From Methanopyrus kandleri AV19 (GTDB lineage: Archaea > JAADCQ01 > Methanopyri > Methanopyrales > Methanopyraceae): a stretch of DNA of 32,000 bases. Position numbers and translations under genes: made by a program. The notes beneath the pieces were generated by a model. It had not been told where the DNA came from. It saw only the letters and a list, made by a program, of their open reading frames with translations, and searched no databases. The stretch is taken from assembly GCF_000007185.1 (NCBI RefSeq), contig NC_003551.1, forward strand, positions 600,001-632,000, in the 5' to 3' direction. This document shows, one piece after another, positions 1 through 32,000 of this stretch; position 1 is the first letter of the stretch; every line of letters begins with the position of its first letter.

Positions 1-701
1 GGAACCACACTGAGGCTTCCGTCCTTGACCAGGTAGCACTCACCGCTCGTGTCGGTAACGAGCAGGTACATGGGGCTACCTCCGTAGTACATCGAGATCG
101 TCGCCGGCTGGTTACCTGCGGTCACGCTGAACGTGAGGCTGTCCGTGACGCTACCGTCGGCGGCGATCTTGAACACCACCGCGCTGGCAGGGTTAGCTGA
201 GTCGTGCGCGACTATGTACGGACCGTCGGCATCGTCGATCACCACGTTGGTGAACCCTGCCGGCGGCGCGAGGGTCCTTACCACCGTCAAGCTCGGTGAG
301 GACGGGTTGGTGATGTCGAGGACGGCGTACGCGTTGGTACCCAGTATCGCCAGCAGCAGGTGCGTGGCGTCTATCTTCGTCAGCTTAACGCCGCTGATAG
401 TACCCGCCATTGTCACTGGGACCGTCGGATTCGGGGGAATCACCGTAATCACCGATGTGGTCGGGGCCGTCCAGATCTCCACGACGGGATTCAACGCAGC
501 GTCGGTTCCGGTCACGGCGATGTACGCGTTACCGCCCACTTCGAGCGGGTGGAAGTCCGTCAGTGTGGTTATGGCGGTGGGCACACCGGGGTACGAAATC
601 GGTGTGATCGGCAGGCCTGTCAATACCGTCAGTGTGTTCCCGCTGATGGTCGCGGTGCCGGTGTACCTGTAGATCGTACCGGTCGTGATGTCTATGTCTA
701 C
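1..701 (-). CDS. C-terminal, frame-shifted continuation of a secreted beta-propeller-like (LVIVD-type repeat) protein; runs off the left edge
   Basis: Absent from the ORF track because it has no start or stop inside the window. My minus-strand translation from 701 downward stays open to position 1: VDIDITTGTIYRYTGTATISGNTLTV...GGNAYIAVTGTDAALNPVVEIW...NAYAVLDITNPSSPSLTVVRTL...GPYIVAHDSANPASAVVFKI...MYLLVTDTSGECYLVKDGS. The repeated 'AY-x-V-x-D-I-T-N-P' style blades resemble LVIVD repeats. TAA at 704-702 closes this frame upstream. Confidence 0.6.
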
Positions 702-1020
702 TTACGGTGAAGTCGATGTTGCCTCCCACCATCTCCGCTTTGGCTACCTTAGGCTGTGTGTATACTGTCGCAACTATGGGTGCTGTAGTCCATGCCTGGG
801 TGGGAGGGTTGCCTGCCTCCACGGCGCCGAGATTACCGCTGTTGTCTATGACCAACGACGTGGGCTTGCTGGCTCCCTCTACGTTCAACCCTTGGACTGG
901 CTGAGGGTTCAACGCCGCGTTGGTCTGCGTCAACCCGTGCGCCGGTCCTACGACGGCCAGCAGCACGGCGGTCAGGGCGGCCAGCCAGGCGGCCGGCCTG
1001 GGTAGGTTACCCAACTCCAT
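529..1020 (-). CDS. N-terminal part of the same secreted protein (signal peptide plus first ~105 aa real, then out-of-frame tail)
   Basis: ATG at 1020 (M15 of tracked ORF 529..1062) is preceded by GGGGGTGGA. The signal-peptide-like N-terminus is MELGNLPRPAAWLAALTAVLLAVVGPAHG. After ...GGNIDFTV (codon 705-703) the frame degenerates into His/Arg junk (SRHRHHDRYDLQVHRHRDHQ), while the +1 frame continues as plausible protein. Confidence 0.55.
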   Translation of the reverse strand: MELGNLPRPAAWLAALTAVLLAVVGPAHGLTQTNAALNPQPVQGLNVEGASKPTSLVIDNSGNLGAVEAGNPPTQAWTTAPIVATVYTQPKVAKAEMVGGNIDFTVSRHRHHDRYDLQVHRHRDHQREHTDGIDRPADHTDFVPRCAHRHNHTDGLPPARSGR

Positions 1021-1206
1021 TCCACCCCCTGCGAACCACATACACATGCGTTTCCTGAACACTTTAGTTTCCTGACTTCATGAGATGACACAACGCTCCT
1101 CTACAACCTAAATACGGGATTATGCGTTTCGGAAACGTCGGAGGCCGAAAAGTCACCGGCGTCACTAAATTAGCTGACTAGCCGAGGAGTGCAGGGGGGT
1201 GTTCGG

Positions 1207-1356
1207 ATGGCGAAGTTTCCGGAGGCGGAGGCCCGGATCTTCAACAAACTGATCTGCATGAAGTGTAACGCGAGGAACCCACCGGACGCCACGAAGTGCA
1301 GGAAGTGCGGGTACAAGGGACTACGACCCAAGGCCAGGGAGCCGAGAGGCGGTTAG
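1207..1356 (+). CDS. rpl40e: 50S ribosomal protein L40e
   Basis: 49-aa ORF below the track cutoff: [49 protein letters not shown]. It has a CxxC...CxxC zinc ribbon and the [14 protein letters not shown] start typical of archaeal L40e. A GGGGGGTG run lies just upstream, and the stop is 3 nt before the next gene. Confidence 0.9.
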
Positions 1357-1359
1357 ACC

Positions 1360-2079
1360 ATGGGCGTGTTCGGGTACTTGCGGGAGCGCACCCCCTGTCA
1401 TCTCACCCTGCTCGACCCCGTGGACGTGGGTCCGGAGGAGGTCCCGGAGGTCCTGGAGTCGCTGGTGAAGGCGGGCACGGACGCGGTGATGGTCGGCGGT
1501 TCGACTGCGCACGCATCGCAGGTGGAAGCGGTGGTGGAGGCGATCCGGGAGGTCGCGGACGTCCCGGTGATCCTGTTCCCGAACGGCCCGGAAGGTCTCG
1601 CGCCGAACGCGGACGCGGTGCTGTTCATGAGCCTACTCAACTCGCGGAACACGTACTACCTGATCGAGGCGCAGGTGAAGGGCGCGCCGTTGGTGGAGCG
1701 GTTCGGGCTGGAATCGATCCCGACGGGCTACCTGATCGTGGGCGAGTGGGGTACGACCGTCTCGGTGGTCGGAGACGCGCGGGTGATCCCGTTCGATCGG
1801 GTCGAGGTGATCGTCGCGTACGCGCTGGCGGCGAAGCACCTGGGCATGAAGGCGGTGTACCTGGAGGCGGGGAGCGGTGCGCCGGAGCCGGTGCCGCCCG
1901 AGGTGGTGCGGCGAGTCTCGGGGATCGGGGTGTTCACGATCGTGGGCGGCGGTATCCGGAGCCCGGAGACCGCACGGGAGCTCGCCGAGGCGGGCGCGGA
2001 CGCGATCGTCACCGGGACCGCCGTGGAGCGGGACCCAGACCTGGCCGCGGAGATCGTGGAGGCCATCAAGGACCTTTGA
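1360..2079 (+). CDS. geranylgeranylglyceryl phosphate synthase (PcrB/GGGPS family)
   Basis: 239 aa with family-typical blocks GTDAVMVGGS, PVILFPNGP, YLIVGEW, AVYLEAGSGA, IVGGGIRSPE..A..GADAIVTG. Confidence 0.88.
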   Translation: MGVFGYLRERTPCHLTLLDPVDVGPEEVPEVLESLVKAGTDAVMVGGSTAHASQVEAVVEAIREVADVPVILFPNGPEGLAPNADAVLFMSLLNSRNTYYLIEAQVKGAPLVERFGLESIPTGYLIVGEWGTTVSVVGDARVIPFDRVEVIVAYALAAKHLGMKAVYLEAGSGAPEPVPPEVVRRVSGIGVFTIVGGGIRSPETARELAEAGADAIVTGTAVERDPDLAAEIVEAIKDL

Positions 2080-2473
2080 ACCTGAGGAGCCCGACGAGGT
2101 CACGGAGAAAGCGGTCCGGATCGGCCACGCGGAGGCGATGTACTCGCCCGTCGGTCGTCCGAATCTCGACGACGCTGACGGCCCCCGCCTCTACGACTCT
2201 CACGTCCTCAATGTCCCCGTACGGTATGCGCTCCCCGTCGAACTTCACGGCATCTCTGGTCAGGACTACGCGCCGTCCGGTGATACGTTGGAGGGCCCGA
2301 CCGAGTGCGGCGAGGAAAACTACGGCGATCGCCAGAAACGAGTACGTCTGTTCGGGCGGCACGTTGAGGCGGGACCTCGACAGGAGTATCGTGGCGATCA
2401 CGCTGACGGCATTGATCCAATAGGCGGCCCACATTATCAACCTGAGCGTCCTCGGGATTGACGGGTACTCCAC
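2066..2473 (-). CDS. small membrane protein with two N-terminal TM helices and a bacterial-PH-like (YdbS/bPH_2-like) C-terminal domain
   Basis: 135 aa. TM segments are MWAAYWINAVSVIATILL and YSFLAIAVVFLAALG, followed by RRVVLTRDAVKFDGERIPYGDIEDVRVVE...VEIRTTDGRVHRLRV. Its 3' end overlaps the GGGPS 3' end by 14 bp (convergent). The start may be ATG 2434 rather than GTG 2473. Confidence 0.6.
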   Translation of the reverse strand: MEYPSIPRTLRLIMWAAYWINAVSVIATILLSRSRLNVPPEQTYSFLAIAVVFLAALGRALQRITGRRVVLTRDAVKFDGERIPYGDIEDVRVVEAGAVSVVEIRTTDGRVHRLRVADPDRFLRDLVGLLRFKGP

Positions 2474-2533
2474 CCCCTCACCCCCGAGGACCCCCGTTCA
2501 TTCTCACGTAAACGACTTTTCGGAGGGATAACC

Positions 2534-3211
2534 TTGCGGGCCGTCGCGCTGCTGAGCGGTGGGAAGGACTCGACGCTGGCCGCGCACCTGGCGGTCGAAG
2601 AGGGTTACGAGCTGACACACGGACTCACCGTGGTGCCCTCTGATCCGGAGAGCATGATGTTCCACGTGCCGAACGCGGACCTGGGGGCGCTAGTGGCCCA
2701 GGTGATGGGACTCGAACCCGTGAGGATACGGTCCGGACGGGACGACGAGGCGGACATCGAGGAGATAGCTCGCGTCCTCGAGGGGCTCGACGTGGACGCG
2801 CTGGTCTCCGGAGCGATCGCGTCCAGATATCAGAAGGAGCGGCTGGACAGGCTGTGTGAGGAGCTTGGGATCGAGCACGTGCACCCGCTGTGGGGGATGG
2901 ACCCGTTCGAAGAGCTCGAGCTCCTAGTGGAGCGCGGTTTCGAGGTGATGATCATCGGCGTGTCGGCGGCTGGCATGGACGAGTCCTGGCTGGGCCGCAG
3001 GATCGACGAAGACTTCATCGAGGACATCCGACGGTTGTACGAGAAGTATCGCATCCACCCCGCGGGTGAGGGGGGCGAGTACGAGACTCTCGTCCTGGAC
3101 GCCCCCCTCTTCGAACGGAGGATCGTCCTCGAACGCGTCGAAAAGCGGTGGGACGGCTTTTCGGGCGAACTGATCGTGGAGGAGGCTCGACTCATGCCCA
3201 AGCGACGATGA
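2534..3211 (+). CDS. PP-loop ATPase of the MJ0570/Dph6 family (diphthine-ammonia ligase-like)
   Basis: 225 aa with a TTG start. SGGKDS PP-loop at residues 8-13, VSGAIASRYQKERL, PLWG, and GEGGEYETLVLDAPLF near the C-terminus. Confidence 0.8.
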   Translation: MRAVALLSGGKDSTLAAHLAVEEGYELTHGLTVVPSDPESMMFHVPNADLGALVAQVMGLEPVRIRSGRDDEADIEEIARVLEGLDVDALVSGAIASRYQKERLDRLCEELGIEHVHPLWGMDPFEELELLVERGFEVMIIGVSAAGMDESWLGRRIDEDFIEDIRRLYEKYRIHPAGEGGEYETLVLDAPLFERRIVLERVEKRWDGFSGELIVEEARLMPKRR

Positions 3212-3310
3212 TCGAACTGAGCTATGGCCGAGCGCCGCGGAGGCGCGATGAGCGGGGACACGGGGGTGAGTTCACACCCCCGAATCGAAAGCGGGTGAAA
3301 CCGGAAACTG

Positions 3311-3327
3311 TTAACTTTATTTTTTTT
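3311..3327 (+). promoter_or_regulatory. AT-rich TATA-like box / T8 run upstream of the acidic ORF (could also terminate the Dph6-like gene)
   Basis: TTAACTTTATTTTTTTT lies about 30-45 nt upstream of GGAGGG (3344-3349) and GTG 3358. A GGGGGTG-AGTTCA-CACCCCC hairpin sits at 3262-3281. Confidence 0.4.
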
Positions 3328-3357
3328 ACGTGGTGTAAGTGTCGGAGGGATGTCCCG

Positions 3358-4410
3358 GTGGGTCGCGACGAGGGTGAGGACAAGTTCGACGGTGGGGATG
3401 AAGGTACCTCCGACGAGCCGGACGTACCCGAGATCCGGCTCGACGGAGAGTCGGACGGCCCCGATCACGATCACCCCGAAGGTCCCGACTCGGATTCGGA
3501 GCCTCAGTACCCTCAGAACATCCTCTCGCACGAGGGAGACCACACCGACATCGACGTGTCCAACACGAACATCAGTACAGCCGAGTCCGACTTGGAGGCC
3601 GATCTGGATTCGAACTCGTACAGCGAATCGAGCAGCGAATCGGACGCGACCCAGTACACCGCCCAGTACTCCGACCTGGATCAAGACACGGATCAAATAC
3701 AGGATTCGAGGTCCGAATCGATCTCCGACGTGGAGAGCGTCCAGGAATCCAGCTCGGAGTCCAACCCCGACGTGGACGTAAACGTCGACAACGTCGTGGA
3801 CGTTGACGATCCCGCCGATCCCGGCGTTATCTACGACGTCGACAGGGAGGTCAACGTCGACGATAGGGACACGTACGTCGAGGAGAACGTCTACTACGGG
3901 GACACCGACCGGACGATCTACGACCCGCGGACTGACTCGGACACGGGGTCCGTCGACCCGTCGTCCGATCCGACTACCGCCGGGGATCAGGTCGTGGTCG
4001 GTTCCGAGGACCCGTACATGGTCCTGGACACGCAGAAGGGTCAGGTGGACGTGCTCGTGGGTGAGGACCCCACCACCATAAACATGGGCCAATCGGAGCT
4101 CTCGCAGCTACTGGACCTGGTGAACTGGCTCGACGGGAACGCACCGTCCGATGTGCTGGACTTGCTGTACCAGCTCCTGGCGTACCTCCTGGAGACGTTC
4201 TACGGTCTGATACCCTTGGACAACATCCTGAACATGATCCAGCAGATCGCAGAGTACGCGCTCAGCGGTGAACTCGGTCTCGACGTGCTCAACCAGCTGT
4301 TGGGCGTCCTTGAAACGGCCACCAGCCCGCTGTACGCGGCCACCGAGATCCTGAAGTTCCTCGGGGACTTGGACCTGGGTTTGGACGCCCTACTGGACAT
4401 CGATATCTGA
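3358..4410 (+). CDS. hyper-acidic orphan protein (Asp/Glu/Ser-rich ~240 aa region plus Leu-rich helical C-terminal ~110 aa)
   Basis: GTG 3358 is in frame with tracked ORF 3148..4410 (V71), 8 nt after GGAGGG. The protein reads MGRDEGEDKFDGGDEGTSDEPDVPEIRLDGESDGPDHDHPEGPDSDSEP...DVDVNVDNVVDVDDPADPGVIYDVD... and ends ...LLDLVNWLDGNAPSDVLDLLYQLLAYLLETFYGLIPLDNILNMIQQIAEYAL...LGDLDLGLDALLDIDI. No signal peptide or TM segment, and no family recognised. Confidence 0.65.
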   Translation: MGRDEGEDKFDGGDEGTSDEPDVPEIRLDGESDGPDHDHPEGPDSDSEPQYPQNILSHEGDHTDIDVSNTNISTAESDLEADLDSNSYSESSSESDATQYTAQYSDLDQDTDQIQDSRSESISDVESVQESSSESNPDVDVNVDNVVDVDDPADPGVIYDVDREVNVDDRDTYVEENVYYGDTDRTIYDPRTDSDTGSVDPSSDPTTAGDQVVVGSEDPYMVLDTQKGQVDVLVGEDPTTINMGQSELSQLLDLVNWLDGNAPSDVLDLLYQLLAYLLETFYGLIPLDNILNMIQQIAEYALSGELGLDVLNQLLGVLETATSPLYAATEILKFLGDLDLGLDALLDIDI

Positions 4411-4732
4411 CTCTCCGCTTAACATCCCTCGGATCTTTGCGACACCTTATATTTAAATCTGGAAACGTAACCGTATTTTCAGGGTCATACGATTTACGTA
4501 TCATTCGTGCATGAAAGTTGAATGATAGCACGTAAATAGTATGGTACCAATGCATAGATTACATGAGCGTTATCGCATGGTCCGTGCAAGTGTAACGTAT
4601 TATCGTCGAAGAATCGTAATATTATTTACGTACGATTTTTCGACAATCGTACATAGATCGTAATATCCAACATCGAGTTAACGCCCGCGGGAAGTTCAAG
4701 AGCTCGATTTATTTGCGGAAAAGACAGTTCGA
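4411..4732. repeat. AT-rich (about 36 % GC) island with iterated CGTA-core motifs between two convergent genes
   Basis: Nine CGTA cores lie between 4465 and 4662. ATCGT-N6-ATCGTAATAT occurs at 4602-4622 and again at 4646-4666, with half-sites 11 bp apart and copies 44 bp apart. TACGATTTACGTA (4488-4500) and TTTACGTACGATTT (4625-4638) are permuted versions of one word. Confidence 0.7.
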
Positions 4733-4987
4733 TCACGTGATGGCGTTGGCGTACTTCTCGACAATTTCGACACCTTTCTGTCGGGCCATCTCCGCCGCCA
4801 TCTTGGCGGCCTCCTGAGCCGCACGACCCGCGTCTTTGGCCATTACCCACCAGAGGACCGATATCTCCAAGAAGGCCCACACGCAGATCGCCGCGGCCAG
4901 CAGTAAGTACTCGACTCCTCCCTGGCCCCGGTTCCGGAGCACGTTTCGCGACAACCTAATTCGCCCCCACGAGTTAAGGAAACTCAA
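4733..4987 (-). CDS. small pilin-like protein with an archaeal class III (type IV pilin-like) signal peptide
   Basis: 84 aa with a TTG start. The N-terminus ...RNRGQGGVEYLLLAAAICVWAFL fits the [KR]G-Q-x-x-x-E-x-x-x-L class III signal motif followed by a hydrophobic helix. An upstream minus-strand CATATTTTTT element at ~5030-5040 is TATA-like. Confidence 0.6.
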   Translation of the reverse strand: MSFLNSWGRIRLSRNVLRNRGQGGVEYLLLAAAICVWAFLEISVLWWVMAKDAGRAAQEAAKMAAEMARQKGVEIVEKYANAIT

Positions 4988-5375
4988 CCTGCGACGCTGA
5001 GCGTGCTGGGTATCCCGTCAACTGTACGCCAAAAAATATGGTGGGACCCACCCGAGCACTTTCATGCTATATGGAACAGAAGGGTAGGCGGGAACCCGCT
5101 ACGGTCGGTGTCTTCCGATCAGTTTAACCGCGGTTAAGGCGAGTGGGTTTACCCCGGGCGATGACCGGGCTGAACTCGACCGAGCGTGCCGGGCGCAATG
5201 AGGAAGGGACCACGGGGTGAGGCCCGCTCGGAGGCCTTCCGTAAGCCAGGGATGAGGAGCGCTCCCGATACGGTTTCCCGCGGATCGGTGACGAGTGCGG
5301 GACCCAACCGACCGCTCCCCCTTCTACTCCCTGTCCTACTCCTCGAAGGTGGGTCCTTATTTGGAAACTAGCCGT

Positions 5376-5425
5376 CGCACAAATTGCATGTCGGGCACCA
5401 GACCGCGCCGCCTACTATTTGTGCG
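5376..5425. promoter_or_regulatory. perfect 9-bp inverted repeat immediately upstream of a TATA-like box
   Basis: CGCACAAAT (5376-5384) and ATTTGTGCG (5417-5425) are separated by 32 nt. AATTTAAG follows at ~5440-5447, then GCGGGGGAAC and ATG 5491. Confidence 0.4.
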
Positions 5426-5490
5426 TCTGTAACGTAAGGAATTTAAGCCGGCCGTTTGGAGAGTGTCGACGGCACGCGGGGGAACGGCCG

Positions 5491-6189
5491 ATGGCCGGAC
5501 TACCTACAGCCCGTCCCGACGCCACGCCCGTCCGGGCACCGGAACGCATCCGCGTCCCCGAACCACCGCGGGACCCCGTCGAACAAGCCCGGGTTCTACG
5601 CGTGCTCCTCGAAACCGTGAGACGCGGAGTGCTCCCGTTCCTGGGTGCGTCGTATCGGTCGGTGAACGGGAAGGTGTATGGGCCGTACTACGAGGCTCGG
5701 TGGAAGCCGCGGAAGGGCGAGCGCGGCCGCACCATCTACCTGGGCAAGTCCGAGAATGAGAGCGTCCGGTTCCTGGAGGCGTGGCTATGGGAGGTACGCA
5801 GGGCCGCCCCACGGCTGGCCGAACACCGGAAGGCCAAATGGTTCGTCGCACGGGCCGTCCGGAGGGCGCTCGCGGCGCTCCTGGCCCGGTTCGAGGGCGA
5901 CCCAGAGGAAGCCCTCGAGCTGGCGGGTGAGGTCCTCCGCAAGGTCGGAGGGATACTGACGGGAATGCCGTTCGACCCACTGCGGACGTACTCCAGGCCG
6001 AGGGGCGGTAGAAAGCTCCTCAGGATGCTTCTCGGGCGGACCCCTGGCGAGTTCCGCGACGTTCTCCTGGAGATGCTCAGCCCGTGGCCACCCTGGTACT
6101 GTCTGACACTGCTCGAACGTCTTCACGGGAGAACCGCGGCGCGCGAGTACCATCGGGCGAGGGTTCCGCGGCCCGGATCGGCGGCATAA
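5491..6189 (+). CDS. Arg-rich basic orphan protein, possible DNA/RNA-binding
   Basis: ATG 5491 (M25 of tracked ORF 5419..6189) is preceded by GCGGGGGAAC. The segment YRSVNGKVYGPYYEARWKPRKGERGRTIYLGKSENE recalls the beta-hairpin DNA-binding modules seen in some recombinase or transposase N-termini. The other five frames look like GC-rich junk. No family confidently recognised. Confidence 0.5.
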   Translation: MAGLPTARPDATPVRAPERIRVPEPPRDPVEQARVLRVLLETVRRGVLPFLGASYRSVNGKVYGPYYEARWKPRKGERGRTIYLGKSENESVRFLEAWLWEVRRAAPRLAEHRKAKWFVARAVRRALAALLARFEGDPEEALELAGEVLRKVGGILTGMPFDPLRTYSRPRGGRKLLRMLLGRTPGEFRDVLLEMLSPWPPWYCLTLLERLHGRTAAREYHRARVPRPGSAA

Positions 6190-6222
6190 GTCGGGAGGAG
6201 CGCCGGAGAAACCGGGGAGAAA

Positions 6223-8511
6223 TCACCGGAGTTCCAGGACCGCGGCCACGACCTGTCCCAGGGAAACGCCCCCGTCACCCGCGGGAACCTCATGGTGTTC
6301 CAGAAGGTCCGCCCCGTAGAGCTCCCGGAACCCTCGGGTGATCAGCTCGTTGTTGAACACCCCTCCCGTGATCGCGACGGGTTCCCCGTCCCGGTGCTCA
6401 TCTATCACCTCGGCGAACCCCTCGATCAGGGCGTGGTGTGCGGTGAGGGCGTACCGTAGGTCCCCGGTCTCCGCGGCCCGGGCCACGACGCTCGAGACGC
6501 GCACCGACCCGTTTCGGACGTCGACGTCCGGTTCGGGCGCGTGATCGACCCGAACCGCGACGGCCTCGAGCTTCATCGCGGGCTCTCCCTCGTAGGTCCG
6601 TTCGTGACAGACCCCCAGGGCCGCGCTGACGGCGTCGAGGAACCGACCGGCGCTCGTCGTCTCGATCGTCGGGTGCTCGATCTGGTGCAGGATCACCTCA
6701 ACCTCCCGCTCGCCGTGCTTTAGGGCGTGAGGCCACTCCTCGAGCCTCCGGAGCAGGAACTCGCGGATCTCTTCCTCCGACCACCCGGCCGCGTGTAGGT
6801 GCGCGGCCGTCATCCTGAGCGGTCGGTACGTGGCGGCGTCCCCACCGGGCATGGACACGGGTTCCAGGTGCCCTATCCGCTCGTACTCGTTCCCGTCTAC
6901 GTACAGGATCTCACCGCCCCAGGCGCTTCCGTCGTCACCGTACCCGTACCCGTCCATCGCGGCGGCGATCGCGGGTTCCTCGGCCGGGTCGAGCCCGTGC
7001 TCGGCGAGGCACGCGAGGGCGTGTGCGTGGTGATGCTGTACGCGGACTAGTTCCAGGTCGTGCTCCTCGGCCCATCGCCTGGCGAGTCCCGTGGTGGCGA
7101 ACGATGGGTGCAGGTCGCAGGCCACCGCGTCGACGTCGTTCCAGTCCAATCGGAGCAGTCGCAGGAACCGCTCGACAGTCTCCTGGAGGAAATCGAGGGT
7201 CTGAGCCCTGGACGTGTTCCCGATGTGCTGTGTGGGATACGCCTTCCCGCGGTGCAGCACGCAGGCGGTCACGTCGAGCTCGGGTCCGACGGCCACGACG
7301 GTGAGGTCATCAGGCGCCCACTCGAGCTCGATCGGCTCGGGGACGTAGCCACGGGAGCGTCGCAGCGATCGTGGTCTCCCGTCGAGGACGCGCACTACGG
7401 AGTCGTCGCATCGGGCGGCGATACGTCGATCGTGGACTAAGTAGTAATCCGCGATCCCACGGAGGTGCCTCAGGGCGTCGGAGTTGCGGATCGCCATGGG
7501 TTCGCCCGGCGGGTTGGCGGAGGTCATGACGATCGCCGGCTCGTCCAGGAACCGCTCGAACATGATGTGGTGTAAACCCGTGTAGGGGAGCATGACACCG
7601 ACGGTGTGCAGACCTGGGGCCACCAGCTCGGAGAGGGGGAAGGGTTCCTTCTTGGGTAGGACGACGATGGGCCGGACCGGTCCGGTCAGGAGGTCCTCCG
7701 CGGTTCCGTCCACCTCGGCGAAGGTGCGGACGTCGTCGAGGGATCCGGACATGACGGCGAATGGCTGCTGAGGGCGGCCCAACCGCTCGCGTAGCTTGGC
7801 GACGGGCTCGTCTTCGGTGGTCTTGCAGGCGAGGTGGAACCCGCCGATCCCCTTGATAGCGACTATCTTCCCCTCTTCGATGAGCTCGCAAGCCTCGCGG
7901 ATAGCCTCGAGCTCCTCTCCCTCGACGACCTCGCCGTCCGCGTCGAGAAGCCGGTATCTAGGACCACAGCGGGGACAGCAGACCACCTGAGCGTGGTAAC
8001 GTCGGTCCTCCGGGTCCTCGAACTCGCGGCGGCACTCCTCGCAGAGCGGGAAGTCCACCATCGTCGTGTTCTCGCGGTCGTACGGGATTCCCTCGATGAT
8101 CGTGAACCGTGGGCCGCAGTTGGTGCACCCGGTGAACGGGTAGAGGTACCTGCGGCTTTTCGGGTCGAAAATCTCCTCCAGGCACTCCTCGCACACCGGC
8201 GCGTCCGGGGGGATCTGCAGCTCGACGTCCTCGGATTCTTCGCTCTCGACGATCCGGAAGCCTGGGCCTACGTCCTCCTCCGTTTCCTCCGCGTGTACTT
8301 CGCGTACCCGGGCGAGCGGTGGGTGCTCCTCCTTCAGCCTGCGGATCAGTTCCTCGAGTTCGTCGCACGTCGCCTTGACTACGATCTCCACCTCGGATCC
8401 CAAGTTGCGCACGTGGCCGTCGAGCTCCATCTCCGTGCAGAGACGGTACACGAAGGGGCGGAAGCCGACGCCCTGAACGATCCCGCGAACTCGGATCTTC
8501 CAGGTTCTCAT
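6223..8511 (-). CDS. hypF: [NiFe]-hydrogenase maturation carbamoyltransferase HypF
   Basis: Acylphosphatase-like N-terminus (KIRVRGIVQGVGFRPFVYRL). Two zinc-finger pairs: CEECLEEI...CTNCGPRFT and CEECRREF...CPRCGPRY. These are followed by YrdC-like and Kae1-like domains. The start was moved to ATG 8511 (M72 of the tracked ORF), which overlaps the upstream stop as ATGA. Confidence 0.92.
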   Translation of the reverse strand: MRTWKIRVRGIVQGVGFRPFVYRLCTEMELDGHVRNLGSEVEIVVKATCDELEELIRRLKEEHPPLARVREVHAEETEEDVGPGFRIVESEESEDVELQIPPDAPVCEECLEEIFDPKSRRYLYPFTGCTNCGPRFTIIEGIPYDRENTTMVDFPLCEECRREFEDPEDRRYHAQVVCCPRCGPRYRLLDADGEVVEGEELEAIREACELIEEGKIVAIKGIGGFHLACKTTEDEPVAKLRERLGRPQQPFAVMSGSLDDVRTFAEVDGTAEDLLTGPVRPIVVLPKKEPFPLSELVAPGLHTVGVMLPYTGLHHIMFERFLDEPAIVMTSANPPGEPMAIRNSDALRHLRGIADYYLVHDRRIAARCDDSVVRVLDGRPRSLRRSRGYVPEPIELEWAPDDLTVVAVGPELDVTACVLHRGKAYPTQHIGNTSRAQTLDFLQETVERFLRLLRLDWNDVDAVACDLHPSFATTGLARRWAEEHDLELVRVQHHHAHALACLAEHGLDPAEEPAIAAAMDGYGYGDDGSAWGGEILYVDGNEYERIGHLEPVSMPGGDAATYRPLRMTAAHLHAAGWSEEEIREFLLRRLEEWPHALKHGEREVEVILHQIEHPTIETTSAGRFLDAVSAALGVCHERTYEGEPAMKLEAVAVRVDHAPEPDVDVRNGSVRVSSVVARAAETGDLRYALTAHHALIEGFAEVIDEHRDGEPVAITGGVFNNELITRGFRELYGADLLEHHEVPAGDGGVSLGQVVAAVLELR

Positions 8512-9632
8512 AGCCCGAACCGCTCTCCTTCCCAGTCCTGCTCCGGGAAGTGCTCGTAGAGAACCTCCGCCGCGACTCCGGTCGAGACCCCAGCCCTGGC
8601 CGCCAGGTGAACCGTCGAGAGCTCCTCGGCGTGTACGGCCAGGACCACGGGGAGCTCGGCCTCGGCCCGATCGGTGTCGGAAGCGGCGTCCACGAGGAGG
8701 CTGATGTCGACCTCGTCCTTCCACTTCATCTTCCGGTTCACGACGCTCCGCTTGGCCAGCTTCTCGGCCACGGAGCCACCGTTCGGGTGCTTGCTGAGGA
8801 TCGCCCAGAAGCCACGCTTCAACACTATCTCCGCGAGCACCTCCTCGTCGTCCAACGCCCGCTCGCCCAGCTCGGTCGGCTCACAGATCTCGTGATCGGG
8901 ATGCACCAACAGGTACCGGACCAGCGTCTTGTAGTAGCGTAGGAACGTGTTCTCCGAGACGTCCAGCTCGGACATCACGAGCTCCGGGTCTCGCAACTCA
9001 TCCACGAGCTCCAACGTGCGCATCAGCGAGGGCGGGGACAACGGGTTCGTCACGTAGGGCTCGAGGGAGAGCCTCACGCGCCACTGATGGGACGGGAGCA
9101 GCCTCGCGTACGCGAACGCGTGGACGGAGTTCTCCACGAACTCGGCGTAGTCTCGCGGCGTGGTGTTCAGGGTGTAGCCGACCGTACGACCCAGCAGGTG
9201 ATTAGAGATCGCCCCGTCCGTGGCTCGGAGGTACGACATGTCCGGACCGGGTTGGCGCCGCACCTCACCTTCACCTACTAGGTACTCGTCCAGTTTCTTC
9301 AGGGCTTCGTCGAACGAGCCCACACCGTTCACGACCAGCTCGGCGGGTTCCACGGTGTGTTCTCCCAGGATCTCGTCCAGCAAGCTGGCCTCCCGCAGGG
9401 CGGCCATGGTGAGCATCGCACCTTCCCGCGGGTTCTTCAGACCCGAAAGCACCTCCCGCGCCTTCTCGTACTTGTCGTGCACCAGTAGCGCGGCCGCCGT
9501 CGAGATGATGTACTCGTAATCGTTCGTGAGGCCCGCCTGCCGAATGATTCTGGCGAGTCGCTGGTACAGCGCCTTTACTTCCTTCAGATCCGCCCGCACC
9601 TCCATAAGCATCGCTACTGCGTCGTGGTCCAA
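8508..9632 (-). CDS. uncharacterised 374-aa protein sandwiched between mmp10 and hypF
   Basis: The TTG start lies 3 nt after the mmp10 stop, and the stop overlaps the hypF ATG. Composition is protein-like (MDHDAVAMLMEVRADLKEVKALYQRLARIIRQAGL...MSELDVSENTFLRYYKTLVRYLLVHPDHE...). No motif I can assign. Confidence 0.7.
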   Translation of the reverse strand: MDHDAVAMLMEVRADLKEVKALYQRLARIIRQAGLTNDYEYIISTAAALLVHDKYEKAREVLSGLKNPREGAMLTMAALREASLLDEILGEHTVEPAELVVNGVGSFDEALKKLDEYLVGEGEVRRQPGPDMSYLRATDGAISNHLLGRTVGYTLNTTPRDYAEFVENSVHAFAYARLLPSHQWRVRLSLEPYVTNPLSPPSLMRTLELVDELRDPELVMSELDVSENTFLRYYKTLVRYLLVHPDHEICEPTELGERALDDEEVLAEIVLKRGFWAILSKHPNGGSVAEKLAKRSVVNRKMKWKDEVDISLLVDAASDTDRAEAELPVVLAVHAEELSTVHLAARAGVSTGVAAEVLYEHFPEQDWEGERFGL

Positions 9633-9635
9633 GTT

Positions 9636-10853
9636 TCACTCCCCCAGAATGTTGACCGTGTTGATGAGATCGCGGAACGCGTTCAACTCGAACTCCAACA
9701 CCTCTTCCCTATCCACCTCACAGCTCGCCTCACCGTCGAGCGTGAGACGGTCGGGACCCCGCAGCACGACTCTCTCGAAACCGTCACGTTTTAACAATTC
9801 CTCCGCCCGTGCATCGTGAACGAGCGCCCTTCCGGGGAGTACCACGGTTCGCTTCAACGAGGAGACGTCCAACCGTTCCAGGTCCCTCTCCGTGATCAGG
9901 CACGCCACGTCCTTCTCGACCGGGACCACGTCCACTTTTTCCCCACCCTCCACGTGTCGGAACACCTCGCGGATCAGAGGGGCTGCGACCCTCCCGGTGA
10001 TCAGCGAACACTCGACCTCGACCGGTGGGAGCAGCTCCCGGAGCTCCTCCCCCAGCGTCCTGAGCGCGAACGGGGCGCTCGTTTCGGGATCCCACAACGG
10101 CGTCCCCGTGACCCGGAACGGGAACTCCTCGTGCACTTCCGTTACGATCCGCTTGAACTCGTCCAAGGAGTGCGGTTTCACGTCCAGTACGAGAGAGTTT
10201 CCTAGGATGATTCCGTGTTCCTCCCGCGTCCCCAACCGCATCAGGAGGAGCGCGTCGATCCCGAGCTCTTCCAGTCGCTCGCACGTCTTCCACAGGACGT
10301 CTCCGTCGTTCACACCCGGGATCAGGACGGCCGCCACCATCACCTCCTCGCACCGATCCGCGAACACCTCCAAGCACGCGAGCGAGGCCTCGGGAGACCG
10401 ATCACCCATCCATTCCCGCCGGAGCTCCGGATCCCACGCGAACACGGTGTACGAGACGGACCGCACCCCGAGATCGCACAGCTCTTCGACTTCCTCCGGG
10501 TCCTCGAACCCCTTCCCGCTCGTGTACCCGAGCTGGACGCTCCGAATCCCGAGGTCCCTCAGGCTCGCCACGAGCTCCCGCAGCCACGGGTAGTTGCTAA
10601 TGTCTCCACCGCCGCTCACGGTCGCCTCCCGTTCCCGGCGGAACCCAAGGGACATCCCCACCTCCTGTAGCACGACCCCGGGCGGGCGGAAGGGCCCGTT
10701 GTCTTCCCACACGCTCCGACCACAGTAGTCACAGCCGGGGGATCCGGGTGGACAGTTCTTGCAACCGAAAGGGCGTTTTTCTTCCCAGTCCACCCCACGG
10801 AAGTAACAGTACCGGCAGAACCCACCGCAGTCCACTCCCGGTCGTCCACCCAC
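9636..10853 (-). CDS. mmp10: methanogenesis marker protein 10 (Mmp10), cobalamin-dependent radical SAM McrA arginine C-methyltransferase
   Basis: GTG start. PGVDCGGFCRYCYF radical-SAM cluster motif plus a second Cys block GCKNCPPGSPGCDYCGRSV. Further family blocks are VSGGGD, LGYTSGKGF, SYTVFAWDPELRREWM, LIPGVNDG, GTPLWDP, ITGRVAAP, LPGRALVHD and RGPDRLTLDGE, all colinear with Mmp10 as I remember it. The gene is divergent from mcrB, as is typical. Confidence 0.88.
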   Translation of the reverse strand: MGGRPGVDCGGFCRYCYFRGVDWEEKRPFGCKNCPPGSPGCDYCGRSVWEDNGPFRPPGVVLQEVGMSLGFRREREATVSGGGDISNYPWLRELVASLRDLGIRSVQLGYTSGKGFEDPEEVEELCDLGVRSVSYTVFAWDPELRREWMGDRSPEASLACLEVFADRCEEVMVAAVLIPGVNDGDVLWKTCERLEELGIDALLLMRLGTREEHGIILGNSLVLDVKPHSLDEFKRIVTEVHEEFPFRVTGTPLWDPETSAPFALRTLGEELRELLPPVEVECSLITGRVAAPLIREVFRHVEGGEKVDVVPVEKDVACLITERDLERLDVSSLKRTVVLPGRALVHDARAEELLKRDGFERVVLRGPDRLTLDGEASCEVDREEVLEFELNAFRDLINTVNILGE

Positions 10854-10986
10854 GTCCGCGAGGACGGGCGAGGTCTCACCCCCGATCGTGACCGCCCTAC
10901 CGGCGGGTTAATTAGGTGGCCCCCGGGTACGCGCCCTGCGCTCCCACTTGATAACACGGTCGGCGGTCCGGTGAATAAGGAAACCC

Positions 10987-10992
10987 TTTAAA
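10987..10992 (+). promoter_or_regulatory. TATA-like box of the mcr operon (CCCTTTAAA)
   Basis: GGAAACCCTTTAAAGC lies about 35 nt upstream of ATG 11026, with a GGGGGG Shine-Dalgarno-like run at ~11013-11018. Confidence 0.5.
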
Positions 10993-11025
10993 GCTGCAGC
11001 CCTGCGAAGTTAGGGGGGCCCGCTT

Positions 11026-12360
11026 ATGGCACGCGAGGCCAAGGACACGGTCGATTTGTACGACGATCGCGGTAACTGTGTGGCGGAAGAAGTTCCCATC
11101 GAGGTGCTCTCTCCGATGCGCAACGAGGCCATTCAGAGTATCGTGAACGACATCAAGCGTACCGTCGCGATCGACCTCGAGGGTATCGAGAACGCCCTGC
11201 AGAACGCGACCGTCGGCGGTAAGGGGATGAAGATCCCGGGCCGCGAGATGGACGTCGACATCGTGGACAACGCCGAGGCGATCGCGGACGAGATCGAGAA
11301 GATGATCCGCGTGTACGAGGACGACGACACGAACGTGGAGCCCATGTACGACGGTAAGCGTCTCCTTGTGCAGCTCCCGTCCGAGCGTGTGAAGGTCATG
11401 GCCGACCCGTACTCCGGTACCCTGCAGGCCGGTATGGCGGTCGTGCACGCGATCATCGACGTCTGCGAGGTCGACATGTGGGACGCTAACATGGTCAAGG
11501 CGGCCGTCTTCGGTCGCTACCCGCAGACGATCGACTACTTCGGCGGTAACGTCGCCTCGATGCTGGACGTGCCGATGAAGCAGGAGGGTGTCGGCTACGC
11601 CCTGCGTAACATCATGGTGAACCACATCGTGGCCGCGACCAGGAAGAACACCATGCAGGCCGTGTGTCTGGCCGCGACCCTCGAGCAGACCGCGATGTTC
11701 GAGATGGGTGACGCTCTCGGTCCGTTCGAGCGCCTGCACCTGCTGGGTTACGCTTACCAGGGTCTGAACGCGGACAACATGGTGTACGACATCGTGAAGA
11801 AGCACGGTAAGGAGGGTACCGTGGGTACCGTCGTCCGCGAGGTCGTCGAGCGCGCCCTCGAGGACGGCGTGATCGAGGTCAAGGAGGAGCTCCCGTCCGG
11901 CTTCAAGGTGTACAAGGCCAACGACATGGACCTCTGGAACGCCTACGCCGCCGCCGGACTCGTGGCCGCGGTCATGGTCAACCAGGGTGCCGCCCGAGCG
12001 GCTCAGGGTGTCAGCGCGACGATCTTGTACTACAACGACCTGCTCGAGTACGAGACCGGACTACCCGGTGTCGACTTCGGACGAGCCGAGGGTACCGCGG
12101 TCGGATTCAGCTTCTTCAGCCACTCGATCTACGGCGGAGGTGGTCCGGGTATCTTCCACGGTAACCACATCGTGACCAGGCACTCCAAGGGCTTCGCGAT
12201 TCCGCCCGTGGCGGCGGCGATGGCCCTGGACGCCGGTACCCAGATGTTCAGCCCGGAGGTCACCAGCAAGCTGATCGGTGACGTGTTCGGTGAGATCGAC
12301 GAGTTCCGGGAGCCGATGAAGTACATCACAGAGGCCGCCGCCGAGGAGGCAAAGCGTTAA
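11026..12360 (+). CDS. mcrB: methyl-coenzyme M reductase subunit beta
   Basis: 444 aa: [17 protein letters not shown]...[13 protein letters not shown]...[25 protein letters not shown]. Position and sequence are typical of McrB. Confidence 0.97.
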
Positions 12361-12439
12361 ACTCCCCTCTCCCCCCGGAAGAACGCCCTCCCGCACCCGT
12401 GGTATCGTTTCGTAACCCATAACGAAAGGGGGCGCGACC

Positions 12440-12991
12440 TTGCCGGAGGAGAAACTCGAGCGGCCCCGCATGTTGGAGCGCAAGATCCCCGAAGGAGCCA
12501 AGCCCGAGGTGCAGATCTTCCCGCAGCGCCTCCTCAGCGCGGACACCACGGAGAAGCTCCTGAACGAGCTGCTGGAGAGGGTTGAAGGTATCGGTCGTAT
12601 CGTGATCCACGGTCCGGGGCTCCCCAAGGCAGTCCCCTTCGGACCCGCCCGCGGTAAGCCGGTCAAGCACCCGGAAAGACGCCCGATCGAAGTCCACGGT
12701 GAGAAGATCCCCATGAAGGTCCAGACGGGCCAGATCATCGTCGAGATCGAGGACGAAGACCGACTCGACGATATCGTCGAGGAGATCGAGAAGATCTGCC
12801 GTGAGATCCTGCCCTGCGACTTCGAGGTTCAGGTGGGAAGGTTCACCCGACACAAACCCACCGTCACCGACTACCTGAAGTTCGGCGAGGAGGGCGTTAA
12901 GAAGCTCGACAAGCGTCTCCTGGGACTCGTCGAGCCCCGAGCCCGGCTAGCCGACAGGGTCTCCGTCCTCAAGAAGAAGGGGGAGGACTAA
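12440..12991 (+). CDS. mcrD: methyl-coenzyme M reductase operon protein D
   Basis: 183 aa with a TTG start after [31 protein letters not shown]...[14 protein letters not shown]...[20 protein letters not shown]. Sits at the BDCGA position. Confidence 0.93.
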
Positions 12992-12999
12992 CCTCGCGA

Positions 13000-13608
13000 G
13001 TGGGCCGCGAGACCTACGCCGTCGACTGCCGAGCCGCCATGGGGATGGGTAAAGGCGGTAGTCTGGCGCAACGGGGCACCATCGCCGAGACCGAGATTAC
13101 CGAGGTCGTCGCCGTCGCGATGTCGCCCGGTTCCCGCCATATCACCAAACCCGTGTGCGAGATCACCTACGCCCTCCGAGAGGCCGGGATCCACACGAGC
13201 GTCCTGGTACTCAACGCCGGATCCGGCGTCCCGGCCGAAGCCCCCGTTCAGACGGGAGCCACGATGGGGATAGAGCCCGAGGAGATCGAGCGCATCAACC
13301 GGCACGAGGTCGCCGTGATCCACCTCGGTAACGTCAAACAGCACATCGTGTGGAAGGCCCGGCTTATCCTCAAACACTGCGACGTCCCTGCGGTTATAGT
13401 GTGTCAGACCCCCGTGGACTTCGAGGATTTCGCCGAGGTAGGTTGCCGTACCCGCATCGTGGAACCACCGGAGCCCGAAACGGTAGGAGAGGTAGTCGAG
13501 ATCGTCACCGGTGTGATCCGCGGAGAGACCGTCCCCTCGGACAAGATCAACGAAATCGTCCGCAAGGTCAGACGCGCCTTACGTTACGCCCGTCGGAGGT
13601 CTCGGTGA
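13000..13608 (+). CDS. mcrC: methyl-coenzyme M reductase operon protein C
   Basis: 202 aa with a GTG start. [19 protein letters not shown]...[24 protein letters not shown]...[15 protein letters not shown]. Confidence 0.93.
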
Positions 13609-13690
13609 TCTATTACTTCTCACGGTTATCGTGTTACTGCGTCCTCTTCTGAGCACCGTTCGTGGGTAATCCGGCTTCGGTCGAAATCCC

Positions 13691-13697
13691 TTTAAAA
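13691..13697 (+). promoter_or_regulatory. second CCCTTTAAA(A) TATA-like box, in the 123-nt mcrC-mcrG spacer
   Basis: AAATCCCTTTAAAATG lies about 35 nt upstream of ATG 13732, with CAGGGGGCTG just before the start. It has the same CCCTTTAAA core as the box upstream of mcrB. Confidence 0.4.
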
Positions 13698-13731
13698 TGA
13701 CCCGCCCCTCACACTTCAGGGGGCTGACCTT

Positions 13732-14523
13732 ATGGGTCTGAAGGAGGAGATGGCCGAAAAGGCTCAGTTCTACCCAGGTGAGACCGACGTGGCCGAGAAC
13801 CGTCGCAAGTACATGAACCCGAATTACGAGCTGAAGAAGCTCCGTGAGATCCCAGACGAAGACATCGTCCGGCTGATGGGTCACCGCGAGCCAGGTGAGG
13901 AGTACCCGAGCGTGCACCCGCCGCTGGAGGAGATGGAAGAGCCCGAGTGTCCGATCCGCGAGCTCGTCGAGCCGACGGAGGGCGCCAAGGCCGGCGACCG
14001 AATCCGCTACATCCAGTTCACGGACTCCGTGTACTTCGCGCCGATCCATCCGTACATCCGCGCCCGTATGTACATGTGGCGATACCGCGGGGTCGACACC
14101 GGATCCCTGTCCGGTCGACAGATTATCGAGGTCCGTGAGCGCGACCTCGAGAAGATCGCCAAGGAGCTCCTCGAGACCGAGATCTTCGACCCGGCTAGGT
14201 CCGGTGTCCGAGGAGCGACCGTGCACGGACACGCCCTCCGACTGGACGAGAACGGCCTCATGTTCGACGCTCTGCGTCGTTACCGCCTGAACGAGGAGAC
14301 GGGCGAGGTTGAGTACGTCAAGGACCAGGTCGGTATCGAGCTCGACGAGCCGATCCCCGTAGGTGCGCCGGCCGACGAGGACGACCTGAAGGAGCGCACG
14401 ACGATCTACCGCATCGACGGTACCCCGTACAGGGAAGACGAAGAACTCCTACAAGTCGTCCAGCGGATCCACGAGCTACGTACCCTAGCCGGTTACCGGC
14501 CCGAAGAGGCTGAGGGTAAGTAA
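13732..14523 (+). CDS. mcrG: methyl-coenzyme M reductase subunit gamma
   Basis: 263 aa: [20 protein letters not shown]...[43 protein letters not shown]...[15 protein letters not shown]. Confidence 0.97.
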
Positions 14524-14619
14524 CTCCCCCTCACACATGCTCATACGAAACAATCTCGGAGTATTTTGGAAACGCTTATAACGCTCTCGACCTATCGCCC
14601 CATGGGGGAGAGGATCACG

Positions 14620-16281
14620 ATGTCCTCGGCTGAGGAGAAGCTCTTCATGAAGGCGCTCAAGGAGAAGTTCGAGGAGAGCCCCGAGGAGAAGTACACCAAG
14701 TTCTACATCTTCGGTGGTTGGAAGCAGTCCGAGCGTAAGAAGGAGTTCAAGGAGTGGGCTGACAAGATCGTCGAGGAGCGTGGAGTCCCGCACTACAACC
14801 CGGACATCGGTGTTCCACTCGGCCAGCGTAAGCTCATGTCCTACCAGGTCTCCGGTACGGACGTGTTCGTCGAGGGTGACGACCTGCACTTCGTGAACAA
14901 CGCCGCGATGCAGCAGATGTGGGACGACATCCGCCGCACCGTCATCGTCGGAATGGACACCGCCCACCGCGTGCTGGAGCGCCGACTGGGTAAGGAGGTC
15001 ACCCCGGAGACCATCAACGAGTACATGGAGACCCTGAACCACGCGCTACCGGGTGGTGCGGTCGTCCAGGAGCACATGGTGGAGATCCACCCGGGTCTGA
15101 CCTGGGACTGTTACGCCAAGATCATTACCGGTGACCTCGAGCTCGCCGACGAGATCGACGACAAGTTCCTGATCGACATCGAGAAGCTGTTCCCGGAGGA
15201 GCAGGCCGAGCAGCTGATCAAGGCGATCGGCAACAGGACGTACCAGGTCTGCCGCATGCCGACGATCGTGGGCCACGTCTGTGACGGAGCGACCATGTAC
15301 CGATGGGCCGCGATGCAGATCGCGATGTCGTTCATCTGCGCGTACAAGATCGCGGCCGGAGAGGCGGCCGTGTCGGACTTCGCGTTCGCGAGCAAGCACG
15401 CCGAGGTAATCAACATGGGTGAGATGCTGCCGGCGCGGCGAGCCCGAGGTGAGAACGAGCCCGGTGGCGTCCCGTTCGGCGTACTGGCAGACTGCGTGCA
15501 GACGATGAGGAAGTACCCGGACGACCCGGCCAAGGTCGCGCTGGAGGTGATCGCCGCCGGAGCGATGCTCTACGACCAGATCTGGCTAGGATCCTACATG
15601 TCAGGAGGTGTCGGTTTCACGCAGTACGCGACGGCCGTGTACACTGATAACATCCTGGACGACTACGTGTACTACGGTCTCGAGTACGTCGAGGACAAGT
15701 ACGGAATCGCCGAGGCCGAGCCGAGCATGGACGTGGTGAAGGACGTCGCGACCGAGGTCACCCTGTACGGTCTGGAGCAGTACGAGCGGTACCCGGCCGC
15801 CATGGAGACGCACTTCGGAGGTTCACAGCGAGCCGCCGTCTGTGCGGCCGCCGCGGGCTGCAGTACCGCCTTCGCGACCGGTCACGCGCAGGCAGGACTC
15901 AACGGTTGGTACCTGTCGCAGATCCTGCACAAGGAGGGTCACGGTCGTCTAGGATTCTACGGGTACGCCCTACAGGACCAGTGTGGTGCGGCCAACTCGC
16001 TGAGCGTGAGGAGCGACGAGGGACTGCCGCTCGAGCTGCGTGGTCCGAACTACCCGAACTACGCGATGAACGTGGGTCACCTGGGCGAGTACGCGGGTAT
16101 CGTGCAGGCGGCGCACGCGGCGCGAGGCGACGCGTTCTGTGTGCACCCGGTGATCAAGGTGGCGTTCGCCGACGAGAACCTGGTCTTCGACTTCACGGAG
16201 CCGAGGAAGGAGTTCGCAAAGGGCGCGTTGCGAGAGTTCGAGCCCGCGGGCGAGCGAGACCTCATCGTGCCCGCGGAGTAA
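14620..16281 (+). CDS. mcrA: methyl-coenzyme M reductase subunit alpha
   Basis: ATG 14620 (M19 of tracked ORF 14566..16281) follows [28 protein letters not shown]...[24 protein letters not shown]...[17 protein letters not shown]...; 553 aa. Confidence 0.96.
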
Positions 16282-16312
16282 CGCCTCCACGCCCCGCCTT
16301 ATTTCACAACAC

Positions 16313-16319
16313 TTTTAAA
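16313..16319 (+). promoter_or_regulatory. TATA-like box (TTTTAAA) in the 129-nt mcrA-mtrE spacer, followed by a palindrome
   Basis: ACACTTTTAAACC is followed at once by GAAGTTC-GG-GAACTTC (16322-16337). TTG 16411 is preceded by TAGGGGGTACGCCC. Confidence 0.4.
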
Positions 16320-16410
16320 CCGAAGTTCGGGAACTTCCGCGAAATCGTTTCAACACCCTTAACGTGAGTTCACTTTCGTAGCTCTCAACTCGAGTTTAGG
16401 GGGTACGCCC

Positions 16411-17307
16411 TTGGTAGGGTTCACCGAGATCGGTTTAGCGGCCGCGATGGGCGCGCTGGCCACCATAGCCGGAGCGTTCGAGGACGCCGAGTCGGACGTA
16501 GGATCCCAGTCCAACCCGAACTCGCAGGTCCAGCTGGCGCCGCAAATGATGAACTTCCACAGGTACTTCAACAAGGCGATCTCGGGAGAGCCAGTTTCCT
16601 ACATGCTGTACGGAGCGATCGCCGGTACGGTAACCTGGGTGATGATGACCAAGTTCGGGCTTCCGTTCCTCGCCGCCGCGGCGGTAGGCGTCGGTGTGAA
16701 CGCACTAATTCACATGGTGTTCGCGACCACGGCCCACCTGGGTAGAATGGCGAGCGCGGCCGAGTTCGGACACCCGATCTACCTGGACGTCGTACTCTCA
16801 CACCTCGGGCCGATCGCGGGCTTCGGAGGGATCGCGACCTTCGCGATAGTATCGCTGGCCTACATCCAGTGGGCGCTCCTGAAGCACCCGTTCCCGCTGC
16901 CATTGCTGGCCGCACTATGGGGCGTAACGGTCGGCGCGATCGGATCCTCGACGGGAGACGTGCACTACGGTGCTGAGCGTCTGTACCAGCACTACCCGTT
17001 CGGCGGCGGTGTTCCGGTAGCCGCTCACGGTAACATCACGCGGAAGGCCGAGACCGGAATCCGGAACTCGATGGACAGCGTCTACTTCTGCGCCAAGTTC
17101 GGTAACCCGCTCACGGGCCTGTGTTTCGGTCTGGTGGTGTTCTTCAGCACCTGGGCCGGCCTGTTCGGGCAGTGGGGCGCCGTGATCGCCATGGGCCTGG
17201 TCACGCTCGGGTGCCTGATCGTGAGTAACCGTGTGGAGAAGAAGGCCCGCGAGAGCTACGGTACCTACGAGGACGTCGAGATGGACGAGATCTGTGATCC
17301 GGTGTAA
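16411..17307 (+). CDS. mtrE: tetrahydromethanopterin S-methyltransferase subunit E
   Basis: 298 aa, TTG start, polytopic membrane protein: [41 protein letters not shown]... Confidence 0.95.
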
Positions 17308-17320
17308 GGGGGACCCCGCG

Positions 17321-18100
17321 TTGGGTGAGTCCGCCAAGCTGAACGCCCGAGGGTTCGGGATCGCCCTGTCCCTGATCGCCGTGGCGACGATCCTGGCGAC
17401 CTTCGGACACTTCTGGACGTCCGTGGACAAGCTGATCGCGGTGCTGGTACTGATCACGCTCGGTAGTATCATGGTGAACGTCGGTGTACACTACGTGCCG
17501 GTGGGAGGCGCTCCGGCCGCGATGGCGACGGCGACGGGAGTGGGTACAGGTACCACCCAGCTGGCGGCGGGATCCGGACTGACCGGACTTATCACGGCGG
17601 CGGCCATGAGCCAGAAGCCGTTCCTCGTGATCCTGTGGAACGGTGCCCTCGGAGCCGCTACAATGATGGCCATCACCATGCTGGTGGGTAACTTCATCTA
17701 CGTCTACGGTGTCGGTTGTCCACCGTGCTCCGCTAAGGTCGACAAGGACCCGATCACCGGCTGGGACCAGGAGGCGTACGTCACGCCCGGTACGGAGGGT
17801 CACGGAATCCCGACGGTCAGCTTCGTGAGCGGGATCCTCGGAGGACTGCTCGGAGGTTCCGGCGGTGCGATGGTGTACTACGCGCTCTACAAGGTGCTCG
17901 GAATGAGCGCGGCGCTGGCCGGGATACTGGCCATGGGCTTCTTCTACGCGAACGCGGTGCTGGCGTCGTACAACATCGGAGGTACGATCGAGGGTTACCA
18001 CGATCCGAAGTTCACGAGGCTACCGAAGGCGGTAGTATGCTCCCTAGTATTCGGTATAGTAGCGTCCGTGATCGCGTATTACCTCTCGACCCTCATGTAA
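17321..18100 (+). CDS. mtrD: tetrahydromethanopterin S-methyltransferase subunit D
   Basis: TTG 17321 (L31 of the tracked ORF) follows [33 protein letters not shown]...[11 protein letters not shown]... The N-terminus carries one extra predicted TM helix compared with the MtrD sequences I recall. An alternative GTG at 17441 lacks a Shine-Dalgarno sequence. Confidence 0.88.
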
Positions 18101-18119
18101 CGGGGGAGTGTGAGGAACC

Positions 18120-18932
18120 TTGATCCTGCGTACACTCCTGATCTCCGCCGTAGCACCGGGTGGCGAGGAGGAAGAGGTAGAGGTCGCCGTAGCGATCTCG
18201 CCCTTGAAACTGATGACGGCCGGCCTGATCTGCGGAATACTCGGTACCGCTTTCGCCTGGGTTCACCCGTTGATCCCGGCGTTGGCAGTGATTCCGGTAG
18301 TGGTCTGGGGTGCCGACGCGGTTAGGAGGGTCGCGGGCTACGGACTGGGTACCGGAGTGCCTTCCATCGGTTTCATGGGACTCGGTGGCGGATCCGTCGC
18401 CGCGATCCTGGCGGCGGCGCTGTCCGGTAACACCGTGCCCGCATGGGCGGCGGCCATCATCGGAACAGTCATCGGCGCCGTCGTCGGGGCGCTGCTCGGC
18501 GTCCTGGACCGCCGCGTGATCAAGATGAAGATCCCGGTGATGGAGCGCTGCAGCACCGAGATCGTGGCGTCCGGAACGCTGGCGCTGATCTGTCTCATGG
18601 CAGCCGTCGCCGGCGACTTCACGTGGTCCGCGGTGTACTCCAAGGTGATCGCGACGGGTCTCATCGCCGTCCTCTGGGCGATCTGCGCGATCTCGCTGCT
18701 GCACCCGTTCAACGCGTGCCTCGGACCCAGTGAGACGCAGGAGCGGACGCTGTGGCTGGGCGCGGAGTGCGGCTCGCTCTGCACGGTCGTGGCGGGACTA
18801 GCGACGGCCAACCCGGTGGTACTACTGGCCGGTGCGGCCGCTTGGCTGATCACCTTCTGGAAGTTCTGGGAGCTGACGAAGCGCGACGCCGCGGACGTAG
18901 TGTGGACTGGAATCGTGCCCAAGGGTGAGTAA
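18120..18932 (+). CDS. mtrC: tetrahydromethanopterin S-methyltransferase subunit C
   Basis: 270 aa with a TTG start after GGGGGAGTGTGAGG. Polytopic membrane protein at the mtrC position. Confidence 0.9.
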   Translation: MILRTLLISAVAPGGEEEEVEVAVAISPLKLMTAGLICGILGTAFAWVHPLIPALAVIPVVVWGADAVRRVAGYGLGTGVPSIGFMGLGGGSVAAILAAALSGNTVPAWAAAIIGTVIGAVVGALLGVLDRRVIKMKIPVMERCSTEIVASGTLALICLMAAVAGDFTWSAVYSKVIATGLIAVLWAICAISLLHPFNACLGPSETQERTLWLGAECGSLCTVVAGLATANPVVLLAGAAAWLITFWKFWELTKRDAADVVWTGIVPKGE

Positions 18933-18945
18933 GGGGTGAACGACC

Positions 18946-19284
18946 TTGGCGATCGTGCTCATCGACCCGGAGAGCCAGATCGCGATGGACGCCGTGACCG
19001 GAGCCGTGGCGGAGTGGAGCGAGGACGTGGTGACGCTGGACGTCATGCCGCTGTACGAGAAGGTCGAGGAGCTCGAGCAGTACGTGAACGACATGATGCG
19101 CGCCATGGACCCGTCCACTACGACCTGGGGTACGCTGCCCGGTCGTGAGGGCGTACACGAGACGGCCGGCTTCCTGACCAACTTCGCCCACGGTTTCGTC
19201 ATAGGTACGATGATAGTGGCGCTCGTAGCCTTCACCCTCGCGGCCGTGTACAAGCTCCACGCCCTGCGCCTTCTCGGCCTCTAA
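18946..19284 (+). CDS. mtrB: tetrahydromethanopterin S-methyltransferase subunit B
   Basis: 112 aa with a TTG start after AAGGGGTG. MAIVLIDPE...LYEKVEELEQYVNDMM...PGREG...FAHGFVIGTMIVAL, with a C-terminal TM anchor. Confidence 0.92.
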   Translation: MAIVLIDPESQIAMDAVTGAVAEWSEDVVTLDVMPLYEKVEELEQYVNDMMRAMDPSTTTWGTLPGREGVHETAGFLTNFAHGFVIGTMIVALVAFTLAAVYKLHALRLLGL

Positions 19285-19298
19285 TCCCTTCGTAGGGG

Positions 19299-20057
19299 GT
19301 GCTTGAGGTGCCCGAGAAAGCCGAACCGGCCGAGGGCTGGCCCGTGGTCGAGGGAGACTACGTCGTAGGTGATCCCGAGGCTCCCGTCCACGTGGTCACG
19401 CTCGGATCCCACATCGAGGAGGACATCCTGAAGGCCGCCGGTGAGGACAAGGTAGCCATCGCCGGCCCCTGTAAGACCGAGAACATCGGAATCGAGAAGG
19501 TCATAGCCAACGTCATCGCCAACCCGAACATCAGGTTCGGCGTGCTCTGCGGTGCGGAGGTAACCGGTCACCTCACGGGTCAGTGCTTCAAGGCCATGTA
19601 CGAGAACGGTGTCGATCCGGACTCCGGAGAGATCATCGGGGCGGAGGGCGCCATCCCGTACCTGGAGAACATCCCGGAAGAGGCCGTTGAGCGCTACCGG
19701 GACCAGATCGTGGAGCTCGTCGACCTCATCGACGTCGAGGACGTCGACGAGATCGTCAAGGCGATCGAGGAGTGCGTGGAGAAGGACCCCGGAGCGTACG
19801 AGGAAGGTCCGATGACCATCTCCCTCGAGGAGGAAGAAGAGGAGGAACTCGCGGAAGTCGCCGGAATGCCGGTGTCCGCGGAGACCGTGACCGTGGAGTA
19901 CCGCATTAACGACGTGCGAGTCGGAGTTAAGAGCATCGGCGCCATGCAGAGATACATGGCGGGCTACCTCTCAGGACGCACGATGGGATTGCTGATAGGG
20001 ATCATCTCAGGTATGATCTTCCTGTTCCTGCCAATGGTCGTCCTGGGTGGCGTCTGA
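19299..20057 (+). CDS. mtrA: tetrahydromethanopterin S-methyltransferase subunit A (corrinoid-binding)
   Basis: 252 aa: AEGWPVVEGDYVVGDPEAPV...IAGPCKTENIGIEKVIANVIANPNIRFGVLCGAEVTGHLTGQ...GAIPYLENIP... It has an acidic linker and a C-terminal TM anchor. The start is TTG 19299 or GTG 19305. Confidence 0.95.
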   Translation: MLEVPEKAEPAEGWPVVEGDYVVGDPEAPVHVVTLGSHIEEDILKAAGEDKVAIAGPCKTENIGIEKVIANVIANPNIRFGVLCGAEVTGHLTGQCFKAMYENGVDPDSGEIIGAEGAIPYLENIPEEAVERYRDQIVELVDLIDVEDVDEIVKAIEECVEKDPGAYEEGPMTISLEEEEEEELAEVAGMPVSAETVTVEYRINDVRVGVKSIGAMQRYMAGYLSGRTMGLLIGIISGMIFLFLPMVVLGGV

Positions 20058-20070
20058 GGGGGCAGTCACG

Positions 20071-20295
20071 TTGGCGGAAGAGGAGTCCGTTCCCAAGATG
20101 GTCGCTCCGGAAGACGACATCCGTGAAATCCACTCACGCTTGGACGAAATCGAGCGTCGCCTGGACTTCGTGTGGGGTGAAGTTTACCAGCGCTTCGGCA
20201 AGAGGATCGGTCGAGACATAGGGATCCTTTACGGTCTGGTGATCGGGCTGTACCTGTGTATGCTTTACATCCTGCTGGGAGTAGCGTTCAGGTGA
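20071..20295 (+). CDS. mtrG: tetrahydromethanopterin S-methyltransferase subunit G
   Basis: TTG 20071 (L9 of tracked ORF 20047..20295) follows TGAGGGGGCAG. The 74-aa product is MAEEESVPKMVAPEDDIREIHSRLDEIERRLDFVWGEVYQRFGKRIGRDIGILYGLVIGL... Confidence 0.9.
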   Translation: MAEEESVPKMVAPEDDIREIHSRLDEIERRLDFVWGEVYQRFGKRIGRDIGILYGLVIGLYLCMLYILLGVAFR

Positions 20296-20317
20296 CAACC
20301 TTGGGGGTGTTGGACCG

Positions 20318-21286
20318 TTGTTCTACTACCCGGGTAAGGAGCAGAAGGTGTGCGACATCTGCGGTGTGAAGGTCGGTGGCCAGCCCGGTGAGTACCCGAC
20401 CGTGCTAGCCGGTACCATCTTCTATGCCGGACACAAGATCGTGAAGGACGAGGACAAGGGGATCTTCGACGAGGAGGCCGCCGAGGAGCTCATCAAGATG
20501 GAGGAGGAACTCGCCGACGAGACCGGTAACCCGATGATGGCCCACATCATGGGTGAGTCAGAAGAGGCCATCATCCGCTACCTCGACTGGGTAGCCGACG
20601 TTACCGACGCACCCATCATCGTGGACTCCACCGAAGCCGAGGTCAAGGTCGCGGCGGTAAAGCACGCTCAGGAGGTCGGCCTCGCCGAGCGGGTGGTCTA
20701 CAACTCGATCAACGCCTCCGTCGAGGACGAGGAGATCCAGGCCATCAAGGAGTCCGACTGCAACTCGGCGATCGTCCTGGCCTTCAACCCGATGGACGCT
20801 TCCGTCGAGGGCCGTATGAAAATCCTCACCGAGGGCGAGGAGGGAGTATCCGAGAAGGGCATGCTGGAGATCTCCGACGAGTGTGGCATCGAGAACCCGC
20901 TGATCGACACAGCCTACACGCCGTTCGGCTCCGGTGCGGGTACCGCTTACAAGGTGACGCTCGCGGTGAAGGCCAAGCTGGGCCTGCCGGTGGGCGGTGC
21001 GCCCCACAACGTGCCGTCCGCTTGGGACTGGCTACGTGACTTCATGAAGAAGCTCAAGGAGGAAGGCAAGGAAGAGTGGGCCGAGCTAGCCCACGAGTCC
21101 TCCGACTGGGGCTCCAACGTAGTGGCGGCGACGCTGTGCTGCGACTACCTGCTGTTCGGTCCGATCGAGAACGCGCCGGCGATCTGGCCGGTCGTCGCCA
21201 TGGTCGACGCGCTGATCGTCGAGGCCAACGAGGACGTCGGCGTCGAGCCGCAGGTGGAGGAGCACCCGGCCAACATCGTCCGCTAA
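20318..21286 (+). CDS. mtrH: tetrahydromethanopterin S-methyltransferase subunit H
   Basis: 322 aa with a TTG start after CTTGGGGGTG. KVGGQPGEYPTVLAGTIFY...APIIVDSTEAEV...VVYNSINAS... Confidence 0.95.
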   Translation: MFYYPGKEQKVCDICGVKVGGQPGEYPTVLAGTIFYAGHKIVKDEDKGIFDEEAAEELIKMEEELADETGNPMMAHIMGESEEAIIRYLDWVADVTDAPIIVDSTEAEVKVAAVKHAQEVGLAERVVYNSINASVEDEEIQAIKESDCNSAIVLAFNPMDASVEGRMKILTEGEEGVSEKGMLEISDECGIENPLIDTAYTPFGSGAGTAYKVTLAVKAKLGLPVGGAPHNVPSAWDWLRDFMKKLKEEGKEEWAELAHESSDWGSNVVAATLCCDYLLFGPIENAPAIWPVVAMVDALIVEANEDVGVEPQVEEHPANIVR

Positions 21287-22561
21287 CGCCACAGACCCCG
21301 TTTTTTTCGCTTCCAACAGTCTCTCCCGGGCGTACTCGACCGCGTACGGATTCTCGTCCGAGAACCTCGGACCGTACCGCTCCAGAACATCCTCGATTTT
21401 CTCGTAACACTCGCTCGGGACGCGACCCGTGGTCGCATCCCAGCCGAACAGATTTTCCACGCGCTTAAGCCACTCGCCCACGCCCTTGGCCCCGTGCTCC
21501 AGCATGGCCTCGATCCACTCGTCGTTCGCCAGCTTCTGCTCCACGAGCCGCACCAGCTCCTCCTCGATGGGTCTCGTGATCACCCTATGCGGGTCCGTCG
21601 TGTCGTGGTGGTAGCACTCCACACGCTCGCCCGAGTGGTGCTCGGCGGCCGCCACCATCCCCCCGTGGAACGCGAAATGGCAGCAGCAGCTCAGCACATC
21701 CCACTCGTGCGAGGACTGGTTGACGGAGACGGCCCTCACGGTCGAGAGCGCCCGTCGGAACTCGGAGAAGGCCTCCTCACCGTACACGTCACTGCCGTAG
21801 GCGTACCCACCCCACCGCACGTACACGTCCGCGAGATCGGATCTGTCGTCCCATGCGGAGGCGTGTACGGCGTAGTTCACCCCGGCCCCGTACGCTCCCG
21901 GTGGATCCCCGAAGATGCGATGGTCGAGGGCGTGCTTCCTGACGAAGTTCCACCCTTCCGGTTCGTCCAACTCCCTCACGGCCTCGAATACCTCGTCGAG
22001 GAACTTCACCAGGTTCGGGAACGCATCACGAAACATTCCGCTTATCCTCACCACCACGTCGATCCGGGGCCGTTCCAGCTCCTCCAACGGCACTACCTCG
22101 AAGCCGCTCACGATACCGGATTCGTCCCACTCGGGTCTCACGCCCAGGAGCCACATCACCTGGGATAGAACCTCTCCGCCGGTTCGCATCACGTCCGACG
22201 CCCACAGCACGATACCGACGGACTCCGGGTAGCGTCCGTGCTCCTCCAGGTACCTCTCGATGGTGTTCTCGGCCAACTTCTTCCCGACCTTCCATGCCCT
22301 GCGGGTCGGGACCTTCCGCGGGTCTACGGAGTAGAAGTTCTTCCCCGTGGGAAGGACGTCGACGTCCCCACGGGTCGGGTTACCGGCCGGTCCAGGCTCG
22401 ACGTAGCATCCGTCCAGGGCCTCCAGCGTACGGTCGATCTCCCGTTCGCACGCGAGTAACCGACTCAACACACTCCGCACGAACTCCTTCGCCTCGTCGG
22501 GGACGTGTTTCCGGAGCTCCTCTTCGAGCTCCAACCTCGGCACCCCGGGCGTTGGTAGCAC
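21086..22561 (-). CDS. CobN/Mg-chelatase family protein, C-terminal half (the last ~66 codons are antisense mtrH and probably arise from a frameshift)
   Basis: GTG start. LDGCYVEPGPAGNPTRGDVDVLPTGKNFYSVDPRKVPT, VLWASDVMRTGGE, RPRIDVVVRISGMFRDAFPN, HHDTTDP. The conserved part ends at ...RERLLEAKK (about 21302), and the alternative frame gives RGLWR plus TAG at 21285-21283. Confidence 0.85.
   Translation of the reverse strand: MLPTPGVPRLELEEELRKHVPDEAKEFVRSVLSRLLACEREIDRTLEALDGCYVEPGPAGNPTRGDVDVLPTGKNFYSVDPRKVPTRRAWKVGKKLAENTIERYLEEHGRYPESVGIVLWASDVMRTGGEVLSQVMWLLGVRPEWDESGIVSGFEVVPLEELERPRIDVVVRISGMFRDAFPNLVKFLDEVFEAVRELDEPEGWNFVRKHALDHRIFGDPPGAYGAGVNYAVHASAWDDRSDLADVYVRWGGYAYGSDVYGEEAFSEFRRALSTVRAVSVNQSSHEWDVLSCCCHFAFHGGMVAAAEHHSGERVECYHHDTTDPHRVITRPIEEELVRLVEQKLANDEWIEAMLEHGAKGVGEWLKRVENLFGWDATTGRVPSECYEKIEDVLERYGPRFSDENPYAVEYARERLLEAKKTGSVALADDVGRVLLHLRLDADVLVGLDDQRVDHGDDRPDRRRVLDRTEQQVVAAQRRRHYVGAPVGGLVG
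21301..21307 (+). terminator. oligo-T (T7) tract 15 nt after the mtrH stop; likely mtr operon terminator
   Basis: CCCCGTTTTTTTCGC. Oligo-T tracts are the usual archaeal termination signal. On the minus strand the same run is an A7 inside the cobN C-half reading frame. Confidence 0.55.
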
Positions 22562-22606
22562 GAAAGCGATTCAAGGTAATACAGAATAAGTGTTCGGGGA
22601 TCACCG
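22562..22606. promoter_or_regulatory. 45-bp divergent spacer between the two cobN halves (putative bidirectional promoter)
   Basis: GAAAGCGATTCAAGGTAATACAGAATAAGTGTTCGGGGATCACCG has an AT-rich centre. GGGGA precedes TTG 22607, and no Shine-Dalgarno sequence is obvious for GTG 22561. Confidence 0.4.
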
Positions 22607-24328
22607 TTGCGAGTCCTGTGCGTATGCTCCGGCACGATGTTGAAAGCCGCCCGAGACGTCGCGGAGCGGTTCTCCGAGCTGAAAATCGACGTAGCTTACC
22701 AGGACGATCCGATCGACCCGAATCGGTACGACCTCATCGTGCTACTGAAGGTAACGAACGTGAACCTTCCGACGGATCACGACGCCGAGGTCGTCGCCGT
22801 GCCCCTCGACGGTTCCACCGGGATACAGCATCTGAACACTGCCCCGTCGAGCGTCGTCGAGCGGGCCGCGGAGTACCTGGAGAAGGGCGGGAAGGAAAAC
22901 CTCGAGAATGAGCGCGGGTTCGAGTCGTTCGAGAAGCTCGGTGTACCCGTCCTGAACGCCGTGGTGTCGTGGTACACCGACCGGGACGGGTGGCGGGAGT
23001 CCGAGGGAGGGCTCTCACCGGCCGACGTGGCGTACGGAATATCCCTGGCGGAGCTCCAGGGTAGGATCGATCCGGTGCTGGTCGGGACCAAGCGCGATCG
23101 TGGAGAGTTCGAGCCCTTACCCGAGCGGTGCCGGCTCGCCGCACGACGTGCCATCCGGTGGGCTCGACTCAGGCGCAAGGACCCCGCCGAGCGTCGCGTC
23201 GCCGTGGTGCTCAACAACGGGATATGCTCCGGAGGGGAGGCGAGGATCGGTGCTGCTATGGGACTGGACACGTTCGAGAGTCTCGCTCGACTGCTGCAGC
23301 ACATGGCCGAGGAGGGGTACCGGCTCGACTGGGTACCCAGGGACGGTCGGGAGCTGGAGCGCGAGTTCTTCCGGAGGAAGGCCTTCGACGAGTTCAAGCG
23401 CACGCGCGTGGAGGATATCGTCGCGTCCGGTGGGGCCGTGGACCTCGTTCCCCTCGATAGGTACCTCGAGTGGTTCGAGGAGCTCCCGGAGGAGCTCCAG
23501 GAGCGTATGGTCGAGACCTGGGGTGAACCTCCGGGCGACTCCATGGTGCTCGACGACCACCTAGTCATCGCCGGGATCCGAACGGGGAACGTGTTCCTGA
23601 CCGTTCAGCCGAAGCGCGGCTGCGCCGGTACCGAGTGCAACGGGGACGTCTGCAAGATCCTTCACGATCCACACTGCCCGCCGACGCACCATTACTACGC
23701 GTTCTACCGGTGGATCAGGGACGAGTTCCGGGCCGACGTGTTACTCCACGCCGGCACCCACGGGACCCTCGAGTGGTTGCCGGGGAAGTCCGTGGGACTG
23801 TCCCGAGAGTGTTGGCCCGAGGTGTGCTTGGGCGACCTGCCGGTAGTGTACTGGTACATCGTGAGCAATCCCTCGGAGGGAGTCCAGGCCAAACGCCGCG
23901 GGTACTCGACGCTAGTGGATCACTGCCCGCCCCCGATGGGGACTACCGAGGCCGGCCTAGAGGAGCTCGAGGAGCGGCTCGAAGAGGCGCTGCGCGACCC
24001 GGATCGCGAGGACCGGCGGCTCTTCGAGGAATGGGAGGTCCGCTCGGGGGCCTTCATCGAAAAGGGCTTACACGTGATCGGCGAACCCGCGTACGACCCG
24101 GAGCGTCTCTCGGAGTTCCTGTTCGCTCTCTGTAGGAACCGACTCCGAGAGCTGATCGCGGAGTCGGCTGGGCTGGATCTGGAGGAGCTGACCGAGCGTC
24201 CCGAGGCGGAGAACGACCTGTTCGGCGCCACGAACGCCGAGGTGCTGAGAGCCCTCGATGCGGTGATCCGAGGACTGTGTGAGGAGACCGTCTCGGAGGC
24301 ACACCACGGACCCGACCGAAAAGGATAA
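22607..24328 (+). CDS. CobN/Mg-chelatase family protein, N-terminal/middle half
   Basis: 573 aa with a TTG start. LGVPVLNAV, RVAVVLNNG...ARIGAAMGLDT, GNVFLTVQPKRG, DPHCPPTHHYYAFYRWI, HAGTHGTLEWLPGK, GDLPVVYWYIVSNPSEGVQAKRRGYSTLVDHCPPPM. Confidence 0.88.
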   Translation: MRVLCVCSGTMLKAARDVAERFSELKIDVAYQDDPIDPNRYDLIVLLKVTNVNLPTDHDAEVVAVPLDGSTGIQHLNTAPSSVVERAAEYLEKGGKENLENERGFESFEKLGVPVLNAVVSWYTDRDGWRESEGGLSPADVAYGISLAELQGRIDPVLVGTKRDRGEFEPLPERCRLAARRAIRWARLRRKDPAERRVAVVLNNGICSGGEARIGAAMGLDTFESLARLLQHMAEEGYRLDWVPRDGRELEREFFRRKAFDEFKRTRVEDIVASGGAVDLVPLDRYLEWFEELPEELQERMVETWGEPPGDSMVLDDHLVIAGIRTGNVFLTVQPKRGCAGTECNGDVCKILHDPHCPPTHHYYAFYRWIRDEFRADVLLHAGTHGTLEWLPGKSVGLSRECWPEVCLGDLPVVYWYIVSNPSEGVQAKRRGYSTLVDHCPPPMGTTEAGLEELEERLEEALRDPDREDRRLFEEWEVRSGAFIEKGLHVIGEPAYDPERLSEFLFALCRNRLRELIAESAGLDLEELTERPEAENDLFGATNAEVLRALDAVIRGLCEETVSEAHHGPDRKG

Positions 24329-24363
24329 CCTCCCCGGATCTCGGGACCCGCACGGGCTAACCT

Positions 24364-25800
24364 ATGGGATTATTCTCCAAGCTCTTCCGTCGCGGACCGA
24401 AGCCTCAAATCGCGGAGAGCGAGCGGGTCACGGGCCCCCTAGCCGTCAGCCGGGACTACTACATCGTGGCCTCCGTCGAGCTGGGTAACACGACCACTAA
24501 ATGCATCCTCACAGCTACCGACCTGAAGGAAGGCGTCACGTACCTTATTCACAAGGAGGTACGAATGACCAGGGACGTGCGCCCACCGCGGTCCGGAGAG
24601 GAGGTGTTCGGAAAGACCGTGTGGGGTGTCGAGCTCACGCGGGATTCCGTGGCCGAGATGGTGGCGGACACGCTCAAGTCGGCCGTCAAGAACGCCAACA
24701 TCAAGATCGACGACGTCCACTTCGTCGTGCGCTCCACCGGTGTGACCGCCGGGTTCGCGTCCCCGGAAGAAGTCGGCGAGATGATCAAGGCGCTCGCGGA
24801 CGGATGCCTGAAGGCCGGAGTGCCTCCCAATAGGATGACGGCGGCTATGAGCAAAGAGCAGATCCCGGAGCCCTTCAGGGAGCACTCCCTCATCGACAAG
24901 GTGTATTTCGACGGTGCCGTCACCGGCGTGAAGCCGCCGGCCGGGAAGGAGGTCGTGGCCAACGAGATGGAAGGAGAGCTGGTGATGGCCGGCATCAAGG
25001 TCGGCGCCAAGTCCACGAAGGTGGACTTCCGTAACCCCTGCATGGCCATAGACTACGGGACCACCCTCGCGGGCAGGATCACCAACGACGAGCTCCCCTA
25101 CGCGGATACGATCGGGAACCTTTGCGGTCTCGCCGGTGCGATCATGGACGCGATCGCCAGGGGATGCGGGGAGATCGACGAGGAGATCGGCTGCGCCTTG
25201 GACCTACCCTCCGACGTCGAGCCCGACGTAGGGGAGAAGGCCCGCGAGCTGGCGGAGGAGGCGCACGAGTACATCGACATCCGTGAGATACCCGCTAACC
25301 GAGAGCGCTTCGGTACGGTTCCGGTGAATCCCAAGGCCGCGAAGAAGGCGGGTCTCAAGCTCCTCGGCTGCGACGTCGGTGAGAACGGCAGTGATCTATC
25401 CCGACTCACCGAGATCGGCCGTGAGGCGTACGAAGAGGGAGGTTACGAGCTACTCTTCGGAGTCCTGGACTGGACCGCGACGCTGATCGCCAAACGTCTG
25501 ATCGAGACGGCCCTCGACCTGGATCTGATCGACGAGAACACCGCGATCGGGATCACCGGACGTGCCGGCACGACGGGCAAGAAGCCGGAGCTGATCTGTC
25601 GGATGATCGCGGAAGAGTTCGGAGACTACTGGGACCCGGAGGAAGACCTCGTCTTCGTCGACGACGGACTCGCCCGAGGCGCCGCTACGATGGCCCGATG
25701 CATGAACTGCCTCGGGACCCCGGAGAACCCGCTGGGAGGGAACCGTGGCGGGGGTTGTATCCTCGGTCTCAGGATCAAACACCAACAGGAGGGTTCCTGA
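24364..25800 (+). CDS. methanogen-conserved ASKHA-like (actin/Hsp70/reactivase-type ATPase fold) protein; possibly the 'methanogenesis marker 14' family
   Basis: 478 aa. The N-terminal phosphate-1-like strand-loop is IVASVELGNTTTKCIL, and later Gly-rich blocks are DYGTTLAGRI and GITGRAGTTGK. The family name is from memory only. Confidence 0.5.
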   Translation: MGLFSKLFRRGPKPQIAESERVTGPLAVSRDYYIVASVELGNTTTKCILTATDLKEGVTYLIHKEVRMTRDVRPPRSGEEVFGKTVWGVELTRDSVAEMVADTLKSAVKNANIKIDDVHFVVRSTGVTAGFASPEEVGEMIKALADGCLKAGVPPNRMTAAMSKEQIPEPFREHSLIDKVYFDGAVTGVKPPAGKEVVANEMEGELVMAGIKVGAKSTKVDFRNPCMAIDYGTTLAGRITNDELPYADTIGNLCGLAGAIMDAIARGCGEIDEEIGCALDLPSDVEPDVGEKARELAEEAHEYIDIREIPANRERFGTVPVNPKAAKKAGLKLLGCDVGENGSDLSRLTEIGREAYEEGGYELLFGVLDWTATLIAKRLIETALDLDLIDENTAIGITGRAGTTGKKPELICRMIAEEFGDYWDPEEDLVFVDDGLARGAATMARCMNCLGTPENPLGGNRGGGCILGLRIKHQQEGS

Positions 25801-26347
25801 CGTACCGCCCTCCGGCTTCCAGGAAGTACTCGAGAGCCTGGAGTCGGTGGAAACGTGTCGAGACCTCGCCTACTTATGCCGCGAGGTCGCCCGCCGTGCC
25901 GATCCCAGGGTCCTAGCCTTGCTCCGCAGGGACGCGTGGCGGCAGGCCCGGTTCGTCCACCCCAGGAGCTACCGTGAGAAGATCCTACGTTCCCTGTTCT
26001 TCGCACTGACCGCGAGGATCAACCAGATGCGGCGACTGGACCCCGAGGAATACCCGGAGGACCCCATCGAGGGTTACGATAGGTTCTTGGAGATCGTACG
26101 CGAGTACGCCGAGGACCCGGACTACGACTCCCCACTACTCCTCCTGTACGAGTCCCTCTCGGCCGCCTACGCCATCTTCCTACGCGGTGAGCCGGTTCAC
26201 CCGCCCGGTACGGAGTTCCCCGGAGTAGGGAAGGTCCGTCGGACGGACGACTGTTACTACTGCCCGATCAAGGAGCGACGTGAGGATCAGCCGGGGTCGT
26301 TCTGCACCTTATGTCCGGCGGAACAGGATCCGGAGGTGGTATCGTGA
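25745..26347 (+). CDS. UPF0305/DUF2115-like methanogen-specific protein (start uncertain: ATG 25745 overlaps the upstream gene by 56 nt; GTG 25847 gives 166 aa)
   Basis: ...CRDLAYLCREVARR...YREKILRSLFFALTARINQMR...YDRFLEIVREYAED...LYESLSAAYAIFLRGEPVHPPGTEFPG...YYCPIKERRED..SFCTLCP, with a C-terminal Cys cluster. The family name is from memory only. Confidence 0.5.
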   Translation: MAGVVSSVSGSNTNRRVPDVPPSGFQEVLESLESVETCRDLAYLCREVARRADPRVLALLRRDAWRQARFVHPRSYREKILRSLFFALTARINQMRRLDPEEYPEDPIEGYDRFLEIVREYAEDPDYDSPLLLLYESLSAAYAIFLRGEPVHPPGTEFPGVGKVRRTDDCYYCPIKERREDQPGSFCTLCPAEQDPEVVS

Positions 26348-27258
26348 GGCCTGTGGTGACGGTCGTGGGCAGTCACCCGGTCGGTCACGAGCCCACGCTC
26401 AAGGATCGCCTCCTCGAGAAACTCAGGAGGAGGTCCGCCTACGCTCCCGCCATACATGAGGCCGTCCGCGACCAGACGGAGGCGGGTGTGGAGCTGGTCT
26501 CCGACGGCCAGGTTCGGGGGGACATGATCGAGATCTTCGCCTCTCACATCCCCGGGATGACCGTCGAGGACGGCCCCGCGGTGATAGGTCGGGTGGAGCC
26601 CCCCAGGTTCTCGCCCCTAGTGCTCGATTACCGCGAGGCTACTCGGGTCGCGGGGGAGGTCGAAGTCAAGGCGATCCTCACCGGCCCGGTCACGCTGTGT
26701 TATTCCCTCGAGGTGCGCACGGATCTTTACCCCTCCAACGACCATTCCAGCCTCTTGAAGGACGTGGCGCGAGCCCTGTCGGCGGAGGCCCGGCTACTCC
26801 GGCGCGAAGGGGCGAGCGTACTGCAGGTGGACGAGCCGATACTGTCGGCCGGTGTGACCTCCGTTAAGAAGGTGGCTCGATACGTGAACACCGTCCTGAA
26901 GGCGTTCAAGGGCGGTACCAGGGTCCTACACGTCTGCGGAGACGTCACCGAGGTGTACCTCGATCTGGAGGAGAACATCGACGCCGACGTGTTCGACCAC
27001 GAGTTCGCCGGTCACCCGGAGAACCTCGAGGTCGTCGCCGAAGGAGATAGCCCGATCGGCGTCGGAGTGGTGCGCTCCGATACCGACCGCGTCGAGAGTT
27101 TGGACGAGGTGGTAGGACTGCTGGAGAAGGCGCGGGAGGCGATGGGAGACCGTATCGAGTTCGTGGACCCCGACTGCGGTCTCCGGAAGCTACCCCGTGA
27201 GATCGCCAAGAAGAAGCTCGAGGTGGTCCGGAAGGCCAGGGACCGCGTGTTTCGTTAA
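26344..27258 (+). CDS. short archaeal MetE-type (cobalamin-independent methionine synthase catalytic-domain) methyltransferase
   Basis: GTG 26344 (V12 of the tracked ORF) overlaps the upstream stop as GTGA. GSHPV..., SDGQVRGDMIEIF, LTGPVT, LQVDEP, Zn-ligand-like LHVCGDV and FVDPDCGLRKLP. Confidence 0.8.
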   Translation: MRPVVTVVGSHPVGHEPTLKDRLLEKLRRRSAYAPAIHEAVRDQTEAGVELVSDGQVRGDMIEIFASHIPGMTVEDGPAVIGRVEPPRFSPLVLDYREATRVAGEVEVKAILTGPVTLCYSLEVRTDLYPSNDHSSLLKDVARALSAEARLLRREGASVLQVDEPILSAGVTSVKKVARYVNTVLKAFKGGTRVLHVCGDVTEVYLDLEENIDADVFDHEFAGHPENLEVVAEGDSPIGVGVVRSDTDRVESLDEVVGLLEKAREAMGDRIEFVDPDCGLRKLPREIAKKKLEVVRKARDRVFR

Positions 27259-27286
27259 GTCTTGTGAGGCTACGGCGACGAAAGAC

Positions 27287-27301
27287 AATATTAATAATAT
27301 T
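27287..27301. promoter_or_regulatory. AATATT-AAT-AATATT AT-only element (TATA-like / operator-like) upstream of the HTH ORF
   Basis: 15 consecutive A/T bases containing two self-complementary AATATT hexamers, about 25-35 nt upstream of GTG 27325/27334. Confidence 0.4.
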
Positions 27302-27324
27302 CGACCTTATGATGGTAATACGAG

Positions 27325-27636
27325 GTGCTAACGGTGACGGACATTGTTGAGAAAATAGCCGAAATCCTGGAGCGTGGTGACGGTAGGTATCTGATCATGG
27401 GGATGGTCCAGGCTCACGGGTTAGGTCTGCGCTCCCTGGCCGACTCGGTAGACGTCCCGGTCGAGGTGCTGGCCACGATCGAGATCGAGGGGTTCGGGAA
27501 GGTCCCCCACAAATCGCTCGTCCGCAAGCTCGCGGAGTGGATCGAAGAAAGGGATCTGGACCCGGAGGATCTCGTCAAGGCCGGTTGGGCCCGCTTCGAG
27601 CTCGAGTACTTCGAGCCGGAGCTCTGGAGAAGATAG
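27325..27636 (+). CDS. small helix-turn-helix (XRE-like) protein
   Basis: 103 aa. GLGLRSLADSVDVPVEVLATIEIEGFGKVPHKSLVRKLAEWI resembles an XRE-type HTH. The start is GTG 27325 or GTG 27334 (after GAGGTG). See the finding on a possible frame change near 27620. Confidence 0.55.
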   Translation: MLTVTDIVEKIAEILERGDGRYLIMGMVQAHGLGLRSLADSVDVPVEVLATIEIEGFGKVPHKSLVRKLAEWIEERDLDPEDLVKAGWARFELEYFEPELWRR

Positions 27637-27779
27637 AAGACGACGAACTCCGAGCGGAAATCGAGCGTAAATCCCCCACGGAACTGGATCTGATCACCCT
27701 CCTTCGGGTCGCAGAAGCCCTTTCGTAACCCCCTCAGACCGTATGCCCCTCTTCACACTCTCCGCCACTTTACGGTTCC

Positions 27780-28313
27780 TCATCGGGGGATTAAGGTAAT
27801 CATCAGCACGTACGTGAGTAATGTCCCGCCCGCGACACCCACCGCCACTTGATAACCCGTGTGGGCGTTCAACTTCAGCCTCGCCCAACAGACGACCGCC
27901 GTCACGATCGACCAGGGTATCCCCGCCCACCATTCCCCCAACCACGCGATCGCGCCCATGACGGTGCCCATCGAGGCCGCGTGAATGCTGATTTTCCAGA
28001 ACCTGGTCACTCCGGCCACCGCCATCGCGGCTATCGCGTAAGTTAACATCAGGCAAACCATGGGGCGCGTGACTCCTACCTTGCACATCACTAGGGCGCC
28101 GATGGCGTGGTAGATAGCACCGACCGTCAGGAGTGGTAGCCGGTCCCGTCTCTTGGAGACGAACACATCGGTGCCCTTCACCCGGATGTAAACTGCTGCC
28201 GTGAGTATCACTAACAGTACTCCGAAGAACAGCCCCAGCGCTGTACCCACCACGTCCCCGTACTTCTTGCCTACGAGGATGACGGTGGCCGCCTCGGCGG
28301 TCGACGGGTTCAC
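27780..28313 (-). CDS. PAP2-superfamily membrane phosphatase-like protein
   Basis: 177 aa with about 5 TM segments. The motif series KRRDRLP ... KISIHAA ... ARLKLNAHTGYQV matches degenerate PAP2 motifs KxxxxxxRP / SxH / (S)RxxxxxHxxxQ(D). Confidence 0.6.
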   Translation of the reverse strand: MNPSTAEAATVILVGKKYGDVVGTALGLFFGVLLVILTAAVYIRVKGTDVFVSKRRDRLPLLTVGAIYHAIGALVMCKVGVTRPMVCLMLTYAIAAMAVAGVTRFWKISIHAASMGTVMGAIAWLGEWWAGIPWSIVTAVVCWARLKLNAHTGYQVAVGVAGGTLLTYVLMITLIPR

Positions 28314-28362
28314 GACCAGAGAGACCGCCTTGGCGACCCGCTCGATCGCGCCAACACCCCCG

Positions 28363-28776
28363 TCACTCCCTGCTGACCAGGACCGCTCCTATCACTATCA
28401 GTATGCACCCGACCACCGTCTCGACGCTAGGCCGCTCCCTCAGGGCCAGGATGGAAAACAGTGTCGCGAACAGCGGATACGTGCTCGACAACGGCACGAT
28501 CCTGGAGGCCTGCCCAGAGCTGAGGGCTAGGTAGTAAAGGTACAGCCCCAACCCTCCGGCCAGTATCCCGCCGACGATCATGTAGCCGACGTATTTCAGG
28601 CCACCCACCTGCGACCTACCGACGGCCAGACACACCACCGCGAGGAACGCCACCGCCGCCAGGCTCCGGATCAGGGTGGCCGTCATGGGGTCCATTCCAC
28701 GTAGCCCGACTTTCTCGATCACCGGCGCTAGGCCCCACAGTAACGCCGCCAACAGTGCGTACGTCTCCGCCTTCAT
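28363..28776 (-). CDS. half-size EamA-domain (DMT superfamily) membrane protein
   Basis: 137 aa with 4-5 TM segments. ALLAALLWGLAPVIEK...IVPLSSTYPLFATLFSILALRERPS...G..LIVIGAVLV is typical of a single EamA repeat. Confidence 0.75.
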   Translation of the reverse strand: MKAETYALLAALLWGLAPVIEKVGLRGMDPMTATLIRSLAAVAFLAVVCLAVGRSQVGGLKYVGYMIVGGILAGGLGLYLYYLALSSGQASRIVPLSSTYPLFATLFSILALRERPSVETVVGCILIVIGAVLVSRE

Positions 28777-29018
28777 CCCACGAACTCCACCCTTTTCACC
28801 CGTAGTACCTTCAGCCGCTCGGTCGGGACACCTTCCTCGGGCTCCTCGTAACCCGCCAGCACCTCGACCTCTTCGTGCGGCTCCAGCTCTCGACGCTCCT
28901 CGAGCACGAGGTCGCCTTCCCGGATCAGCATGGCGAGCTTCCGCTTCACATTCGCGCTCCCTATTCTGATCTCCAGCTCCTCACGCTCCCCCTCCAGCCT
29001 GACTCGGTTGAACTGCAA
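28773..29018 (-). CDS. 81-aa uncharacterised protein co-linear with SepSecS
   Basis: The TTG start directly abuts the SepSecS stop (TGATTG), and the stop overlaps the EamA ATG (ATGA). MQFNRVRLEGEREELEIRIGSANVKRKLAMLIREGDLVLEERRELEPHEEVEVLAGY... Opposite-strand ORFs here are Pro/Arg/Ser junk. Confidence 0.55.
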   Translation of the reverse strand: MQFNRVRLEGEREELEIRIGSANVKRKLAMLIREGDLVLEERRELEPHEEVEVLAGYEEPEEGVPTERLKVLRVKRVEFVG

Positions 29019-30332
29019 TCACTCACCCTCCAACTCCCGCTCGAGCCTTTCGACGGCCGTTTTGACGTCCTCCTCTCGGACACCGATGGCAGCGTTGATG
29101 GTGATGTAGTTCGAATGGTACCCCCGGAGCCGGCTGGTTCCGAACGGATCGTCCGCACGAACACCCCTCGGTCCCGTGACCCTCCTCACGTACAGCCTGG
29201 CCGCGAGGTCCACGGGGTCGTGCCCTTCCACGGCGACCGCCGAGGCTATCGGGTTATCCACGTCGAGCACGCGGACGTCGTCTCGACGGGCCTCGAGATC
29301 CTCCAACAGCTCGTCCAAAAGCGCTTTGCACTCCTTCTGCCTCCGCATCAGGCGCCGGTATCCCTTCATCCCCAAGGAGAGCAGCGAGATTAACGCGTGG
29401 GCCACCGGTGCCGCGCTGGCGCGACCAGGATAAGCCCTGGAAACCTCCCGGAGCGTCTCCTCGTCCGGCGCGTACACGATCCCTCCACCCACGGGTGTTA
29501 GGAGGTTCTTGTCCGTCGAGCTTACGACCACGTCCACGCGCCCTCGCTTGATCGCTCGGTTCAGTAGATCTCGGTACTGCTCGTGCTGGATCCCGTAGGC
29601 GGCGTTCACGACGTGAGGGACCCCGTACTCCTCGCAGAGTTCGGCGATCTCGGGCAGCGGATCGCTGCTTCGCGGTGGGAAGAACGTCAGCGTGCTCAGC
29701 ACGGCAGCCGGGGACTCCGAGCGCTCCAAGGCCTCCTCCACATCCCCTGGGTCCACCACGATCCTGTCACCCTCGATCTCCGTGTCCACCACCCTCATCC
29801 CGAAGCCGGCCAGTCGCACGGCTTTAATCGGACTCTTGTGGGCGGCGTACGGATAGATCACCTCCTCGCCTTCACCCAACGCCGACAGGCACAGCGCTAT
29901 CGACAGTCCCGTAGCACCGGGTACCACGAAGGCACCTTCGATCCGGAACCCGAGCCTCCGGAGGAAGTCCGTGACCAGCCTGTTCGTTAACGCGTACATT
30001 ATCGAGGCGCCCGGAGCCTTCGGCTGTGGATCCACGAGCGTCCCGCTCCTACCCACACCGTGGCAGAACCCGAACACGGACTCCTCCGCAAGCCTTGAGG
30101 CTACCCGGGCTTCCCTCTCCCCGATACGTGCCGCCTTGGGGTCCTTGTCGGTGTCCATCCTCGACAGCTCCCACAGGAACGTCGCGATGACGTCGTCCGG
30201 CCAGCCCTCCTCCGGCATCCTACGCTCGCTGAGGAGTCGTTCCACGGGTTCCCTGTAGGAGTCGAGCACGGTACGCCCACGCTCCAGCATGTGGTCGGGG
30301 ATGAGTCCCCGCATGTCCTCCGGGTCCAGCAA
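29019..30332 (-). CDS. spcS: O-phosphoseryl-tRNA(Sec) selenium transferase (SepSecS)
   Basis: LIPDHMLERG...RRMPEEGW...FLWELSRMDTDKDPKAARIGEREARV...GFCHGVGRSGTLVDPQPKAPGASIMYALTN...STDKNLLTPVGGG is colinear with archaeal SepSecS as I remember it. The start is TTG 30332 (after GGGGTG; aligns with MLDFNIEGLIP of the Methanococcus enzyme) or ATG 30314. The tracked ORF's first 47 codons are Ser/Thr junk. Confidence 0.9.
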   Translation of the reverse strand: MLDPEDMRGLIPDHMLERGRTVLDSYREPVERLLSERRMPEEGWPDDVIATFLWELSRMDTDKDPKAARIGEREARVASRLAEESVFGFCHGVGRSGTLVDPQPKAPGASIMYALTNRLVTDFLRRLGFRIEGAFVVPGATGLSIALCLSALGEGEEVIYPYAAHKSPIKAVRLAGFGMRVVDTEIEGDRIVVDPGDVEEALERSESPAAVLSTLTFFPPRSSDPLPEIAELCEEYGVPHVVNAAYGIQHEQYRDLLNRAIKRGRVDVVVSSTDKNLLTPVGGGIVYAPDEETLREVSRAYPGRASAAPVAHALISLLSLGMKGYRRLMRRQKECKALLDELLEDLEARRDDVRVLDVDNPIASAVAVEGHDPVDLAARLYVRRVTGPRGVRADDPFGTSRLRGYHSNYITINAAIGVREEDVKTAVERLERELEGE

Positions 30333-30690
30333 GGTCGACACCCCGGTCGTCGAGCTACGTGGGAAGTCGAGAGCCGTCTCCCGTGAGGTACTCCTGGCGC
30401 TCGAGGAGCTCGAGGAGCTGAACGTTAAAGTCGTGAGCGCTGGGGTCGACCTCGGCGAGGAGGACCGGCCCACGTTCTACGCGGCTCGATTCCTGGACCT
30501 TCCCGAGCTCGAGGTCGACCGGAGAACGGCCGTCCGGTTGCTCCAGGGGGAGGAAATCCCGGTGGACGCGAGGCCGGGCCATTACCGGGTGATCGTCGGG
30601 AACGTGGTCCTGGGTGTGGGGAAAGTCGGTCGTGACGGGAAACTCCGATGCCGTGCACCGAGGAAGTACGCGAGACTCAGGTTGTGGTGA
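30289..30690 (+). CDS. PUA-like RNA-binding domain protein (RsmF-type 'Methyltranf_PUA'-like), start uncertain
   Basis: AVRLLQGEEIPVDARPGHYRVIVGNVVLGVGKVGRDGKLRCRAPRKYARL matches the G-E-x-I ... LG-x-GK ... L-K/R-x-x-x-P-K/R pattern of the PUA-like domain normally fused to RsmF-type m5C methyltransferases. Candidate starts are ATG 30289/30301/30313 or GTG 30433. Confidence 0.5.
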   Translation: MWSGMSPRMSSGSSKVDTPVVELRGKSRAVSREVLLALEELEELNVKVVSAGVDLGEEDRPTFYAARFLDLPELEVDRRTAVRLLQGEEIPVDARPGHYRVIVGNVVLGVGKVGRDGKLRCRAPRKYARLRLW

Positions 30691-30693
30691 GCG

Positions 30694-31617
30694 ATGAGGT
30701 ACGTGGAAGAGTTCCGTGAGCGTTTGGAGCGGATCTTCGGTGACCGTGCCGAGGACGTGTACCGGTACCTGTTGGAGGGTCGTCCACCCACTTACGTCCG
30801 GGTGAACACGCTGAAGGCGGACGTCGAGGAGGTTGTGGAGAACCTCGAAACGGCGGGAGTCGAGCTCGCCGAAACCCCACTATCGTACGCCTTCCGTGTC
30901 CTCAGTAGTCCCGGGCCGCTGGGTTCCTCGCTGGAACACGTGGCCGGTTACCTTTACCTTCAGGACCTGGCTTCGATGGTCCCCCCGGAGCTCCTTGACC
31001 CGGAACCTCCGGGTCCCGTGATAGACCTGTGCGCGGCCCCCGGGAGCAAAACCACGCAGTTAGCACAGCTGCTCGGCGGCGAGGGCGTCGTACTGGCCGT
31101 CGACGCCGACCCTCGGCGCGTCCGGGCTCTGGTTCACAACGTGAACAGGCTGGGATGTGTCAACGTGATCGTGGCACACGCCGACGCGGCACGTCTGCGT
31201 ATCAGCGCCCCTTTCCTCCTGCTGGATCCCCCGTGCTCGGGTGAGGGCACCCTGCACCGAGATCCACACGCCCTACGTACCTGGACTCCGAAGAAACCCG
31301 GGAGGTTCGCCCGGACGCAGCTGCGCCTCCTGAGGGCCGCCCTGAGGATGCTGCCGCCGGGCGGCCGTCTGGTGTACTCGACCTGTACGTTCTCCGTCGA
31401 AGAGAACGAGCTGGTGATCCACGAGGCTCTAGGGAACGACGACAGGTACCGGATAGTCCCGTCCGTCCCACGGTGGCTCGAACCTCACACCGTCCCCGGG
31501 CTAACCGAGTGGGAAGGGAGGGAGCTCCGGGAGGACCTGAGGCACGCCTTCAGGATCGATCCGGCCAGCCTAGAATCCGACGGTTTTTTCGTCGCGGTAA
31601 TCGAGCGTCGCCACTGA
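30694..31617 (+). CDS. NOL1/NOP2/Sun-family RNA cytosine-C5 methyltransferase
   Basis: 307 aa. SAM-binding DLCAAPGSKTTQL, catalytic motif IV LLDPPCSGEGT and motif VI LVYSTCTFSVEENE. Confidence 0.9.
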   Translation: MRYVEEFRERLERIFGDRAEDVYRYLLEGRPPTYVRVNTLKADVEEVVENLETAGVELAETPLSYAFRVLSSPGPLGSSLEHVAGYLYLQDLASMVPPELLDPEPPGPVIDLCAAPGSKTTQLAQLLGGEGVVLAVDADPRRVRALVHNVNRLGCVNVIVAHADAARLRISAPFLLLDPPCSGEGTLHRDPHALRTWTPKKPGRFARTQLRLLRAALRMLPPGGRLVYSTCTFSVEENELVIHEALGNDDRYRIVPSVPRWLEPHTVPGLTEWEGRELREDLRHAFRIDPASLESDGFFVAVIERRH

Positions 31618-31690
31618 CAATTTAGTGTACGACCGTCACCCTCCGAGTGGGACTTAATCACGTCCACCTCCACTCTCTGCGGGTGATCAC

Positions 31691-32000
31691 GTGGCAGGAG
31701 ACAACGAAGCGACCGAAGTCGACAAGCGCGATATCGCCCTACTCCGCGCCTTAGAGGGCCTGAGCAGGGCCTTCGAGTGGGTTCCCGAGGACAAGCTGCT
31801 GGAACGGTTGCCGATGGATTACTCGGAGCTGGCAACCCGGCTGGAGAAGCTGGATTCCCTGGGGCTGATCGATTACCGGTACATACCGACGTACCAGACC
31901 TACGCCGCCAGGATGAAGGAGCGGGCCTACGACACCCTCGCTCTGTGGGACATGAAGAAGCACGACGTCTACGAGCGGCTCGGAACGATCATAGGCGAGG
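31691..32000 (+). CDS. rio2: RIO-type serine/threonine protein kinase Rio2, N-terminal winged-helix part (partial, continues beyond window)
   Basis: Absent from the ORF track because it has no stop in the window. GTG 31691 follows GGGTGA. VAGDNEATEVDKRDIALLRALEGLSRAFEWVPEDKLLERLPMDYSELATRLEKLDSLGLIDYRY...YAARMKERAYDTLALWDMKKHDVYERLGTIIGE matches the Rio2 wHTH plus the start of the kinase domain. Confidence 0.8.
   Translation, partial: MAGDNEATEVDKRDIALLRALEGLSRAFEWVPEDKLLERLPMDYSELATRLEKLDSLGLIDYRYIPTYQTYAARMKERAYDTLALWDMKKHDVYERLGTIIGE

Follow-up and report, generated by a model that had tools for sequence, protein, structure and literature searches.

Between two convergent genes of Methanopyrus kandleri AV19, we found about 20 degenerate 11-bp units arranged head to tail, with one register kept across 220 bp in four orthologous loci. 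We propose that these units form a polar array that acts at the level of DNA, a reading to which we assign a probability of roughly 0.45, and, from sequence comparison, that the array most likely serves as a docking strip for a DNA-binding protein. The array lies in an intergenic spacer, here called the island, at positions 4411–4732 of the 32,000-nt stretch of AV19 DNA that was analysed (600,001–632,000; the window). Its coordinates and those of the surrounding features are collected in Table 1.

Table 1. Features in and around the island, in window coordinates.
Feature	Positions	Strand	Basis or remark
C/D box sRNA 49, left boundary of the variable pocket	3202–3272	+	Exact match to PMC3695527 Table S1, AV19 603,202
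Gene for acidic D/E/S-rich protein, 350 aa, left flank	3358–4410	+	Gene-finder call; dispensable
TTTAAA box, left edge of the array	4452–4457		Published box A/TATA element in M. kandleri promoters
Phased head-to-tail array, about 20 degenerate 11-bp units	4456–4675	+	Autocorrelation, stacked rows
Imperfect palindrome A, arms 4486–4506 and 4520–4543	4486–4543		Inverted repeat I5 and fold
Conserved block 1, TACGTATCATTCGTGCAT, cores CGTAT and TGCAT	4495–4512	+	Most strongly conserved stretch of the array within the genus
Conserved block 2, ATCGCATGGTCCGTGCAA, cores CGCAT and TGCAA	4572–4589	+	Cores invariant in four orthologues
Imperfect palindrome B, arms 4597–4618 and 4631–4652, 82% complementary	4597–4652		Inverted repeat I2
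Hairpin ATCGAG...CTCGAT, just downstream of the pilin-like gene	4672–4708	-	Conserved
T-run, CTTTTCC on the minus strand, 11 nt past the pilin stop	4719–4722	-	Read from sequence; likely terminator
Gene for 73-aa pilin-like protein, class III signal peptide, right flank	4733–4954	-	Pfam PF04021, weak (E 0.0024)
C/D box sRNAs 50 and 51, right boundary of the variable pocket	5154–5318	+	Matches to PMC3695527 Table S1

The island had drawn attention in a preliminary description of the window for its base composition and its repeated words, and these observations were reproduced. The flanking stop codons lie at 4408–4410 (plus strand) and 4733–4735 (minus strand), and G+C over 4441–4680 comes to 87 of 240 (36.3%), as first counted by hand. 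The island was said to be the most AT-rich part of the window, and indeed the lowest 240-nt segment in 32 kb, at 35.8% GC, is 4442–4681; the second lowest, outside the island, has 50.8%, and the window averages 63%. All nine CGTA hexamers were found where they had been listed, with CGTA at 4466, 4472, 4497, 4531, 4596, 4615, 4629, 4648 and 4659, as against about 0.8 expected from base composition. The same holds for the bipartite repeat ATCGT-N6-ATCGTAATAT, with copies at 4602–4622 and 4646–4666, 44 bp apart (repeat family D2), and for two permuted words at 4488–4500 and 4625–4638. To the spacings of 11 and 44 bp first reported, a repeat finder adds 77, 99 and 132 bp; all are multiples of 11 because an 11-bp register runs through 4456–4675. 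The feature exceeds chance, and the preliminary description had caught part of its pattern: the CGTA words are really a surface symptom of the underlying 11-bp units.

Read from position 4456, the units have the consensus A-T-r-A-T-y-r-T-a-g-y, with A in the first column in 14 of 20 units in the window and 16 of 20 in KOL6. Four orthologues were compared, namely the window, L008, L011 and KOL6. In each of them, the autocorrelation was positive (z > 0) at all 12 multiples of 11 tested, with a mean z of 1.9–2.35, and among periods 5 to 23 only 11 and its harmonic 22 were positive in this way. When about 190 kb of DNA was scanned for periodicity, the best 25 of 17,462 segments all fell on the array locus or its orthologues. 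Purine–pyrimidine alternation reaches its maximum for the window in the array, where the alternating fraction is 0.625 against a background of 0.483 ± 0.045. Alternating runs of at least six take up 75 bases, with 24 expected, and the enrichment recurs in all five sequences (z 3.5–4.4) whatever their GC content. Cores of the form YGYAW (CGTAT, TGCAT, CGCAT, TGCAA and others) occur once per turn, separated by about six freer positions, and 9 of the 20 are invariant in all four orthologues. Block 2 stands 77 bp, or seven units, from block 1, and repeat family D3 has the same spacing of 77. The motif TCCGTGCAW was not enriched in the rest of the window. A wedge model of curvature, which is weak evidence, predicted no static bend and an array straighter than most shuffles.

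Substitutions in the array are fast, and 90–93% of them are transitions. Gap events are absent, with 0 against 70 mismatches in the comparison with KOL6, 0 against 28 with L008, and 0 against 24 between L010 and L018 of a more distant lineage. Neighbouring spacers have accumulated gaps and mismatches at 29/78, 10/51, 13/50, 6/29 and similar ratios, or 0.2–0.37 gap events per mismatch, rates at which 5–17 indels would be expected in the array. The variable sites are distributed over the 11 columns of the 20 stacked units as 3, 3, 13, 9, 10, 3, 9, 6, 4, 4 and 6. Their 11-periodicity has a permutation p of 0.0014–0.002, and of 0.003–0.008 with base identity and CpG context controlled. Divergence in the array amounts to 25.3% against 21.5% at four-fold sites for KOL6, and to 10.1% against 7.4% for L008. 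As divergence is not below that of four-fold sites, the constraint must be weak and patchy. That there is constraint is indicated by indel-free evolution together with position-specific conservation, in a sample of four closely related and two distant sequences only. On the evidence of these alignments, conservation falls on the phase, on a YGYAW core per turn and on the alternation of purines and pyrimidines, a pattern that argues against protein-coding and would fit a DNA element read along one face of the helix.

Among the first suggestions for the island was an element that works as DNA, its sites spaced by one helical turn, and this is supported by the 11-bp register, by the lack of indels and by conservation with a period of 11. 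The motifs by which that element was named are not conserved. CGTA, ATCGTA and ATCGT-N6-ATCGTAATAT are all affected. Where the window has 9 copies of CGTA, L008 has 6 and KOL6 has 3, and of the five copies of ATCGTA/TACGAT in the window, KOL6 keeps one, at 4488.

A tandem array of this kind could also be functionless. As a decaying minisatellite, it would descend from an 11-mer amplified by slippage and now eroding by transitions, its register persisting because too little time has passed for indels. We consider this unlikely, if by no means far-fetched. The units resemble one another only loosely, with no repeat reported by Tandem Repeats Finder at a score of at least 30 in the array; substitutions run at the rate of four-fold sites or faster, and so high a share of transitions would keep the purine/pyrimidine pattern by itself. 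The motifs named in the preliminary description are lineage-specific, and the array is absent in one assembly, L020. What tells against decay is that the adjacent spacers, which are of the same age, have gaps where the array has none, and that the 11-periodicity of variable sites outlasts the base and CpG controls. An 18-nt block has, moreover, stayed identical across lineages with coding DNA about 78% identical, and the array persists at quite different GC. Like degenerate minisatellites and alternating Z-DNA-prone tracts, the array has a short tandem unit and a strong enrichment in alternating runs; unlike them, it is indel-free and position-specifically conserved.

If the array is a docking strip, its geometry suggests how it might operate. 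Because 11 bp is near one helical turn, and more so at about 100 °C, the cores would be aligned on one face of the duplex, where a sequence-specific protein could bind them side by side. An indel would be rejected because it would turn downstream sites off the shared face, while spacers and weaker cores would drift. Such a strip, if read by a protein, would be a chromosomal archaeal array in the style of iterons or parC that offers a short site at each of twenty helical turns and has no known partner genes nearby. It could then serve as bait to isolate an uncharacterised DNA-binding protein of an organism whose growth temperature lies near 100–110 °C. Its signature of fast transitions, no indels and conservation with the period of the double helix is unusual and easily searched for; were the array a decaying repeat, it would be of minor interest. 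Against docking, we count that no binder was found, and that the model of DUF1678, a neighbour of the array encoded at window 5491–6189, is poor. The predicted structure of DUF1678 has a mean pLDDT of 58.7 and is confident in one part alone, an N-terminal alpha-beta3-alpha domain; in Foldseek the top hits, to dsRBDs, had E > 1 and were set aside as unusable, with no significant match.

Outside the M. kandleri/KOL6 clade, we found a homologous 11-periodic array (z up to 6.45) in a distant, Methanopyrus-related 70%-GC lineage represented by L010 and L018, with a GC content of 52–60% and the same stock of words. The L008 form of block 1, TACGTATCATCCGTGCAT, is the 18-nt block referred to above, identical at 18 of 18 nt in L010 and L018, and the block 2 words ATCGCATG and GATCCGTGCAA recur in both. 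The remainder of the island is no longer alignable between lineages. The offsets of the blocks between lineages are 75 and 87 bp, which are not multiples of 11, and phase is therefore held within sub-arrays and not for ever. Only in the M. kandleri/KOL6 clade is the array extremely AT-rich, a secondary trait that is plausibly driven by transition-dominated decay of the freer positions. Among public genome and metagenome contigs, the block-1 pattern was found in the 70%-GC MAG only (L018, and again as L024), besides chance matches. A right-flank pattern, which matches the orthologous loci, had no match in those contigs, which apparently mask or lack the source genome and KOL6.

The gene order in the distant lineage bears on function. 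There, the array sits between DUF1678 and the homologues of sRNAs 50/51, which directly adjoin it; both are transcribed away from the array, and each has a TATA-like box on its own array side. In L010, the gene for DUF1678, a basic protein, begins beside the array, and the TATA-like AATTTATTAAG lies between the array and the sRNA homologues (window 5156–5313 aligns with L010 10205–10347). Because the distant-lineage array lies between genes transcribed away from it, with a TATA-like box on either side, the role we would prefer for a docking strip is that of an operator-like nucleoprotein platform, dispensable and either regulatory or architectural. In M. kandleri, the arrival of the acidic-protein and pilin-like genes in the pocket may have left the array flanked by convergent genes.

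This pocket, bounded by sRNA genes, is variable. The array is present in L008, L011, KOL6, L010 and L018. In L020, a Methanopyrus assembly whose contig begins inside sRNA 49, the array and the whole pocket are replaced by unrelated DNA, and the element is therefore dispensable or movable. The acidic-protein gene, whose product belongs to no Pfam, NCBIfam or PHROG family, is missing from L020 and has lost most of its length in L008 and L011. The pilin-like protein has 89% identity with its KOL6 counterpart, and its gene was called in L001, L007, L008 and L011. In L019, the locus is rearranged with DUF1678 paralogues as recombination points; the DUF1678 paralogue locus carries no array. Further neighbours in the window are Dph6, HypF, the mcr and mtr operons and biosynthetic genes; it has no tRNA genes, and searches of NCBIfam and PHROGs with the neighbouring proteins yielded nothing useful.

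Presence/absence and rearrangement polymorphism of this sort, with paralogues as recombination points, could mark the relic of a mobile element, with the array as an attachment-site-like or replication region bearing arm-type sites that came with the acidic-protein, pilin-like and DUF1678 genes. An AT-rich region of about 240 bp furnished with many short phased sites, as here, does resemble phage attP regions. We find a mobile origin very doubtful all the same. The neighbours include no integrase, Rep or viral family, BLAST with the island was blank in plasmid and phage collections, and viral contigs held neither the block-1 pattern nor DUF1678. Further, no terminal repeats surround the island, and the flanking genes are of normal host GC.

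A replication origin had also been put forward for the island. It would be a chromosomal origin or unwinding element, in which iterated sites for a non-Orc initiator lie beside the DNA that melts most readily in this region; the organism lacks Orc1/Cdc6. We judge this improbable. No Cdc6/Orc1 is recognised in the Methanopyrales (PMC3914693, PMC2643942), which are one of two archaeal orders without a recognisable Orc1/Cdc6 and without a known origin. The origin was not located in SNP6, and neither SNP6 nor KOL6 has a DoriC match (PMC5504354); our literature search for a mapped or predicted M. kandleri origin found no coordinates. An origin would accord with the most AT-rich 240 bp in 32 kb, with phased direct repeats and palindromes, and with a conserved 21-mer pattern that has one copy in the sole related genome returned by a genome collection. 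Fast, transition-rich substitution would likewise suit DNA that is frequently single-stranded.

The claim met with nothing positive in the window, however. Allowing up to 2 mismatches, the ORB/mini-ORB consensus pattern TCCANNGGAAAC is absent from 4411–4732, and matches in the window are fewer than in shuffles (TGGAAAC occurs in the island as a single copy, at 4460). There is no replication, repair or partition gene in the 32 kb, and the flanking genes point into the array, not away from it. The local cumulative skew follows gene orientation with no turn at 4.5 kb, and close relatives have the pocket around the array rearranged, truncated or replaced. Like archaeal ORB origins, the island has an intergenic AT-rich core with repeated short elements and palindromes; unlike them, it has no ORB-like sequence and no adjacent orc1/cdc6 or replication gene, its flanking genes converge, and its repeats are 11 bp long and head to tail, where ORB origins have a few inverted boxes flanking an AT-rich core.

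Tandem direct iterons of about one helical turn, as in parC-type sites, are present in the array, with degenerate units. In R1 parC, about one ParR dimer binds per 11-bp iteron, and the iterons are also an operator beside a promoter (PMC2241845). The array shares with R1 parC direct repeats of exactly 11 bp set side by side, a TATA-like box at its edge and, in the 70%-GC lineage, TATA-like promoters on both sides. R1 parC differs in its two sets of five well-matched iterons and its strong curvature, against some 20 very degenerate units and no predicted curvature here; it also lies directly upstream of parM and parR, whereas the array is chromosomal and archaeal, and no parR/parM, actin-like, ParA-like or ribbon-helix-helix genes were found among the window ORFs or the related loci. 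We see only a slim chance that the array is the Methanopyrus replication origin or a centromere-like segregation site, with its 11-bp iterons read by a non-Orc initiator or adaptor. Such a reading would matter if true. Plasmid origins with iterons (pSC101, P1, F, R6K) have few, well-conserved repeats of 17–22 bp that a single protein binds, with a recognisable Rep protein and often DnaA boxes. The array is like them in its tandem, phase-sensitive direct repeats, and DUF1678 begins beside the L010 array as rep does beside iterons; unlike in those plasmids, DUF1678 has no detectable relation to Rep proteins.

Of an earlier proposal that the island holds a promoter for a small transcript, the promoter part has a counterpart in the TTTAAA box at 4452, and the transcript part has none in a published small-RNA survey of the strain. 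TTTAAA corresponds to the box A defined for M. kandleri promoters in PMC3695527. It occurs four times in 32 kb, with 0.5 expected, and its other three copies stand at strong promoters only, 39, 41 and 97 nt upstream of the mcrB, mcrG and mtrE starts. The box is not strictly conserved, reading CTTAAA in L011 and TTAATT in KOL6. The array could function as RNA, either a low-abundance non-coding or antisense transcript from this box or a long minus-strand 3′ UTR of the pilin-like gene, with the 11-nt words bound by an RNA-binding protein; we hold this to be decidedly unlikely. The minus strand folds with z = −2.6. Palindrome B, through G-U changes, pairs in 92.7% of cells on the minus strand against 80.4% on the plus strand, with one-sided compatible changes in 24 against 10 pairs, a strand difference that is suggestive only; in palindrome A, pairing is ill kept in relatives, at 78–83% of cells (helices 3–4). 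Logan contigs break off at 4559 and 4670, positions that could be transcript ends if the runs are RNA-seq. An inversion of 4560–4669 was rejected as the cause of these breaks, since the break would shift to 4560/4561.

The survey checked all AV19 intergenic regions for RNAs of more than 500 reads and has nothing at 604,411–604,732, between sRNA 49 (603,202) and sRNA 50 (605,153) (PMC3695527). Rfam gave no match in 4411–4732 even at E ≤ 10, and none at gathering score in the window. Covariation among the four sequences is at the level of shuffles on both strands, with 2 double-change pairs on the plus strand and 6 on the minus strand. With 36% GC, an RNA would probably not hold a structure at about 100 °C, and RNA stems and loops do not evolve with an 11-nt rhythm and a strict exclusion of indels across 220 nt. 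Nothing supports an RNA gene.

A small protein gene is effectively refuted. The 40-codon ORF at 4541–4663 has the translation first reported, the frame 4529–4660 is open in all four orthologues, and several others are open over 30–40 codons. The ATG at 4541 is ACG in all relatives, though, and from the next in-frame start the peptides of the window and KOL6 are about 38% identical at about 75% DNA identity. The variable sites have no 3-nt rhythm (p = 0.11) alongside their clear 11-nt one. There was no family match, and in a six-frame comparison the open frames came out as chance ones, none with a conserved peptide.

Two minor elements lie between the array and the pilin-like gene. The T-run counts against a long pilin-like 3′ UTR and is likely the terminator of that gene; in PMC3695527 Table S1, the 3′ ends given for M. 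kandleri finish in the same sort of T-run. The hairpin at 4672–4708 is paired in 100% of cells in the four orthologues, with 7 of 8 pairs invariant and one one-sided change from U-G to U-A, and it probably belongs to the 3′ end of the pilin-like gene, outside the array.

The spacer at 4411-4732 of the window (about 604,411-604,732 on the AV19 chromosome) holds a feature that is real and unusual. Its flanking stop codons lie where the preliminary description had put them, and the claim that this is the most AT-rich stretch of the window is borne out: 4441-4680 contains 87 G+C in 240 nt, and the lowest 240-nt value is 35.8% G+C, against 50.8% for the next lowest; the window as a whole has 63% G+C. 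Nine CGTA cores were found at the places reported (about 0.8 copies expected), together with both copies of a bipartite repeat (4602-4622 and 4646-4666), the permuted words and a 40-codon open reading frame. The gene order is Dph6, sRNA 49, acidic-protein gene, spacer, pilin-like gene, sRNAs 50/51, DUF1678 and HypF, followed by biosynthetic genes and the operons mcr and mtr. The window matches a contig of assembly GCA_013329715.1 at 100% identity over 13 kb of overlap. Exact matches to three published RNAs of Methanopyrus kandleri AV19 (sRNA 49, sRNA 51 and the MK0662 3′ UTR) locate the window at AV19 600,001-632,000.

Coordinates of genes and RNAs in the window and in related Methanopyrus loci
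Feature	Sequence	Position	Strand	Remark
Dph6	window	2534-3211	+	
C/D box sRNA 49	window	3202-3272		published AV19 603,202, exact match
Acidic D/E/S-rich protein gene	window	3358-4410	+	no known family
73-aa pilin-like protein	window	4733-4954	-	
C/D sRNAs 50 and 51	window	~5154-5318		sRNA 51 = 5246-5318, exact match to published RNA
DUF1678	window	5491-6189	+	
HypF	window	beyond DUF1678	-	
MK0662 3′ UTR RNA	window	21,211		published 621,212, exact match
C/D sRNA 52	window	~27.7 kb	-	
DUF1678	L019	6001-6690		
DUF1678	L021	8001-8726		
Acidic-protein gene locus	L008	10733-10999		

The spacer carries an array of phased 11-bp units (4456-4675). Direct repeats located by a repeat finder are spaced at 44, 77, 99 and 132 bp, all multiples of 11, and each of the 12 multiples of 11 tested gave a positive base autocorrelation over 4456-4680 (mean z 2.05), with no comparable signal at other periods from 5 to 23 except the harmonic, 22. 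Written in rows of 11 from 4456, the sequence has A in column 1 in 14 of 20 rows, A-T in columns 4-5 in 14 of 20, and mainly G-T in columns 7-8. Tandem Repeats Finder reported nothing for the array because the units are too degenerate. When 17,462 windows of 220 nt from about 190 kb of Methanopyrus-related DNA were scanned, the 25 most 11-periodic all belonged to the array locus or its orthologues. Purine-pyrimidine alternation reaches its window maximum in the array (0.625 versus 0.483 ± 0.045), where 75 bases fall within alternating runs of at least 6 (24 expected); CGTA is simply the commonest alternating purine-pyrimidine word in the AV19 strain. AT-richness alone is not unique to this locus, since two other Methanopyrus loci have spacer islands of about 200 bp and 36-38% G+C (L021 6193-6392 and L019 4145-4344, between genes for 296-aa and 428/435-aa proteins), neither with 11-bp periodicity or similarity to the array.

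Dph6 and DUF1678 proteins, both encoded nearby, were used to retrieve orthologous loci. The island occurs between the same genes in two M. kandleri-like assemblies (L008 and L011) and in Methanopyrus sp. KOL6 (L007), and the four orthologues align over 4456-4800 with zero gaps, at 36-39% island G+C in each. All four show 11-bp periodicity of equal strength (mean z 1.9-2.35). CGTA copies drop from 9 to 6 to 3 across relatives, and one of five ATCGTA/TACGAT copies survives in KOL6; the motifs first singled out are thus not the conserved feature, and the proposal of iterated sites at the DNA level is supported in a corrected form, as an array of 11-bp units. A distant 70% G+C lineage, represented by L010 and a 'Methanobacteriota archaeon' MAG contig (L018/L024), has coding DNA about 78% identical to the window and carries a homologue of the array, about 300 bp long with 52-60% G+C. 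Its units include ATCTATGCATA, ATCCATGCATT, ATCTACGTATC and ATCCGTGCATC; its 11-periodicity score (z up to 6.45) was the highest of an initial 165-nt scan, and it has an 18-nt block identical to L008 as well as the common words ATCGCATG and GATCCGTGCAA.

The array is not slow-evolving. Divergence from L008 is 10.1% in the array and 7.4% at 4-fold degenerate sites in the flanking genes; the corresponding values for KOL6 are 25.3% and 21.5%. Of the array changes, 26 of 28 (L008) and 63 of 70 (KOL6) are transitions, compared with 81% and 62% of changes at the 4-fold sites. L010 and L018 likewise have a local excess of changes, 17 differences in 300 nt of array versus 2-3 in the flanks, and no gaps. 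Gap events in the array number 0 in 70, 28 and 24 mismatches (KOL6; L008; L010 versus L018), and neighbouring spacers of the same genomes have gap-to-mismatch counts such as 29/78, 10/51, 13/50 and 6/29. Over the 20 units, variable sites per column number 3, 3, 13, 9, 10, 3, 9, 6, 4, 4 and 6, an 11-bp periodicity with permutation p = 0.0014-0.002, or 0.003-0.008 with base identity and CpG context controlled. Period 22, a harmonic of 11, gave p = 0.025 and period 16 gave p = 0.045; the remaining periods from 2 to 21, including 3, gave p of about 0.1 or more. Together, the missing indels and the periodic variable sites argue that the array is under constraint. The conserved columns are adjacent (9, 10, 11, 1, 2) and form a 5-bp core of YGYAW type. 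All four orthologues agree at nine of the 20 cores; the best kept are CGTAT-TGCAT (4497-4512) and CGCAT-TGCAA (4574-4589), the blocks also found in the distant lineage.

Neither a protein-coding gene nor a structured RNA fits the array. All relatives have ACG in place of the ATG at 4541, translation from the following in-frame start gives peptides only about 38% identical between the window and KOL6, and substitutions lack a 3-nt rhythm. For a structured RNA, there was no Rfam match even at E ≤ 10, fold z-scores were just -1.8 and -2.6, and covariation was no better than in shuffles; a small-RNA survey that inspected every intergenic region of AV19 lists none in this spacer (PMC3695527). The remaining hint of RNA is a palindrome at 4597-4652 whose pairing is better kept on the minus than on the plus strand. 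Mobile or viral DNA was likewise rejected, with no similarity in plasmid, phage and viral-contig collections and no mobile-element genes near the array, as was static curvature, a wedge-model estimate predicting a straight segment.

Eleven base pairs is about one helical turn, and thermal untwisting near 100 °C would move the helical repeat nearer to 11 bp, so that a 5-bp core in every unit would place the cores on one face of the duplex. We propose that successive cores are bound, next to one another, by a putative sequence-specific protein. Such binding would explain both the ban on indels, any of which would rotate every downstream site off the common face, and the drift of the six spacer positions and weaker cores, which would be free to change. 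Of known systems, parC of plasmid R1 comes closest, with ten 11-bp iterons that bind about one ParR dimer each and double as operator (PMC2241845). Nothing was found linking DUF1678, a basic neighbour of the array, to array binding; its N-terminal alpha-beta3-alpha domain is confidently modelled (AlphaFold, residues 29-105), and structural matches of that model were dsRBD-like and insignificant.

The pocket around the array is plastic. In L020, a further Methanopyrus assembly, 515 nt of unrelated DNA (L020 72-586) stand between sRNA 49 and sRNA 50 in place of window 3272-5152 (acidic gene, array and pilin-like gene), and L008 and L011 have lost most of the acidic gene (window 3447-4126 and 4188-4434), up to position 4435. 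The pocket is thus bounded by C/D sRNA genes, the array is not indispensable at this locus, and the acidic-protein gene is dispensable. This plasticity is among the points against a replication origin, one of the candidates named in the preliminary description. An origin would matter here because Methanopyrales have no recognisable Orc1/Cdc6 and no mapped origin (PMC3914693, PMC2643942, PMC5504354), and AT-richness, iterated sites, an apparently single-copy conserved block and mutations of a kind that frequent strand opening could produce would all suit one. However, the spacer has no ORB-like boxes, no replication, repair, recombination or partition genes were recognised among the window genes, the array is a meeting point of convergent transcription, and local skew tracks gene orientation; we consider an origin unsupported and improbable.

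A role as a regulatory or architectural platform seems to us more likely than one as an essential chromosomal site, given the dispensability in L020 and two promoter observations. TTTAAA, published as box A of M. kandleri promoters (PMC3695527), occurs four times in the 32 kb (4452, 10987, 13691 and 16314); mcrB, mcrG and mtrE each have one copy 39-97 nt upstream, and the remaining one, at 4452, is at the left edge of the array. In the distant lineage, DUF1678 (minus strand) borders the array on one side, where there are TTTAAA-type boxes, and a TATA-like AATTTATTAAG on the other, followed by C/D sRNA 50/51 homologues and a secreted-protein gene, so the flanking genes are transcribed away from the array, not convergently.

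Several observations concern the neighbouring genes. The start of the acidic-protein gene must lie farther downstream than that of the mechanical ORF at 3148-4410, because this long ORF engulfs sRNA 49. On the 3′ side of the pilin-like gene (minus strand), the stop is followed by a CTTTTCC T-run and then a hairpin, ATCGAG...CTCGAT (4672-4708), whose standard pairs are retained in all four orthologues and which is probably the 3′-end structure of the pilin-like mRNA. Upstream of Dph6, KOL6 has a 453-aa ORF (L007 8643-10004; 31-42% G+C, no Pfam hit), probably a foreign insertion, at the place of a 135-aa antisense ORF in M. kandleri. DUF1678 is a Methanopyrus-only family with two paralogue groups per genome, and the promoters of both have TTGTGCGTCTGTAA...AATTTAA in common. 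In L019 the left flank of the paralogue locus (ThiN-DUF1246-CofC...) is joined to DUF1678-HypF, indicating recombination between paralogues. The KOL6 spacer upstream of a DUF1678 paralogue (L021 7715-7850) is the counterpart of the small RNA at AV19 543,338, which is unclassified, palindrome-rich and has a coverage of 24,600 (PMC3695527).

In public Logan assemblies, runs ERR97657xx yielded contigs (L002-L004, L006) that match the window at 100% identity. Three contig types, in 7, 1 and 2 samples, all end at 4559, and a further contig, in 11 samples, begins at 4670; the gap at 4560-4669 is 110 nt, exactly ten 11-bp units, and positions 4560 and 4669 are invariant among orthologues. A variant form of the ten central units could account for the gap; if the runs are RNA-seq, so could transcript ends.

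Follow-up and report, generated by a model that had tools for sequence, protein, structure and literature searches.

Directly downstream of mtrH (20318-21286) in Methanopyrus kandleri AV19, two open reading frames point away from each other and were proposed, in a preliminary description of this DNA, to be complementary halves of a CobN-type chelatase, which raises the question of whether one large protein is encoded here in two pieces and how such an arrangement arose. In the window that was analysed, a stretch of 32,000 nucleotides, both frames are present, on the plus strand at 22607-24328 and on the minus strand at 21086-22561. The plus-strand frame encodes 573 aa, corresponds exactly to an M. 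kandleri protein (AAM01879.1 / WP_011019034.1) and comprises the head (domain I), what remains of the neck (domain II) and body domains III and IV. It opens a co-directional cluster and is followed by mmp14, DUF2115 and metE, as at all Methanopyrales loci. For the minus-strand frame (491 aa; AAM01878.1), homology supports residues 10-420 (21302-22534, minus strand), which comprise body domains V and VI; GenBank already names this frame a CobN-family "fragment", and no RefSeq WP accession exists for it. On the Pfam profile PF02514 (CobN-Mg_chel, 1090 positions), the N-half matches positions 133-511 (E 4e-136) and the C-half positions 676-1081 (E 4e-158), and on the 1230-aa CobN from Mycobacterium tuberculosis (PDB 7c6o) the two align with residues 273-635 and 796-1205, respectively. 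Coverage is thus complementary with zero overlap on both references, as the preliminary description had expected, and the break falls in the variable linker that joins body domain IV to body domain V. The halves did not reach the NCBIfam equivalogue cut-offs. That the two frames are paralogous remnants of one and the same CobN region, or that the pair is an assembly artefact, is extremely improbable. Nothing in favor of either was found, the same arrangement recurs in the complete genome of strain KOL6, in several metagenome-assembled genomes (MAGs) and in three Logan assemblies, and both readings were rejected because of the complementary coverage and the Logan assemblies, which are 99.98-100% identical to the window with a single mismatch in one of them.

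The domain scheme published for the superfamily puts domain III on one side of the active site and domain V on the other, with III and IV forming one unit and V and VI the other (PMC12583661; bioRxiv 10.64898/2026.07.21.739949), and motifs of both sides can be recognized in the two halves. Alignment to CobN and ChlH identifies HAGTHG at residues 381-386 of the N-half (23747-23764, plus strand) as the active-site loop H(F/A)G(T/A)HG in domain III, a superfamily-wide motif whose role has been described (PMC12583661). Domain III also carries a Cys-rich motif, QPKRGCAGTECNGDVCKILHDPHCPP (23606-23683, plus strand), with invariant Cys and His columns in the alignments; it is a signature of this CobN subfamily and corresponds to a gap in CobN from M. 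tuberculosis. In the C-half, a motif census of homologues located the domain V active-site motif SSHEWDVLSCCCHFAFHGG (21659-21715, minus strand), at the position of which EHD..DSDDYFQYHGG stands in canonical CobN and EHD..CCCYF.YHGG in the sister archaeal group; according to the alignment, the metal ligand D1100 of CobN from Brucella melitensis falls in DSDD. All Methanopyrales have Trp in place of the superfamily His of domain V (EHD to EWD) and are without the final helix of domain VI, the one that adjoins the MIDAS site of CobT in CobN from B. melitensis. It is thus uncertain whether these proteins perform classical chelatase chemistry.

The preliminary description placed the start codons at GTG 22561 and TTG 22607, 45 bp apart. 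These are indeed the earliest possible starts, but orthologues of the C-half, which are 412-419 aa long, begin at a TTG equivalent to 22534, so that this is the probable start in AV19 as well and a gap of 72 bp (22535-22606) is more likely than one of 45 bp. Each of the two TTG codons is preceded, at a distance of about 5-6 nt, by a Shine-Dalgarno-like sequence (GGGGTG and GGGGAT). The intergenic region contains CGAAA (22561-22565) and the AT-rich core AAGGTAATACAGAATAAG (22573-22590), which is kept in KOL6 and in a relative of 77% identity (L006) while the flanks have diverged. Because this conserved core is present, a bidirectional promoter is plausible.

Both AV19 genes differ from their orthologues by a lesion. 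As revealed by BLASTP and blastn against KOL6, the N-half has suffered an in-frame deletion of 366 nt whose junction lies at 22907-22912 (plus strand), between codon 101 (AAT) and codon 102 (GAG), so that 122 residues present in every orthologue are missing. The lost segment, which makes up most of neck domain II, corresponds to KOL6 residues 102-223 and, in the PDB alignment, to about residues 152-271 of CobN from M. tuberculosis; in the KOL6 N-half, the AF2 model has five beta-strands inside residues 126-214. With its neck domain gone, the AV19 N-half may be inactive. In the C-half, CobN homology stops at residue 420 and the final 71 codons (21089-21301) are a tail that, together with its stop codon (21086-21301, minus strand), overlaps the 3' end of mtrH in antisense by 201 nt. 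DNA comparison with KOL6 traces the tail to a change of +1 in a homopolymer run at 21301-21307, which reads T7 on the plus strand and A7 on the minus strand and has 6 bases in KOL6. The tail takes the place of a C-terminus, R(D/G)LWR, that is conserved in all other Methanopyrus C-halves, although only the last five native residues were lost. An intact pair measures 695 + 416 aa, compared with 573 + 482 aa in AV19. The deletion was seen again in independent Logan assemblies, where the tail sequence is also identical. Neither lesion occurs in P0243, the closest M. kandleri relative.

The preliminary description had also taken the two open halves to be functional rather than decaying, and this holds for the lineage more than for AV19. 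Both halves are clearly under purifying selection across the lineage, with dN/dS values of 0.11 for either half between AV19 and KOL6, of 0.14-0.26 in other pairs and of 0.11-0.13 in a deeper lineage with unlinked halves. The pair thus looks like two conserved genes and unlike the debris of an old pseudogene. For AV19 itself, the reading frames might owe their openness to nothing more than the recent date of the lesions and the scarcity of stop codons in a GC-rich genome, the pair being already inactive or on its way to it. We consider this doubtful, although it accounts for several observations: both lesions are real and not sequencing errors, they are missing from a relative of 96.7% identity (P0243), the N-half shows 9 AV19-specific replacements versus 4 specific to that sister (a difference that is not significant), GenBank labels the C-half a fragment, frameshifted copies exist in SNP6 and one other strain, and genes for ChlI/ChlD, an ABC importer or NikR are missing from the 32-kb window. 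On the other hand, the deletion falls exactly on codon boundaries, keeps the frame, hits an accessory domain and spares the catalytic body, the frameshift alters five native residues at the very end, the selection just described is purifying, and long-read errors may account for the frameshifts of SNP6 and the MAG.

How the two-piece form originated can be judged from its distribution. The colinearity of all CobN blocks in one polypeptide, which the preliminary description took as the rule, is not general, as a survey of this CobN subfamily in 80 species genomes yielded 57 fused copies, 17 split colinearly in this linker, 2 N-parts alone, 1 divergent pair and 9 copies cut by a contig end. Splits in the same IV/V linker, with adjacent and colinear halves, occur in many thermophilic archaea and some bacteria, and the Methanopyrus junction falls in the same linker as those of Archaeoglobus veneficus and L090. 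There is no intein, as fused homologues run straight through the linker with zero extra sequence. A rough neighbor-joining (NJ) tree, built from distances and lacking support values, groups Methanopyrus with a sister clade of 12 split and 2 fused members. That the sister clade is mostly split suggests that the split is older than Methanopyrus and did not result from a local inversion, which had been the original proposal, namely that a contiguous cobN was cut by inversion of one half into a new two-subunit chelatase with a new bidirectional promoter. The geometry would suit such an event, since the halves stand head-to-head, 45-72 bp apart across an AT-rich center, this layout would result if the N-half of a minus-strand gene were flipped once in place, and it is kept in three further genomes (KOL6, L006 and L007). 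Inverted repeats flanking the N-half were not found, however, and in deeper Methanopyrales the halves are intact but unlinked, the C-half still adjoining mtrH and the N-half still adjoining mmp14. In one of these genomes (GCA_054016775.1) they lie on different contigs, so that neither adjacency nor a shared promoter is required. An origin by inversion is accordingly quite improbable. It is possible that Methanopyrus acquired its split independently in the same IV/V linker, as its junction lies about 9-13 alignment columns from that of A. veneficus in a linker that is poorly alignable.

The reading that we prefer, with a probability of about 75%, is that the locus encodes a naturally split two-gene protein of the CobN family, that its putative role is that of the tetrapyrrole- and metal-binding large subunit in a class I chelatase, and that its split was inherited and its AV19 copy recently damaged. 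As the two-piece form is inherited and common in heat-loving archaea and the AV19 copy carries two fresh lesions, the AV19 pair is a modest variant and no new invention. The N-half would supply head and neck together with one "jaw plus handle" (III and IV with the HxGTHG loop), and the C-half the second jaw and handle (V and VI with the E-x-D / CCC / HGG motif). With the jaws on separate chains, the active-site cleft would form only upon non-covalent association of both polypeptides. The split would be shared with a clade of CobN homologues, mostly from thermophilic archaea, in which the halves are colinear neighbors and a ChlI-ChlD motor gene often comes next. In Methanopyrales, by this reading, the halves were uncoupled; the C-half remains convergent with mtrH, the N-half leads the mmp14, DUF2115, metE cluster, and in the kandleri clade both blocks meet head-to-head over about 72 bp, with a conserved AT-rich core that probably holds two divergent promoters. 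Finally, in AV19, the in-frame deletion took most of the neck domain and a one-base expansion of the A-run exchanged the C-terminus of the C-half for the antisense tail.

In sequence and fold, the best PDB match to the halves is canonical CobN (M. tuberculosis 7C6O; B. melitensis 9UK9), which works with CobS/CobT, belongs to the same Pfam family, has the same head-neck-body order and shares the HxGTHG loop, a PxEG...AKRR motif and, in domain V, ...HGG. At about 1200-1280 aa, this protein is a single polypeptide whereas Methanopyrus has two genes, and it has the metal-ligand stretch DSDD and EHD where Methanopyrus has CCC and EWD. Methanopyrus differs further by the additional Cys4-like motif in domain III, by the loss of the last domain VI helix and by having no CobS/CobT or ChlI/ChlD gene near the pair. 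The uncharacterized colinear pairs of thermophilic archaea, for example those of A. veneficus (784 + 497 aa) and Desulfurococcaceae (796 + 506 aa), share the break in the IV/V linker as well as the CCC and domain III Cys motifs and form the sister group in the NJ tree. Their two genes run side by side in one direction, separated by 1 nt or overlapping slightly, whereas those of Methanopyrus are divergent or unlinked; they are usually followed by a ChlI-ChlD fusion gene, with an adjoining BtuF/FecCD-type ABC importer and sometimes NikR, partners that the Methanopyrus neighborhood lacks. Methanopyrus also has EWD for EHD and a C-terminus about 60-80 aa shorter. The H subunit of Mg-chelatase, ChlH/BchH (Synechocystis 4ZHJ, 6YSG), which inserts Mg into protoporphyrin IX, consists of one polypeptide of about 1330 aa, has a larger head and is only about 20-30% identical to the Methanopyrus halves. 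Its isolated C-terminal half folds alone (5EWU, 6YS9), which makes a free-standing protein of domains V and VI credible, and a structure of a C-terminal CobN fragment alone also exists (9fpc). The heme dechelatase HmuS of Bacteroidota (9D26) has the same domain plan within the same superfamily; it is evidence that family members can extract metals, without ATP, instead of inserting them, and the role of archaeal homologues was called unclear in the same work (PMC12583661). The features of HmuS, namely a single chain anchored in the membrane, a Met-rich insertion, the LSLDHxxEFMGG motif and a place in the hmu operon, are all absent from the Methanopyrus pair. Other split genes exist in M. kandleri, for example that of its two-subunit reverse gyrase, which is a single chain elsewhere; that enzyme belongs to an unrelated family and, moreover, the CobN split is not specific to Methanopyrus. 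The T7 run that underlies the C-half frameshift lies 14 nt past the mtrH stop codon (21284-21286), and this position makes it a candidate oligo-T terminator of the mtr operon too.

The two open reading frames described for this region, one on the plus strand at 22607-24328 (573 aa, TTG start) and one on the minus strand at 21086-22561 (491 aa, GTG start), were recovered in the ORF list, and the 45 bp reported between their first possible start codons agreed with the sequence. When compared with the profile PF02514 (1090 positions, gathering score 24.5), the two products matched complementary segments, the plus-strand ORF at positions 133-511 (E 4e-136, 455.9 bits) and the minus-strand ORF at positions 676-1081 (E 4e-158, 528.8 bits). 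Similarly, in CobN from Mycobacterium tuberculosis (7c6o, 1230 aa) residues 273-635 aligned with the plus-strand ORF and residues 796-1205 with the minus-strand ORF. This complementary coverage excludes two paralogue remnants derived from the same CobN region. The top structural matches of an AlphaFold2 model, obtained for an intact orthologue of the plus-strand product, were CobN, HmuS, and ChlH. Complementary coverage and fold matches therefore confirm that a CobN-family protein is encoded here as an N-half and a C-half, its six domains being spread over two genes on opposite strands instead of residing in one polypeptide. By exact-sequence match in M. kandleri AV19, the N-half is AAM01879.1 / WP_011019034.1, and the 491-aa ORF is AAM01878.1, which carries the GenBank name 'Predicted protein of the CobN/Mg-chelatase family, a fragment'; for annotation, this 'fragment' should be read as half of an enzyme that is conserved as two genes. 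Neither half reached the NCBIfam equivalogue cut-offs for CobN and BchH: the best model, NF004646, gave 424 bits for the N-half and 441 bits for the C-half against a cut-off of 1468, and TIGR02257 gave 292 and 417, respectively, against 822.

Structures of CobN, ChlH, and HmuS comprise a head (domain I), a neck (II), and a body (III-VI), the body having been compared to a pair of pliers in a recent preprint; the C-terminal half consists of domains V and VI and the active site lies between domains III and V (PMC12583661; bioRxiv 10.64898/2026.07.21.739949). The N-half stops after domain IV and the C-half starts just before domain V. The plus-strand gene encodes the loop HAGTHG of domain III (N-half residues 381-386), which corresponds to the H(F/A)G(T/A)HG loop described previously (PMC12583661) and whose columns are invariant in both of our alignments (A1 and A2), and the minus-strand gene encodes SSHEWDVLSCCCHFAFHGG (C-half residues 283-301) on the cleft face of the C-half. 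As judged from these motifs, each half is predicted to supply one face of the active-site cleft, and the two polypeptides would reassemble into one body. Crystal structures of C-terminal fragments alone are available for ChlH and CobN (5ewu, 6ys9, 9fpc), and therefore a free-standing protein consisting of domains V and VI is credible. This natural split indicates that the chelatase 'jaws' III + IV and V + VI can be separate proteins, even from unlinked loci, and the pair lends itself to studies of active-site cleft assembly.

The preliminary description had proposed that a once continuous cobN gene was cut by an inversion in this lineage, giving rise to a two-subunit chelatase. The closest database relatives also come as an N-half of 670-850 aa and a C-half of 410-520 aa, many of them on long contigs. 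Archaeoglobus veneficus encodes an N-part of 784 aa and a C-part of 497 aa in neighboring co-directional genes with one base between them; residue 688 of the N-half from KOL6, a Methanopyrus strain with a complete genome and an intact pair of 695 and 416 aa, aligns with residue 769 of the 784 residues of the A. veneficus N-part, and residue 7 of the C-half in the window aligns with residue 4 of its C-part. An alignment of split pairs and fused homologues placed all junctions in one variable linker between domains IV and V, no more than about 13 columns apart, and the fused homologues continue straight over the junction with no sequence missing or added. As the fused proteins read through and the halves carry no extra residues, a split intein or trans-splicing is ruled out as well. 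An inversion with flanking repeats or a recombinase site at its ends was also considered; only short inverted repeats at chance level were encountered, none of them at the borders of the N-half. The split is inherited and widespread and is no product of a local inversion, and the comparative evidence supports the two-subunit part of the proposal. No description of a split CobN was found in a full-text literature search.

In a survey of the subfamily with one genome per species, the matches listed comprised 80 loci, AV19 not being among them. Among these matches, 57 copies were fused, 17 were split colinearly, 2 consisted of the N-part alone, 9 were cut by a contig end, and a single one, from a Methanopyrus-like MAG, was divergent. 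In a rough neighbor-joining tree of concatenated N- and C-parts, the sister group of Methanopyrus is a clade, mostly of thermophilic archaea, with 12 split and 2 fused copies, a placement that is only indicative because the tree carries no support values; the label 'opposite' at L063b, a truncated copy, is an artefact. The split CobN of thermophilic archaea is broken in the same IV/V linker as the Methanopyrus pair. However, its halves are co-directional neighbors usually followed by ChlI-ChlD, whereas the halves in Methanopyrales are divergent or unlinked, with no ChlI-ChlD gene in their vicinity. Two fused genes, from Archaeoglobus sp. UBA234 (L016) and a Desulfurococcales MAG (L078), are nested within the otherwise split clade of thermophilic archaea, and the mostly fused clade shows sporadic splits at L017, L038, L073, and L035/L044/L051. 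The last three belong to Thermodesulfobacteria and a Desulfobacteraceae MAG, and an in-frame TAA is present in two of the sporadic splits. Splitting and fusion at the IV/V linker look evolutionarily labile.

Comparison of gene order in relatives revealed the same head-to-head pair in KOL6 (93% amino acid identity) and in two MAGs, L006 (77%) and L007 (73%). In a deeper Methanopyrales lineage (69-71% identity) the halves are unlinked, and in the single assembly GCA_054016775.1 they are located on different contigs. There, feoAB and two small ORFs precede the N-half, and mmp14 comes after it; on a separate contig, the C-half lies between mtd/DUF1678 and a convergent mtrH. In the window, mtrH was identified by Pfam upstream of the pair, the full mtrEDCBAGH being annotated at the orthologous KOL6 locus, and downstream are genes for methanogenesis marker 14 (DUF2114), a DUF2115 protein, and a MetE-type methionine synthase. 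From the placement in linked and unlinked genomes it therefore follows that two linkages have been conserved in Methanopyrales, that of the C-half with mtrH and that of the N-half with mmp14-DUF2115-metE. Where the two blocks adjoin, the halves come to lie head-to-head, a lineage-specific gene order. The order N-half, mmp14 (DUF2114), DUF2115, MetE-type gene (22607-27258) was observed in all Methanopyrales loci examined (L001, L002, L006, L007, L092), with genes closely spaced or overlapping, and in the window the N-half is separated from the next gene by a gap of 35 nt, followed by overlaps of 56 nt and 37 nt. This arrangement suggests one putative operon in which mmp14 and a corrinoid-dependent methyltransferase accompany a chelatase half.

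A bidirectional promoter had also been postulated between the halves. In orthologues, the start of the C-half is the TTG corresponding to position 22534, with GGGGTG ahead of it, so that the divergent spacer measures 72 bp. Two elements of the spacer have been conserved in KOL6 and L006, CGAAA (22561-22565) and the AT-rich core AAGGTAATACAGAATAAG (22573-22590), while their flanks diverge. With starts less than about 100 bp apart (72 bp, or 45 bp between the first possible starts) and a core AAGGTAAYACMGAATAAG conserved in three genomes, the spacer is compatible with two putative divergent archaeal promoters. As the halves are unlinked in the deeper genomes, the pair can persist without a shared promoter. 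One heptamer of the conserved core, GAATAAG (22584-22590), recurs at about 10974-10980, where it adjoins a TTTAAAG box and precedes the mcrB start by about 50 nt; this recurrence may be due to chance or to a shared promoter-proximal element.

Both halves of the AV19 pair carry lesions. Residues 102-223 of the KOL6 protein are missing from the AV19 N-half, and the junction of this in-frame deletion of 366 nt, between codons 101 and 102 (22907-22912, plus strand), shows a microhomology of only 2 nt. The deleted stretch aligns approximately with residues 152-271 of M. tuberculosis CobN, and in the AlphaFold2 model, where its pLDDT is mostly >85, it begins midway along the last head helix, includes five beta-strands, and ends where helix 223-231 starts. 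According to the domain assignment derived from the model, the deletion probably removes most of neck domain II. In the C-half, a run that reads T on the plus strand and A in the gene (21301-21307) has 7 bases in AV19 and 6 in KOL6. Owing to the extra base, the protein ends not in the conserved R(D/G)LWR but in 71 unrelated residues, which are antisense to the final 201 nt of mtrH. Stop codons being scarce in this GC-rich genome, the frameshifted C-half is able to continue for 71 codons. For the same reason, the many long ORFs (200-260 aa) located antisense or out of frame to real genes, for example at 21494-22168 (plus), 22294-22911 (plus), and 22777-23568 (minus), are expected to occur and are no evidence for genes. 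The run of seven T begins 14 nt past the mtrH stop codon (21284-21307) and looks like a candidate oligo-T terminator of the mcr-mtr transcription unit. Its opposite strand encodes KK near the end of the C-half, where the change from 6 to 7 bases frameshifts the AV19 gene, and one homopolymer appears to serve two convergent genes.

Deletion and frameshift might be explained by errors of sequencing or assembly, by long-standing pseudogenes, or by recent damage to functional genes. Errors are ruled out by three Logan assemblies that are 99.98-100% identical to the window over 4.6-6.7 kb, the one mismatch, in one of them, being located at 26779. Concerning pseudogenes, dN/dS values determined by the method of Nei and Gojobori were 0.113 for the N-half and 0.107 for the C-half between AV19 and KOL6, 0.14-0.26 and 0.14-0.25, respectively, for the other Methanopyrus pairs (AV19 or KOL6 versus L006/L007; L006 versus L007), and 0.108 and 0.125 for two genomes with unlinked halves. 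For comparison, values of 0.10-0.22 were obtained for metE, about 0.05 for mmp14, and 0.025 for mtrH. The range of 0.11-0.26 within Methanopyrus resembles that of metE, lies above those of mtrH and mmp14, and rules out long-standing pseudogenes; as far as can be judged from substitution patterns, both halves are functional genes in the Methanopyrus lineage. Nor was there a significant surplus of AV19-specific replacements that would indicate relaxed selection (9 versus 4 in the N-half; 3 genuine ones versus 6 in the C-half). Neither lesion occurs in the closest M. kandleri relative, which encodes an N-half of 695 aa (96.7% identical) and a C-half of 416 aa; the lesions are therefore recent and strain-specific. 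The AV19 pair is a recently damaged version, and because of the neck-domain deletion and the 3' frameshift the type-strain copy is not representative. In Methanopyrus sp. SNP6 (P0244, P0260, P0261), the N-half has a 3' frameshift (672 aa) and the C-half is in two pieces (264 and 151 aa), and another assembly with a 75-kb contig (P0249, P0254) contains a broken copy with pieces of 417 and 217 aa; these broken copies could reflect real decay or indel errors of long reads.

Canonical CobN possesses an acidic DSDD stretch, which includes the ligand D1100 of the Brucella melitensis protein, whereas the subfamily, including Methanopyrus, has CCC (SCCC) instead. In the window this domain V motif is encoded at 21659-21715 on the minus strand, and a Cys4-like motif of domain III, QPK(R/F)GCAGxxCxGxxCKILHDPxCPP, is encoded at 23606-23683 on the plus strand; both are also present in L004, L090, L091, and most of L007-L086. 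Thus, the Methanopyrus pair contains both motifs of the split subfamily from thermophilic archaea, CCC in domain V and GCAGxxCxGxxCKILHDPxCPP in domain III. Their composition suggests thiolate metal ligands or an Fe-S site. In CobN, a domain V histidine (EHD) lies opposite a domain III histidine across the cleft, whereas the sequence in all Methanopyrales is SHEWD, in which Trp occupies the aligned position and a His precedes it by two residues. All Methanopyrales also have CCCH in place of CCCY. As their C-halves end directly after GLW, they do not possess the last helix of domain VI, which in CobN is near the MIDAS site of CobT.

The role of CobN/ChlH/HmuS homologues in archaea has been described as unclear, and what they do in archaea without aerobic B12 and chlorophyll pathways is an acknowledged question (PMC12583661). 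Within 10 kb of the subfamily gene, a ChlI-ChlD fusion was present at about 37 of the 80 loci among the matches listed, an ABC importer of the BtuF/FecCD type at about 46 of them, and NikR at 6 of them and additionally at L090, a split homologue. Such gene sets may represent a nickel-linked uptake and (de)chelation module. Within the 32-kb window, tblastn with two ChlI-ChlD fusions as queries gave no match, and the BtuF/FecCD importer and NikR are absent. Methanothermobacter makes a 'CobN1' only when nickel is limiting (PMC12350162). A metal site rich in thiolates, together with the links to importers and NikR, points to a chemistry unlike classical cobalt or magnesium insertion. An extended proposal, which we consider improbable (roughly 15%), is that the CCC subfamily, fused or split, is not a B12 cobalt chelatase and instead forms the core of a nickel-linked metal-tetrapyrrole/metallophore system, its Methanopyrus form serving F430/corrinoid metal homeostasis without an AAA+ motor. 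According to this proposal, the Methanopyrus version would be stripped down to two polypeptides that lack the terminal helix and have an altered metal site (EWD, CCCH), and would be wired beside mcr-mtr, mmp14, DUF2115, and the corrinoid-dependent MetE. Our working guess, itself weakly supported, is a chelatase-type metal-macrocycle enzyme with thiolate ligands that is possibly nickel-related. The Cys-rich CobN subfamily as a whole, which is uncharacterised, is a more interesting lead than the AV19 pair. At the locus L091, a uroporphyrinogen-III synthase gene adjoins the subfamily gene.
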